From the NCBI GenBank assembly GCA_963733035.1, contig CAVTBU010000004.1, positions 96,001-160,000 on the forward strand: 64,000 nt of DNA. The letters are read 5' to 3'. This stretch comes from Pirellulales bacterium. Lineage in GTDB: Bacteria; Planctomycetota; Planctomycetia; Pirellulales; PALSA-1355. The notes under the pieces were generated by a model. The model was given only the letters and a program-made list of their open reading frames with translations. It made no database searches and was not told where the DNA came from. A program made the position numbers and the translations under genes. Shown in pieces: positions 1 through 64,000 of the stretch (the stretch's first letter is position 1; each line of letters opens with the position of its first letter).

Positions 1-350
1 ACGGGCTGGAAGCGGTCCCTTTTATAGAACAGCGACGAAAACTCGCCGCGTCGTTGGCCGTCGTCGCGCCCCACGCCAATCATCTCGTACTCGGGGAGCC
101 GCTCGCACAGAAAGTCAGCCTGAAAGTCCAGCACTTCCTGGGTGCCGAGCAGATCCGGCTTGAAATTGCGAATCGTCTCCACGACCAGTTCCTGGCGGTT
201 CTTCCAGGCATTGTCGCCATCGCCGGCCGTGCCGTAGCGGATGTTGAACGTCATCACGCGGACACTTGGGCCGACGGCAAAGGTCGCGCTGCTTGCGCAC
301 ATGGCAATAACAAACATGGTCAGCCGGCAGGCGGAATCAAAGTAGCTCAC
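1..350 (-). CDS. Endonuclease/exonuclease/phosphatase (EEP) family protein with signal peptide, 3'-truncated by the window edge
   Basis: Manual minus-strand translation gives VRVMTFNIRYGTAGDGDNAWKNRQELVVETIRNFKPDLLGTQEV...GVGRDDG..GEFSSLFY. GTG start at 350 with a GAGGA RBS. Confidence 0.85.
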   Translation of the reverse strand, partial: MSYFDSACRLTMFVIAMCASSATFAVGPSVRVMTFNIRYGTAGDGDNAWKNRQELVVETIRNFKPDLLGTQEVLDFQADFLCERLPEYEMIGVGRDDGQRRGEFSSLFYKRDRFQP

Positions 351-405
351 GGCTGTCTCCTCAGTGGAAGCGATATACACCGGCGGTCGCGGCACCGACA
401 AGCAC

Positions 406-1509
406 TCAGCCCTCGGCCACTTCGACGTAGACCTTCAGCGCGTCCTGGTCTTCAACCAGAGCCTTCATCATTTGACCGTAGTTTTCCAGGCCCTCGATCG
501 GCGTGGTTAAAATGCGCTGGATCACACCAGGAAACATGACCTCGCCGAGGGCCATGTCTTTGATGCCCATCTCGAAGTGTTCGCGGTTCGCGTTAACCGA
601 TCCGAGCAGTAGCTTATTGCCCAGCACCCAGTCGAGATTGACCTTGTCGGACGGAACTTCAACGTGCTGGCGGCCGCCGGTGACACTCGTCCACACGAGC
701 ACGCCGTTGTGACCCAACAGTTGCATGCAGCCGAAAGCAATCGCGCTGCTGCCGGTGGCGTCGATGATCAGATCGGCCTTGCCAGCCTTCTCCGGCATCG
801 CATCGAGAGGCACCTGCCGCGTGCTGACGTAGTGAGCTCCCATCGCTTCGACAATTTCTGATTTGAGCGACGGGCCCTCGCCGCGAGCCAACGTGTAGAC
901 TTCCAGCCCACGCAGGCGCAGCGCCAACGTCGTCAGCAGGCCGATCTGTCCGGCCCCCATCACATACGCAATTTGTGGCCGCCAGACGCGCAGACGGCGC
1001 TGCACCTCGAACGCCTGCTGCACGGCCTTGGTCGCGCAGCTCATCGGTTCGGCCAGTACATGCAGATGTTTCAGTCCCGCGGGCATGCGGACAATGAATT
1101 CGGCATCGTCGACGTAGTGTTCAGTGAGGAAGCCGTGCAGCAGGTTGATGCCGCGCTCGTAGTACGTCTCCTCGCTGGTCATGTCCGAGGTACCGATCTG
1201 GTCGTAGATCGAACCGCCGGGCCGGCGAACCGTGGCAGTGACATAGTCGCCCGGCTTCACGTGGCGAACGCCGGGGCCAACAGCTTCGACGATGCCAAAC
1301 GATTCGTGCCCCAACACCAGAAAGTCGTAGCCTGGCGGCGAGGCGCCGTATTTGGCTTCGTTGATTTCTCGGTCGGTGGCGTCGACACCGACCTTGAGCA
1401 CGCGCACCAGCACGCCGCGGCCCCGGGGCACGTCATCCACGCGCGGCTTGGGCAACTCGGTCAAGTGGACGCTGTTCGGGTTTCCGGGTGTAACGGCGAC
1501 AGCTTTCAT
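406..1509 (-). CDS. Zn-dependent glucose 1-dehydrogenase-like (MDR family)
   Basis: Starts MKAVAVTPG. Motifs GVDATD, LGHE, GDYV.ATVRR, ERGI..LHGFLTE, AEP, GAGQIG, GSVNA. Confidence 0.85.
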
Positions 1510-1815
1510 GCAATTAAACCAGGGGAGTAGAGGCGCGGAAACTAGGCGACAGGTCGCCGGCCTGACGACTGCACGGACAGCCCAAAAAATCGTGCCGTCG
1601 CGAGTCAACAGCCTAGCCGCTGGCCGGGCGATGTCAACGCGGCCAGAGATCTCAGCCCAAGTGGCACGGCGCTTTCGACTAACCGCACCAAGTTCAATGA
1701 CCGATAACCAGCTTATCAAGGCCGCGCGACACCCTCGACAGATCTGGCAGACCACGCTAGCTTGGGAGGCGATGGCTTTTGGGCGGAACCGCGTTCGAAC
1801 CGGGAGGCTCGCAGC

Positions 1816-2214
1816 ATGCCGGCAACTACGATTGGTTTTGGCGCGGTGTTGTGCGCAATCGGGCTATGGGGTTACTTTGGCGCCGCGCCCGACAAGCAAA
1901 GCCTCACGGCGTTCATCCCAACCGCTTTCGGCGCGGTATTGATCCTGTGTGGCATCCTGGCCTTCAATGCCAAATTGCTCAAGCACGCCATGCACGCCGC
2001 CGCGGGCGTGGGGCTATTGGGATTCCTGGCAGCCGCCGGGCGTGGCCTGCCGAAGCTCGGTAACGCGATTTCCGACGATCCCGAGTTCAACCGCGCACCG
2101 CGATTAGTGCTGCTGATGGCGCTGGTTTGTCTGGTGTTTGTCGGCACGTGCGTCTGGTCGTTCATTTCCGCACGGCGGCGTCGGGCTGCCGGTGGCAGCG
2201 AAGCGACTGGCTAG
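1816..2214 (+). CDS. Small 4-TM membrane protein
   Basis: Four hydrophobic segments, SLTAFIP motif, Arg-rich C-terminus. Confidence 0.7.
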
Positions 2215-2263
2215 GAAAACACTATACGGTGTTGATCAGCGCCGTGCCGCGCAACCGAAGCGA

Positions 2264-3672
2264 TCAGATCAACTCTCGAATCGGCTCGCCTGCTTCGACG
2301 TAGTAGCGCGGCCGACCGCGGTTGTCGAGATAGGTTCCATCGAGTGGCACGCCCATGTGCCGATAGATGGTCGCCGCCAAATCGCCCGGCGTGACGGGGC
2401 GATGCTTGATTTGTCCGCCGTCGCGCTCGGTGGCGCCAATGACCTGGCCATGCCGCATGCCACCGCCGGCCAGGGTCATCGACATCACGACCGGCCAGTG
2501 ATCGCGGCCGTCGGTGCTACCCTGCGTGCCAAGCCGCGGCGTGCGACCGAATTCTCCCATCGCCATCACGAGCACGTCGTCGAGCAGGCCGCGCTCTTCG
2601 AGGTCGCTCACCAGTGTTGTCAGTAAGTGATCGAACACCGGCAATAGCGGCCGCAGTCCGTTCCAGATGCCGCCATACGGCGGAATGTTATCGCCGTGCG
2701 TGTCCCAGGTGCCCGAGGCGCCGTGATTGCTCAGGTCGATCGTCACGTAGCTGACGCCGGCCTCGACGAGCCGCCGGGCGAGCAGTGCCTGTTGACACCA
2801 ATCGTGTGACCCGTACCGCTCGCGAACGGCCATCGGTTCGCGCCCGAGGTCGAACACTTCCTGCGCCTGTTGTCCGGTGACGATGTCGATCGCCTGTTGT
2901 TCGAAGCGATCGACCGCGGCCATCGACCCGCTCAGGTCCAGGTCGCGCCGCAGGCGGTCAAACTGTTGGACCAGGTCGTGCCGCGTGCGGATGCGCTGCT
3001 GGTCGAGGCCGCTCGGCAGTGAAAACAACGAGCTGGCCTGATTTCCCAGAAACGGGTCGAACTCCTTGCCCAAGTAGCCAGCCCAGGCCACGTGCGACCG
3101 CGATTTCATATTCAGCACCACGCTCGGCGGCATCGCGCGGTTGGCGGCTCCGCGATGCCGGGCGACAATCGAGGCAATGGCCGGGAACTTGTCCCCTTCC
3201 AATTGATTGACGCGCGGGGCGGCCGCCCGATTGCCGGTCTGGAATACCTGGTTGGGTTCATGGTTGCTGAAGCGCGCGTCGACCGAGCGAATGATGGTTA
3301 ATTTGTCCATTAGCGCCGCCTGCTTGGGCAGGTACTCGCAGAGCCGCACGCCCGGCAGCTTGCTGGCGATCGTGCCGAACGGGCCGCGGATTTCCGGCGG
3401 CGCGTCCGGCTTGACGTCCCAGGTGTCGATGTGGCTGGGGCCACCGGTCATCCAAATCAGAATGACGCTCTTGTTGCCGGGAAGCGGCTCTCCGGCGTCA
3501 GCCGCGGCGCTGCGCGCCGAAGTAGATCGCCGAAAGACAAGCCGGCGATGCCCGCCAGGCCGGCCTTCAGGACGCTGCGACGGCTGAAGGCCGCCAGCCC
3601 GTCGCGCCATCGCGCGTTCAAAAAACCAAAGGCATGACCCGCCGACGGCGGGTGAGGCAGGTGGGGGTTCAT
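2264..3672 (-). CDS. DUF1501 protein (Tat-like N-terminus), 1-nt frameshift near 3512
   Basis: SRRSVLKAG lies in one frame. KSVILIWMTGGPSHIDTWD, WDTH, GEFGRTP, GRDHW lie in the next. Confidence 0.9.
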
Positions 3673-3775
3673 GGACGGGTATTGTAGCCTATCGGCCGCG
3701 AGAGCCCAAACGCAGACTGTTGGCGTGATCAAAAATCGCCAACTCTGCCAGAATCGCAGCCCTCGGATGATTTGC

Positions 3776-4240
3776 TTAATTCCGGTTGATCTTCTTCAGC
3801 AGCGAGATCTGGCCGGCGTGGTAGATGTTGTGCTGGATGATCCCGTGCAGGGCGACATACGTTTTCGACATGTTTTCGATGATGGGCATTTCTAGCCGAG
3901 CTTCGTCGAGCGCCATCACCTCGTCTCGCAACTGGGAGTTGGCGCGTCGCAAATCGCGCAAGGCGTCTTGCCAGGCGCCTTCGCTAGTGTGTCGCACCTC
4001 AGGCCAGTCGTCGCCCGGGCCGGGCCGAACTCCTTCGCCCTGCAGCCAGCGCCGCACGGTGTCTTGCCAGAAGGTGAGATGCAAGACGATTTGCCAAATC
4101 GAATGCGCGCCGGCCGGCGAGTTGGCAGCGGCCAGGTCGGCATCGACCCCGTCGAGGGCTTCATCGACCGCCGGCCCGTGAAACGCTCTCCCCTCGAAAG
4201 TCCGCTGCAATTGCTTGGCGATCCGATGCACTTCGCTCAT
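3776..4240 (-). CDS. DinB family protein
   Basis: HSIWQIVLHL and QHNIYHAGQI metal-His motifs. Confidence 0.85.
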   Translation of the reverse strand: MSEVHRIAKQLQRTFEGRAFHGPAVDEALDGVDADLAAANSPAGAHSIWQIVLHLTFWQDTVRRWLQGEGVRPGPGDDWPEVRHTSEGAWQDALRDLRRANSQLRDEVMALDEARLEMPIIENMSKTYVALHGIIQHNIYHAGQISLLKKINRN

Positions 4241-4281
4241 GTATTCATCCACCTACAAAAAACCGGTCGCTTCAAGATATC

Positions 4282-5130
4282 CTACGGATCGTGACGATTG
4301 ATGAACTCTACCAGTGAGTCAATGTACTGACGCGGCATGTAACCGGCCATGATGGCCGTTAGATGCGACTTGCCCGGCAAGACGACAGCCTGAAAGTCGG
4401 CCAGTTCGCGTTGCATGCGATGCGTCTTGGCATTCGGCCGATCGAACTCGCCGTTGATGGCTAGCACCGGAATCGTGATCTTCGTCAGATCGAGCGTGGG
4501 CCGCTCGCCCGGCTTCCAGTCGTATTGTCGCACGGCGGCCAAAGCCTCTTCGTCGCGATCGGGACGGGCCGACAGCTTCTTCGACGCCTCGGCCTCTTGC
4601 GGGTCCGGCCCTGGCCTATCCTCGGGCACTTGCGAGATGTATGCCTGCTCGACTTCCGGCACGCCCGACCCACCGTACGATGCCGTGATGAATCGCTCGG
4701 GATGGGTGGCCAACAGCTGCGAGACAATGAAACCACCCATCGAGTAACCGTGAACATGCGCCTTGTCGATGTGCAAGTGATCCATCAGTTCAACGACGTC
4801 CTCGGCCATGTGCGGTCCGTACTTGGCCGGATCGTGTGGCTTGTCACTTTCGCCGTGTCCGCGGCAATCGATGGCCACCACGCGATGATTCTTGGCGAGC
4901 GCGTCGGCGACGCCGTTGGCAAACCAATTACCCCGCGCCGATCCAGTGTAGCCGTGGATCAGGACGACGGGAGTACCCTTGCCGGCTTCGAGGTAATGAA
5001 TCTTCACGCCATCGGAGGCCGTGAACGAGCCGTCAATGGGTTCAAGCCCAGCGGCCTGCCGCCCGACCAACATCACGCCGACGATCAGCCACAGTCCGCC
5101 GATTAGCAGCCACCGCCTGTCGATTTGCAT
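4282..5130 (-). CDS. Secreted alpha/beta hydrolase
   Basis: LIHGY, DCRGHGES, GYSMGG nucleophile elbow, GEFD, GKSH; N-terminal signal peptide. Confidence 0.85.
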   Translation of the reverse strand: MQIDRRWLLIGGLWLIVGVMLVGRQAAGLEPIDGSFTASDGVKIHYLEAGKGTPVVLIHGYTGSARGNWFANGVADALAKNHRVVAIDCRGHGESDKPHDPAKYGPHMAEDVVELMDHLHIDKAHVHGYSMGGFIVSQLLATHPERFITASYGGSGVPEVEQAYISQVPEDRPGPDPQEAEASKKLSARPDRDEEALAAVRQYDWKPGERPTLDLTKITIPVLAINGEFDRPNAKTHRMQRELADFQAVVLPGKSHLTAIMAGYMPRQYIDSLVEFINRHDP

Positions 5131-5354
5131 CGCCGCCGCCTTTCCGCGCCGCATCGTGCCGCTAAATGCATGAGAACTTGCCCGAGACGATTTTCCCGCC
5201 GGAGGAGTGAAAAAGCAAGATTTCTCTATTTGACGCGCAAAACGCTCCGCGGCCAGGGATCTGTCGAAAGTTGACCCGGGCAGCCGCGGTAGACTAAGTT
5301 TGCGGTGGAACGGTTGGGTGCCTTTCAGTTCTTGCGGATGAGGAAACTCTTGCC

Positions 5355-5977
5355 ATGTTGCGCGCCAGCTTTGTGATCGGACTGCTCGTTCTTTTCAGCG
5401 CGTCGGCCACGGCCGGCAAATACAACTCGGTGCTCAACATTGGCGACGCGGCGCCGGCCTGGAACAACTTGCCAGGCGTCGACGGCAAGCAGCATTCGCT
5501 CTCGGACCTGGCCGACAAGGACCTGGTCGTCGTGGTCTTTACATGCAACAGTTGTCCGGTGGCCACCGACTACGAGGATCGGATTCTGGACTTCTCAAGG
5601 AAATACGCGGGCCCTAAGGGAAAAGTCGGGTTGGTGGCGATCTGCGTCAATCAAATCCCCGAAGACCGGCTTCCCAAGATGAAAGAGCGGGCTGAATCGA
5701 AGGGGTTTGATTTCCCCTACCTTTACGACGAGTCGCAAAAGATCGGTAAGGAGTACGGCGCGGCCTTCACTCCTGAGTTCTTTGTTCTCGACAAGAGTCG
5801 TAAAGTCGTCTACATGGGTGGGATGGACGACAGCAGCAATCCAGAGATGGTGAAAAATCAGTATCTGGAACCGGCCGTCGAAGCGGCTCTGACGGGTGGC
5901 GCCCGGAAACGGCCGAGGCGCCGGCCATTGGCTGCCGCGTGCGCTATGCCCGCCAGCGGAGAAGCCGGGCGAACTAG
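5355..5977 (+). CDS. Thioredoxin-like/AhpC-TSA (PRX-like1) protein, 1-nt frameshift near 5900
   Basis: FTCNSCP, FPYLYDESQ, TPEFFV, YMGGMDD. The conserved tail AIGCRVRY is in a shifted frame ending TAG 5977. Confidence 0.85.
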
Positions 5978-6115
5978 ATTTGGCGTGCTCTGCGCGTCCT
6001 TCCCAAAAGCGGCGCAGCCCCCCAAATACCGCCAGCTTCGCGATTTCCCGAGAAGTCACTCTGACGACGATCGGACTGAGCGGCGACGCGCGCCAAAAAT
6101 TTGGGCCCTCTTTGC

Positions 6116-6217
6116 TTGACAGATTTCGCGTTTTCGTCTTAAATCAAAACAGAATCAGAATTCTAGTTCAAAGCCGCTCAATTCTCGGCCGAATTCACTA
6201 TTTAGAATTCGTGTTCT
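6116..6217 (+). promoter_or_regulatory. sigma70-like promoter with two palindromic candidate TetR operators
   Basis: TTGACA (6116-6121)-N17-TTAAAT. AGAAT-CAGA-ATTCT at 6151-6164 and AGAAT-TCGT-GTTCT at 6204-6217. Confidence 0.6.
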
Positions 6218-6223
6218 GATTCG

Positions 6224-6928
6224 ATGCCCTGGGAGGTTCCCCCCGACGTGTCACACATGTTGAACAAGGTGGAGTGGGTCAAACCGACTCATCAAGCACG
6301 CAGCCAGGAGACGCTTGAACGCCTGCTGGATGCGGCCGAAGAGTTGGTCTCCGAGCGCGGCTTTGACAATGCCACGGTTTCGGAAATCGTCCGTCGCGCC
6401 AATTCCTCGGTCGGCGCGATGTATGCCCGCTTCAGCGACAAGGACTCGCTGCTGGTCTGCCTACATGAGCGATTTTGCGAACAGGCCTTGGCCACGGCTG
6501 ACATGGCGCTCGATCCGCAGCGTTGGGAGGGCTCGCCAATCGCCGACATCATCACGACGACCGTCCCCTTTCTGGCGCACACCTACTATCACAAGCGGGG
6601 TTTGGTGCGGGCGTTCATTGCTCGATGCGTAAGCGACGACAGCTTCGCCGAGCGCGCCAGCCGCGTGGGCCGCGAAATCTCCGAGAAGTTGATTTCGCTG
6701 TTGTTGGCCCGTCGCGAGGAGATTCGCCACCCCGATCCGATGCTGGCCATCGACTTTGGCCTGCGATTGATATTCGACTCGCTGGATCACGAGACGATGT
6801 ACACCAACTTCCAGCGTGGCAAGATTCGATTCACCAGGGAGCAGTTGGCAGAGGAATTGTCCCGGGCATTTTTAAGCTATCTCGGCGTGGAATCCCCCCA
6901 GGTTTGGCAAAACGGATCCGCTGTTTGA
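6224..6928 (+). CDS. TetR/AcrR family regulator
   Basis: QARSQETLERLLDAAEELVSERGFDNATVSEIVRRANSSVGAMYARFSDK HTH. Confidence 0.92.
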   Translation: MPWEVPPDVSHMLNKVEWVKPTHQARSQETLERLLDAAEELVSERGFDNATVSEIVRRANSSVGAMYARFSDKDSLLVCLHERFCEQALATADMALDPQRWEGSPIADIITTTVPFLAHTYYHKRGLVRAFIARCVSDDSFAERASRVGREISEKLISLLLARREEIRHPDPMLAIDFGLRLIFDSLDHETMYTNFQRGKIRFTREQLAEELSRAFLSYLGVESPQVWQNGSAV

Positions 6929-6985
6929 CGTGGTGGACGGGTGTTCCGCGCAAAACTCGCACTAAAAAAGGATGGAGGTTGAACG

Positions 6986-9292
6986 ATGGGCAAAGTCTTC
7001 CTTTCCATGTTGGCAACTCTCGCGCTAGGGATTGGCGCGCTGGAAGCCGTGGCAGACGAAGCAACGCCAATCGGCAAGAAGATCGACGACTTCACGGCTA
7101 GCGACTTCCGCGGCAAGGAAGTCTCACTCAAAGACTTCGCTGGCAGCAAGGCCGTGGTTGTCGCCGTGCTGGGCACCGAATGCCCGCAAGCCAAGCTGTA
7201 TGCTCCGCGACTGGCGGAACTGGCCGAGCGGTTCAAGGCGCAGGGCGTCGCCTTTGTCGGCATCGATGCCAACCAGCAAGACTCCGTGACTGAGTTGGCT
7301 CACTACGCCAAGGAGCACGGCATCAACTTCCCGCTGCTGAAAGACGCCGGCAACGTGATCGCCGATCAGCTGGGCGCGGTCCGCACGCCAGAGGCCTTCC
7401 TGTTGGACGGCGATCGCGTGGTTCGCTACTGGGGCCGCATTGACGATCAATATGGGTTTCAGGACGGCGGAGTAGCCTACCAGCGCGAAGCGCCGGAACG
7501 GCAGGATCTGGCCGTGGCCATCGAGGAAGTGCTCGCCGGCAAGCCCGTTACGGTGGCCGTGGCACGCAGCCAGGGCTGCCATATCGGCCGCATCAAGCAG
7601 CCCGTGGCAGATAGCGACGTAACCTACACCAAGCACATCGCCAAAATCCTCAACAATAACTGCGTTTATTGCCATCGCGAAAAGCAAATCGCGCCGTTCT
7701 CGCTCACCAGCTACGACGACGCCGTCGGCTGGGCTGAAATGATGCGCGAGGTGGTCAATGAAAACCGCATGCCCCCTTGGCATGCCGATCCGAAGTACGG
7801 GCACTTCTCCAACGATGCCCGCTTGAGCGACGAGGAAAGGGAACAACTCAACAAGTGGGTCGACAATGGGGCTCCCGAGGGTGATCCGAAAGACTTGCCC
7901 GAGCCGCCGAAGTTTGCCGAGGGGTGGCTGATTCCCAAGCCCGATGAAGTGGTCTACATGCCCGAGGAGTACGACGTGCCGGCGACCGGAACGGTCGAGT
8001 ATCAGCGGTTCATCGTCGATCCGGGCTGGACCGAGGACAAATGGATCAAGGCCATGGAATGCAAGCCCGGCAACGCGTCGGTCGTGCATCACATCATCGT
8101 CTACCTGGTTCCCTCGGGCGTGACGCCCACGGGCCGGGCCGGGCGCGTGCGAACGAACTGGCTGGGAGCGTTTGCTCCCGGCGTGCGGCCGCAGGTGCTC
8201 GACGACGAGATGGGGCGCTTCGTGCAAAAGGGCTCCAAGCTGCTGTTCGAAATGCACTACACGCCCAACGGCTCGGCCCAAAAGGACCGCAGCTACGTGG
8301 GCTTCAAGTTTGCCGATCCCTCGAAGGTGAAGCGCGAAGTGGCGGTGCAAAACGCCGGCAACTTCACATTCAAGATTCCGCCCGGAGATCCGAATCACAA
8401 GGTGGAGGCGGATTTCACGTTCCGCCAAAAGACGCTGCTATTGTCGGTTTCTCCGCATATGCACGTTCGAGGTAAAGATTTCCGCTACGACCTGGTCTTT
8501 CCGGACGGCCGCAGCGAAACGGTGCTGTGGGTGCCGCAGTACGACTTCGGCTGGCAGACAACCTACATGCTCGACAAGCCAATGGAATTACCGCGCGGCA
8601 CAAAGCTGCACTGCGTCGCACATTTTGACAATTCTGCCGACAACTACGCCAACCCAGATCCGACTAAGGAAGTGACCTGGGGCGAACAGACCTGGGAAGA
8701 AATGATGTTCGGTTGGTTCGAAATGTCCCTGGCCGATCAGGACCTGACAAAGCCGGCCACCGAGCAGGCCGAGCGGGTCAAGGAGTTCCTCGAGGTGGCC
8801 GACACGACCCAGCTCGACGAACAGATGAAGGCCCTGGCTCGTACTGCACTAAAGGACGACAAGTCGTTCGAACTGATCGGCTATCAGCTCATGGAGTTGG
8901 TGCCGCAGATCGACCGGATTTGCGTTACCAGCGTTGAGAAAGGCCGCATCCGACTGAAGTTTTTGCAGGAGCGGTTGGGCCTCGACACATCGTTCCGCAG
9001 CAAATCGACCATCATCCGCACCAAGGGGCAGTCGCTGGCCGACTACATCCAAGGGGACAAGACGGTCGTGAACCCCACCTTGGCAAATACCCAGGGTTCG
9101 GTAATGGTCAACATGTCGCGCAAGGACATTCGTTCGAGTATGCACGTGCCGGTCGAAATCGACGGCGCGCCCGCGACAATTAACTTCTGGAGTTCCGAAG
9201 CAAGTGCGTTTCCGCCGCAGGCCGTGAAGATCCTGGAGGAAGTCGCGCACTTGATGGCCGAAGGGGCGACCAAGGTCGCCAGCGCCAAGTAG
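6986..9292 (+). CDS. Secreted redoxin + cytochrome c + PHM/DBH-like copper monooxygenase domains + C-terminal GAF-like domain
   Basis: GTECP redoxin, CVYCH...MPPW heme c, HH/H and HMH/EEMM copper-ligand pattern, RSSMHVPV...TINFWSSEASAF tail. Confidence 0.75.
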   Translation: MGKVFLSMLATLALGIGALEAVADEATPIGKKIDDFTASDFRGKEVSLKDFAGSKAVVVAVLGTECPQAKLYAPRLAELAERFKAQGVAFVGIDANQQDSVTELAHYAKEHGINFPLLKDAGNVIADQLGAVRTPEAFLLDGDRVVRYWGRIDDQYGFQDGGVAYQREAPERQDLAVAIEEVLAGKPVTVAVARSQGCHIGRIKQPVADSDVTYTKHIAKILNNNCVYCHREKQIAPFSLTSYDDAVGWAEMMREVVNENRMPPWHADPKYGHFSNDARLSDEEREQLNKWVDNGAPEGDPKDLPEPPKFAEGWLIPKPDEVVYMPEEYDVPATGTVEYQRFIVDPGWTEDKWIKAMECKPGNASVVHHIIVYLVPSGVTPTGRAGRVRTNWLGAFAPGVRPQVLDDEMGRFVQKGSKLLFEMHYTPNGSAQKDRSYVGFKFADPSKVKREVAVQNAGNFTFKIPPGDPNHKVEADFTFRQKTLLLSVSPHMHVRGKDFRYDLVFPDGRSETVLWVPQYDFGWQTTYMLDKPMELPRGTKLHCVAHFDNSADNYANPDPTKEVTWGEQTWEEMMFGWFEMSLADQDLTKPATEQAERVKEFLEVADTTQLDEQMKALARTALKDDKSFELIGYQLMELVPQIDRICVTSVEKGRIRLKFLQERLGLDTSFRSKSTIIRTKGQSLADYIQGDKTVVNPTLANTQGSVMVNMSRKDIRSSMHVPVEIDGAPATINFWSSEASAFPPQAVKILEEVAHLMAEGATKVASAK

Positions 9293-9331
9293 AGATCATG
9301 AGGAAACCCACCTGGGGGGTGGGGGCAAGTG

Positions 9332-9375
9332 GAGTGCCCCGTGGGTCCAAAAGGCTCACGGGGCACTCGCGTTTT
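9332..9375 (+). terminator. Intrinsic terminator
   Basis: GAGTGCCCCGTGGG / CTCACGGGGCACTC stem followed by GCGTTTT. Confidence 0.7.
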
Positions 9376-9482
9376 CATGGGCCATGCCCTGTCCACGCGA
9401 TTCGAAGGAGCTTAGCCTGGCCCGGAGACATCGTCGACGGCGCGTCGCTTCGAAACAATTTGAGACGGCCCCCACTTCGCCG

Positions 9483-10295
9483 CTACTGCTCCGGCTTTGT
9501 GGTCGAAGACGCGTCATCCGAAGTCCAGGGCAGGAAGTGCTTCCGCAGATCGCCAAAGCGAATCTCGACGCCGCCCATCAGCACGACGTTGTTCATTGTG
9601 GGCAGTCCGCCGCCGCCGATCGTCAAATTGTCGACCAGGTCGGCGCGAAGCGCCAGCCAGTCTCGAATGGGGTACTTGAACCCCAGACCAAACGGCACGT
9701 CCGCCAGCACGCGGCTCACATGCTGGTTTTGGCTATCGTTCACGTTGAAGTTAGCCATGCCCGCTCCGAGCGTGACGAAGGGTCGGAATCGCGTATTCTC
9801 CCAAGGATAGTACATCAGGCTGGCATCCCAAAAGAGCGCGCGTTCGATCTGTGTGTCGCTGGGGTTGAAGCGCGTTGAATTGTTGAGCCAGGCGTCCGTC
9901 AGCTTGGTTTCCAATCCCCAATGTTCGGCAAAGTCCCAGCCATAGCGCTTGGATATCGCGAGCCCCACGGCATCGTCGCCGTGGCCGCTATGAAACGGAT
10001 CGCCCGCGATCGCGCCGGCGAAGTAACCGCCGCTGAAGGGGTGATCGCGCCAGCGATAGCCGTCCGATGCCACGGCCGGCTCGACCGCAGGCGGCGCGGT
10101 TGAAATCGGTTTGGAGTCCCCCACTCCGCTCACGGGCGGCACGCGTTCGGAGGTCACTGCCGTAGAACGTGCGCAACTCGGTTCAACTTGCGGAGGCACC
10201 AACGTCGAAGGGGCCGAGCGACGCAGTTCCGCACATCCAGCGATCAAGCCGAGCAGCAACATTGCCCAAACCAAAGTATCGCCGGATTGTCGCAA
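9483..10295 (-). CDS. Outer-membrane beta-barrel protein (possible lipoprotein; alternative start 10262)
   Basis: LIAGC lipobox-like motif, Pro-rich linker, amphipathic strands RPFVTLGAG, PFGLGFKY, GGVEIRF. Confidence 0.7.
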   Translation of the reverse strand: MRQSGDTLVWAMLLLGLIAGCAELRRSAPSTLVPPQVEPSCARSTAVTSERVPPVSGVGDSKPISTAPPAVEPAVASDGYRWRDHPFSGGYFAGAIAGDPFHSGHGDDAVGLAISKRYGWDFAEHWGLETKLTDAWLNNSTRFNPSDTQIERALFWDASLMYYPWENTRFRPFVTLGAGMANFNVNDSQNQHVSRVLADVPFGLGFKYPIRDWLALRADLVDNLTIGGGGLPTMNNVVLMGGVEIRFGDLRKHFLPWTSDDASSTTKPEQ

Positions 10296-10602
10296 AATGG
10301 CTGTACGCCTGCGTTTGACCCCGCCTCAACTGCCGTAGGGCAATTCGGTCAAAACCGACGTAATCTCCGTTAGCCGCCCGTACCGTTGAGAGGGGTGCGA
10401 GTATCCTGCGACGCGCCCGGCATGTCAACGCGGAAACGCTGGCACATGCCGAACCTTTCCAAACTTTCAGGGTTTTGGACCATTTCGGTGAGATCACACG
10501 CACGAAAACGCAAGCAGACTTGAGATGGCACTCTTCACATCGAAGTGGCGTGTCAGAAGGTCGCTTGTCGAAGGACCTCGCGCACTTGCAACAGCTATCG
10601 AT

Positions 10603-12212
10603 CTAAGCAATCTGTAGCGGTACCTTCTGAGTCTCTTGTTCCTTCCGCAGAGCGATGGTCTTTCGGAACTGCTCTGCCTTGGGAATGGTGACGAATGTGA
10701 CGTGCCCGAAATGTTCGGCGACGGCCGCACGAACTTCATCGAGCGTAATCTGAAAGAACTCGCGGCGTAGATTGACCATATTCACACGGCGTTCGGCGAA
10801 ATGTCGGTGAAGCGCATTCTCTAGTTTCGGAGCATCTTCACTATAGATCATCGCATGCACGTCGAAGGGGAATGGGACAGCGGCGCCACCAAGTTCCTTG
10901 ACGCGCTCGAGCGGCTCAAGTCGACGGGTCATTCCGATCTTGTATACGCCTTTGCCAAGAGTACCGAGATTCGAGAGAATATACACATGCCCGGACCGTG
11001 TTAGTTGTGCCCTTGCGATTGCTTTTGCTTTGCGATCGATCGCCTCTTGGAGCTCATTCTCGAGTTTGGCCACGAGTGCTTCGAGTTTGGCGGTTTGCTG
11101 GCCGTTCCTTTGGGCTAGTTCCTCGCGCGCTTTTTCGAGTGGCGCATCCGAACGGCCTCGTCCCGTTCTGCATCTTCGCGGGCCTTTTCGATTTCCTTGG
11201 CAACTTTCTCTTCTTCGCGCATCTGGTCTCTGATGCGCTGGCGCTCTTCTCGCTCCTCTTGTTTCTTCTCTTGGTACTCGTAGGCCAAATGGAGCTCGTT
11301 GTACTTTAAGTGGCAGTATTCGGCGACCAGATAGATCCTCTTGGTTTCGCCGAGTTTGTTGATTGCCTCAAATGAACGCTGGATGCGCTTTTCCAGTGTT
11401 ACGACGTTGTTGTACCGCACCTTCTCAACCGCCGCATCACATTCCCCATTGAACGCTCGCAACATCAGTTTAACTTGTTGGTTCACCATCTTTTGCCCCT
11501 CGCGCTTGTTCCCATCGACAGTCCACTCAGTCTGACAAACGCAAGCGGTCTTTTCCTTGAGCATAGCCTTTTGTCGCACCCGAACTTCAGCGAGACGTTG
11601 CTTATAGTCATCTGACGTATCGAAGTCGAACCGCGATCGATAGAAACCAAACTCCTGCAATTCGCCTGCCTCTTCGACGGCCTCGATATCGGCCTTAAGT
11701 TGCGAGAGGTAGTTCTCATAATATGTGACCCGCGCTGCAATTTCGCTGGCGGACTTGGCTCCTCCGATGCACTTCGAAATCTCATCGAGTTCACTTCTGC
11801 GATGCGTAATCAACGCTTCTTGTTTCTTCAAGTATTCATCGAGTTGCGAAGCGCGCTCAAGCTTTTGTAAAGTCGCACCTAGTTGCTTGGCTTGATGCGT
11901 ATCGATTCGAATGCGCTCTTGCAGATCTGCAGCCGTTTTGAATTTCCCGAGTAACTGCTGGTATCGCGCGACTCTGTTCCTATTCTCGGTGATCTGTAAC
12001 TGAATTGCAGCGCTCTCTCCTTCGAGTCGCGCCGCTTCGGCGATGGCAGCGCGGCTCTTCCCTTCACAATCCAATTTGTAAGCTTCTAAATCAGCTACAC
12101 TTCGAAAGTGCCGCAACGAAGCCCGACTTTGCAGATACAGCCAAAGTAAGGCGACGGTGGCCGCAGCCAATATCACCGCGAGTGAGGAGACTAGTGCAAG
12201 CATTGCAAACAC
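10603..12212 (-). CDS. TM-anchored DUF4041 + T5orf172/GIY-YIG nuclease (PD-Lambda-1/SNIPE-like), 1-nt frameshift near 11143
   Basis: N-terminal TM helix, coiled coil, KLMLRAFNGECD, GHVYILSN..YKIGMTRRLEP..VPFPFDVHA..REFF. Confidence 0.85.
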
Positions 12213-12334
12213 CTATCTGGCAGTAACTATCTGGATGCCCAATAGCCTCGCTTAATAAAGGGGGACAGTCAACATCTGGAGAGGGGCAAACGGGCGTGGC
12301 CGAAGGCGGTTCCGCATCATATGTTGGACACTAG

Positions 12335-12375
12335 AAAACAACGGGTGCCACAGCCAATGGCCGTGACACCCGTTT
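12335..12375 (-). terminator. Intrinsic terminator of the DUF6263-like gene
   Basis: Minus strand AACGGGUGUCACGGCCA / UGGCUGUGGCACCCGUU with G-U pairs, followed by GUUUU. Confidence 0.75.
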
Positions 12376-12404
12376 CTGATTGCAATCGCTGGTGAGGAGG
12401 AGCC

Positions 12405-13385
12405 TTACTTCTCCTCGTCCTTCTTGTCTTCCTTCTTCTCGTCCGTCACCGACTTGTCGGTGGGGCTCTTGCCGAGCTTCATGCTCATGGTTTCCTTGAT
12501 CTTTTGGGTTACTTCCTGGGGCCCGGATACCTCCATGGTCAGTTCTTGAAAACCGTCGGCTTTCGCCATGTGACCACCCGCGCGGTCGAACAGGTACGTG
12601 GCTTCGGCGGATTGGTCGACGATTTCCAGTTCCGCCCGAGGGTTTTCCTCAGGTTCGAACAACAATTCCGTTTCGGCGGTGATCTTGGCCAGCTTCTGAT
12701 TGTCCTGCTGTTCGACGCCCGCGACTGAGAAGGTCGTTTCAGAGATTTGGGTTCCCATCCCCGGCAGCACGTTTTCAAACGACTGCGTCCAGGTGGTGTC
12801 CTCGCCGCTGGTCTCCGGTAGCGGCAGCACCGACTTGGAAATCAACTCCTTGATTCCCTTCTCGTTGAACGCGTTACCGCCGATGCCGAATCCCTGGCGG
12901 CGATTCTCGCCAACCTCCTGCTTGCCGAGCACTTCGGCCAGCTTGGCGGGCAGTTGGATGTCGGTCACTTCGCCGAGCGCGGAGATCTTGGCCTTGAAGG
13001 GCGCACCGAGCATGTTCGTCATGGTCGGCTTCATCTGGGCCCAAACCGGTCCCTCGGGTTCTTTGGGGTTGTTCGAGTCGTAGGCCATGCGTCCAAACAG
13101 GGGCGAATCCATCGCGATTTGAATCCGCTCGACCGAGAGGTCGACGTCGGCCGTACCGTCATCGGCCACGGCGGTCGGTTTCCAGGTGGTGTCGAAGATC
13201 ATTTGCAGATTAAATGCAATCTCCGAACCCGACAACGTAATGTTGCCGGCGACGGCGCGCGACAGGACATAATTGAGCGACTCGTCGGTCTTGAATTTCC
13301 AGCGCAGATCGTCGCCGCGCGTCGATGCTGCGGCCAACAGCAGGCTGGCTACGAGGGCCACGCGAGTGGCAGTCTTGATGTGCAT
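12405..13385 (-). CDS. Secreted protein, DUF6263-like
   Basis: Signal peptide, LRWKFK start, DGTADV, GEVTDI, TWTQS, FDRAGG pattern. Confidence 0.65.
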   Translation of the reverse strand: MHIKTATRVALVASLLLAAASTRGDDLRWKFKTDESLNYVLSRAVAGNITLSGSEIAFNLQMIFDTTWKPTAVADDGTADVDLSVERIQIAMDSPLFGRMAYDSNNPKEPEGPVWAQMKPTMTNMLGAPFKAKISALGEVTDIQLPAKLAEVLGKQEVGENRRQGFGIGGNAFNEKGIKELISKSVLPLPETSGEDTTWTQSFENVLPGMGTQISETTFSVAGVEQQDNQKLAKITAETELLFEPEENPRAELEIVDQSAEATYLFDRAGGHMAKADGFQELTMEVSGPQEVTQKIKETMSMKLGKSPTDKSVTDEKKEDKKDEEK

Positions 13386-13562
13386 GGGGTGCTTTCCTTG
13401 AGGTTGGTTTGAACGTCAGGTTTGTTGAAAAACCACACCGTTCTGCGGGGTTGGGGCGCACTCAATTTATAGCTCGCGACCGAAAAGTTTGCAAAAACAC
13501 CCCGCGTTTGCCTACGATCAATGCAAACGGAACAGAATTCGATCAACATTCAAGGATTGCAA

Positions 13563-15118
13563 ATGGTTGGCCGCCGTTGCACGTCGCTGACAGTCATAGT
13601 CGTCTGCTTGCTTGCACTGCCCGTGCCCTGCCGAGCCGACGGCCAGCCCGCAACGGTGCGCGTGGGCGGCGTCGTGTTGAAATGGATTCGAGGCGACAAG
13701 GAAGCAAACCTCCGCCGTGCGGAACCGCTCATTCGCGAGGCAGCGAGCGGCGGCGCACAAATCGTGTGCACAACCGAATGCTTTTTGGACGGCTATGCGA
13801 TTGCCGACAAGTCCATCCCATTGGACGTTTACCGCGCGCTGGGCGAACCGATTCCCGAGGGACCGTACTTCAAACGCCTGGCGACGCTCGCTGACCAGCT
13901 CAATATTCATTTGGTCGCCGGCATGCTTGAAGCTGAGGACGAGAATCGCTACAACACGGCCGTGCTGTTAAGTCCCGAAGGTAAGTTGGCGGGTAAGTAC
14001 CGTAAGCAAAAGCTGCAGCACGAACTGGTGCGCAACCGGCCGGGCAGCAAATCGCGCGTCTTCGATACGCCCTATGGCAAGCTGGGCGTGATGATTTGCG
14101 CCGACCGCACCGAACCAGACATCGTCGGCCGGTTCTGCGCGGCCGGCGCCGACTTTTTGATCTGTCCGTCCGGCGGGATGTTCGGCCCGCGCAAGAACGA
14201 TCCGATCTTGGTGTCCCGCTCGCGCGAGAACAACGTGTCGATCGTGTTCGTACATCCGGCGGAGTTTCTGGTGACGGCGCCCGACGGAGACATCGTGACG
14301 GCGGAACTATTCGGTGACCGCTTGTTGATCGATCCGGCCGACGAGAATTCGGAGGTCGACTCGAAGGGGGTGCGCTTCTACGACCTGCCGCTGACGAAGG
14401 AGGCGACCTTTCCCCCGCTACCCTTAAACGGTGACTTCAGCGATTGGCCGGGCTACGCCGGCAAAGGCGTGACCACGACCAGCGTGGGCGTGCCGCCAAA
14501 GTCGATCTTCACGCACTGGTACGGCGGTCCGGGCGGGGCGCGACGGCCACGTACGACGCGGTTGCCTTCCCGGCCGATCAAACCGACGTGCCGGGAAATC
14601 CCAAGCAGTATTTGCGCGTCACCTGGCACGAGCCTCCTAGCGCGGATTGGCCGGGGGAGACGCACCATCAGCCGGACTTTCGCTTTACGTTTCTGGAGAA
14701 TTTCAGCATCGACGACGTTCGCCGCTTCGCAGGTCAGACCGTGGCTGTCAGCTTTTATGCCCGCGCGAGCGAGGGAACGGTCGGCGTGACGCCCATTATG
14801 TGGCACAGCTACGACGCTCAGACTCCGGGCATCGTCGGCGTGAAGGGCCAGGGATACGAACTATTCGAAGCGTCTGGCAAGCCCGGCGAGATTGCAGTGG
14901 CGCACGGATCGCCTCGCCCCGCGGCCGTGTGCCATGTGACCGATCGCTGGCAGCGCTTTGAAAAGCTGATCACGCTCCCCACGACCGAGGGCAAATCGAT
15001 CACGGCCGGTCACTACACCGGTGTCGGCTTCGATCTGGCCTCGCGGCGGCGGCTGGCGATCGATCTGGCCAACGTCCAGGTTCATGCCGTGCTACGCCGT
15101 CCGCTCAATGCGAACTAA
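13563..15118 (+). CDS. Secreted carbon-nitrogen hydrolase fused to a CBM-like jelly-roll domain, 1-nt frameshift near 14540
   Basis: Triad TTEC / YRK / ICAD. NGDFSDW precedes the shift; GQTVAVSFYAR, WQRFE and IDLANVQV follow it. Confidence 0.75.
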
Positions 15119-15139
15119 GTCGCTCACTCACGCTGGTCT

Positions 15140-15514
15140 TTAAAGCGCGTCACGTCCGACGCGCACAAAGGCGTAAGCAAACAGCACGGCGAGCACGAGG
15201 TCGATCAGGCCGCCGGCTGCCGGACCGCCGGATATCTCGCCGCACGTTAACATCACGATCACGGTGATGCCGTAACCCAGCTTTTCGAGTACCGCCGGGA
15301 TGATCATCGGGCGGAAGCGGCGCGGGTCGCTCGCCAGGATCAGAAACAGCACCTGCCAGGCGATCGCCACGCCAAGAAAGCCGTAATAGAATTCGCGATG
15401 CGTGATCTCGGGCGGACTGTCGGCACCCAACCGATCGGCAAGGAAGTACAGCGGAACGAGGACGACCAGTCCATAAATTCCCGCGATGAGAAACAACCGC
15501 CGAGCAAACTTCAT
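15140..15514 (-). CDS. Small 4-TM membrane protein
   Basis: AGIYG, EFYYGF, AWQ, DPRRFRP, EK motifs; hydrophobic helices. Confidence 0.7.
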   Translation of the reverse strand: MKFARRLFLIAGIYGLVVLVPLYFLADRLGADSPPEITHREFYYGFLGVAIAWQVLFLILASDPRRFRPMIIPAVLEKLGYGITVIVMLTCGEISGGPAAGGLIDLVLAVLFAYAFVRVGRDAL

Positions 15515-15560
15515 AGCTGAGATTCCCGCGACATTCCCCTAGCAAGCGATCGTGCGCTCG

Positions 15561-16898
15561 TCATTTCGCCGCCGTGGCCGCGGGCTCCTGGCGCGGCTGC
15601 TCGATGGTGTTCGGCGGAAAGCGGCCGAGGAACGTGTAAATGTTGACGAGCGCCTGGTTCATCATTTTCTCTCCCGCGCCAACTTCGACGGGCGAGACCG
15701 ACGCGTCGCCGCCGTAGCCCCCTTCGGATGCTGCCTCGATCGTGGGAAAGTACATGTGGTGGCCGTTGCAATAGCCAAAGAACAAGGTGTCGGGCAGATA
15801 GGCCCGCTCTTTCAAGCGGTTCGAGTGATTGCAGAAGAATTCACCCGAGCCGGTCACGATGGCCAGATTACCGTTAAGCAGCACGGTGGTCGATTCCGGA
15901 CGAATGCCGCTACCGAACTCGCGTACGAAATTATTTACCAGCTCCGGAAAAAACGATCGCTGGAAAACCGAAACCAGCACGCGGTTGTTGAAATCGAGCC
16001 GGCTGGTGAATTCGAAGCTGTCCGTCTTGGCTTTGATTGACGGTTTCTCGGGAACCTTGGTTTCGACGCTTTTCGCCAGCTTGACGGCGTCGTTGCCCAG
16101 CGCCTCGCCAAAGCCCTTGGTGTCGAGATCGTGCTTATCGGGACTCAAGTCGCCTGCCGCACCCTGCATGAACACACAATTCGTGCCGAGTTCCGACTCG
16201 ACGCGGGCTTGCAGGAAGCCCGGATAGTCGGGCGAGAACTTGAGCAGACTCGACGGGAGCGTGACGGGATGGGCGGCAAAATTGACGAGCACCGCCAGCG
16301 GCTTGTCGTCCAGCGAATCGAAGCGAATGACGGCCAGCATCGGGTCGGTGGGGCGCACCGGCTGCTTGGTGTGCCGATTGCGATTCCGTTTGACGTCGGC
16401 CTTGGCCACGCCGATCTTCGCCGGCTGCAAATTGCCGGCCGCCTCGACGATCGCATCGCGAAGCAGCTCGGGCAGCCGCTTGCTGTAGGCCACCGCGTCG
16501 TCATACTTGCCCTTGCCGAAATCCGGGGCATCGGTCAATTCAATGACCGGACCGTGATGCGAATGGCTGCCGGCGATCAACACCGTGCCAACGTTCGCTT
16601 TGTCGGCCACCTCCTTACGAATCTGCTCCATCATGGCGGGCGTCGGACCACGGCCGATGTCCGTGCCGACGATGGCCAGGCGATCGCCGCCGGCCTCGAT
16701 GACAATGGCCTTGGCCATCAATGGTTCGAGCACGCCCGTCGAAAGTGCATTGTGCCGATCGCCATAACCCCACATTGGCACTGGAGCAGTGGGTGTGATG
16801 TCGCGCTTGGCAAAGCCAACCTGAAAGCCGGCATCCGCTGCCAGGGCGGCAGCCGAGAGTAACATCCAGGCACAACTGACAATGACAATCCGCCTCAT
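15561..16898 (-). CDS. Neutral/alkaline ceramidase N-terminal-like secreted protein
   Basis: DITP..PVPMWGY, SHSHHGP, NFAAHP, SPDYPG, QGAAGD, GEFF, YFPT..EGGYG. Confidence 0.82.
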   Translation of the reverse strand: MRRIVIVSCAWMLLSAAALAADAGFQVGFAKRDITPTAPVPMWGYGDRHNALSTGVLEPLMAKAIVIEAGGDRLAIVGTDIGRGPTPAMMEQIRKEVADKANVGTVLIAGSHSHHGPVIELTDAPDFGKGKYDDAVAYSKRLPELLRDAIVEAAGNLQPAKIGVAKADVKRNRNRHTKQPVRPTDPMLAVIRFDSLDDKPLAVLVNFAAHPVTLPSSLLKFSPDYPGFLQARVESELGTNCVFMQGAAGDLSPDKHDLDTKGFGEALGNDAVKLAKSVETKVPEKPSIKAKTDSFEFTSRLDFNNRVLVSVFQRSFFPELVNNFVREFGSGIRPESTTVLLNGNLAIVTGSGEFFCNHSNRLKERAYLPDTLFFGYCNGHHMYFPTIEAASEGGYGGDASVSPVEVGAGEKMMNQALVNIYTFLGRFPPNTIEQPRQEPAATAAK

Positions 16899-17191
16899 GA
16901 AAAACTCCCCAGTGCAAAAAGCCAAACGGGACGCCTCAAACGTCCAATGTCGCGCGGCGCGTGGAATGTTGTACACGACGGGCGGCAACTCGAACGCGCT
17001 GCCGTATTGTGACTAACATAGTTGTAGACCGTACGTTTGTAAACGCGCCGCGGCACGCGGCGAGCGTACGATGGATGGTGATTCCGAGGTTCTAATCACG
17101 CCGCGGTTCTTGCTTCTGGACCGCACCGGCCGTAAGCTCACGTTCACTTGCGATGGGCCGACGAATATCCGCGTTTCGGAGACAGAACATC

Positions 17192-19165
17192 ATGAAGCGG
17201 TATGCCTTGCTGTGGGGCCTGCTGGCCGGATGGGTCGCCGGTGCCGCAATGGCCGCCGAGCCGGCAGTTGTTACACCAGGCGATAACCTGGTGGCGGAGG
17301 GCATTCCGCCGATTCCCGAGTCGCTGGCTGAAAGGGCAGGCCGCTACACCGAGTTTCGCTCGGCGGCGCTTTTCAGTTGGCATCCGCGCGAGCGCGCCAT
17401 TCTCATCGGCACCCGGTTCGGCGATACGCAACAGGTGCACCATGTAGCCATGCCCGGCGGCGAGCGGAAACAACTGACGTTCTTCGCCGACCGCGTCGGT
17501 GGCGCGTCTTACCATCCCCACGTGGGCGACTACTTTCTCTTCGGCAAAGACGCCGGCGGCAGCGAGTTCTATCAGTTCTATCGCTACGATCTCGACAGTG
17601 GTCAGTCGGCGTTGCTGACCGACGGCAAGTCGCGCAACACAGGCGCCCGGTGGTCGAACGCCGGCGATCAAATTGTCTACGGTTCGACGCGTCGCACGGG
17701 GGCCGATGTCGACTTCTACACGATGAACCCAACCGATCCGCGCGAGTCGAACAGGTTGCTCACCGAAAACCCCGGCGGTGGTTGGTTTGTCGCCGACTGG
17801 TCGCCCGACGACAAGCGGCTGCTGGTGGGCGAGTACGTGTCGATCAACGAAAGTTACGTCTGGCTGGTCACAGTTGCCGACGGAACAAAATCGCTCGTGA
17901 CGCCCAAAGGAAGCGACGAAAAGATCGCGTACGAGCCGATTGCTTTCAGCACGGACGGCAAGGGCATTTACGTCACGACCGATCGCGACTCGGAGTTCAT
18001 GCGTCTGACGTACATCGACCTGGAAAGCGGCAAGCAGACCTGCCTGGTTGAAGATATTCCCTGGGATGTCGAGTCGGCCGCCCTCTCGCACGACGGCAAA
18101 CGAATTGCCCTGGTGACCAACGAGAACGGCATCAGCAAGCTGCATCTGTTCGACACCCAGTCGCGCAAGCGATCGCCGGTCGAGGGAGTGCCGGTCGGAG
18201 TGATCGGCGGTTTGGATTGGCACGAAAACAATCGCGACCTGGGGTTCGTCGTCGCCTCGGCGCGGGCCACGGCCGACGTATACTCGCTCGACGCCGACTC
18301 GGGCCAGGTCGAACGCTGGACCTACAGCGAGACAGGTGGGCTCAATGCCGAAACGTTCTCCGAGCCCGACGTTGTTACCTGGAAGAGCTTCGACGATCGT
18401 CGAATCTCCGGCTTTCTGTACCGGCCGCCAGCCCGGTTCAAGGGGCCGCGTCCGGTGATCGTTGTCATTCACGGTGGCCCGGAAGGCCAGGCTCGTCCCG
18501 GGTTCTTATCGCGAAACAACTACTTTCTCAACGAGCTGGGGATTGCGCGAATCTATCCCAATGTGCGCGGCTCGGCCGGCTATGGCAAATCATTCCTCAA
18601 GCTCGACAACGGGTTTCTGCGCGAAGGAACCTACCGCGACATCAATGCACTGTTCGATTGGATCGGCACGCAACAGGACCTCGACGCCGATCGAATCATG
18701 GTCACCGGCGGCAGCTACGGCGGTCACATGACCCTGGCCGTGGCAGTTCTCTATAGCAATCGCATTCGCTGTGCGCTCGACGTCGTGGGTATCTCGAACC
18801 TGGTCACGTTCCTCGAACGCACTGAAAGTTATCGCCGCGATTTACGCCGCGTCGAATACGGCGACGAACGCGACGCCAAGATGCGGGCTTTTCTGGAAAG
18901 GATTGCCCCCCTAAATCATGCCGACGAAATCAAGAAGCCGTTGTTCGTCGTGCAAGGCAAGAACGACCCCCGCGTACCGCTCAGCGAATCGGAGCAGATT
19001 GTCGAAACGCTGCACAAAAATAAGACTCCCGTCTGGTATTTGATGGCCAAGGACGAAGGCCATGGATTTGCCAAGAAGCAGAACGCCGACTTTCAGTTTT
19101 ATGCCACGATCCTGTTCGTGGAGAAATATCTGCTAAGCGTCCCGCTCACCAGCGTCCAGCGCTGA
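17192..19165 (+). CDS. S9 prolyl oligopeptidase family peptidase
   Basis: Beta-propeller, HGGPE, GGSYGG, QGKNDPRV, DEGHG. Confidence 0.92.
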   Translation: MKRYALLWGLLAGWVAGAAMAAEPAVVTPGDNLVAEGIPPIPESLAERAGRYTEFRSAALFSWHPRERAILIGTRFGDTQQVHHVAMPGGERKQLTFFADRVGGASYHPHVGDYFLFGKDAGGSEFYQFYRYDLDSGQSALLTDGKSRNTGARWSNAGDQIVYGSTRRTGADVDFYTMNPTDPRESNRLLTENPGGGWFVADWSPDDKRLLVGEYVSINESYVWLVTVADGTKSLVTPKGSDEKIAYEPIAFSTDGKGIYVTTDRDSEFMRLTYIDLESGKQTCLVEDIPWDVESAALSHDGKRIALVTNENGISKLHLFDTQSRKRSPVEGVPVGVIGGLDWHENNRDLGFVVASARATADVYSLDADSGQVERWTYSETGGLNAETFSEPDVVTWKSFDDRRISGFLYRPPARFKGPRPVIVVIHGGPEGQARPGFLSRNNYFLNELGIARIYPNVRGSAGYGKSFLKLDNGFLREGTYRDINALFDWIGTQQDLDADRIMVTGGSYGGHMTLAVAVLYSNRIRCALDVVGISNLVTFLERTESYRRDLRRVEYGDERDAKMRAFLERIAPLNHADEIKKPLFVVQGKNDPRVPLSESEQIVETLHKNKTPVWYLMAKDEGHGFAKKQNADFQFYATILFVEKYLLSVPLTSVQR

Positions 19166-19210
19166 ATGTCGAACCATTCCCCGCCCAACCAACCCTCAGG
19201 AGGTCCCGCC

Positions 19211-20533
19211 ATGTCGACTCCCGATCGTCGCGAGTTCTTGAAGCTAACTGCCACCAGCGCGGCCATCGCAGGCGCCACGGCCCTGGTCACCGCGCCTCGA
19301 GCTTTCGGCGCCAACGACCGATTGAAAGTGGGCGTCATTGGCCCGGGCGGAATGGGAAGTAATCACGTCAAACTGCTCAGCCAGAACAAGCAGGTGGACG
19401 TGGCTTGGGTTTGCGATGTCGACGAGATTCGCCGCGGCAAGGCCGCCGAGACGGTACAGAAACTCAGCGGACGGCCGCCCAAGGCGGTCAAGGACCTGCG
19501 CGAAGTGCTGGACGACAAAAGCGTCGACGCCGTGTGGATCGCGACGCCCGACCACTGGCACGGCCCTGCCACGATCCTGGCCTGCGACGCCGGTAAGCAC
19601 GTCTACGTGGAGAAGCCCTGCTCGCACAACATTCGCGAGGGCCGGCTGATGATCGAAGCCGCCCGTCGCAATAACCGCGTGGTGCAAGTCGGCACGCAAA
19701 CCCGCAGCACGGCGGCCGTGCGCGAGGCCATCGAAAAGCTGAACAACGGCGTGATCGGCGACGTGCTGGTTTCAAAAGCCTGGAACAGCCAGCGTCGCGG
19801 CTCGATCGGACACACCGAGCCGAGCGACCCGCCCTCGACGCTCGATTTTGATTTATGGGTCGGGCCAGCGCCGATGGTGCCGTATCGTACGAATCTGCTG
19901 CCGAGCATCTGGCGGTGGTGGTACGCGTTTGGAGCTGGCGACATGGGCAACGACGGTGTACATGAAATCGACGTTGCCCAGTGGGGGTTGGGAGTCGACA
20001 CGCATCCCTCGTCGATTTCCGCGCTGGGTAGCAAGTTCTTTTTCGACGACGACCAGCAATTCCCGGACACGCAATATTGCGTATTCGAGTACCCCGGCGA
20101 CGGCAAGATCGGCCACAAACGGCAACTGATTTTTGAGCAGCGCATCTGGTCTCCCTACGTGCAAGAGGGTTGGGAAAACGGCAACGCGTTCTATGGCACC
20201 GAGGGTATGATGATCCTGGGCAAGAAGGGAGGCTATAAGATCTTTGGCCCCCGCAACAAGCTCATCGAAGAAGTGACTTTCGACGGGCCCGACCTGCCGG
20301 CTCATCACGCCAATTTCATCGAGTGCGTCAAAACCGGTGCCAAGCCCAACGCGGAGATCGCAATCAACCACCTGTCGACGACGCTCTGCCACCTGGGCAA
20401 CATCGCCACGCGGGTGTGCGCGACGCTCGAGTTCGACCCTCAAACCGAACGGATCACCAACAGTTCGGACGGTGCGGCCCTGGTGAGGCGGCAATATCGC
20501 GACGGCCACTGGGCCGTTCCCGGCGGGGTGTAA
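19211..20533 (+). CDS. Tat-exported Gfo/Idh/MocA oxidoreductase
   Basis: DRREFLK, GPGGMG, ATPDHWH, YVEKP, QVGTQ, DGVH. Confidence 0.92.
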   Translation: MSTPDRREFLKLTATSAAIAGATALVTAPRAFGANDRLKVGVIGPGGMGSNHVKLLSQNKQVDVAWVCDVDEIRRGKAAETVQKLSGRPPKAVKDLREVLDDKSVDAVWIATPDHWHGPATILACDAGKHVYVEKPCSHNIREGRLMIEAARRNNRVVQVGTQTRSTAAVREAIEKLNNGVIGDVLVSKAWNSQRRGSIGHTEPSDPPSTLDFDLWVGPAPMVPYRTNLLPSIWRWWYAFGAGDMGNDGVHEIDVAQWGLGVDTHPSSISALGSKFFFDDDQQFPDTQYCVFEYPGDGKIGHKRQLIFEQRIWSPYVQEGWENGNAFYGTEGMMILGKKGGYKIFGPRNKLIEEVTFDGPDLPAHHANFIECVKTGAKPNAEIAINHLSTTLCHLGNIATRVCATLEFDPQTERITNSSDGAALVRRQYRDGHWAVPGGV

Positions 20534-20629
20534 GCCGAGCCGTGGCCGGTTATTATGGGGGTTTGGCAGTCGGCGGGTCGCGTTGCCCGCCGGGCACGAT
20601 TCGTTCACTTTCCGCGAGAGAGGCTTGGG

Positions 20630-21676
20630 ATGGGGTTCGTTAGAAAGTCTGTGTTGGTCGCCCTGGCGATAGCCGTTTCGGCGTCGTGGGCATCGGCCGA
20701 GGGGCCGGCGAAATACGTGATTCAAGTCAGCGTCGACGGGCTAGGATCGAGTTACTTGCAGGCCCTGCTCGATCGAAACGAACTCCCCACGTTCAAGCGG
20801 TTGCAGGCCGAAGGCGCCTACACGCACAACGCGCGGACCGATTGGGACTTCACGATCACGCTCCCCAATCACACCAGCATGGTCACCGGGCGGCCTGTGC
20901 GCGATAAGGCCGCCACGCCCAATGCAATCGCCGGGCATCAGTGGACCATCAATACGGACCCCGGCGAAAAGACGCTGCACAGCAACCGTCACGACTACGT
21001 GGCCAGCGCCTTTGACGTGGCCCACGACCATGGCTTGCGAACCGGCATGTTCGCGTCCAAGAGCAAGTTCTCGCTCTACGACCAGTCGTACGACGCGCGC
21101 AATGGAGCCCCCGACCAAACCGGCGAGGACAATGGCCGCGATAAGATCGACGTCTACGTTCGGGAAGGCTGCGAGCAGATGACCGACGACTTCATCGAGC
21201 AGATGAAAGCCGATCCATTCAATTACGTCTTCCTGCACTTTGCCGACACCGATTCGGCCGGCCATTCCAAAAAATGGGGCAGCCCCGAGTACAACGAGGC
21301 CTTGCGGAAGATCGACGGCCTGCTCGGCAAAATCCTCGCGATGATTGATTCCGACGAGCGTTTCCGGGGGAAGACGGCACTCATCTTGTCGGCCGACCAT
21401 GGCGGAATCGACTTCAACCACGGGTTCAACACAAACCCAATCAACTACACTATTCCGTTCTATGTGTGGGGTGCGGGCGTCAAACACACAAACGACCTCT
21501 ACAAACTGAATACGTCGTCACGCGTTGATCCCGGCAGCGGGCGACCCGACTATCTGGAACGGACGAGCCAGCCAATTCGCAATGGCGACGGTGGAAACCT
21601 GGCCCTGAAGCTGTTAGGGCTGGGTCCGATTCCCGACTCGACGATCAACGCGTCGCAGGATCTGAACGTCCAATAG
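20630..21676 (+). CDS. Alkaline phosphatase superfamily (NPP-type phosphodiesterase)
   Basis: SVDGL, TITLPNH, DSAGH, SADHG. Confidence 0.85.
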   Translation: MGFVRKSVLVALAIAVSASWASAEGPAKYVIQVSVDGLGSSYLQALLDRNELPTFKRLQAEGAYTHNARTDWDFTITLPNHTSMVTGRPVRDKAATPNAIAGHQWTINTDPGEKTLHSNRHDYVASAFDVAHDHGLRTGMFASKSKFSLYDQSYDARNGAPDQTGEDNGRDKIDVYVREGCEQMTDDFIEQMKADPFNYVFLHFADTDSAGHSKKWGSPEYNEALRKIDGLLGKILAMIDSDERFRGKTALILSADHGGIDFNHGFNTNPINYTIPFYVWGAGVKHTNDLYKLNTSSRVDPGSGRPDYLERTSQPIRNGDGGNLALKLLGLGPIPDSTINASQDLNVQ

Positions 21677-21689
21677 TGAGAAGTGCACG

Positions 21690-23111
21690 ATGCTCCGAGC
21701 GAACATTCTGCTCGCCCTTGCCGCCGGCGTGATCGGTCTCCAAGTTGCGACCGTCGTCAGTCGAGCCGACGAGCCGGTCTATTTTCGCCACGACTTTGGA
21801 CTGGCCGACGACGACAGCCGCGCCCTTCCCGAGGAACTCGACCCCCAGAAAGCGCTCTGGCGGCAGCCGGTGCCGCAGGGACATTCCACGCCCACGCTGG
21901 TCGGCGAGCGGATTTTTTTGACCGGTCACGACGGCAACGAATTGCTGACACTCTGCCTCGATCGGGCCAGCGGCCAGGAGCTGTGGCGCCAGGGCATCAC
22001 GGTCGATCATCTCGAAAAGTATCACCGCGAAGGGAGCCCCGCAGCCGCCACCGTGGCCTATCAAGACGGTCGCGTGTTCGCCTTCTTTGGCAGCTACGGC
22101 CTCTTGTGCTACGACCTCAACGGCAAACTGCTGTGGTCGAAACCGATGGGCCCGTTCCGCGACGAGTTCGGTTCGGCCAGCTCGCCGATTCTTGTTGACG
22201 GCAAAGTGATCCTTTGCGAAGACCACGACCTGGATAGCTTTCTGATTGCCATCCGCCAGGACAACGGCGAAACCGTCTGGCAAACACAGCGCGAGGGATT
22301 TACTCGCAGCTATGCCACGCCCGTGGTGTGGGACGTGAATGGGCGGCGGCAACTCGTGGTCGCCGGGTCTCTGCAGTTGGTCGGATACGACATCGCCACC
22401 GGTCGTCAGCTTTGGTCGCGCGACGGCTTTGCCCGAATTGTCAACACGACGCCGACGGTCGGCGATGAAACTTTGTATGTCGCCACCTGGTCGCCCGGCG
22501 GCGACACCGACGCGCGGATTGCCATGGAGCCCTGGGACGTCGCGCTGGGCATGTGGGATGCCAACAAGAACGGGCGGCTCGAGAACGCGGAGCTACCAGC
22601 CGGCGAGGTGCAGTCGCGGTTTTTTCGGATCGACCTCAATAGCGATCAGGCACTCGATCAGGCCGAATGGGAAAAGTACGCCGCGATTTTCGAACGGGCG
22701 CAAAATACGATGATAGCTCTCAAGCCGGACTCGAGCGGCGGACCGCCGCAAGTTGCCTGGCAGTACAATCGCGGCCTGCCCTACGTTGCCAGCCCACTGG
22801 TCTATCACGATCAGATCGTGCTGGTGAAAGACGGCGGCATCGTCACGGTTCTCAACGCCGACGATGGCGAATTGATCAAGCAGGCTCGCAGCCCCGGACA
22901 AGGAAGCTACTACGCCTCACCCGTGGCCGGCGACGGAAAAATGTACGTGGCCAGCGGTGGCGGCGTGCTGACCGTGTTCAAACCGGGCAAACAGCTTGAG
23001 CGGCTGTCGTCGCACGACTTTGGCGAGCGAATCGCGGCGACTCCGGTGATCGCCGATGGCCGAATCTATCTGCGTACCGCCAAGGCGCTGTATTGCTTTG
23101 GAGCCCGATAA
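21690..23111 (+). CDS. PQQ-like beta-propeller protein with EF-hand insert
   Basis: Repeats GQELW, GKLLW, SSPIL, ASPV. EF-like loops DANKNGRLENAE and DLNSDQALDQAE. Confidence 0.85.
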   Translation: MLRANILLALAAGVIGLQVATVVSRADEPVYFRHDFGLADDDSRALPEELDPQKALWRQPVPQGHSTPTLVGERIFLTGHDGNELLTLCLDRASGQELWRQGITVDHLEKYHREGSPAAATVAYQDGRVFAFFGSYGLLCYDLNGKLLWSKPMGPFRDEFGSASSPILVDGKVILCEDHDLDSFLIAIRQDNGETVWQTQREGFTRSYATPVVWDVNGRRQLVVAGSLQLVGYDIATGRQLWSRDGFARIVNTTPTVGDETLYVATWSPGGDTDARIAMEPWDVALGMWDANKNGRLENAELPAGEVQSRFFRIDLNSDQALDQAEWEKYAAIFERAQNTMIALKPDSSGGPPQVAWQYNRGLPYVASPLVYHDQIVLVKDGGIVTVLNADDGELIKQARSPGQGSYYASPVAGDGKMYVASGGGVLTVFKPGKQLERLSSHDFGERIAATPVIADGRIYLRTAKALYCFGAR

Positions 23112-23113
23112 CG

Positions 23114-24057
23114 ATGCGCGTGCATTTGATTCTCGCGGCGTTATGTGTTGGCCTCTTGTCGGCGTGGGTTATTGCCGCTGAAAGCCGGCGACCCGAGAAT
23201 GACGAACAGCTGCGCTATTGGCTCACCAACATGGTGGCCTACCATCGCTTCACACCGGACGAAGTTCACGCCGCCACAGGCCTCGCCCTGCCGGAGGTCG
23301 ACGCGGCACTCAAACGCTTTGACATCATCGCCGGCACAGTTCCCCCGCGCTAATGGATGCTCCCCTGCTGGTGCTCCCCTACCCTGGCGGCCGGCATCCG
23401 CGAATCGGTTTTCTGGAAGGGGCCATCGACCCGCAGCGCGAGACCAAGATCAGCGTGTTCACGCCATGGCCCAATGGTGGCTATGTCGTGGCCGACATTC
23501 CCGAGGCGATCTGGTCGAACCTGGGGCTGACGTATCTGGCACATACGCACGTGCCGACGATCTGGACCAAACAGAACGTGGCGCTCGACAAGCTCGAATG
23601 GATGCGCCACGCCGACGGCACGCTGTCGTTCGAGCGCACGCTTCCAAACGGCATTCGCTTTGGAACGAAGGTCATGCCCGAGCCGAACGCCGTGCGCATG
23701 GAAATGTGGCTGACCAACGGAACCGATGCGCCGCTGAGTGACTTGCGCGTGCAGAACTGCGTGATGCTCAAAGCAGCGCGTGGCTTCGCGGCCCAGACGA
23801 ACGATAACAAGATCTTCGAGTCCCCCTACACGGCCTGCCGCTCGGCCGATGGCACACATTGGGTGATCAGCGCCTGGGAGCCGTGCCAGCGGGCCTGGGG
23901 AAACGACCGCTGCCCTTGCCTTCACTCCGATCCGCAATTTCCGGATTGCCCGCCGGGCGAATCCCGCCGGCTGCGCGGCTGGCTCTCGTTCTACCAGGGG
24001 ACCGACATCGAGGGCGAATTCCGCCGCATCGACACGCTCGGCTGGCGGGCCGACTGA
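23114..24057 (+). CDS. Secreted hypothetical protein, 1-nt frameshift near 23350
   Basis: A signal-peptide ORF abuts the frame PYPGGRHPRIGFLEGAIDP...CPCLHSDP.FPDC.PGE. Confidence 0.65.
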
Positions 24058-24150
24058 TTTTGGTGAACCACCGCCGGGCCAGACGTATCTCTCTTGCCAG
24101 TATTTGGATATACTGTCGCATTCGTTTCGAAAGCCGACCACAAACCGACC

Positions 24151-25157
24151 ATGATTCGCGTCGCCATCATCGGAGCCACGGGCTACACGGCCCTCGAACT
24201 GATCAAGATCCTGCTGCGGCATCCCGGCGTGGAAATCACCACGTTGACCAGCCGTAGCGAGGGCAGTCCGCACGTTGCTAGCGTCCATCCACAGTTGGCG
24301 GGCCGGATCGATTTGCAGATGGCCGACCTGGGGCCGGCGGAAATTGGCTCGCGGGCCGACGTGGCCTTTAGTTGTCTTCCGCACGGCGTAACCGCGGCGC
24401 TGGTGCCGAAACTGCTCGACACGGGCACGAAAGTCGTCGACCTGAGCGCCGACTATCGGCTGGACGACCCCGAGGTCTATGCCCTGTGGTACGGTCAAAA
24501 ACATGCCGACGCGGAGCGACTGGCCAGCACCGTCTATGGGTTGCCAGAGTTGTTCCGCGAGCGAATTCGTGAAGCCCGCCTGGTGGCGAACCCGGGCTGT
24601 TATCCAACCTCGGCGATCTTGCCGCTGGCGCCGTTTCTCAAAGCCGGGCTCATCGATCCGCGCTCGATCATCATTGATGCCAAGAGCGGTGTCTCCGGCG
24701 CCGGACGCTCCCCCAAGCTGACGACGCACTTTCCCGAGTGCAACGAAAGCATCTCGGCCTACAACGTCGGTCGACATCGGCATACGCCGGAAATCGAACA
24801 AATTCTTTCGACGGCGAGCGGCGAGACGGTGGAAGTGGTTTTCACGCCGCATCTGGTGCCGATGGATCGCGGCATCCTGTCGACAACCTACTCGCAACCG
24901 ATCGGTGAAATCACCGAAGAGCAAGCCCTCGATGCGCTCCGCAAATTTTACGTCGATGAACCGTTCGTACGCGTGGTGAACCATTTGCCGGGAACGAAGG
25001 ACACAGTGGGCACGAATTTCTGCGACATCACGGCTCGCGTCGTGCGCGGGCGGCTACTGACGATCAGTTGCATCGACAATCTGATCAAAGGCGCTCGGGC
25101 GCGGCCGTGCAGAACTTCAACCTGATGTACGGGTTTGGCGAAACGACGGCATTGTGA
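24151..25157 (+). CDS. argC: N-acetyl-gamma-glutamyl-phosphate reductase, 1-nt frameshift near 25093
   Basis: [42 protein letters not shown], then shifted [11 protein letters not shown]. Confidence 0.95.
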
Positions 25158-25242
25158 CGGCCGGTTGACTTCCCGGGTCGCAAGCACAGCTCGCTCGAGT
25201 TGCCATACCTTTAAAACATTCACCAGTTTGGAACCGAAGCCG

Positions 25243-26436
25243 ATGACCGTTGCCGTTCCCCAGGGATTTCGCGTCGCCGGTGTGTACGCCGGGATCAAGC
25301 GAAACACGTCGAAGCTGGACATCTCGCTGGTCGTGTCCGACCGCCCGGCCGTCGCTGCCGGCGTCTACACGCAAAACCGAGTGTTCGCCGCTCCGGTGGC
25401 GCTCGACCGCGCGCGCACGCCGGCTTGTGACATTCGCGCGGTCGTGATCAACTCCGGCAACGCCAATGCCTGCACGGGCGAGCGCGGCATGCGCGACGCT
25501 GAAACCATGGCGAACGCGGCCGCTGGCGCATGCGGCGCCGATGGAAAACAGGCCCTCGTGCTGAGCACCGGCATCATCGGCGCCTTCCTGCCGATGGAGA
25601 AGATTCTGCCGGGCATCGAGCAGGCCGCGCAAGGACTCGGCACGGACGAAACGGCGCTCGTGAATGCGGCCCGGGGAATGCTGACTACCGATACGGTCCA
25701 CAAGCTGGCCGGCCGGACGCTGAAGCTGGCCGGTCGTACGGTGCGGATTTGCGGCATGGCCAAGGGCGCCGCGATGATCGGTCCGAACATGGCCACCATG
25801 CTGGGAGTCGTACTAACCGATGCGCCGCTGGAAGTGGATGCTGCCCAGCAGCTGCTGCGCGAGGTCACCAACGCCACGTTCAATTGCATCAGCGTGGATG
25901 GCCATATGAGCACCAACGACACAGTGCTGTTGCTGGCCAACGGCGCGGCGGGTGGCGCACCTCTGGCAGGCGAAGATTTCACCGCGTTCGCCCGGGCCTT
26001 GCAAGAAACCTGCAGTGAGTTGGCCCGCTCCATCCCGGCCGACGGCGAAGGGGCGACGCACTTGATCATGCTCGACGTGGAGGGCTGCACGACGCCCGAC
26101 GCGGCTCGCCAGATTGCCCGCACGGTGGCCGATAGCGCCCTGGTCAAAACGGCCGTGGCCGGGGCCGATCCGAATTGGGGACGCATCGTTTCGGCGGCCG
26201 GCTATGCCGGTATCGAGTTCGACCCCTCGGGAGTCGACCTGTCGATCAACGGGTTCTCGCTCTACCAACGCGGAGCCCCGGTCGAAGTCGACGCCGAGCG
26301 TGTCTCGAAGTCGATCCGCGACAATCGCGACACGCAAATTGTGTTGCGGTTCTCCGAGGGTCAGGCCAATGTGCGGTTCTGGACGACCGATTTGACGACC
26401 GAATACGTACGGCTCAACGCGGACTATCACACATGA
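25243..26436 (+). CDS. argJ: Ornithine acetyltransferase / N-acetylglutamate synthase
   Basis: NSGNANACTG, KGAAMIGPNMATML autoproteolysis site, STNDT, DGEGAT, DPNWGR, NADYHT. Confidence 0.96.
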   Translation: MTVAVPQGFRVAGVYAGIKRNTSKLDISLVVSDRPAVAAGVYTQNRVFAAPVALDRARTPACDIRAVVINSGNANACTGERGMRDAETMANAAAGACGADGKQALVLSTGIIGAFLPMEKILPGIEQAAQGLGTDETALVNAARGMLTTDTVHKLAGRTLKLAGRTVRICGMAKGAAMIGPNMATMLGVVLTDAPLEVDAAQQLLREVTNATFNCISVDGHMSTNDTVLLLANGAAGGAPLAGEDFTAFARALQETCSELARSIPADGEGATHLIMLDVEGCTTPDAARQIARTVADSALVKTAVAGADPNWGRIVSAAGYAGIEFDPSGVDLSINGFSLYQRGAPVEVDAERVSKSIRDNRDTQIVLRFSEGQANVRFWTTDLTTEYVRLNADYHT

Positions 26437-27430
26437 GTGTCTCGCTCCGGCGAGTTCGCGCGGCGCAGTCGTGCTGGCGACATTGATCGTGGCCGCAGTG
26501 GTCGGCTATCGCATGACCGGACGGGACTGGCTCGATGCGGTCTACATGGTCATGATTACCATCTCGACGGTGGGATTTGGCGAAACCAGTTCCCTTTCTT
26601 CCACCGAGCAGGTGCTCACCATTGGGGTGATCGTGCTCGGCATCTCGGCCGCGGTTTTTACGCTGGGAGGATTCATCCAAATGACGATGGAAGGCGAAAT
26701 CGAACGATCGCTCCAATTGGGACGGACCACACGCGCCATCGAAAAGCTCTCGGGCCATGTGATCCTCTGTGGCTATGGGCGGATCGGCCAGATATTAGCT
26801 CGCGAGCTGACCGCTAAGAAGCAACCGTTCGTCGTGATCGACAACAACGCCGAAGTGATCGCCGACGCCCAAAACTCCGGGTATCTCGTCCTGCTGGGCG
26901 ACGCCACCGACGAGTCGATGCTCGTGGCGGCCGGAGTCCAGCGGTCTCGCACCGTCGTGACGGCTTTGCCGAGCGATGCGGCCAACGTGTTCATCACGCT
27001 CACAGCGCGCAATCTGAATCATTCGCTGCAAATCATTGCCCGCGGCGAACAGCAATCGACGGAAAAAAAGCTCTTGCAGGCCGGTGCAAATCGCGTCGTG
27101 CTGCCCGCAGCCATCGGTGCCATGCGGATGGCCGCGATGGTCACTCGACCCTCGACGATCGAGTTGATGGAGCTCGTGGCCGGGCAAAGCACGCTCGACG
27201 TGGAAGTCGATGAAATCCAGGTTGTCGTCGGCAGTCCGCTCGTCGGAAAAACACTCGGTGACGCCCGACTGCGGAGCGCGGGGGGACTGCTGGTAGTCGC
27301 CGTCAAACTGGCCGCCGGCGGAATGATCTTCAATCCTGGTACGGAACTCAGTTTCTCGGCAGGTGATACGCTGATTGTGCTGGGCAAGCTTGACGATATC
27401 GACCGCTTTCGCCGCGAACACGGGCTCTGA
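26433..27430 (+). CDS. 2-TM potassium channel with RCK (TrkA-N/C) domain, 1-nt frameshift near 26459
   Basis: TISTVGFGE filter, CGYGRIG, GDAT. ATG overlaps the argJ stop (ATGA). Confidence 0.9.
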
Positions 27431-27592
27431 TTGGCTCCGGGCGTGGCCGTCGGAGGACTTCTCTGGCACTTGACAGCCACGTGTCGTTAGGGGGAAATGG
27501 GACGTAGCGGCGATGGTTCGGAATTCGGCCGCCAGGCAGTCTGTACCCGCGGCTAACCCACCTGGTTTCGTTCCCTCCTCCAAAGGCGTGGC

Positions 27593-30500
27593 ATGACGCG
27601 ACTACTACGATTCCACGGTTTTCCGGTACTCGTTCTCGTCGTGTTGGCGCTCGGCATTTCCAATCGCTCTCGGGCGGCTAAGGCCGCCGACGACGTACCA
27701 GCCGATCATCCCGAACAGATGGCCACCAGTCTTGAGTTGTTCAAGGAAAACGTCCGCGGCTTGTTATCGCGACAATGCGTCGACTGTCACGGCGGCAAGG
27801 AGACGCACGGCGAGTTCGACCTCACGACGCGTGAGGGACTGCTCAAGGGAGGTGAACTGGGGCCGGCCGTCGTGCCGGGAAAACCAGCCGACAGCCTGCT
27901 GATGCAATTGGTGCGGCATGAGAAAGATCCCAACATGCCGCAGGACGGGGACAAGCTGGCGGACGAGTCGATCGAACAGTTGTCGGCCTGGATAGCCTCC
28001 GGGGCCGCCTACGACAAGCCGCTGGTCGACACGGCCGCGGAGTTGACCGCCAAAAAGGTTTCCGAAGACGATCGGCGGTTCTGGTCGTTTCAGCCGCTGT
28101 CGAAGCCGAGCGTTCCCACGACCGACGACCACGGCTGGTGCAAAAACACGATCGACCATTTCGTGTGGGGCAAGCTGGCGGAAAAGGGGCTCAAGCCGAA
28201 CGGCATGGCCGACCGCCGCAAGCTCATTCGCCGAGCCTACTTCGACCTGATAGGCCTTCCGCCCAGCCCCGCGGAAGTCGACGCCTTTCTGGCCGACGAA
28301 TCGGATGATGCCTACGACCGGCTCATCGACACTTTGCTGGCCAGCCCTCACTATGGCGAACGGTGGGGCCGGCATTGGCTCGATCTGGCTCGATTTGCCG
28401 AGAGCCACGGCTACGAACAGGACTACGACCGGCCGAGCGCCTACCACTATCGCGATTTCGTGATTCAGGCGCTCAACGACGACATGCCGTACGATCAATT
28501 CGTGCGCTGGCAATTGGCCGGCGACGAGTTCGAACCGGACAACAACCTGGCGCTGATGGCCACCGGTTTTCTCGGGGCCGGCACGCACGCCACGCAAATC
28601 ACGGCCAACCAGGTGGAAAAAGAACGCTACGACGAATTGGACGACATGGCGGCCACGGTCGGCACGGCGATGTTAGGCCTGACGATCGGTTGCGCTCGCT
28701 GTCACGATCACAAGTACGACCCGATTCCGCAAGTCGACTACTACCGCCTGCTTTCGACGTTTACGACCACGGTGCGGACGGAGGTCGAACTCGATTTTCA
28801 TCCCGAGGTCACCGCCGAAAAAAAGGCGACATTCGAGCGCGAACACGCACCGCTCGTGGCGGCACTCAAGCAATTCGAGGACGAGCAACTCGCCAGCCGC
28901 TACGAAACCTGGCTGGCCAGCGGCGTCAAAAACGTGCTGCCCACCTGGATGGTCCTTGAGCCGGCGACGCTGACGTCGGCCGGTGGGGCGGAGTTTGAAA
29001 AACTGTCCGACAGCTCGGTCCTGGCCAAGGGAACTAACGCCGAGTTTGACACTTATACTTTCGTCGTGCCGACAAAGATGGCGAGCATCACAGCCATCCG
29101 CCTCGAGACGCTCGCACATGAATCGTTGCCGAAGAACGGTCCCGGGCGCGCGGAAAACGGCAACTTTGCCCTTTCGGATTTCCAGCTCTGGGCCGCTCCA
29201 CCAGGAACGCAAACGCCCGGCGCGCCGGTCAAGCTTGTCAGCCCCAAGGCCACTTTCGAGCAGGAAGGATTGCCGATTTCCGGGACGCTCGACGACAACA
29301 AGAAAAGCGCCTGGGCCGTCGATGGCGAAATCGGCAAGAACCAGGCGGCCAGCTTCGCCTTGGAAACGCCGCTCAAGAACGACGCCGGCACGACGCTTAC
29401 GTTTGTTCTCAAATTCGAAAACAACAAGGGCCACAACCTGGGTCGGCTGCGGCTCTCAGCGAGCAGCTTCACCAAGGAGAGCGAGCCCAAGAGCGACGAA
29501 GCGGCGCAGTCCACGGTCGAGCAGATCAATCAGGCACTCGCGATTCCCGCCGAACAACGCGACGAAGGCCAGCATGCGGCGCTCGCCAAGTGGTATCGCG
29601 AACACGAAGACACCGAGTGGCAGCGGTTGTCCAATGCCGTTGCCGACCACGCGGCGCAAGCGCCACAGCCGGAACTGACAAAGGTGATGATTTGCACCGA
29701 AGGGTTGCCGGCGATTCGTCTGCATACGCAAGGGGCCGATTTCTTCGAGGAAACGTATTTTCTAAAGCGTGGCGACTTGAATCAGAAGCTCGGCGTGGCC
29801 CCGCAAGGCTTCCTGCAGGTTCTCATGCTCACGCCCCAAGGTCCCGAGCAATGGCTGCAAACGCCGCCCGAGGGGTGCCGCACGTCGTATCGCCGGCGCT
29901 CGCTGGCCGCATGGATCACCGACACTCGCGCCGGCGCGGGGAACCTTTTGGCGCGGGTCATCGTCAATCGGCTCTGGCAGCACCATTTCGGCCGCGGCAT
30001 CGTGGCCACACCTAGCGACTTCGGCGCCTCCGGCGAGCGCCCACGCATCCCGAGTTGCTCGACTATCTGGCCGGAGAGCTGGTTGCCGGCGGTTGGCGGC
30101 TCAAGGCGTTGCACAAGGAAATGATGACCAGCGCGGCGTATATGCAATCGACCGAGGTCGACCCGGACCGCGCGGCGATTGATCCAGACAATCTCTACCT
30201 CTGGCATCGCTCGCGGCAACGGCTCGAGGCGGAAGCGATTCGCGATAGCATGTTGGCCGCCAGTGGGCTGCTGGACGAAACGATGTACGGCCCCGGCTCG
30301 CTCGACGAGTCGCAAAAGCGTCGCAGCATTTATTTCACGGTCAAGCGGAGCAAACTGATCCCCAGCATGATGCTCTTCGACGCGCCAGATTCGTTGCAGG
30401 GGCTGGGTCAGCGGGCCGCCACAATCGTCGCCCCCCAGGCGCTGGCGATGCTGAACAATGAACAAGTCCAGGCAAATGCGCGAGCGCTGGCCGAACGGAT

Positions 30501-30723
30501 TTTGGGCGAGAAGCACCCTTCACTTGACGAGACGATCCGCAGGGGATACGAGGTCACGCTTGCTCGGTTGCCAGACGACACGGAAGCCTCGCAGTCCGCA
30601 GAATACATTCGACATGCGACCGAACTTTACAAAGCCGCCGGAAACGACGAGGCCGAGACACAGGCCCTGGCCGATTTTTGCCAGGTGCTTTTCGGCCTGA
30701 ACGAGTTCATTTACATCGACTGA
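27593..30723 (+). CDS. PSD1/planctomycete cytochrome c protein (DUF1549/DUF1553), 1-nt frameshift near 30040
   Basis: [35 protein letters not shown], shifted [24 protein letters not shown]. Confidence 0.93.
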
Positions 30724-30759
30724 TCGCGCCAGTCCCTTGGGACCAGGAGCTACGTTGTC

Positions 30760-32229
30760 ATGCATCTTCCGCACCTGTTTGCCTCGCCGCCGTCGCAATT
30801 CGCCACGCGCCGGCAGTTTTTGCGTCAGGCCGGTTCCGGCGCGGGATGGCTCGCGCTGGCCGCCCTGCTCGAAGATCAAGGCCTGATTCGGCAAGCACAC
30901 GGAGCGACGCCCGGCATGGCGATCAATCCGATGGCCCCGCGCGAGTCGCACTTTCCGGCCAAGGCCAAGAGCGTTATTTGGTTGTTCATGAACGGTGGCC
31001 CCAGCCAGGTCGACACCTGGGACTACAAACCCGAGTTGGCCAAGCGAGACGGCAAGGAACTACCCGGCTTCGACAAGAACACCGGTTTCTTCACCGACCA
31101 GGTCGGGCCGCTGATGCAGTCGCCGTTCCAGTTCGCCCAGCACGGCGAGTCGGGCGCCTGGGTCTCTGAGATATTTCCCAAGATGGCCGCGCACGTCGAC
31201 GAGATGGCGTTCATCCACTCGTGCTTCACCAAGACCAACAACCACTCGCCGGCCCTGTTCGAAATCAACACCGGTATGAGCCGCATGGGTTTCCCCTGTA
31301 TGGGCGCGTGGGTCACCTACGGGCTGGGAAGTGTAAACCGCAACCTGCCTGGCTTCATCGCCATGTACGACACGTTGGGCCGCGGCCTGCCGAAAGGGCA
31401 CGCCCAAAACTGGGGCGCCGGTTTCCTGCCGGGCGTCTTCCAGGGGACGGCGCTCAACGCCCAGGGTGCGCCGATTAACAACCTCTATCGCCGCAACGGA
31501 ATGACCGATGAAGAGCAGGTTGCCCAGCTCGACTTGCTGCGCCGGCTCAACCAGCATCAGCCGGGCTCGGACGAAGCCGATCTGGCAGCCCGCATCGAAA
31601 GCTTCGAGCTGGCCTACCGCATGCAAATAGCGGCGCCCGAGGCGCTCGACATCGACAGCGAGCCGGCGCATATTCGCGAGCTGTACGGCATCGACAACCC
31701 CAAGTGCCAACACTTCGCCAAGCAAGTGCTAACCGCGCGGCGGCTGGTCGAGCGCGGGGTCCGCTTCGTGCAGATTTATTCCGGCGGCATGGAAAACGAG
31801 CGCAGCTGGGACGGCCATCAGAACATCAAAGCCAACCACACACAGTTCGCCGGCGAGACCGACATTCCGATCGGTGCCCTGCTGACGGACCTCAAACAAC
31901 GTGGGCTGCTCGAATCGACTCTCATCATCTGGTGCGGCGAGTTTGGTCGTTTGCCGATCGTGCAGAAGGGTGGCACCGGCCGCGACCACAATCCGCACGC
32001 CTTCACCACCTGGCTGGCCGGTGGCGGCGTGAAAGGGGGCGTGCACCACGGCGCCACCGACGAGATCGGCCACAAAGCCGTGGTCGACCGCGTGAGCATC
32101 AACGACCTCCACGCCACGATCCTGCACTTGCTGGGGATGAATCACGAAAAGCTAACCTACCGCTACAACGGCCGCGATTTCCGCCTGACCGACGTGGCAG
32201 GATCCGTGGTTCGGGAAGTGTTGGCGTAA
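30760..32229 (+). CDS. DUF1501 protein (Tat)
   Basis: TRRQFL, LFMNGGPSQVDTWD, WDGH, GEFGR, GRDHN. Confidence 0.93.
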   Translation: MHLPHLFASPPSQFATRRQFLRQAGSGAGWLALAALLEDQGLIRQAHGATPGMAINPMAPRESHFPAKAKSVIWLFMNGGPSQVDTWDYKPELAKRDGKELPGFDKNTGFFTDQVGPLMQSPFQFAQHGESGAWVSEIFPKMAAHVDEMAFIHSCFTKTNNHSPALFEINTGMSRMGFPCMGAWVTYGLGSVNRNLPGFIAMYDTLGRGLPKGHAQNWGAGFLPGVFQGTALNAQGAPINNLYRRNGMTDEEQVAQLDLLRRLNQHQPGSDEADLAARIESFELAYRMQIAAPEALDIDSEPAHIRELYGIDNPKCQHFAKQVLTARRLVERGVRFVQIYSGGMENERSWDGHQNIKANHTQFAGETDIPIGALLTDLKQRGLLESTLIIWCGEFGRLPIVQKGGTGRDHNPHAFTTWLAGGGVKGGVHHGATDEIGHKAVVDRVSINDLHATILHLLGMNHEKLTYRYNGRDFRLTDVAGSVVREVLA

Positions 32230-32242
32230 AGACCGCGCGAGT

Positions 32243-33964
32243 TCACCGTTTTACCGCCACCGACTCGACCAAGCAGCCTGCCCGGTCGGGCGTTTCCGCC
32301 CCCGAGCGAATTCGCAAATACGACACGCCACCAAACGCATCGCCGTGCTGCGGCAACGTAAACTCGCGTTTACCGTCAATCGACACCTGGCAGCTGCGGT
32401 TCGACAAGTCCCACTGAAACGACAGCGTCGACCACACGCCCGTTTCGAGGCTCGACTCCTCGGTCAACTTCCCGCTGGCAGGAATCTGCAGCCGAAACAC
32501 CGCATCGGACTCGCCTCGATCATCGGCGGGATTGAAGAAGCGGTCGTTCAGGCAAAGGTCGACCCCTGCAAATCCGCTCTTGGGGAAAATACGCACATCG
32601 AGCCGGCCCTGGTCGCATCCGGCAAAGTTCCAACTCGCGCAGTCCGGATCTTTCTCGTCGGGCCTGCGGACGTGCAACACCGACGCGCCGGGCTTGGTGG
32701 GGTGATCAATCAACTGGGCTCCGACGCAGCGGTCGCGCCAGAACCCCGATGCCGGACCAAACGGTTTCCAGACGTGCCAATTGACGAGTCCTGCCGAGAA
32801 ATCGTCCGTTTGTTCCATTTCGGTCAGCCAATCGGGATCCAACAAGATCGTTGTCCTGCGATTTCCCTGGCCGGTGACGAGCACAATCTGGCCCGACTTT
32901 CCGACGGTGATCTGCGGATAAGCCGTGCCGCGATCTCCTTGATGGGGCGGAGAGTCGTTGCGATAGGGGTCGCGATACACTTCGCGGAATCCCTGCCACG
33001 AGCGGCCCTCATCGGCGGAAACGGCCGCGTGGAGTGCGTCGCGGCCGCCATAGACGCCTGCGCCCTGATAGCGAGGCGGCATTTCGCAATTGTTCCAGCA
33101 GACGATGATCCGCCCGTCCCCCAGACGATCAAGCGCCGCCGGCGCGGTCGATGCGTGAAATGGCGCAGGTCTGGCCGCGATCCAGTTGACCCCGTTATCA
33201 GAATGCGATTCGTAGAGGAATCCGGTTTGCGATCGCATCAGCATCCATAGCCGTCCGTCGTTTAACTGCAACAGGGTGGGCTCGATGGCGCCGTAATTGT
33301 TGCCGTTGTATCCTTGCTTGCACGGTGCGGTCAACTTGACCGGAGACAAGCGCCACGATTCGCCCCGGTCATCGGAATAGACAACGGTCGTGTAGTTCAA
33401 ACCGGTGTTCGGGGCCACCGGTTCGCCCGGCTTTTTCCAGGCCGCAAACGGGACAATGATTCGCCCACTGCGCAGCTGCTTGACGTCCATCACGGCGCCG
33501 CAATACCCCTCCCAGATGCGCCGCGGCTCGGTCCAGTCTCGGCGCTGGTCGGTGGTTCGGCAATGCCACAAGTCAATGAACATCCCTTCCGCCGGTTTCC
33601 CTTTTCCGCGCGCGTGGGTCAGGATCAGGTGGATCTCCCCATCCGCGTCGAGCAATCCGAGCCCGCTGCCCATGCGGCCGTCGGCCAGCGTGAACTCAAC
33701 CCGCGGCGAGCTCCAGGTGCGGCCTCCATCGGTCGAGCTGACGGAAACAAGCTCCCCGCTCGAAGCCTGAAACGCCCGCAACGTGCCATCCGGCATGGCC
33801 ACCGGTCGCGTCGTCGGACCGGCGGGAACCCGTTCCAACCCGGGCGATTGGGCCCAAACGGCCGTCGCCAACTGGAAAACGGTGAGCCACATCACGCCAC
33901 GAAAGAGAAACCTCGAAATGTCATCGACTCGGTTGCCCAAGCGCGACGCGGAATTAACGATCAT
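32243..33964 (-). CDS. Sialidase-like/BNR-repeat protein with C-terminal lectin-like domain
   Basis: Asp-boxes STDGGRTW, SDDRGESW, SADEGRSW; EP..MLMR; AYP. Confidence 0.82.
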   Translation of the reverse strand: MIVNSASRLGNRVDDISRFLFRGVMWLTVFQLATAVWAQSPGLERVPAGPTTRPVAMPDGTLRAFQASSGELVSVSSTDGGRTWSSPRVEFTLADGRMGSGLGLLDADGEIHLILTHARGKGKPAEGMFIDLWHCRTTDQRRDWTEPRRIWEGYCGAVMDVKQLRSGRIIVPFAAWKKPGEPVAPNTGLNYTTVVYSDDRGESWRLSPVKLTAPCKQGYNGNNYGAIEPTLLQLNDGRLWMLMRSQTGFLYESHSDNGVNWIAARPAPFHASTAPAALDRLGDGRIIVCWNNCEMPPRYQGAGVYGGRDALHAAVSADEGRSWQGFREVYRDPYRNDSPPHQGDRGTAYPQITVGKSGQIVLVTGQGNRRTTILLDPDWLTEMEQTDDFSAGLVNWHVWKPFGPASGFWRDRCVGAQLIDHPTKPGASVLHVRRPDEKDPDCASWNFAGCDQGRLDVRIFPKSGFAGVDLCLNDRFFNPADDRGESDAVFRLQIPASGKLTEESSLETGVWSTLSFQWDLSNRSCQVSIDGKREFTLPQHGDAFGGVSYLRIRSGAETPDRAGCLVESVAVKR

Positions 33965-34027
33965 TGACTTTCCTCATGCCGCCGGCCGATACACTTTCGT
34001 CCGCAAGCGCTGGCGTCGCTTGACCGC

Positions 34028-35350
34028 TCATTTTGCCTTCGCTTGCGCGTCGTCCTTCGGCAGGACCGCGTCGAGCAGCTTTTGCGTCGTGCGCTGTCCG
34101 TAGCCCAGCCAGGCTTGCTCCAGCCCATTGCGGGACTTGCTTTGCAGGGTTTTGAGGGCCAGCAGCTTGGCTTCTAGCGCCTCGCGGCTATTGGGTTCGT
34201 TAGCCAGTGCGGCGTCGGCCAGGCGGAGGCCCCGCACCGCGTCACCTGCCTCGGTCACCTCGCGGGATTTGGCGGCCACCACGTCGGCTCCGCCGGCGAG
34301 TTGCACGAGGTCGGCATCAGCCGCGTTGGGCGAGCGGGCATACATCGTCGCAGGATCCCGGTCGAACCAGCCGACGTAGCCGTCGTAGATACCACGCACC
34401 GACCAGGATACCTTTCCGTAGTCCTCGCCCACGTCGAGTTCGGCTGGCAGCTTCACTTCGCGCATCAGTGTGTAGACGTCTTTCCCCTCGTTCATTCCCT
34501 TGACGGTTTCGTCGTGCACGTACTGGATCGCGTCGCGGTATTTCGTCAGCCGCGCCACGACCTTGTCGTGGCCCTGGATTGGCAGGCCGTGACTGGGCAT
34601 GACCAACTCGGGCTTGAGCGACAGGACCTTGTTGAGCGAGGCGATGTATTCGAGTGGCCAGCGGGGTTGCGTCCCGCGAAGGGTATAAATGTTCGGGAAC
34701 GAATCGTAAATGTTGTCGCCCACGAAGGCGGCCTTATATTTCGGAATCCAAACCGTCAGAGCATCAGGGGTTTCTCCGGGCGTGTGGAAGATCTTGAATT
34801 TCAAACCGCCCAGCTCGAATTCGTAGTGATCGTCAAATGTGATCGTCGGTTCAACCTGCTGCGTGGGCGAGTCGGCCAGGGCTTGAACCCGCGAGAGGTC
34901 GAAATTGAACTGGGCGGCGCTGCTCCGGCTCAGATACCCCTTGATCCGGTCTTGGTAGGCCCGAAACGCCGGGAAGTTTTGTTGGGTAATGATTTGGGTG
35001 CCGGGCTGCTTCCACAGGTACACGCCGCCCGTGTGGTCGCCGTGGCCGTGCGTGAGGATGATGTATTTGATCGGCCCATCGCTGATCTTTCGCAGCATCT
35101 CGTGATGTTTGGTCGCCGTCGTCACCAGCGAGGTGTCGATGACGACATTCCCCTCGGGCGTGATCACCAGAAACGTGTTGCCGAAACCGACCGCCTGGTA
35201 AATGGCCTCGTTGATCTTGATCGGCTCTTTCAGATCTCGGCCGGCTTGCGTGAAGTCGACTGTCTGTCCCACCGCGACCGCTACCAGCACCAGCGCGGCA
35301 AACCATCCGGCGAGAACCTGCCTGATAAAGAATTTCTCACGAGCGGGCAT
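34028..35350 (-). CDS. MBL-fold alkyl sulfatase-like hydrolase
   Basis: THGHGDH, PGETPD, PNIYTLRG, PSHG, YVGWFD dimerisation motif. Confidence 0.87.
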   Translation of the reverse strand: MPAREKFFIRQVLAGWFAALVLVAVAVGQTVDFTQAGRDLKEPIKINEAIYQAVGFGNTFLVITPEGNVVIDTSLVTTATKHHEMLRKISDGPIKYIILTHGHGDHTGGVYLWKQPGTQIITQQNFPAFRAYQDRIKGYLSRSSAAQFNFDLSRVQALADSPTQQVEPTITFDDHYEFELGGLKFKIFHTPGETPDALTVWIPKYKAAFVGDNIYDSFPNIYTLRGTQPRWPLEYIASLNKVLSLKPELVMPSHGLPIQGHDKVVARLTKYRDAIQYVHDETVKGMNEGKDVYTLMREVKLPAELDVGEDYGKVSWSVRGIYDGYVGWFDRDPATMYARSPNAADADLVQLAGGADVVAAKSREVTEAGDAVRGLRLADAALANEPNSREALEAKLLALKTLQSKSRNGLEQAWLGYGQRTTQKLLDAVLPKDDAQAKAK

Positions 35351-35473
35351 GTTGCACTCCGTTTCTGATTCGTAAGATAAGGCCAACCGAGAGCGCGGCA
35401 ATGGCCGCCGCCGCTGTCGGTGAAATTGCGATTCCTTCTACGCGCCACTATAACACGCCCGGCCTCGCGCATC

Positions 35474-36604
35474 ATGATGATCAACCGCTTGGAACCCCTG
35501 TTGGCCGGCACCGTGCTGGCAGCTTTTTTGGCGGTCGCCCTGGCCGACCTTCGCAACGGCACTCCCTGGACAATCGAAACGGTGGCCGGAAACGGCCAGA
35601 GTGGTGATTTGCCCAGCGGCATTGGGCCGGGTGTGAAGCGGCCCGTCGATCAACCGTTCGGTGTCGAATGCGGGCCCGACGGGGCGCTGTACATCACGTC
35701 CGTCGGACAACATCGGGTGTTAAGGCTGGACACGAAAAGCGGGGAACTTTCCAGCGTCGCCGGTAGCGGCAAGGCCGGCTATGGCGGCGACGGCGGTCCC
35801 GCCACCGATGCATTGCTCAATGAACCGTACGAAGTTCGCTTCGATTCGGCCGGCCATTACATGTACTTCGTGGAGATGAAAAATCACTTGATCCGCCGCG
35901 TCGACCTGCACACCGGCATCATCTCAACCGTCGCTGGCAGCCCGCAACCGGGTTACTCGGGCGACGATGGGCCGGCCAGTGAAGCCCGCTTTCGTCAGCC
36001 GCATAGCATCGCGCTGGACGACCAGGGGCAACTTTACGTGGCCGACATCGGCAACCATCGGATTCGCTCCATCGATCTGGCCACAGGCACGATCCGCACG
36101 ATCGCGGGCACGGGTGAAACGGAGCTGCCCCAGGACGGCGCCTGCGCGGCTGGCAGTCCGATATTCGGTCCCCGCGCCTTGCATGTGGTGGGCCGCAGCA
36201 TGTGGATTGCCCTCCGCGAAGGAAACAGCATTTGGCGGCTCGATCTCGACTCGGGGATCCTGCGCCACGTGGCCGGCACGGGCAAATCCGGCTACTCGGG
36301 CGATGGTGGCCCACCGTTGGCTGCCACCTTCAATGGTCCAAAAGGCATCGCCGCCACCGATGACGACATACTCTATGTCGTCGATACGGAGAATCAGGTC
36401 ATTCGGCGAATCGACACACGGAACCAATTCATTGAGACGATTGCCGGCGGCGGTCCCGATTCACGAGGATTCGCTGTCGACCGCGGTCCGGCGCTCCGCG
36501 CGAAACTCGACCGGCCGCATGGCATCGGGCTGGCCCCCGATGGAAGCTTGTACATCGGCGATACGAACAATCACCGCGTGCGGTGGCTGAATCGAGCGAA
36601 GTAG
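35474..36604 (+). CDS. NHL-repeat protein
   Basis: Repeated AG.G..GY.GDGGPA..A....P.GI units; ADIGNHRIR. Confidence 0.85.
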   Translation: MMINRLEPLLAGTVLAAFLAVALADLRNGTPWTIETVAGNGQSGDLPSGIGPGVKRPVDQPFGVECGPDGALYITSVGQHRVLRLDTKSGELSSVAGSGKAGYGGDGGPATDALLNEPYEVRFDSAGHYMYFVEMKNHLIRRVDLHTGIISTVAGSPQPGYSGDDGPASEARFRQPHSIALDDQGQLYVADIGNHRIRSIDLATGTIRTIAGTGETELPQDGACAAGSPIFGPRALHVVGRSMWIALREGNSIWRLDLDSGILRHVAGTGKSGYSGDGGPPLAATFNGPKGIAATDDDILYVVDTENQVIRRIDTRNQFIETIAGGGPDSRGFAVDRGPALRAKLDRPHGIGLAPDGSLYIGDTNNHRVRWLNRAK

Positions 36605-36621
36605 GACCGACGCCTGCGTCG

Positions 36622-37869
36622 CTACTTTTTCTCGATGCGGTAGAGCGCCTGCTTCGTGCGCAGGTAGATCGCTTTGCCGTACACGGCCGGCGAAGCCATG
36701 CACCCGGCGTCGAGCGTGTTGGTGGCCAGAAGCTCGTAGTCGCGCGAAGCGGCGACGACGAAGGTCTGCCCCTCGTGATTGCTGAAGTAGATGCGCCCCT
36801 CGGCGCAGATGGGCGAAGCAGAGAATTCGCCTTCCAGCCGCTTGTTCCACACACGCTCGCCCGTCATGGCGTCCAGACAGGTGACCACTCCGTTGTCGGC
36901 CACCATGAAAATCAGATCGTCCACCAAAACCGTCGACGAACGAGTGGGCACGCCCTGGCTGGTTTTCCACACGACGTTCGTTTTCGTCAGGTCGCCGGTC
37001 CCCCCCGGCCGCATGGCAAACAGCCGAAACCCTCCGGCCGCCGTGTTCAGATACAAAAGGCCGTGCCCCAGCAGCGGCGGATTGCAGGCGTTCATGCCGC
37101 CGTGGTTGATTCGCCAAATTTCCGCGCCGGTTTCGGGCACATAGGCAATCGTGGCCCCCGCACTGGGATAGACGAGCTCTTGAATGCCGTCGACTTCGAT
37201 GACCTTGGCAGTGCCATAGCCTTTCTTCATGTCGCCATTTTCGGTGCCATATTCGATATTGCGGTCGCGCTTCCAGACGGTCTGGCCGGTTCGCTTGTCA
37301 AACGCCACGACGTACTGGTAGTCGTAGCCGTCGTAGGCCACGACAAGAAGATTGCCATAGAGGATCGGAGAAGAAGCCGGGCCGCGAAAGTGATTGCACT
37401 TGAGGTCCTGGCGAGTCCACAGAACCTGGCCACTGCCGGTGTCGAGACAAGCCGTGCCGTGCGCTCCAAAGTGGACGTAGACGCGGCCGGCTTCGATCGC
37501 CGGGGTGCAAGAGCCGTAGCTGTTGAGCGAGTAGCAGAACTGCGGCTCCGCGATGTCGAAGACCTTGATATCGTGGACGATCTTGCCGCTATTGCGATCA
37601 ACGCAAACCGCGAACAGCTCTTTGCCGTCCTCGGTGGCCGTGGTCATCCACACCTGGTCCTCCCAAATCACAGGCGACGACCAGGCGCGGCCATGAATCG
37701 GAGTTTTCCAGGCGATGTTCTCGGTCTCGCTCCAAGTGACGGGCAGGCCGGTTTCCGCAGTCAGCCCATCCCCCCGCGGACCGCGAAACTGCGTCCAGTT
37801 TTCGGCCGAGAAAGCAACCGATGCGGCAAACGAACAGGCGAGGCAAAGAACAAACGCGACGCGTGGCAT
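36622..37869 (-). CDS. PQQ-like beta-propeller protein
   Basis: WTQFRGP.GDG, WSSPV, SSPIL, ASPA. Confidence 0.88.
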   Translation of the reverse strand: MPRVAFVLCLACSFAASVAFSAENWTQFRGPRGDGLTAETGLPVTWSETENIAWKTPIHGRAWSSPVIWEDQVWMTTATEDGKELFAVCVDRNSGKIVHDIKVFDIAEPQFCYSLNSYGSCTPAIEAGRVYVHFGAHGTACLDTGSGQVLWTRQDLKCNHFRGPASSPILYGNLLVVAYDGYDYQYVVAFDKRTGQTVWKRDRNIEYGTENGDMKKGYGTAKVIEVDGIQELVYPSAGATIAYVPETGAEIWRINHGGMNACNPPLLGHGLLYLNTAAGGFRLFAMRPGGTGDLTKTNVVWKTSQGVPTRSSTVLVDDLIFMVADNGVVTCLDAMTGERVWNKRLEGEFSASPICAEGRIYFSNHEGQTFVVAASRDYELLATNTLDAGCMASPAVYGKAIYLRTKQALYRIEKK

Positions 37870-37990
37870 GGGAAGGTCCGCTAGGGTCGGTGGGGCAATT
37901 GGCGAGGCATCGGCCGTCTATTGTAACCGGAGAGATTGCCGGCCGCATCCTGGGGCCGCGACAAGCTACGAATCGCTTTGCGCAGGCAAG

Positions 37991-38976
37991 CTACCGTTCG
38001 AATGCTGGTCTGACTTCGCGGTTGACGACCGACGATTCCGGCCAGCGGCCGGCCAGCAGATCGATGACGCATTGGGCCGCCCCCGTCGCCATATCCTCGC
38101 GAGCCTGCGTATCGAACGACGCCACGTGCGGCGTGATGACGACATTGTCGAGCGACAACAGCGGATGGTCGGCCGGCGGCGGTTCGGTTTTCAAGACGTC
38201 GAGCCCGGCGCCGGCCAGGTGTCCGCACTTGAGCGCGTCGTATAGATCCGGCTCCTTGACCAGACCGCCGCGCGCGGTGTTGATCAGGACGCTGCCCGGC
38301 TTCATCAGCGCCAGCGTACGGGCATTGACAAGATCGTGCGTCTCGGGCGTGCTCGGCGCATGCAGCGTCACGAAGTCGGACTGCCGCAGAAGTGTTTCCA
38401 GGTCGACTAGTTCGATTCCACCCGCGCGGCGGCATCGCGGTCCGGATATTGATCGAACGCGACGACCCGCATCCCAAAGGCTTTGGCCCGCGCGGCCACG
38501 CTGCGGCCGATTCTCCCCAGGCCGACGATGCCCAGCGTCGAGCCGCGCAGCGGAATGAAGGCCATTTGCCGCCGCCAGTTACCTGCTTTAGTGTCCACCG
38601 CTCGAGTTACGATTTGCCTCGCTACTGTCAGCATCAGCGCCAGGGCGTGTTCGGCCACAGCCTCGTAGTTGCCTTCAGGCGTAATCGTGACGGCGATGTT
38701 GCGCCGCGTGGCGGCGGGCACGTCGATTTGATCGTAGCCAACACCGTTGCGGGCAATCACGCGCAGACGCGGCAGTTCGCCCAGCACGCGATGCGTATAA
38801 GGCTCGCTGCCCGCCAAAACGGCGTCCATGTCGGCGACCTCGGCGATCGTGTCCGCTTCGGCCCGCATCACGGCCTTCGACGGATACCGGTACTCGTGGC
38901 CCGCGGCGCGCAGCATTTCGAGATGCGGCCCGGGCAGATCGCGAATCGCCTCGGCGGTAATCAGAATGCGTGCCAT
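37991..38976 (-). CDS. D-2-hydroxyacid (phosphoglycerate dehydrogenase-like) dehydrogenase, 1-nt frameshift near 38424
   Basis: GVGYD, AVAEH, GLGRIG, then shifted SDFVTLHAP, INTARG, LDV..EP, TPH. Confidence 0.9.
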
Positions 38977-39009
38977 GTCGCCCAGCTTATAGGCCGCACG
39001 GCGAGGATG

Positions 39010-39724
39010 CTAGGGGCGAGCGGTTAGGCGCCGCCGTCGCCGTCCCCAAATCGACAGAACTGCCACTCCGCATGCCGCCAACAGAACTGAGGAAGGCTCG
39101 GGCACGACGGTAATGCTGTTGACGACAACGGCATAGTCGAGGGGGTTCGGTGCTCCATTGGTGTAGTTGATCAGCGGCAGGTTGGTAAACGCACCGTTGA
39201 AATTGAACGTCTGCACCGCCGCGATCGCATCGACCACGTCCATGCCGTTGCCGAGTACGTGTCCAAAAACGGCGTAACCATCGGGGCTGAAGCCGCCAGG
39301 AGCCAGACCGGCCGAATTGTCGACGGTGTTGATGAACCACTGAGTCGTCGCCGTATCAGGAGCTGACATACGAGCCATGGCAATCGTGCCACGCTCGTTG
39401 GGCAACGAATACTCCAGCGGAATCGTTCCGTGGTTTGGAATGGGCGTCGCGTCCGCGGCGTGGAAACCGCCCCCCTGGATCACAAAGCCTGGTATCGAAC
39501 GGTGGACGAGAGTGTCGACAAAGTATCCGGAATTGAGGTTGTCCAAAAAGTTGGCGACCGTGATCGGGGCCACCGAATCGTAGAGTTCGACGTCGAATGT
39601 GCCCAGGTTCGTGTCGAATTGAACGATCGTGTTCGCGCGCCGGCCGTGTCATGGCAAACACGACGACGAAACTCGATAACATTACAACCAACCTGCTTGA
39701 GCGGAACGCTTGTTTTTGCTTCAT
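39010..39724 (-). CDS. Cyclophilin-type PPIase with PEP-CTERM sorting signal, 1-nt frameshift near 39637
   Basis: APITVANF, HRSIPGFVIQGGG, GTIAMAR, QWFIN, YAVFG; C-terminal VPEPSS-TM-RRRRR. Confidence 0.88.
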
Positions 39725-40184
39725 GAATCTCGTTTCGGCCTCGATGATGTGGTATCTGGATTGGCAACTTTTGTCACGCACGGAACAACCCGACCTGGCG
39801 ACAACGATTCCCTGCCATCGATCGGGGAGAGAGCGAATGTGGCCGGCAAAGTGTGCCGGCCTAGCGAATCAACAGAAGCGTCTGCGCCTGGCGATCGCGG
39901 TCGCTCGAATTAGAAGATGCCGCGGGCTTGCCTGCTCACGGCCGGTCTGTCACTGGCAAATCCCAACATCCGGTCGCCAGCACAACGGCGGCCACCGGAG
40001 CAAGCGTTGCGATGGAACCCATCGTGGAGAGTTTTCCGATGCAGCTATACTAATTGACGCGCCGCAGATTTGCCAACATTTTCTTGGAATGGAGCTCGCG
40101 CCGCGTCGAGCTCTGTAACTCGCTGCGGGCCTTGCTATAATCGCGAATACCTCAGCGCTGCCCACCTCAATTACAAGTAGCTCG

Positions 40185-43100
40185 ATGGCATTTCGTCCAA
40201 GGCTGTGCGACCGTCCTTTTACTGACGCAACCAGGTTGCTGTGGTCCCTATGCCTGGCTTGCTCGCTGGCTTCCGCGCAGGCCGCCGATTTTCAAGATCA
40301 AATCGCGCCGATCTTCGAGCGACACTGCGTCGGCTGCCACTCCGGCGCGGAGCCGAAGGGAGGGCTCGACCTGACGACTGGGTCCAGGGCATTTGCTGGC
40401 GGAGAAAGCGGCGAACTGCTCGCGCCCGGCAAGCCCGCTAATAGCCTCCTGCTGGATTACATCTCCGGCGAATCGCCCGAGATGCCCAAGGATGCTCTGC
40501 CGCTTGCGGCTAAGCAGGTCGAGGCTATTCGGCAATGGATCGCCGCTGGTGCTCCCTGGCCAGAGGATGTCGTACTCACCGACAAGAAAGCGATCGACAC
40601 CAACTGGTGGTCGTTATTGTCGTGGCAGGCCATACATGTGCCGCAGGGCGACGATCCCTGGATTCGCACGCCGGTCGATGCCTTCATTCTGGCAAAGTTG
40701 CGGGAGCAGAAGCTGTCGCCCAGCGCCGCGGCCGATCGGCGGACGCTCATTCGCCGCTTGACGTACGACCTGCACGGTCTGCCCCCCACGCCGGAGGAGA
40801 TCGACGCTTTCATCGCCGACACGCGCGAAGGTGCCTATGGCCGACTGGTCGATCGGCTGCTCGCTTCGCCGCGGTATGGCGAACGCTGGGGCCGGCACTG
40901 GCTCGACATCGTGCACTACGGTGAGTCGCATGGGTACGACAAGGACAAGCCGCGGCCAAACGCCTGGCCCTATCGCGACTATGTGATCGAAAGCCTGAAC
41001 CAGGACAAGCCCTACGATCGCTTTGTGGCCGAGCAGATCGCCGGCGACGTGCTGTTTTCGACCGATCCGGCGGCCACGGTCGCCACCGGCTTCATTGTGG
41101 CCGGGCCTTGGGATTTCGTAGGTCACGTCGAACTACGCGAAGGCACCGCCGACAAGGACATCGCCCGCTCGAACGACCGCGACGACATGGTCGCCAATGC
41201 CATGTCGACGTTCGTGAGTCTCACCGTCCACTGCGCACGTTGCCACAATCACAAGTTCGATCCGATCCTGCAAAAGGACTACTATGCGCTACAAGCAGTA
41301 TTCGCCGGCGTCGATCGGGCCGATCGCAAGTACGATGCCGATCCCGTAGTGGGCGGCCGTCGGCTGGCGCTTGCAAACGAGAAGCGGCAACTCGAACAAC
41401 AGCTCGGCCGTATCCAACAGCGGATGAAAGAGGTGACCAGCCCAGAGATCGCGGGCGTCGATGTGCGAATCAAAATCTGGCAGGCTGAGCTAGCCGCCTT
41501 GCCGAAATCCCAGCCGAGCCAGACGCTTGGCTACCACAGCCAGATCATGCCCATGCAGCAAGTCGTGAAGTGGGTGCAGGTGGATCTGGGAAAACGACAG
41601 ACGCTGGACGAAATCGTGCTGGTGCCGGCGCATGTTGTGTACGGCGGCCACCCGGGCCCCGGCTTTGGCTTTCCACCCCGCTACAAGGTCGAGGTTTCCG
41701 ACGATCCCGAATTTACAACCAGTCGGATCCTGGTCGACCACACGGCGGCTGATGTTCCGCATCCTGGAGACACCTGGCAGCATATCCCCGCCGTGGGCGC
41801 CGCGGGCCGCTACGTTCGCGTCACGGCCACGAAGCTCTGGAAACGAACCGACGATTGGATTTTCGCCCTCGGCGAACTGATCGCGCTGTCGGGCGGCCAA
41901 AACGTCGCGTTCGGCCGACCCGTGACCGGGCTCGACTCGATCGAGGCCGCGCCCAGCTGGGCCGCCAAAAATCTCGTCGACGGCTTTAGCAGTTTGGAAA
42001 AGATCGCCTCGGAGGAGGGGCTGCCGCTACGCCGCGAAGAACTCGAGAAGCATTTGCAAGAGGCCGGCGAACTCCGCGAGCGGCTCGTCCGTCAGCAACT
42101 CGACGACGTCACACGGAGCCAGCTCACCCTATTCGAAAAGCTGCTGCCGGACGTAGAGTCGGCCTTGGCGGCGCTCCCTGCGCAACAGGTCGTCTATGCC
42201 GCAACGCATGAGTTCGACTCGCAGGGAAGCTTTCGGCCGGCACCCGAACCACGGCCCGTGCATCTGCTGGCCCGCGGCGACGTGCGAAGTCCGCAAGAAC
42301 TGGTGGCCCCCGGAGCCGTAGCCTGCGTGCAAGGGCCCGATGCGAACTTCCCCCTTGAAGCTCCACAAAACGAAGGTGCTCGCCGCGCCGCGCTGGCACA
42401 GTGGTTGGTTGACCCGCGAAACGCCCTCATGCGGCGGTCGATCGTCAATCGGGTGTGGCAGTATCACTTCGGCCGCGGACTGGTCGACTCGCCCAACGAC
42501 TTCGGTCGCATGGGTTCGCTGCCGACTCATCCCGAACTACTCGAATGGCTGGCCCGCTGGTTTGCCGATCACGGGCATTCACTCAAACAGCTGCATCGCC
42601 TGCTGCTGACCAGCGCCGTCTACCAGCAAAGTTCCGCGTCGAATCCCGAGTATCAACGCTTGGACGCGGGCAATCGCTACCTATGGCGGATGAACCGCAC
42701 CCGGCTCGACGCGGAATGCGTGCGCGACGCAATGCTCTACGTCACCGGTCGGCTCGATCTGGCCATGGGCGGACCGAGCGTGCAGCAGTTCTACTTCAAG
42801 GACGACCACTCGCCAGTCTACGATTACACACGGTTCGACGTGGACGATCCGCGCAGTCTGCGTCGCAGCGTGTATCGTTTTCTCGTGAGGAGCGTCCCCG
42901 ATCCGTTCATGGATTGCCTCGATTGTGCGGACCCGTCGATCATGACCCCCAAGCGGAACACGACGCTAACGTCCATTCAGGCTTTGGCAATTCTAAACAA
43001 TCCGTTGGTCGTCCGCCAGGCGGAACATTTTGCCGAGCGTCTCAGGACCCTGCATGTTGCTCCTTCGGCGCAGATCGAGGAGGCCTACCGCCTGGCACTG

Positions 43101-43217
43101 GGACGCAAGCCGCGCGACGGGGAGATACAAGCCCTCGTGGTCTACGCCTCGAAGTTTGGGCTGGCGAATGCTTGCCGCGTCATTCTCAACAGCAATGAGT
43201 TCATGTTCGTCGACTGA
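40185..43217 (+). CDS. PSD1/planctomycete cytochrome c protein (DUF1549/DUF1553) with discoidin-like insert
   Basis: [51 protein letters not shown]. Confidence 0.93.
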   Translation: MAFRPRLCDRPFTDATRLLWSLCLACSLASAQAADFQDQIAPIFERHCVGCHSGAEPKGGLDLTTGSRAFAGGESGELLAPGKPANSLLLDYISGESPEMPKDALPLAAKQVEAIRQWIAAGAPWPEDVVLTDKKAIDTNWWSLLSWQAIHVPQGDDPWIRTPVDAFILAKLREQKLSPSAAADRRTLIRRLTYDLHGLPPTPEEIDAFIADTREGAYGRLVDRLLASPRYGERWGRHWLDIVHYGESHGYDKDKPRPNAWPYRDYVIESLNQDKPYDRFVAEQIAGDVLFSTDPAATVATGFIVAGPWDFVGHVELREGTADKDIARSNDRDDMVANAMSTFVSLTVHCARCHNHKFDPILQKDYYALQAVFAGVDRADRKYDADPVVGGRRLALANEKRQLEQQLGRIQQRMKEVTSPEIAGVDVRIKIWQAELAALPKSQPSQTLGYHSQIMPMQQVVKWVQVDLGKRQTLDEIVLVPAHVVYGGHPGPGFGFPPRYKVEVSDDPEFTTSRILVDHTAADVPHPGDTWQHIPAVGAAGRYVRVTATKLWKRTDDWIFALGELIALSGGQNVAFGRPVTGLDSIEAAPSWAAKNLVDGFSSLEKIASEEGLPLRREELEKHLQEAGELRERLVRQQLDDVTRSQLTLFEKLLPDVESALAALPAQQVVYAATHEFDSQGSFRPAPEPRPVHLLARGDVRSPQELVAPGAVACVQGPDANFPLEAPQNEGARRAALAQWLVDPRNALMRRSIVNRVWQYHFGRGLVDSPNDFGRMGSLPTHPELLEWLARWFADHGHSLKQLHRLLLTSAVYQQSSASNPEYQRLDAGNRYLWRMNRTRLDAECVRDAMLYVTGRLDLAMGGPSVQQFYFKDDHSPVYDYTRFDVDDPRSLRRSVYRFLVRSVPDPFMDCLDCADPSIMTPKRNTTLTSIQALAILNNPLVVRQAEHFAERLRTLHVAPSAQIEEAYRLALGRKPRDGEIQALVVYASKFGLANACRVILNSNEFMFVD

Positions 43218-43232
43218 ACACCCGGACTGGCC

Positions 43233-44684
43233 ATGAAATCCTCCGCACCTCAAAGACCCACTCGTCGCGAGTTCCTGTGGCACAGCGGCGGCGGATTGGG
43301 GGGCGTTGCACTTGCACATTTGCTCGCCGAGGCCGGTTTGCTTGGTGAGGCAAACGCAGCCGAAACGCAGGGACAACCGATCGCCGGATTGCACCACCCG
43401 CCAAAAGCAAAACGCGTCGTGCAGTTCTTCATGTCGGGGGCGGCCAGCCAGTGCGACATGTTCGACTACAAGCCCGAGCTCATCCAGCGAAACGGCCAGA
43501 CCTGGGACCCCGGCGAAAAAGTGGAGTTGTTTCAGAGCACGCCGGGCGCTTGCATGGCCAGCCCCTGGGCGTGGAAGCAATATGGCGAGTGTGGCCATTG
43601 GATGAGCGACCTGGTGCCGCACTTGGCTACCTGTGTCGACGACATCGCGTTTTTGCACGCCATGATCTCCAAGTCGAACGTGCACGGGCCCGCCACGTTC
43701 ATGCAGAACACCGGCTTCGTACTGCCGGGGTTTCCGAGCATGGGGGCCTGGGTTTCGTATGGCCTGGGCAGTCTGACCGACAACCTGCCGACCTTCGTGG
43801 TGCTGCCCGACGCGCGCGGCTTTGCGCCAAACGGCCCTGGTAACTGGAGTTCCGGCTTTCTGCCGGCCGCGCACCAGGGAACGCTGATCAAGCCCTCGGC
43901 CGCGAATCCAATCGCCGACTTGTTTCCTCCCGATGACGCCAAGTTCATCACGCCGGAGAGCGAATCCGAGGGACTGGCACTTCTCAAGGAGCTCAACGAA
44001 CAGCATCTGGCCGAGCGAGCGGGCGACTCGCGGCTCGATGCCCGAATCGCTTCCTACGAGTTGGCAGCCAAGCTGCAACTTAGCGCGCCCGAGGTACTCG
44101 ACATCGCCTCGGAAACAGCCGCCACACAACGCAGCTACGGGCTGGAAGACAAAGTGACGGAGGATTTTGGCCGCAATTGCCTGATCGCGCGGCGGCTGCT
44201 CGAACGGGGCGTGCGGTTTGTACAGGTGTGGAGCGGAGCCGACAACGGCTTTCCGCGCCGCAACTGGGACAGTCACGAGGACATCGCCCGCGACCACGGC
44301 GACATGGGCCGCAGCATGGATCAGCCCGCTGCGGCACTGATCAAGGATTTGAAAGCCCGCGGCATGCTCGACGATACGATTGTGATCTGGACCACGGAGT
44401 TCGGCCGCATGCCTTGCAGCCAGGGTGGAAAGGGACGCGATCACAACCCGTTCGCGTTTACTTCGTGGTTGGGCGGTGGCGGGGTTCGCGGCGGCGTCAG
44501 CTACGGGGCGAGCGACGAGTGGTCGTACAAGGCGGTCGAGAACCCGACTTACTGCTACGACCTGCACGCCACGGTTTTGCACCTGTTGGGCATCAATCAC
44601 GAAAAACTCACTTTCCGCCACAACGGCATCGACCGCCGCCTGACGGACGTGCACGGACACGTGATTCAGGAAATCGTCGCCTGA
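43233..44684 (+). CDS. DUF1501 protein (Tat)
   Basis: TRREFL, FFMSGAASQCD, WDSH, TEFGR, GRDHN. Confidence 0.93.
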   Translation: MKSSAPQRPTRREFLWHSGGGLGGVALAHLLAEAGLLGEANAAETQGQPIAGLHHPPKAKRVVQFFMSGAASQCDMFDYKPELIQRNGQTWDPGEKVELFQSTPGACMASPWAWKQYGECGHWMSDLVPHLATCVDDIAFLHAMISKSNVHGPATFMQNTGFVLPGFPSMGAWVSYGLGSLTDNLPTFVVLPDARGFAPNGPGNWSSGFLPAAHQGTLIKPSAANPIADLFPPDDAKFITPESESEGLALLKELNEQHLAERAGDSRLDARIASYELAAKLQLSAPEVLDIASETAATQRSYGLEDKVTEDFGRNCLIARRLLERGVRFVQVWSGADNGFPRRNWDSHEDIARDHGDMGRSMDQPAAALIKDLKARGMLDDTIVIWTTEFGRMPCSQGGKGRDHNPFAFTSWLGGGGVRGGVSYGASDEWSYKAVENPTYCYDLHATVLHLLGINHEKLTFRHNGIDRRLTDVHGHVIQEIVA

Positions 44685-44776
44685 TTCGCGGCCGATTGCC
44701 CCTGGGAGCCGATCGTCATCACGACTATCATGGCCGTGTGTGCTGATGCCTCGGTTCGTGCCCGCCTCAAGACGCC

Positions 44777-45973
44777 ATGATCTCGCCAGAATCCGCCACT
44801 CCCCGCGCTGCCTCTGCTTGCTCTGAACTAGCCGACACGCGTGAGGCCGCTCAGGACGTTTGTCGTCGCGCACTCGGCAACCTCGGCGCGTCACCGCATC
44901 TGGCCGTGGTTTTCGCTTCGTTCCAGCACCAGTCGCGATTTGCCGAACTGGCCGCCGTGTTGCACGAGGAATTGCGCACCGACTGCATCGTGGGCTGCAC
45001 CGGCGAATCGATCGTGGCCGGCAGTCGCGAGCTTGAGGGAACCCCGGCCGTGGCGCTCTGGCTGGCGCACCTCCCCGGCACGACGTTGCTGCCGATGCAA
45101 CTGGAATTTCAAGCCACGCCCGACGGTGGGACGTTCGGCGGCTGGCATCCGGCGCTCGACGGCGACTGGCCGGCGGGCGCCAGTATGCTGTTGCTGGGTG
45201 AACCGTATAGTTTTCCGGCCGACGTGCTGCTCGCCCGACTCAATGAAGACCACGGCGGTGTCGCGGTCGCGGGGGGCATGGCCAGCGGCGGTTGGGGTGT
45301 CGGGCAGAATCGACTCATCCTCGGCGGCCACGAAATCGATCGTGGGGCGGTGGCCGTCCTTCTGCACGGCGCCACGCGAATGCGAACGGTTGTGAGCCAG
45401 GGCTGCCGGCCCGTCGGCTGGCCGCTGGTCGTGACCAAAGTCGAGCGAAACGTGCTGCTGGAACTTGGCGGCAAGCCGGCGCTGGCCCAGTTGCAGGAGA
45501 TCTTCGGCACACTGACGCCGCACGAGCAGGGCCTGTTTCGCGATGGTTTGCACGTGGGCCAGGTTATCAACGAATACCAGGACCAGTTCGGCCGCGGCGA
45601 TTTTCTGGTGCGCAACGTACAAGGCGCCGACCCCAAGTCGGGTGCCATCGCCGTGAGCGATTACTTGCGCGTGGGGCAAACCGTGCAGTTTCATGTGCGC
45701 GACGCTGGCACGGCCGACGAGGACCTGGAGGCAATGCTCGCCGCGGCGGGCAACGACGCGAACGGTCGAACGCTAGCCGCCCTGCTCTTCACCTGCAACG
45801 GGCGCGGCACGCGACTGTTCGAAAAGCCAAACCACGACGCGTCGGCCCTGGCCCACCATTACGCGAAACTGCCCGTCGCTGGATTCTTCGCCCAAGGCGA
45901 AATCGGCCCGGTGGGCGGCAAGAACTTTTTGCACGGCTTCACCGCCAGCATCGCGCTGTTTGAACAGGCTTAG
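44777..45973 (+). CDS. FIST signal-transduction protein
   Basis: GCT, GGMASG, VSQGC.P.G, LFTCNGRG, GFFAQGEIGP, LHGFT. Confidence 0.9.
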   Translation: MISPESATPRAASACSELADTREAAQDVCRRALGNLGASPHLAVVFASFQHQSRFAELAAVLHEELRTDCIVGCTGESIVAGSRELEGTPAVALWLAHLPGTTLLPMQLEFQATPDGGTFGGWHPALDGDWPAGASMLLLGEPYSFPADVLLARLNEDHGGVAVAGGMASGGWGVGQNRLILGGHEIDRGAVAVLLHGATRMRTVVSQGCRPVGWPLVVTKVERNVLLELGGKPALAQLQEIFGTLTPHEQGLFRDGLHVGQVINEYQDQFGRGDFLVRNVQGADPKSGAIAVSDYLRVGQTVQFHVRDAGTADEDLEAMLAAAGNDANGRTLAALLFTCNGRGTRLFEKPNHDASALAHHYAKLPVAGFFAQGEIGPVGGKNFLHGFTASIALFEQA

Positions 45974-47046
45974 CCGCGGGTGGCCATCACTACGAGTATC
46001 AGCGCGTGCAAAAGCGCGAGCCCAACGATCCCTCCCAGGAGCTGACGCTTGATTTTCGAACGCGCGCGGGCGGCAAGTTGGCTCGCAGAGCCGCACAGGA
46101 GTCGGTTGGCGGGCCCCTTTGGACCCGAAGGAACGAGGCCCTCCCGCTCGGCGCTGTAGATGCCGATCACGCACACTTGTTCGCCGAGGGCGATCCGCTT
46201 TTCCAACAGCTTAGGAAGCGGAATGTCGGGTAGGCGAGGCGACTGATCTTCGTCGCTGGCTTCGTCGTCCTCATCGTTACCGTTCTCGATGCCACCTTCG
46301 TCACCTTCTTCCGGCGCGTCCAAGTCGGCCCGGCTTTCATCGTCCTGCGTCTTCTCCCACGCGGCCAGCCGCTCGAGTCCGGCCGCGGACTCGGGTGGAA
46401 AAAGCTCTTCGAGGGTTATACGACCCAGCTGCATATTCTTTTCGACGTAGCCGTCGTCGTCCGACCAGACGACGTCGAATGCCGAAACGGCCGTAACCAG
46501 TTTCAGGCCGGTGCGGTCCTCGAAATCGTGTGACGCCAGAAACTGCCGCGCATTCCAGGCGGCCGCGTAACCCCGGCAACGGCGCTGCTCCACGCCTTCG
46601 AGCACTGGAAAACCCAACAACCGCACTGCTCCGAGCGGCGAGCGAATTTCCGACGGCGTCATCAGAAATCCCACATAGTCCGATCCGCCCGTGCCCGCGT
46701 TCTCCCCGCCCGCGCTCCGCGACAGATCATATTCGCAAATCACGCACTGCTTGCCGCTGAAAGGCGCGGCGAGAGGACGTTCGAGCGGCTGAATCGTGCC
46801 GCACACGGCGACCAGCGTGCCGTCGATCAACTGGGTATCTCGCGCCGCGGCCGAGAGCAGCCGCCAATCGCGCCACGCGGTGCGGGCATTGCCAATGAGC
46901 CCCAAGCAGAAGAACACGATGCACCCCACCACGCCGCCAAAGACCAGGCTTGGCGTCCGCTCGAAATGCAGGCTAAACCAATACGCATAGCCGGCCACCA
47001 GCACTACCAGCAGGCCCAGCGACATCAGGCAGCCACGCAACAACAT
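45970..47046 (-). CDS. Hypothetical membrane protein with acidic insert (GIDE-like layout)
   Basis: Two N-terminal TMs, APFSGKQCVICEY, E..I..GEQVCVIG, C-terminal TM. Confidence 0.55.
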   Translation of the reverse strand: MLLRGCLMSLGLLVVLVAGYAYWFSLHFERTPSLVFGGVVGCIVFFCLGLIGNARTAWRDWRLLSAAARDTQLIDGTLVAVCGTIQPLERPLAAPFSGKQCVICEYDLSRSAGGENAGTGGSDYVGFLMTPSEIRSPLGAVRLLGFPVLEGVEQRRCRGYAAAWNARQFLASHDFEDRTGLKLVTAVSAFDVVWSDDDGYVEKNMQLGRITLEELFPPESAAGLERLAAWEKTQDDESRADLDAPEEGDEGGIENGNDEDDEASDEDQSPRLPDIPLPKLLEKRIALGEQVCVIGIYSAEREGLVPSGPKGPANRLLCGSASQLAARARSKIKRQLLGGIVGLALLHALILVVMATRG

Positions 47047-47070
47047 CGCATTATGCCAGCTAAGGTAGCA

Positions 47071-47125
47071 AAAGGCGTCAGGCACCTTTCCGATTTAGAC
47101 CACGAACGAGGCGCCTGACACCTTT
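47071..47125. repeat. REP-like palindrome doublet in inverted orientation
   Basis: AAAGGCGTCAGGCACCTTT (47071-47089) and GAGGCGCCTGACACCTTT (47108-47125); each arm is itself near-palindromic. Confidence 0.6.
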
Positions 47126-47137
47126 CTTGTGTTTCGC

Positions 47138-50100
47138 CTAGTGGGCATGGCCGTGCTGATGGCCGCCGTCGCTCTTGAATAGCGCGTGGTCCGCGTCGCC
47201 GCGGGCCAGCACGTAAGCGATCAAGTCGAGAATCTCCTCGCGCGACAGCTTGTCGAGCAGGCCCTTGGGCATGATCGACGAGGGGCTCTTCAGCCGCTTC
47301 TCCACTTCGGCCGGGTTCAACTCGACCGCGGTGGTGCTGGCCAGCGGGTTCTCGATCACCTTGATCTTGTCCGGCGTCTCTTCGAGCACCAGGCCCGTGA
47401 TAACCCGGCCCGAATCGAGCTGGAAGACATACGACTGGAACTTTTCGTTGATCCGCGCCGAGGGATCGAGCAATTCGTTCAACACGTCGAGTGCCTTGAA
47501 TTTTTCGTCGAGCTTGGCCAGGTCCGGACCGAACTGGTTGCCCGCGCCGTTCAACTTATGACAGGCAATGCAACCGGCAACCTGGAAGAGCTGTTTGCCA
47601 TTGCCGTGCGAGCGACCTTGCTTGAGTCCACCGACCGGCCCGGCCAGATCGTCGAATTTCCACTCGGTTCGCGGCCGCCGGTCCTTGAGCAGCTCGTCCT
47701 TGATTTCCAGCGGGTGCGAGGCGAGGTAGGCCTCGGGATCTTCCAGGTAAGCATCCAGATCGGCCACGACGTACAGCGCGCCGTACATCCGCCGCCAGTG
47801 ACCGGGATAGGTGCACACGAAGGGGTACACGCCGGGTTTCGTGGGCGCGGTAAAGCTCAGCTTTTGCGATTCGCGGGGCTGCAACAGCTTGCTGCCCAAC
47901 AGCACGAACGGCGAATTCGGAACGAAATTGCGCTTGGCGGCGTCGGGCTGCTGGGCGGTTGCCTCGGCCGTGGTGCCAATCTCCTCGAGCGTCCCCGGCT
48001 GGATGATCACGAAGTTGTGCGGCATCAGGTCCGAGTTCTCGAAGAAGAACTCGACTGGCTTGCCGGCCCGCACGGCGATCACGTCCTTGTCGTACGACAT
48101 CCGCTCGAACAGCGTGCCGACTTTAATCACCCGCACGCCCAACTCGCCCAGTTCCGCCCGGGCCCGCCGCGCGTCGTCTGTCGGCAGCAACGCGGCAAGT
48201 GCGTGGGCGAACTCCATCGCGTTCAGCGCGTCGGGCGTCGTGCGGTCAGTGGCGTCCAACTTGCGAATCGATTCGGTGACGGCCTGGAGCAGCGGTCGGG
48301 CCTGGTCCTTGGGCCAGTCCTCGCGGCGAATGTGCTGCAGCGCCCGAATAGCCGCGGCTCGATCTCGGTCACTGGCCACATGCGGAGCCAGCAGCGCAAA
48401 CGTGTTTGCCTCCTGACCACGCACGTAGGTCAGCGCCATCATGGCCGCCTGACGCACGGCCACGGCCGCGTCGCCGGCCCCCACGGCCAGCGAGACGCTG
48501 CCTTTGGGAGCTTCGATGCCCTCTTTGACGAATACTTCGTTGCGCTCGCCATCGAGCACCTTCAGCGTGAAGCCGTTCAACCGGCCGCCGAGGAACCCGT
48601 CGCCCCGGTTGTAAACCACGATCGACTCGATCGGCACTTCGGCACCCAGGTCGACTTCCCACCAAGGCTTTCGCGAGTTCTCCTCGGTATGCGTCTGGCC
48701 ACCGTCGTTGTACGAGGGGCTCTTGTTGCCGTCGATGGCCCGCTTGGCGTCGCCGCCGTGAGCGGTCGAGCTTTGACTGGCCCGTCCCGAACGGGCCACG
48801 TTTTGGTCGCCGCTCATGACCTCTACTTCGGCCAGCGTCAACGTGCCGCGCTTCGGCAATTCGATGCGCACATAACGGCCCGCCAGGCTCTTGCCGTCGG
48901 GGCGAAGCGACTGGGGCAGGTTGTCGACCAGCGGCACGATCCGCTCGTAGAGGCTGGCCCGAATGCTACCGTCGGCCACCAAGGGCATCGCGCCGACAAA
49001 GTCGCGGAGCGAATCGGCAGATTCCTGTGCCAGCTGCCAGGCCTTGTCGGCCGACTTATCGATGTTCATTAGCGAGACGTAGCCGATCTGACGCAGCACC
49101 GGCTGACGAGCCGAGGTCGCCAATTTTTCCAATTCTGCCCTGGCTGGCGCGAGCTCGTTCGCGGGCAGCGCGGTCAGTTGGCGTACGAGATCAAACACCA
49201 GGCTCGGGTCGACCTCGCCCTGCGACGCGTCGAGCGATTGCAGAGCCCCGATAATGACGTCCAGGTTCGAGGTACCGGTCACTTTGGCCAACTCGGCGAT
49301 GGCCGCCGCGCGATCGGCGTCAAGAATGCCGGGCCGACGGAGAATCTCGCCGCACACCTGTTCCGTTCGATCCATGGCCAACAGACGCTCGTTACGCACG
49401 TGCTGCAGCAAGTAGCGTCGGCCGGCGTCGGTCGTGAACGCGATGTCGCGTCCATCGTCGATCGCCGGCTTCCAATAGCGGTCAAGCGTCTTCAGCGTTT
49501 CGCCATGCACGAACTTGATGTACTCGTCCTGCGGTCTTTCCGCCGCAATCACCGCGATCTCCACGGCCTCGGGCACCGTAAAGAAGCTGGCCGCCCGCAC
49601 CGCCTCCAAGCGCACGCGAGGATGCTCGTCGGCCGCCAACTTGCGAAAGCGGTCGAGGGCGTCGGAAACCTGCTCGCGCTGATAGCCCAGCACGCGAGCT
49701 GCGGCGGCGCAGGCGCGGAAGTCGGGCGAGGCCAGCACGCGATCGAGCAGCGCCAGGTTGACGTGGTTGTGCTGCTGGTTGAGCCAGAGCGCTTCGAGCA
49801 AGTGGTGCTCGTGGTCGGCGTCTTTCGGGTCGAGCGATGCGACCCATTTGTCCGCCGCGGCCAGCACTTCGGCGCTGGGCCGGCCGCTCAATTCGATGCG
49901 AGCCCGATAGCGATCTCGCGATTCGGGCAGCTGTAGCACGTCGAGTAGTTTTTCGACCGGCTCGCCGGCAACCTTCGGCGGGTTCGCCAGCGGACGTCCT
50001 TCGTAGGTCACACGGTACACGCGCCCGTGCGTGCGATCTCGGCTCGGGTCGCGGAGGTTGTGTTGCATGTGGCCGATGATCGGATTCTGCCAGTCGACGA

Positions 50101-52105
50101 AGTACAGCGCGCCGTCGGGGCCGATCTCAAAGTCGCACGGCCGGAAGCTAGGATCGCTCGACGAGAGAAACGGATCTAGTTCCGTGGCCGTCAGGCTCGC
50201 GCCCTTGTCTTCCACTTCGTATCGCAAGATGCCCTGGAAGCCGATGACGTTACCCACCAGCAGGTTGTCTTGCATCTCGGGCGGGAAATGCTTGCTCGAC
50301 AGGACTTCCATGCCGGGGCACGGCCGCGTGCGCTGTTTGTAGACCGTGGGGGGCTGCGGATGTTTCGTGGGGAAATCGACATGTCCCGAGAACAGCGCGC
50401 CGTGATATGGCACCGCGCCGGTTCCGTCGACGACAATGTCTTGCCCCCAGCGATCGAACACGTGGCCATGAGGATTGGCAAAACCATACGAGACATAAAC
50501 GTCGAACTTCTGTGTGCGCGGCTCGTAGCGGAACACGCCGGCATTGGCCAGCCGCACCGGCGGTCCATACGGGGTTTCAACCTGCGAGTGATGGAACGTG
50601 CCCTCCTGGAAGTAAAGTCCACCGCCCGGATCGAACGTGAAGCTGTTCGACGTATGATGCGTGTCGGCCGAATCGAGACCGCTGATCACCCGCTCGCGCA
50701 CATCGGCCCGGTCATCACCGTCGGTATCCTTGAGAAACACCAGGTCAGGCGCCTGGGCGACATAAACGCCGCCATTCCAGAATTCGAAGCCGGTCGGATT
50801 GTGCAGTCCCTCGGCAAATCGGATGCACTTGTCGGCGCGGCCGTCGCCGTCGGTGTCTTCGAGAATCAAAAGCTTGTCGTTCAGTTCGTCCTTCGGCTTC
50901 CAATGCGGGTAGCTGTCCCAGGCGGCAACCCACAGTCGGCCCTTGGTGTCGAAGGCCATTTGCACTGGGTTGACAAGTTCCGGAAACATCTCCTCAGAGG
51001 CCACCAGGTTGACTTTCAGGTTCTTGCCGATCGTCATCTTTTCGATGGCTTCCTCGCCCCCGAGATACACGTGCTTGCCGCCGGGGAGCGGACCTGGTTT
51101 GTTGGTGATCACCTCGATGAACGGCGGCGTGTTGCTATCGTCAACCTCCAGATCACCGCCCTGGGCGATGGCCCAAATCCGCTTGTCGCGATTGGCGGTC
51201 ATCACGTTCAGCACTTCCAACTCGCGCTGCATCACCACGCGGTTGGTCTGGTCGTCGGTGAATTTCAAGTCGGCCCGACCGCCGAAGATCGAATACCCGT
51301 CGGTGGTTCGGTAGCGCGAGAACCAATCGAAGTTCTTGTCCAGCACGGCCTGCCGCAGCTTCTCAAACGAATCGGCGTCCAGTGGCTGTGAGTTCTTGCC
51401 GAACAGCTGGTGATCGATGACTCTGGCGACCTGTTCGTTGCCGCGAGCGTTCAGATGAATGCCGTTAATCGTCAGCGGTTCGTCGTCAACCTCGTAAAGC
51501 GCGGCCGTCGGCTTGTAGAGATCGACAAACGCGACTCCCTTTTCGCGGGCCACGTCGGCCATGGCCTGGGTGTACAGGGCGATCCGCTCGTTGTTCGCCT
51601 TGCCATCGGGCAGGTTGGGGTCGTCGAGGTCTTCGTGTGCGATGGGCGAAACCAGCACCAGCCTCGGCGCCGACTCCCCGTTGTATTTCTGGCCCAACGT
51701 ATGATCGATGAATTCCGCCAGGTCTTTCTTGAACTTATCCAGTCCGTCCGGACCGGCGAACGATTCGTTGTAGCCGAAGCAGGCCAGGATCACGTCGGCC
51801 TGAACGAAATTCAGATGATCGTCCGGGCTGCCAAATCCGGCCGAGCGGAGCCGTAGCGTCAGCTCGTCTCCCGAAAAGCCAAGGTTCCGGACCACCAGCT
51901 CGTGCTTGGGAAATCGCGACTGCAACAAGGCTTCCAAATAACCGAAGTGCTGCATGCGATCGGCCAGCGTGTTGCCGAGAATCGCGATGCGATCTCCCTC
52001 GTTGAGTTCGAGCCGGGGCTCGGCGGCGGGCAGCAGGGCTGGAGCCAGAAAACTCGAGACCGTGACGATCCACGAAACCACGAACGCAGGGCGAAAAGCC
52101 GGCAT
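47138..52105 (-). CDS. PVC-type heme-binding CxxCH giant: SGNH-like + beta-propeller + HEAT + discoidin + cupredoxin + cytochrome c
   Basis: GNTLAD/GYNES/NGIH, NPHG/DWQN propeller, WWEVDLG, MPHN..CTYPGHWRRM, CIACH..GPDL..SIMP. Confidence 0.9.
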   Translation of the reverse strand: MPAFRPAFVVSWIVTVSSFLAPALLPAAEPRLELNEGDRIAILGNTLADRMQHFGYLEALLQSRFPKHELVVRNLGFSGDELTLRLRSAGFGSPDDHLNFVQADVILACFGYNESFAGPDGLDKFKKDLAEFIDHTLGQKYNGESAPRLVLVSPIAHEDLDDPNLPDGKANNERIALYTQAMADVAREKGVAFVDLYKPTAALYEVDDEPLTINGIHLNARGNEQVARVIDHQLFGKNSQPLDADSFEKLRQAVLDKNFDWFSRYRTTDGYSIFGGRADLKFTDDQTNRVVMQRELEVLNVMTANRDKRIWAIAQGGDLEVDDSNTPPFIEVITNKPGPLPGGKHVYLGGEEAIEKMTIGKNLKVNLVASEEMFPELVNPVQMAFDTKGRLWVAAWDSYPHWKPKDELNDKLLILEDTDGDGRADKCIRFAEGLHNPTGFEFWNGGVYVAQAPDLVFLKDTDGDDRADVRERVISGLDSADTHHTSNSFTFDPGGGLYFQEGTFHHSQVETPYGPPVRLANAGVFRYEPRTQKFDVYVSYGFANPHGHVFDRWGQDIVVDGTGAVPYHGALFSGHVDFPTKHPQPPTVYKQRTRPCPGMEVLSSKHFPPEMQDNLLVGNVIGFQGILRYEVEDKGASLTATELDPFLSSSDPSFRPCDFEIGPDGALYFVDWQNPIIGHMQHNLRDPSRDRTHGRVYRVTYEGRPLANPPKVAGEPVEKLLDVLQLPESRDRYRARIELSGRPSAEVLAAADKWVASLDPKDADHEHHLLEALWLNQQHNHVNLALLDRVLASPDFRACAAAARVLGYQREQVSDALDRFRKLAADEHPRVRLEAVRAASFFTVPEAVEIAVIAAERPQDEYIKFVHGETLKTLDRYWKPAIDDGRDIAFTTDAGRRYLLQHVRNERLLAMDRTEQVCGEILRRPGILDADRAAAIAELAKVTGTSNLDVIIGALQSLDASQGEVDPSLVFDLVRQLTALPANELAPARAELEKLATSARQPVLRQIGYVSLMNIDKSADKAWQLAQESADSLRDFVGAMPLVADGSIRASLYERIVPLVDNLPQSLRPDGKSLAGRYVRIELPKRGTLTLAEVEVMSGDQNVARSGRASQSSTAHGGDAKRAIDGNKSPSYNDGGQTHTEENSRKPWWEVDLGAEVPIESIVVYNRGDGFLGGRLNGFTLKVLDGERNEVFVKEGIEAPKGSVSLAVGAGDAAVAVRQAAMMALTYVRGQEANTFALLAPHVASDRDRAAAIRALQHIRREDWPKDQARPLLQAVTESIRKLDATDRTTPDALNAMEFAHALAALLPTDDARRARAELGELGVRVIKVGTLFERMSYDKDVIAVRAGKPVEFFFENSDLMPHNFVIIQPGTLEEIGTTAEATAQQPDAAKRNFVPNSPFVLLGSKLLQPRESQKLSFTAPTKPGVYPFVCTYPGHWRRMYGALYVVADLDAYLEDPEAYLASHPLEIKDELLKDRRPRTEWKFDDLAGPVGGLKQGRSHGNGKQLFQVAGCIACHKLNGAGNQFGPDLAKLDEKFKALDVLNELLDPSARINEKFQSYVFQLDSGRVITGLVLEETPDKIKVIENPLASTTAVELNPAEVEKRLKSPSSIMPKGLLDKLSREEILDLIAYVLARGDADHALFKSDGGHQHGHAH

Positions 52106-52318
52106 GAGAATTCCTTCCGGAGCGAATGTGCGGGGCGGCTGGTTGGGGGAGGGTCGACGGTCGTTAGCGACCGACGGTCCGCGGGCGACTGGTGCGTCAA
52201 GTCGTGTAAGGGCACGCCTTTGTCGCCGGAGCGAGCCCCTTCATTCTGAACGAACGCGGGCTCCGTTTCAAGGCACGAGCGTCGGTCCAAGCAGTCCGCG
52301 GCCAGGCGGCGCCCGTGT

Positions 52319-53578
52319 TCAGTCGTGTAGTTTCTCGCGGAAGAACGAGTTGCTGACCAACAACCCGCTGACCAGAGCCATGGCGGTGAGAAACATGTGA
52401 AACGCCGTATCGACCCCCACCGTCGTGTCTTCGGTCAGCAGCGACGAGAGGCTGCGGACGCCAAACGATCCGGGAACCAGCAGCGCCAGCCCGGGCACCA
52501 CGATCAGTTGCGCCGGTTGCCGCAGCGCGTTGGCGGTCAGGTTCGCTACGGCGCCCAGAAGCAAGGCCGCCAGGAACGGTCCGGCAAACGGTCCGAATTG
52601 GGCCGTGCCCACGCGGGCGGCGATGAGCGCCAGCGTCGAGGCGCCGAGCGCCTCCCAAAAGTCGCGCCAGCGTGCCCGAAATCGAATCATTGAACCGAAC
52701 GCGACCGCGACGAGCGCCGGGGCAATCCACCACACTGGCACACGCTCGGGTGGACTGTCGACTGGCGTCGCCAGCGAGGGCACGATCAGCGAGGCGCCCA
52801 CAACCGCGCCAAAGGCCATCACCAGCAGCACGACGCCCACGCCGGCCAAGCGAGCCCCGCCCGATGCCAGGTTGCCGTGGGCAAGCTCGTCGAGCGCGTC
52901 GACCAGCGTCAGCCCTGGAAGCAGAATGATCAGGCCGGCAGCCAAGGGAATCCACTGCACCAGGTCGTGGTCAAGAGCATAGCCCGCATTCGCGATAGCC
53001 GCCGCCGCGACGGCGGCCAGCAGTTCGAACAGGCGAGTGTTCGACCTCAGACCGCGCATCAGAACGGAAAGCAGACCAACCGCTAGCCCCACGCCCACGC
53101 CGGTCACAATTTCGGGAATCGCGCCGCCAAAAAACACGGAGAACGAGCCGGCGCTGAGCACATAGGCAAGCACCGTGGAAAGCACGCCCCAACGGGGTCC
53201 CGCGCGCATCACGAAATCGATGCGACGCTTGGCTTCAGGCGCGGCAAGCTGCCCGCGAATCACGCCGCGGGCGATGGCCGAGAGCCGGGCCAGCCGCTCT
53301 AAGTGCACGGCCCCCGGTTCAACGCGCAGTAGCATAGTGACGGGAGACGTTTCCCGGCCAACGGCGAGCATCACGCCCGTCGGCAGCGCGAACACTTGGG
53401 CCGGCGTGCCGAGATGTCTGGCCGTCTCGGTCAGCAGGCTTTCCAACCGATGAGCCGGCAGGCCCGCCGAATGCAGCGACTTGGCCAGCGCCGCCAGCAG
53501 CTCTGTATTTGAGCGGAGCTCCGCGGCCTCAACTTCCGCGCACGTCTTGCGATTTTTATCGTCCGGAGTACGCGGCAT
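52319..53578 (-). CDS. Threonine/serine exporter family (ThrE-like)
   Basis: G.PAHRLE, LPTG, FFGG, ILLPG, LLVPG; about 10 TMs. Confidence 0.85.
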   Translation of the reverse strand: MPRTPDDKNRKTCAEVEAAELRSNTELLAALAKSLHSAGLPAHRLESLLTETARHLGTPAQVFALPTGVMLAVGRETSPVTMLLRVEPGAVHLERLARLSAIARGVIRGQLAAPEAKRRIDFVMRAGPRWGVLSTVLAYVLSAGSFSVFFGGAIPEIVTGVGVGLAVGLLSVLMRGLRSNTRLFELLAAVAAAAIANAGYALDHDLVQWIPLAAGLIILLPGLTLVDALDELAHGNLASGGARLAGVGVVLLVMAFGAVVGASLIVPSLATPVDSPPERVPVWWIAPALVAVAFGSMIRFRARWRDFWEALGASTLALIAARVGTAQFGPFAGPFLAALLLGAVANLTANALRQPAQLIVVPGLALLVPGSFGVRSLSSLLTEDTTVGVDTAFHMFLTAMALVSGLLVSNSFFREKLHD

Positions 53579-53705
53579 GACTGGTCCGGCAAGCGGTCGA
53601 TTCGTCCTTGAAGCGCCGTCAGCGTATCGAGAAGCGACCGCTATGTCGAGTGTGAGCAGACTGTAGCGAAATGCTCCGTCGTGCCTTGAAGCACCAATAG
53701 CCGGC

Positions 53706-54737
53706 TCAATATTCCTCGGTGATTGGAGTTCCCTCGGCGCGTGTGCACAGATAACGCATCACGATCGGGTTGATCTCCTGCTGCAAGTAGCGGACGCTTC
53801 CATCGACCATTAGTGCGTTCGCTCCACCCGGATGAAAGCTAAAAATCTCGTCGTTTGGACCGCAATTGCCGGTCGTCCACGGACAATCCCCTGGTCCGCC
53901 GGTTTGCGCGCTGTTGTTATTGATCACCGCTTGCAGCTTCCCGACCGCGGAGTTCGGCGGACCCGAAACACCGGCCCCGTTGTCCGGCTCGGCCCAGCGA
54001 TTGTACGAACGCCTGCCGCTCGGCGTGGCAGGCTCCGCATTGACACCGGCTGTAATCGCTGGATCGGGATAGGGGGATACTAGAAATGGCGATAAGGTTT
54101 CATGGTTGCGACCACTATCTTCCGAGACCGCGATCGTATGGCTCGTGCCATCGGTAATTCGTGCAATCCGCACCCCGCCGAGTGTGCCCAGGGCTGAATC
54201 CATCCGAGTCGCAGTGTTGCGCACCCCGGTGTTGGGATCGATGTCGGTATACGCGACCGGCATGTAATTCGTTTCGCCGTATCCATACGGATCCTCGACT
54301 TGCAGGGCGTTGCTCGGACACAGAAATGACGGGATGTTGGTCTTGGCCGCGTATTGGTTTCCGGGGTAATTCTTATCGTTATAGAGTTGATCAATGTCGA
54401 AATGACTCATGACGTTGCCTTCTTCCATGTAGCTCAAAATGTAGGTGAACATCGAATGCTTGTCGAAGCCAGTGCTTCCGGTCTTCACGCCGGCAACCAT
54501 GGTCCAAACCGTTCCCTCACCACCAGACGGAAGTTTGCGAAGCGTCGACTCATGATTCAGAATCGCCAATCCAATCTGCTTGAGATTGTTCGTGCACTGC
54601 GACCGCCGTGCTGCCTCACGAGAGGCCTGAATTGCTGGTAGCAAGAGGCCGACGAGCACGCCGATGATGGCGATCACCACCAACAATTCCACCAAGGTAA
54701 AACCACGGGATCTCCGTAAGACAGCTTGGCGCTTCAT
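53706..54737 (-). CDS. DUF1559 protein (prepilin-type N-terminus, H-X9-DG C-terminus)
   Basis: [57 protein letters not shown]. Confidence 0.95.
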
Positions 54738-54929
54738 TGCGATTGCCCCAAAAAAAGAGTTCGATCAGGTTGGACACCACCTGGACACCGACCCAAACGC
54801 TAGCGGGACATTGCGAAAAAAAAGATGAGCGACATGTGAGAATTGCATTTAGGGCCTAATGAATTGCAAGTTCCGTATTTATCAGTCATCCCCACCTACC
54901 CAAACCCTTCCGCGCGACTGAAGTTGAGG

Positions 54930-55668
54930 GAAGTGTGACCGACCAATGAGAATCTGGCTCCGAAGGGCCTCTAGGCCAGACGACTCTTGAGACGATCGGA
55001 CTCGACATTCGACGGAACAGGTCGTGCCACGGATACGCGGCGTCGAAACGGTTCTTTCAGTTAGGTGCCACGTCGAGCCGGCAGTGGCCATCTGGGGAAC
55101 AACAACAACTCTCGATTCCCTCAGCGTGCTCTGTGCCTGCGCGGTAGCTAGTCTCCCCTAACCAAAACATTGCTGCTTGAAATCGGGCCAGCACCTGCGG
55201 CATACTCACCCGCGGTCGGATGGCCTGCGACGTGTGGACGAGCAACAAGCCTGGGACCTTGGTTGTCTTGTCTTTGGAACCTGCCCATCCCCGCCGACAC
55301 GTTTCGGCGGCACGAGGATTACGGGGTTCGCTTGCGTCCACACGTTCGCCGCTTGGCCGCGCAGATACGCGGCGCCGGGGATCCACGGCGCTGCAACTTG
55401 CGCGGCAGGTCTGGCTGTCTTTGCCGCACGAAGGTTTTTTAGCCTGGCTTGGCGGTGGCGGAAGCCGCCGTCACTTGACGTACTGGTAAAACGAGTGCTT
55501 CGTGCTGCATGCCGCGTGTCGCGCCGCTCGGTCGATGGCCGAGGAGTGACCAACTGTTAACCACTTTCAAAGTCCAATCCCGGCTCAACCGAGCACGACA
55601 CGCTTCTGTTTTTAAAAAGCGTCCAACCAAACGCCGCGCGCACCCTTGCGCGCTGGCGTTTGGTTTTT
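54930..55668 (+). ncRNA. Candidate large structured non-coding RNA of unrecognised family; 5' boundary approximate
   Basis: No credible ORF. More than 12 helices found by eye, G-U pairs and a GGAA tetraloop on the + strand, and a terminal terminator. Confidence 0.55.
55625..55668 (+). terminator. Strong intrinsic terminator
   Basis: AACCAAACGCC-GCGCGCA / TGCGCGC-T-GGCGTTTGGTT followed by TTT. Confidence 0.85.
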
Positions 55669-55877
55669 GTGGGTCAGGCCTTGGTCTGGCAGATGTCCCT
55701 CGTGCGCGCTCACCTCGGGCACGGCCTGACGTATGGGCCTGTCGAGTTGGCCGTGAAAATCGCCCCATTCGGCCCCCATTGCCCACCCAACACCGATTGA
55801 AACTGAACGTCCTAACTGGTCTACTTGTCCATTCTTCTGACATTTGCAGTCGCTCTTGGAACCGTTTTGCTGGAATC

Positions 55878-58800
55878 ATGTTTCGTCCCGTACCCGCGTC
55901 GGTCCGTTTTCCCGAGCTTGAGACCGAAATCGGTCAATTTTGGAAGTCGGAAAAGATCTACGAAAAGTCACTGGCGGCCCGGGCCGACGCGCCCCGCTTC
56001 GTCTTCTACGAGGGTCCGCCCACCGCCAACGGCCTGCCCCACCCGGGACATTGCCTCACGCGGGCGATCAAGGACCTGTTTCCGCGGTATCGCACGATGC
56101 GCGGCTACTTGTGCCAGCGAAAGGCCGGCTGGGACACGCACGGGCTGCCGGTGGAAGTCGAGGTATCCAAGGAGTTGGGCATTCACTCCAAGGAGGAAAT
56201 TGAGCGTTACGGCGTTGAACCGTTCATTCACAAATGCCTCGAAAGCGTGTTTCGCTACACGCAGCAGTGGGAGCGGCTCACCGAGCGGCTGGCCTTTTGG
56301 ATTGATCTGAACGAGGCTTACGTCACCTACCACCAGAGCTACATCGAGAGCGTCTGGTGGGCGCTTAAGAACCTGTTCGATCGCGGCCTATTGTATCAGG
56401 GCTATAAGATCGTCTGGTGGTGGGCGCAGGGAGGCACCGCTCTCAGCTCCGGCGAAGTGGGCCAAGGCTATCGCGAGGTCGCCGATCCGAGCGTGTTCGT
56501 GCGGTTTCCGCTGGTCGACGAACCCGACACGTCGTTGCTGGTCTGGACGACCACACCCTGGACGCTGCCGAGCAATCAATTCGCTGCCGTGCATCCGGAA
56601 TTGGAATACTCCGTCGTGACCGACGGCGAAGGCCGCAAGTTGATCGTCGCCAGCGCCCTGGTCGAGGAGGTCGCCGCGAAGGCCAAGCAAGAATTTCAGG
56701 TTGTCGAAAGGCGGCAGGGCAAAGACTTGCTGGGGCTGCGTTACGTCCCGCCGTTCGACTATTACTACAAGTCGCTGGGCAGCAAGACGGGCAAGCTCCA
56801 GGCCGGCGGCCAGCAGCACATTGCTTGGCGCGTGGTGGCGGCCGAGTTTGTCACGACCGACAGTGGCACCGGCGTCGTGCATCAAGCACCAGCTTTTGGC
56901 GAAGTCGACTACGACGTGTTGCAGGCTGAGCAAGCCAGGTTCGTCGACGCCGAAGGCCCGGAATTGATCTGCGCCGTGGGCCCCGATGGTAAATTCACGG
57001 CCGAGGCGCCCGATTACCTGGGCCGCTGGGTGAAGGAAGCCGACAAGGACATTTCGCGCGAGCTGCGGCGCCGAGAGCTCTTGTTCCATCAGGAACAGTA
57101 CCTGCACGAGTATCCGTTCTGTTGGAGGGCGGAAGAGGATCCGCTGATTCAGTATCCGCGGCAAAGCTGGTTCATCCGCACCACGCAATACAAGGACCAG
57201 ATGCTGGCCAACAACCGGCAGATCAACTGGTTGCCCGAGCATATCAAGGAGGGCCGCTTCGGCAATTTCCTGGAGAGCAACGTCGACTGGGCCCTCTCCC
57301 GCGAGCGCTACTGGGGCACGCCGCTGCCCATCTGGGTTTGCAGCGCGACCGGCCGCGCCGAAGCGGTTTCGAGCTACGGCGAACTGCTCGCCAAGCCGGG
57401 CGTCGCGGGCATCGAGGTCTGGCAAAAAGCAAAAGCGAGCAACCCAGATTTGTCGGACCACCTCAAAGTTCACAAGCCGTACATCGACGCGGTGACCTAC
57501 ACCTCGCCGTTCGATCCCCGGGGGACGATGCGCCGCGTATCGGAAGTGATCGACGGCTGGTTCGATTCCGGCGCGATGCCGTTCGCGCAGTGGGGCTACC
57601 CGCATGCGGGGCACGACAGGTTCGAGAAGCAGTTCCCGGCGGACTTCATCAGCGAGGCGATCGACCAGACGCGCGGCTGGTTCTATAGCCAACTGGCCGT
57701 CAGCACGCTGTTGTTTAGCGATCAGGATTCCAAGGATCCCGACCGGCCGGCCCACGCTTTCCCGCACCCGTTCCGCAATTGCATCGTGCTGGGGCTGATG
57801 CTGGGCGAAGACGGCCAGAAGATGTCCAAGAGCAAGCGAAACTATCGCGAACCGCAGGAGATCTTCGACCGCTATGGCGCCGATGCGCTGCGTTGGTACT
57901 TTTTCGCGAATCAGCCCCCTTGGACGTCGATCCGCTACAACGAACAGGCGATCAAGGACAGCATTCCCGAGTTCCTGCTGCGGCTGTGGAACGTCTATAG
58001 CTTCTTCGTGATCTATGCCAATATCGACGGTTTCGATCCCGCGGCCGCCATCTCGGGCAAGGCAACTCAACTATCCGCGGCAGAGTTCCCCACGGCCAAA
58101 ACCTATCGACCCATCTCGGATCGATCGGAGCTTGACCGCTGGATCCTCAGCGAACTACATCGTACGGTCGCCGCCGTGGTCGAGCACATGGACGCGTACG
58201 ACAACTTCGCCGCGTGCGGCGCGGTCACGCAGTTTGTCGACGCATTGTCGAATTGGTATGTGCGCCGCAGCCGCGATCGCTTTTGGGCCGAAGACAAAAC
58301 GTCGCCCGATAAGCTCGACGCGTATTGGACGCTCTACGAATGCCTGTTGACTACGTCCAAGTTGGTCGCGCCGTTCGTACCCTATCTGGCCGAGGCCATT
58401 TGGCAAAACCTGGCCTCGGCCGAGTTCGGCGATCGCGTGGCCGAAAGTGTCCACCTGGTCGATTTCCCCCAGGCCGACGCCAAGGTAATCGACGCGCAGC
58501 TCTCCGAACGGATGAGCCTGGTGCGCGAGATCGTTTCACTTGGCCGCGCCGCCCGCATGGGCGCGAAGCTCAAAGTGCGGCAACCGCTGGCCAAGGTCGA
58601 AGTCATCCTGGCCGATCGCACGCATCAGAGTTGGCTGCAAGACCACGCGGCGCTGATCGCGGAGGAACTGAACGTCAAGCAAGTGGAATACACCGAAAAG
58701 GCGGACCAGTACATCACCTACACGGTGCTCCCCGATCTGAAGCGGCTCGGCCCACGATTGGGAAAGCAGTTGCCGGAGGTGAAGAAAGCTTTGGCTGCTG

Positions 58801-59252
58801 CGGACGCCGCCGAGTTGCTCGCTCGCATGGAGAAAGAACACTCTGTCACGCTCGAACTGCCCAGCGGTCCCGTGCTGCTGGATGGACAGGATCTGCAAGT
58901 GCGGTTGCAGGCTAAGGAAGGCTGGGCGGCCGCCCAAGGAGCAGCTTGCGTCGTCGTGCTGGCCACGGAAATCGACGAGGCGCTAGTCGCCGAGGGACTG
59001 GCACGCGAGCTGGTGCACGCGGTGCAAAACGCGCGCAAGGACCGAAACCTGGAATACACCAACCGTATCGAGATTGGCCTGGTCACCGAAGACAACGCGT
59101 TGTTAGAGGCGGCCAACCGCTTTCGCGACTACCTGCAAGGCGAGACCCTTACCGTGCGGCTGGTGTTCGAGGCACTCCCCGACGTTGAGCCAATTGAACT
59201 CAATCTGGCGGGCACTAAGGCATCGCTCTACGTACGGGTGGTAAAAGCGTGA
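55878..59252 (+). CDS. ileS: Isoleucine--tRNA ligase (type 2)
   Basis: [59 protein letters not shown]; long IleRS2-type tail EGLARELV. Confidence 0.97.
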
Positions 59253-59890
59253 GCCCAGCCAATCCATCGACACCGCTGCGCGTCGTCGTGCTGATCTCGG
59301 GGGGCGGCACAACGCTCAAGAATCTGCTCGCCAAGCGCGCGGCCGGAGAGCTCGAAGTCGACATTCCGCTCGTAATATCGAGCAATGCCGAGGCGCGTGG
59401 GCTCGACATCGCCAGCAACGCCCGCATCGCGACATTGGTACTTCGCAGCAAGGCGTTCGACTCGCCGGAGGCGTACAGCGACGCGATCTTCTCCGCCTGC
59501 CGCGACAAGCATGCCGATTACGTTGTCATGGGAGGTTTTTTGTCGTACGTGCCCATTCCGCCGGATTTTGAAAACCGCGTGCTCAACATCCACCCGGCCT
59601 TGATCCCGGCGTTTTGCGGCAAGGGATTCTACGGGCATCACGTGCACGAAGCGGTGCTCGAGTACGGCGCCAAGGTGAGCGGCTGCACGGTACATTTCGT
59701 CGACAACCAGTACGATCATGGACCGGTCATCTTGCAGCGGGTCGTGCCGGTGCTTGATGACGATACCCCCGATACACTCGCGGCCCGTGTATTTGAAGCG
59801 GAATGCGAAGCCTACCCCGAAGCGATCCGGCTGCTGGGAAGCGGGCAGGTGACAATCGACGGTCGCCGAGTGAGGGTTCAGCCGTCCTGA
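59249..59890 (+). CDS. purN: Phosphoribosylglycinamide formyltransferase
   Basis: [34 protein letters not shown]. Confidence 0.96.
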
Positions 59891-60402
59891 GAGTTGCTTT
59901 CGCGCGAGACGGGTTCGTAGCCGAGCGATCGATACAATCGCGCTGCCTCAACCCAGGCCTCGTGCGTTTCGAGCCAAATTTGCCGTTCGCCGCCGTCCCA
60001 AACGGCTGCTTCGAGCGAGGCCATCAGCAAGTGGCCAATTCCCAATCGGCGGAAACGAGGTAAAACCGCTAACCAATGCACCACCGGCTTGTCGTCAGTC
60101 GCCCCGCCCCGACGGGCAAGTGTGACCGTGCCGACGATTTCTCTGGGCATCATCAACCGTTGCATTTCGGCCAACCACATGGCCTGAGGCTGCCACCACG
60201 GCTTTTCCAGAAACTCCCGCTCGAAATCCGCCGTGTCCCAATCGCTCAGGCTTACTTTCTGCCGGGAAAAAGCCCGGCGGCGAAGCTCGAGCCAGGCCGG
60301 GATGTCATGCCGCCCCGCGTAGTGACGCAAATGCACGTCGGCAATCTGCGGCAACGTCGGACGCGCACTAAGCTTCTTGGTGAGTTGCTGCACGATAGGC
60401 AT
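59878..60402 (-). CDS. GNAT N-acetyltransferase
   Basis: LAVLPRFRRLGIG motif A; AARLYRSLGY. Confidence 0.87.
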   Translation of the reverse strand: MPIVQQLTKKLSARPTLPQIADVHLRHYAGRHDIPAWLELRRRAFSRQKVSLSDWDTADFEREFLEKPWWQPQAMWLAEMQRLMMPREIVGTVTLARRGGATDDKPVVHWLAVLPRFRRLGIGHLLMASLEAAVWDGGERQIWLETHEAWVEAARLYRSLGYEPVSRESNSQDG

Positions 60403-60469
60403 GGGCGAATTCTTTCAGGTTCGGGTTGGTTTGGCTATCCCGAAGGGCTTGGTGATGCAAGTCGTTTCC

Positions 60470-60566
60470 TGCGCACACGTTACCACTTATTGCGCACTTT
60501 TGTGATTAATTTCTACCAATAATTTCCATCTAGATGATTGATATCGCCATTTAACTCCTGCATAAT
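60470..60566 (+). promoter_or_regulatory. Microcompartment operon promoter with a direct repeat
   Basis: TTGATA (60538-60543)-N17-CATAAT (60561-60566); TGCGCAC at 60470 and 60491. Confidence 0.55.
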
Positions 60567-60614
60567 TGATCTATCAGTGGCACATCTGTGCATCCAGGTG
60601 AAGGTTTTACATCC

Positions 60615-61391
60615 TTGCTTGTCGAAGAGCGTCGAACTCAATTGCTTGAAATGATTCGCACACGCGGGTTTGCGTCGCTGCCCGAGCTGGCCGACCAGCT
60701 GCAGGTCTCGGAGTCGACAGTCCGTCGCGACCTGGACCACCTGGAAGAAGTCGGCACGGCCAAGCGGACGCACGGGGGCGTGTTCTACACTGGACCGTCG
60801 CCCAAGTTGCCTCACTTCGACGAGCGGCAGCCGGCCCAGTGGGACAAGAAAAAGCAAATCGCCCTCGAAGCTTCTAAGCTCATCGAGGACGGCGACACAA
60901 TTCTGCTTGATGGCGGCAGCACAACGTATGAGGTTGCCCGGTTGCTCGTCGGCCGGCGGTTGCAGATCGTGACCAATTCGTTGCCAGTGGCAAACTTGTT
61001 TGCGTCGAACGCGAACAACGACCTGGTGATCGTGGGTGGATATGTTTACCCGCGGACCGGCGTGGCGTTGGGCCCGTATGCCAATGAAATGCTCGAGCGT
61101 CTCAACGTGCGGCGTACGATACTGAGCGTGTCGGGCGTGAACGAGCGCGGATTTTACAACAACAACTTGCTCCTGGTTGAAACCGAGCGAGCCATGATGC
61201 GAGCCGCCGATGAGGTGATCATCGTGGCCGATAGCACGAAGTTCGGCTGTCAGAGCTTGGCCCACTTGTGCGGCCTGGAAGAGGTGCAGCACATCGTCGT
61301 GGACGACGAGATCAATGACCAGTGGCGACAGAAGATCGCCGACGCCCGTGTCGACCTTCACCTGGTCGCCAGCCATACAAATCAGCAGTAG
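60615..61391 (+). CDS. DeoR/GlpR family regulator of the PV-type microcompartment locus (TTG start assumed)
   Basis: [34 protein letters not shown]. Confidence 0.92.
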
Positions 61392-61411
61392 ACGAGAGAC
61401 TTGGAACCACT

Positions 61412-62086
61412 ATGAGCACCGCCGTCATCGACCGCTTTCAGGTGGAAGAAATCGTACGCGAGGTTGTGCTAGGCACGCTTCGCGCTCAATTCGGTTCGCG
61501 CGACAAACACGCGCCGGAACTAGTGGTCAGCATTTCGGCTCGGCATCTGCATTTGACGGATACCCACGTAGAGACCCTTTTTGGACCCGGTCGTAAGTTG
61601 ACCATTGCCAAACCGCTTTATCAGGACGGCTTCTTCGCGGCCGAGGAGACGGTGATGGTCGTGGGGCCGAAGCGGAGAATGCTTCCCAGCGTGCGCGTCC
61701 TCGGACCGACTCGCCCGGCAAGCCAGGTGGAGTTGGCATTCACGGACGCCATATCGCTGGGCATCGACGTGCCGGTGAGAGCCAGCGGCGCCATCCGGGG
61801 CTCAGCGGGCTGCGTGCTGGTGGGCCCTGCCGGCGTGGTCGAATTGGCCGAAGGCGTGATCCGCGCCGAACGGCACGTGCATATGAACCTCGACCATGCA
61901 GCCTATTACGGCGTCAAGAACGGCGACCGGCTGAACCTGCGGATTGAAAGCAGTTGCACCCTGGTGCTGGAAGACCTGCTGGTGCGGGCCGACAAGACCA
62001 GCAAGCTGGAAGTACATCTGGATACGGACGAGGGCAATGCGGCGGATTTGGATCACGCAACGAAAGTGGAATTGTTCAAGGCGTAG
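61412..62086 (+). CDS. pduL: PduL-type phosphate propanoyltransferase with N-terminal encapsulation peptide
   Basis: [35 protein letters not shown]. Confidence 0.93.
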
Positions 62087-62170
62087 ACGAACTAGACGAA
62101 CTCCCCTCGCTTTCGCGTGGGGTTGGTAATTGAGACACAACCGTTTCCTTTTTTCTCTGGAGAACTTTTC

Positions 62171-62470
62171 ATGGCGAAAACCGTGGAAGCGCTCGGCATG
62201 ATCGAGACCAAGGGGTTTATCTCCCTGGTTGAGGCCAGCGACGCAATGATGAAGGCAGCCAACGTTGAATTTCTTGGCTGGGACAAAGTCGGCAGCGGCC
62301 TGGTCACCGCGTTTGTGACCGGCGACGTGGCTGCCGTGAAGGCCGCAACCGACGCCGGTGCCGCGGCCGCCGAGCGCGTAGGTGAAGTTGTGGCCGTGCA
62401 GGTCATTCCTCGTCCCCACGACGACCTGGGTATCGTGCTCCCTGAAAACCGCAAGCGAGCAAACGCCTAG
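62171..62470 (+). CDS. BMC-H shell protein
   Basis: [33 protein letters not shown]. Confidence 0.95.
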
Positions 62471-62526
62471 GCCCGCACTCTTCTCTTGAAATTGAAATCC
62501 CAACGTCAAACAAGGATCTTCCATCC

Positions 62527-62796
62527 ATGAATTCTGCAATCGGACTCATTGAAACCCGTGGCTTGATCGCTCTGGTCGAAGCCACCGACGCGATGGCCAA
62601 GGCCGCGAACGTCGAGATCGTCAAACGTGTTTCCATCGGCGGTGCCTATGTCACGACCGTCGTCCGCGGCGACGTGGGAAGCGTGCGGGCTGCCGTGGAA
62701 GCCGGCGCCGCCGCCGCCACGCAGGTCGGCGAACTGGTCGCCAGTCACGTGATTCCGCGCCCGTCGGACGGACTGGTCGCCGCGTACCTGTCGTAA
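62527..62796 (+). CDS. BMC-H shell protein
   Basis: [32 protein letters not shown]. Confidence 0.95.
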
Positions 62797-62863
62797 GGAC
62801 ATGCGGCGGCGCGTGTGGCCGAAGGTCGTCGCGCGGTGGACAAGCAGGAAAAAGGATTGCACC

Positions 62864-64000
62864 ATGAAGGTTTTGGTGGCCAACCTGGGCTCGACGAGCT
62901 TCAAGTATCGGCTGTTCGATATGGCCGACGAGCGCCAGCTTCGCGCGGCGGCATCGAACGGATCGGTGCCCCGGAAAGCCGCCTGTCGGTCGAGTTCGGC
63001 GGGCGGAAGCGCGAACAGGTGGCGCATGTGCCCGATCACGCCGTGGCGGTGCGTCAGTGTTTGGAACAACTGACGGACGCCGAGTCGGGTTGTCTGCAGG
63101 ATGCGAGCGAAGTTGCGGCCATCGGATTCAAGGCCGTGCATGGAGGAGCCGTTAGTGGCGTGCAGCGAGTGACGCCTGAGTTACTGGCGTGCATGGAGGA
63201 AATGAATGAAGTGGCGCCGGCTCACAATCCGCCATACATCACCGCGATGCGGCTCTTGAGCGAAAGACTCCCCGAGATTCCGCTGGTGGCGGCCTTCGAG
63301 ACCGGCTTTCATCAAACTCAGCCCGACCGCAACAAGTACTATCCGGTGCCTTATGAATGGGCCGAGAAGTACCGCGTCAAGCGGTGGGGATTCCATGGTG
63401 CGAGCCATCGCTACATTGCCACACGCGCGGCCGAATTGCTCGGACGAGACGATTTGCGCGTGATCTCCTGTCATCTAGGCGGCTCGAACTCACTGTGTGC
63501 GATTCGCGGGCTGACGAGTATGGCAACTTCGATGGGCATGAGTCCCCAGTCGGGCGTACCCCATAACAACCGGGCTGGCGACTTCGATCCGTTTGCTATT
63601 CCCGTGATCATGAAGCAAACGGGACAAACATTTTCTCAGGTGCTGTCCGACCTGGCCGAGCGGAGCGGACTGCTGGGTCTCAGCGGAGTCAGCGGAGATA
63701 TTCGCGATCTGGAAGAAGCCGCGGCCGGCGGAAACGTCCGGGCGCGGTTGGCACTCGACGTGTTCACGTCCGACGTCCGCAGGTCGCTCGGCGCGATGCT
63801 CGCCGAGTTGGGCGGAGCCGACATGATCGTCTTCACTGGCGGCATCGGCGAAAACTGCATAAACGTTCGCACGGCCGTCGTGGGCGGGCTAGGCGACCTT
63901 GGCATCGTGCTGGACGCGGCGGCCAATGCCACAGCCAAGGGCGAGTCGAAAATCAGCACCGCGGAGAGCCGCACGCAGATTTGGGTCGTGCCCACCAACG
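62864..64000 (+). CDS. ackA: Acetate/propionate kinase (BMC-associated), 1-nt frameshift near 62943, 3'-truncated by the window edge
   Basis: [11 protein letters not shown], then shifted [42 protein letters not shown]. Confidence 0.92.

Follow-up and report, generated by a model that had tools for sequence, protein, structure and literature searches.

What fills the 1140-nt gene-free gap (54738-55877) that separates a DUF1559 gene from ileS in the window, the 64-kb stretch of a Pirellulales genome analysed here? The original prediction had seen about 1.1 kb without a credible ORF and had placed there a single RNA of some 740 nt (54930-55668), possibly an undescribed large non-coding RNA of planctomycetes. 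The lack of a credible ORF was borne out, and no ORF frame is kept across the members of the family described below. With moderate confidence, we read 55175-55671 as one copy, of subfamily S1, of a dispersed, genus-restricted and multi-copy family of genes for a large structured non-coding RNA that probably homodimerises. The features on which this reading is built are collected in Table 1.

Table 1. Features of the locus, with positions in the window, and RNAs located elsewhere in the genome
Feature	Position	Strand	Details
DUF1559 gene	53706-54737	-	left neighbour of the gap
A/T-rich box	55161-55171	+	6-16 nt upstream of TTGAAA; comparable block in every copy
Promoter-like site	55177-55206	+	TTGAAA (55177-82), 18-nt spacer, CATACT (55201-06)
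Predicted transcript	55212-55668	+	start placed from the -10 box, end from the terminator
5' rod and branch domain	55227-55348	+	closed by 55227-40/55335-48; minimum-energy fold
Hairpin in rod domain	55291-55310	+	loop holds ACGU
Platform helix with apical hairpin	55355-55409	+	55356-63/55399-406; predicted fold
Proposed symmetric kissing-loop hairpin	55371-55392	+	7-bp stem, 8-nt loop G-GGAUCC-A; predicted fold
Loop of this hairpin	55378-85	+	palindrome 55379-84, GGAUCC in the window copy
Three-way junction domain	55426-55505	+	closed by 55426-33/55498-505; 10-bp hairpin 55450-73 with GGAA loop; predicted fold
Conserved 3' domain	55514-55603	+	outer stem 55514-21/55596-603 and 55527-34/55586-93
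Inner helix of 3' domain	55537-45/55578-85	+	conserved loop with UAACC
Intrinsic terminator	55627-55668	+	G+C-rich stem of about 15 bp (55627-41/55648-63), 6-nt loop, TTTTT (55664-68)
ileS	ATG at 55878		right neighbour of the gap
RNase P RNA	C5:577748-578166		267 bits
tmRNA	C3:1-347		127 bits
SRP RNA	C5:806302-806400		63 bits

Taken whole, the 739-nt stretch 54930-55668 folds better than shuffled sequences on both strands (z -4.38 on the + strand and -4.55 on the - strand, 20 shuffles each), which speaks for an RNA of the full length. However, all of this signal is confined to the 3' part. The 5' part, 54930-55174, has no folding signal (z +0.54; 146 of 200 shuffles fold at least as well), the helices proposed at 54953-55120 are at chance level, and the genome holds no second copy of it. 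By comparison, 55207-55613 reaches -190.7 kcal/mol on the + strand (z -3.87, none of 100 shuffles as good) and -178.5 kcal/mol on the - strand (z -3.32, one of 100 as good), the + strand fold being 12 kcal/mol stabler. These 5' 245 nt, missing from the 15 other loci that carry the element, lie upstream of its conserved promoter-like motif and outside the repeat unit, which spans 55175-55671 (about 490 bp) and from which an RNA of about 457 nt is predicted. One RNA running from 54930 to 55668 is on these grounds highly improbable. The expected excess of folding over shuffles thus stands for 55207-55613 and fails for 54930-55174; likewise, novelty survives (see the Rfam comparison below) and the size of about 740 nt does not.

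Searches of the own genome with BLAST and nhmmer returned seven S1 copies, one truncated copy and eight more distant ones, that is 15 full copies and one truncated copy of the RNA gene, distributed in three subfamilies: S1 (seven copies, 96-99% identical to the window copy, which is its copy A), S2 (four copies) and S3 (four copies). The covariance models R1 and R2 detected exactly 15 3' domains in the genome, at 97-128 bits, and these are all 15 copies. Since a unit of about 490 bp recurs in 15 full copies and a truncated one, the element is a dispersed, turning-over RNA gene family and not the single-locus RNA first proposed. The S1 copies show mosaic similarity patterns, which point to gene conversion between copies.

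The homologue search that the original prediction called for found family members in the own genome and in three sister species, where the RNA is longer (570-710 nt). No relative was detected outside the genus, in a search that covered 29 genomes from 14 other genera of the family; within the genomes searched, the RNA gene family was found only in this one planctomycete genus. A metagenome scan gave four matches; each sits at a contig end and is near-identical to the sister-species type, so the known diversity of the family is not increased. Several weaker candidates were discarded. An exact-pattern scan of genome contigs yielded 35 single matches in unrelated taxa, which is the chance level, and the sole planctomycete match of that scan (L064) has no match to the model. 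Weak model matches in two genomes (G011, 25-26 bits; G078, 32 bits) fall within long ORFs, and the inner helix is missing from them. Of the weak BLAST matches to the promoter region in three genomes (G001, G034 and G051), two are coding sequence and the third is a similar promoter-like motif placed before unrelated sequence. A full-text search of a limited literature collection found no description of such an RNA in planctomycetes.

The 5' edge of the unit carries the only promoter-like site of 54600-56000 (one found against 0.3 expected). Its TTGAAA-18-CAnAmT pattern is kept, in hexamers and spacing, in 15 of 15 copies, and occurs as TTGAAA-18-CAGACT in seven sister-species copies. We propose that it is a putative sigma-70-type promoter, from which an RNA of about 457 nt would start near 55212. 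The putative -10 box is weak, with four of six positions matching (three of six in the sister species). The "spacer" is conserved beyond what is expected of a spacer and can pair with the 5' region of the RNA (8 bp in S3b-d); for these reasons the RNA may instead begin at TTGAAA itself, around 55177. In each of the 15 copies, and in the truncated one as well, TTGAAA is preceded by an A/T-rich stretch and then 4-7 G+C-rich bases, whereas the remaining flank differs; this stretch could be an UP-like element or, if the alternative start applies, the -10 box. At the other end, the terminator can be read directly in the sequence, is present in the predicted fold and coincides with the repeat's 3' edge in copies A, B and C.

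Folded, the RNA would have four parts from 5' to 3': a rod, a platform that bears an apical hairpin, a three-way junction and the 3' domain. Several of the helices first proposed recur in the minimum-energy fold, namely the rod (55230-40/55335-45), the hairpin 55371-92, the junction 55426-33/55498-505 with its GGAA hairpin (55450-73), the 3' domain (55514-21/55596-603) and the terminator. Two others were not supported. The long-range helix 55197-203/55509-15 falls in the putative promoter spacer and -10 box, finds no counterpart in the pairing of S2 and S3, and is disrupted in copy F, where a G has become C. As for the hairpin 55402-27, the fold and the other subfamilies favour a competing helix. 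The platform (55355-55409) is the most variable part among the S1 copies, and equivalent helices of the CUCC.../...GGAG type flank the apical hairpin in S2, S3 and the sister-species RNAs. A GGAA(A) hairpin loop stands at the corresponding place in S2, S3 and most sister-species copies, on putatively homologous helices. Plain MAFFT alignment of the 5' half of S1, S2 and S3 is unreliable, so we claim no consensus structure for the rod and the junction.

The G-U wobbles that had been taken to favour the + strand were corroborated by the substitutions. All five single substitutions in predicted stems of S1 give G-U on the + strand and a mismatch on the - strand, among them three independent C-to-U changes in the rod domain that would leave A-C mismatches on the - strand. 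In S2, seven predicted-stem pairs have a change of this type, and in S3 seven pairs are changed on both sides; the stems used within the subfamilies were predicted from the very sequences that were tested. In a 22-sequence alignment of the 3' domain, which was fitted to the structure, 96.9% of the cells are paired, as against 27-52% in slid controls. Five of its 20 pairs are changed on both sides (17 such cells), and its covariation score of 0.269 compares with 0.146 for shuffles, none of the 500 being as high. This covariation rests on few events, as the sample holds about ten distinct types from four close species. On these models, sequence change within and between the subfamilies demonstrably preserves predicted base pairs on the + strand. 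Together with the z-score of -3.87 on that strand, the compensatory and G-U-type changes support the view of the original prediction that this is a free-standing, multi-domain RNA gene of the + strand.

An 8-nt hairpin loop of the form G-N6-A with a palindromic N6, which caps the apical hairpin of the platform in the window copy, is present in 14 of the 15 copies. Five palindromes occupy N6 (GGAUCC, GGUACC, CUGCAG, CUCGAG and GGCGCC; GGUACC occurs in both S1 and S3a), and the loop evidence in this genome consists of these five. In copy B a one-base insertion breaks the palindrome; in S3 the palindromic loop is on a different hairpin. The three loop "pairs" are 100% complementary in all seven distinct rows of S1 and S2, the only subfamilies counted because MAFFT mis-registered the S3 hairpins, and all three show double changes; the central, adjacent pair is seen as GC, CG, AU and UA. 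Among the other predicted loops of at least 6 nt in the copies of this genome, a 6-nt palindrome occurs only in two loops of 21 nt, while the sister-species copies have palindromes of 6-10 nt at the apex of the homologous hairpin. According to PMC12286853, adjacent bases cannot pair within one chain, and the symmetric intermolecular kissing loops L9.3 of OLE and L21a of GOLLD switch between palindromes. The mark of a symmetric kissing loop in that paper, a self-complementary core that covaries between palindromes, is found here too. A loop that stays self-complementary while it differs between copies suggests that the RNA pairs with itself, and by analogy with these systems it probably homodimerises via this loop. 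The G-N6-A loop would pair with the same loop of a second molecule to give loop-loop homodimers, or larger assemblies if a second small palindromic loop pairs too; copies with different palindromes would then fall into distinct pairing classes.

We compared the element with Rfam 15, which includes OLE, GOLLD, ROOL, HEARO, raiA, T-box, riboswitches and group I and group II introns. The whole 64-kb window has no match at gathering thresholds. As the original prediction had said, the RNA lacks the hallmarks of RNase P, tmRNA, SRP, T-box and introns. For 54650-55950, with E up to 10, only P5 (17.7 bits against a threshold of 60) and P17 (11.9 bits against 45) were returned, both at chance level (E 3.2 and 3.5). 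Five sister-species loci, with E up to 1, gave only a chance match of MIR538 on an inserted hairpin (33 bits against 100). The RNAs of RNase P, tmRNA and SRP are encoded elsewhere in the genome, and the Rfam model of 6S RNA has no match anywhere in it. 6S RNA, a rod-like molecule of about 180 nt whose central bubble resembles an open promoter and which is usually present in one or two copies, was discarded as an identity for the element, whose RNA of about 460 nt is branched and present in 15 copies. A sponge for CsrA was considered and dropped, GGA motifs being, when judged by eye, no commoner than chance.

Could the region be a coding sequence, or a leader of the genes that follow it? Several frames run without a stop for up to 130 codons, so that the structure might be a by-product of a G+C-rich sequence encoding a small or unusual protein. 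Translated similarity between members nevertheless appears in all frames and on both strands, with the frame shifting along the alignment, and the subfamilies are separated by many indels of lengths not divisible by three; we give this explanation almost no credit. A cis-acting leader (riboswitch, attenuator or T-box-like), controlling ileS and other downstream genes through the terminators, would agree with the co-orientation of most copies with the next gene, with the terminators that end the element, and with an alternative pairing open to the 5' strand of the 3' domain outer stem, which can pair with the following segment. In the sister species, though, the outer stem that competes with this pairing is perfectly paired over 14 bp, and riboswitch and T-box models give no match. 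The copies are nearly identical whatever gene follows, and the functions of these genes are unrelated (ileS, P450, esterase, phosphoesterase, TfoX, DNA methylase, AAA ATPase and unknowns). The ileS genes of three sister species lack the element and have in common with the window the gene's own 92-nt upstream region, from 55786 onward. Functionally related genes and retention in relatives, by which a cis-regulatory leader would be recognised, are therefore both lacking, and we consider such a role very unlikely. Because the ileS orthologues share only 55786 onward and the genes after the 15 copies are unrelated, the RNA would act in trans and not on ileS.

A more serious contender, although we still find it rather unlikely, is that the element is mainly selfish or mobile DNA, a non-autonomous spreading repeat that carries a promoter and a terminator. 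Its fold would then serve its own propagation, or nothing, and its copies may incidentally drive or insulate adjacent genes as a "mobile promoter". The copy number is high, the S1 copies share 96-99% identity with the window copy, and sister-species and metagenome assemblies break within the element. None of six tested copies has an orthologue at the same place and in the same orientation in relatives: S2a is in a 2.84-kb block, and in three relatives 205-228 nt separate the flanks of that block; copy D is in a 2.1-kb block, with 104-160 nt between the corresponding flanks in relatives; and copies A, B and S3c are at synteny breaks. The 643-nt intergenic spacer filled by S2d measures 12 nt in G003; at this spot, the relative G001 has a copy in the opposite orientation. 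Moreover, 13 of 15 copies (seven of seven where the ORF has a Pfam domain) are co-directed with the next ORF, and a selfish repeat fits the narrow distribution, the ragged ends and the lineage-specific placement as well as a cellular function does. Against this, terminal inverted repeats were not found (score 6, the mean for shuffles being about 6.3), anchored target-site duplications are present in none of the seven S1 copies, and the ragged copy ends are shared in conflicting groups on the two sides. With neither inverted ends nor target duplications, and with differing copy ends, a classical DNA transposon or MITE was rejected. An IS200/IS605-type element or an RNA-guided derivative was also set aside, because a Y1_Tnp gene of the IS200 type adjoins only one of the 15 copies, eight other Y1 genes lying elsewhere; no TnpB or IscB domain was present in the neighbours scanned. 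In three relatives, nothing upstream of 55786 is syntenic, so that ileS offers no empty site that would mark where the window copy was inserted. Finally, compensatory changes have maintained both the stems and the loop palindrome from one subfamily or species to another, which argues for selection on the RNA itself. Mobility and an RNA gene family are not mutually exclusive. REP-like palindromes adjoin several copies.

A stronger combination of self-pairing and spreading can be entertained as speculation, and we think it unlikely: the family would represent a new kind of RNA element in bacteria, RNA-only dimers or larger bodies would be built through one or two symmetric kissing loops, the palindromes serving as codes that separate the subfamilies, and the gene would multiply and relocate without transposase, inverted ends or target duplications. 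Should the RNA start at TTGAAA, the unit and the transcript would coincide and spread could run through the transcript. The preferred reading, a dispersed family of structured RNA genes, has value of its own. Bacteria have few large structured RNAs whose function is unknown, and every one has so far proved informative; cryo-EM recently revealed RNA-only assemblies formed by several of them. This family would extend the list with a member from a phylum in which hardly any non-coding RNAs have been described. From the loop palindrome follows a simple and directly testable prediction of self-association, for which the five natural palindromes of one genome provide built-in compensatory mutants. 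The family also raises the question of how an RNA gene multiplies without transposon features, in 15 near-identical but mosaic copies at lineage-specific positions. On the practical side, the element disrupts short-read assemblies of the genus, and its annotation would prevent the calling of its spurious ORFs.

Several known systems resemble the element in part. Like the multi-copy regulatory RNA families that gene conversion keeps alike, such as Qrr and RsmX/Y/Z, it consists of paralogous RNA genes with mosaic similarity and with their own terminator and promoter, the latter putative here. Those RNAs are 100-350 nt long, have known protein or mRNA targets and exist in 2-5 copies, whereas here GGA motifs are not enriched (by eye) and no target can be recognised. 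MITEs, REP-type repeats and "mobile promoters" are also short, dispersed, intergenic non-coding units at lineage-specific positions, often carrying promoter-like sequence; the element differs in having neither terminal inverted repeats nor target duplications, and in being much longer, with a branched fold kept by compensatory change. HEARO, the IscB-type omega RNAs and other RNA-bearing derivatives of IS200/IS605 share with it a structured unit a few hundred bases long, a high copy number per genome, a frequent lack of an adjacent ORF, and the absence of inverted ends and target duplications. Unlike them, it has no IscB, IsrB or TnpB-like gene adjoining any copy and only one copy near a Y1 transposase, it ends in a terminator and not in a guide-flank junction, and the HEARO model does not match it. 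In the dimerisation initiation site of HIV-1, a 6-nt loop palindrome is flanked by purines and lineage-variant palindromes still self-pair; the purine-flanked palindromic loop and its alternative palindromes are alike in the element, although the former is a packaging signal of a viral genome and the latter a bacterial chromosomal RNA gene, with no homology between them. The comparison with OLE, GOLLD and ROOL involves both differences and likenesses. The element RNA has no sequence or structure match to their Rfam models, is smaller (about 460 nt) and restricted to one genus, occurs in 15 copies per genome with several loop "codes", and shows no link to prophages or to particular neighbour genes. 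OLE, GOLLD and ROOL, which belong to the large "ornate" RNAs of bacteria, form RNA-only homo-oligomers, whereas oligomerisation of the element RNA is predicted from its sequence. Like them, it is a large, multi-domain and free-standing bacterial RNA without a known catalytic or housekeeping role, and with OLE and GOLLD, as described in PMC12286853, it shares a hairpin loop whose self-complementary core switches between palindromes.

The 1140-nt gap between the DUF1559 gene and ileS contains a unit, 55175-55671, that is repeated in the same genome, and a selected, structured and multi-copy RNA gene very likely lies at this locus. A search of the genome's own assembly (10 contigs) found six more occurrences at 96-99% identity and a truncated copy of 246 nt, and a profile built from the copies of this type added eight further, more distant members. 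The copies were classified into three subfamilies: S1 (n = 7; copies A to G, A being the window copy), S2 (n = 4; S2a-d) and S3 (n = 4; S3a-d). The truncated copy (contig C7:162382-162627; L026:4003-4248) corresponds to the initial 246 nt of an S1 unit; copy F, which is complete, follows 1.55 kb downstream and has the same left flank. The original prediction of a single-locus RNA must thus be replaced by a repeated unit, and neither the 437 nt to its left (54738-55174) nor the 206 nt to its right have a second copy in the genome.

Rfam 15 gave no match at gathering thresholds over the whole 64-kb window and, at E up to 10 over 54650-55950, returned only two chance-level rows (P5, 17.7 bits for a threshold of 60; P17, 11.9 bits for a threshold of 45). 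The search against Rfam proposed with the prediction therefore leaves the window RNA without match to any Rfam 15 family, and the family is absent from Rfam. Over the whole genome, the Rfam 6S RNA model found no match, and the tmRNA gene is incomplete because contig C3 starts within it.

Features of the window in and around the repeated unit
Feature	Position	Strand	Remarks
DUF1559/prepilin-type gene	53706-54737	-	
Promoter-like motif	55177-55206		TTGAAA, 18 nt, CATACT; sigma-70-like site scan
Second hairpin	55291-55310		loop with ACGU in S1; similar motif in S2 and sister species
Hairpin with palindromic loop	55371-55392		window copy; 7-bp stem, loop G-GGAUCC-A
3' domain	55514-55603		common to all copies; T-rich sequence, then G+C-rich hairpin downstream
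S1 canonical terminator hairpin	55627-55663		followed by TTTTT (55664-68)
ileS	ATG at 55878	+	

Folding is better than that of dinucleotide shuffles for the 739 nt originally named (z -4.38 on the + strand and -4.55 on the - strand, with 20 shuffles for each) and for 55207-55613 (+ strand, -190.7 kcal/mol, z -3.87, 0 of 100 shuffles as good; - strand, -178.5 kcal/mol, z -3.32, 1 of 100), but not for 54930-55174 (z +0.54; equalled or bettered by 146 of 200 shuffles), so that the helices proposed at 54953-55120 are at chance level. Of the ~740-nt folded RNA the 3' two thirds are consequently real, and most helices proposed there were recovered in the minimum-energy fold, but the 5' part is neither better folded than shuffles nor repeated.

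Selection on the fold was assessed with two covariance models of the conserved 3' domain, R1 (the 15 copies of this genome) and R2 (the same set plus seven sister-species sequences). In the 22-sequence alignment, which is fitted to the structure and thereby favours pairing, 96.9% of cells are paired, both sides have changed in 5 of 20 pairs (17 cells), and the covariation score reaches 0.269, a value attained by none of 500 shuffles (shuffled score 0.146); with one strand displaced by 1-3 columns, pairing falls to 27-52%. The outer stem of this domain is lineage-specific in sequence and complementary in each lineage. Within subfamilies, using stems predicted by RNAalifold from the same sequences, all five single substitutions in S1 stems are transitions giving G-U on the + strand and A-C on the - strand, seven pairs of S2 stems are of this same kind, and seven pairs of S3 stems have changed on both sides. 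Translated similarity between members occurs in all frames, on both strands and with frame shifts, so no protein is conserved.

Every copy starts with C-TTGAAATC. In each of them TTGAAA is preceded by a few G+C-rich bases and, before these, by an A/T-rich block, in flanks that are otherwise unlike. The promoter-like motif is the only sigma-70-like site in 54600-56000 (1 found, 0.3 expected), and the same arrangement is present in S2 and S3, where the second hexamer reads CACAAT or CAAAAT, and in the sister species, where it reads CAGACT. Together with the S1 terminator, it places the predicted RNA at ~55212-55668 (~457 nt). Conservation of the 18-nt "spacer" is unusually high, and it can pair with the RNA's first bases (GGCCA with UGGCC in every copy of this genome, 8 bp in S3b-d); alternatively, the RNA may start at TTGAAA, with the flanking A/T box as its -10 element. 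A sequence nearly identical to the unit start (TTGAAATCGGGCCAGC) precedes unrelated sequence in sister species G001 (L011; contig C8, about 75056-75081), so the head motif may also occur apart from the RNA.

The genes downstream of the copies are unrelated (ileS, P450, esterase, phosphoesterase, TfoX, DNA methylase, AAA ATPase and unknowns). Co-orientation with the next gene, seen in 13 of 15 copies by longest-ORF calls and in all 7 cases with a Pfam domain in that gene, is read here as avoidance of antisense read-through or as a by-product of copy insertion, and not as regulation of downstream genes. As for ileS, its orthologues in the three sister species have in common with the window only the sequence from 55786 onward (~80% identity, including the 92 nt 5' of the start codon, 55786-55877), and DNA further upstream is not syntenic. 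These 92 nt, probably the ileS promoter and leader, are thus a conserved upstream region of ileS itself, which does not need the element.

Transposon features were looked for in the seven S1 units: terminal inverted repeats are absent (score 6 for a shuffled mean of ~6.3), and target duplications were found at none of them (0/7). The units have ragged boundaries. Beyond the left edge, ~11 bases are common to B, C and D, a different set to F, G and the truncated copy, and four bases to A and E; beyond the right edge, 75 bases are common to D to G, and ~170 to F and G. Internal S1 variants show a conflicting distribution among copies, which indicates recombination or gene conversion between them. 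Copy G alone has a Y1 transposase gene of IS200 type as its neighbour (153 aa, 86 bits; L027:3378-3839, contig C8:11393-11854), ~160 nt away and divergent; the eight other Y1_Tnp genes are scattered elsewhere, and three form a cluster on C6 near 841-845 kb. Short REP-like palindromes of the GTCAGGCC...GGCCTGAC type occur just 3' of the window element (55669-55735) and downstream of D and G (L024, L027), a second REP-like motif (CCTTGGTGG and its complement) 3' of copies D-G, S2a and S2b, and a CTCTGCGGTGAATC-type motif, also present in other genera of the family, on both sides of the sister-species copies.

Placement was compared with the relatives. The sequences on either side of a 2.84-kb block that contains S2a are separated by 205-228 nt in all three, and those bordering a 2.1-kb block that contains D by 104-160 nt; A, B and S3c are located at synteny breaks. 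S2d fills the 643 nt that separate an HD-domain gene from a TfoX-like gene (L031:3939-4581); this spacer measures 12 nt in G003, holds an unrelated ~1.6-kb insert with a minus-strand ORF in G002 and, in G001, a family member in opposite orientation cut by a contig end. From these placements, the copies are judged not to be old residents of their sites and the RNA family to turn over between species. The HD-domain/TfoX-like spacer is an insertion hot spot (L031, L117, L118, L120), and S2a is immediately preceded by a tandem pair of leucine-rich-repeat ORFs of 270 aa (L028:2209-3899), within the block absent from the sister species.

Among 33 genomes of the taxonomic family, R1 found 15 copies in the own genome, four in G002, three in G003 and a weak match in G011 only; R2 at E up to 0.1 found 15, five and three, and none in 29 genomes of 14 other genera. 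With stricter filters, 151 genomes sampled from the order gave only the own genome, G003 and one weak match in G078. Both weak matches lie inside long ORFs, lack the inner helix and were rejected. A pattern scan of one genome per species of bacteria and archaea gave 35 scattered single matches, at chance level. BLAST with one sister-species RNA revealed many more partial copies in G002 and G003, stopping at contig ends, and fragments at two contig ends in G001; metagenome matches were likewise at contig ends (4/4). The element therefore collapses short-read assemblies, copy numbers outside the own genome are underestimates, and all four species of the genus probably carry the family. Family members of the sister species specify longer RNAs (568-712 nt, counted between the -10 box and the end of the 3' domain), carry the same promoter-type motif and have no Rfam match, apart from a spurious one to a plant microRNA (MIR538) due to an extra near-perfect hairpin of ~140 nt inserted within one of them (L079:1198-1336).

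The loop form G-N6-A is kept across the copies of this genome while N6 varies: GGAUCC in A and F, GGUACC in C, D, E and G, CUGCAG in S2a-c, CUCGAG in S2d and, on a different hairpin, GGUACC in S3a and GGCGCC in S3b-d. The loop holds a perfect 6-nt palindrome in 14 of 15 copies, copy B having a one-base insertion (GGAUACC). Scoring positions 2-7, 3-6 and 4-5 as pairs across the aligned S1 and S2 copies showed complementarity in each of the seven distinct rows for every pair; each pair also shows both-sided changes, the central adjacent one (4-5) appearing as GC, CG, AU and UA. Among the other predicted loops of at least 6 nt in the copies of this genome, only two 21-nt loops contain 6-nt palindromes, and in the sister species palindromes of 6-10 nt stand at the apex of the homologous hairpin. 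The G-N6-A loops of two RNA molecules would pair as a symmetric kissing loop, giving self-association, and differing palindromes would provide several pairing codes per genome; of the modes of action that the data can support, this is the most likely.

On balance we lean towards a genus-restricted, multi-copy predicted gene for a branched ~460-nt RNA with promoter-like motif and terminator, whose fold is selected and which probably self-associates via a kissing loop; confidence in this full statement is moderate because the evidence is DNA sequence from few independent lineages. Adjacent bases cannot pair within one hairpin loop, as argued by Kretsch et al. (Nature 2025, PMC12286853), where the symmetric kissing loops OLE L9.3 and GOLLD L21a are described as switching between palindromes. 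The window RNA family likewise has a palindrome-switching loop, from whose sequence we infer self-association here.
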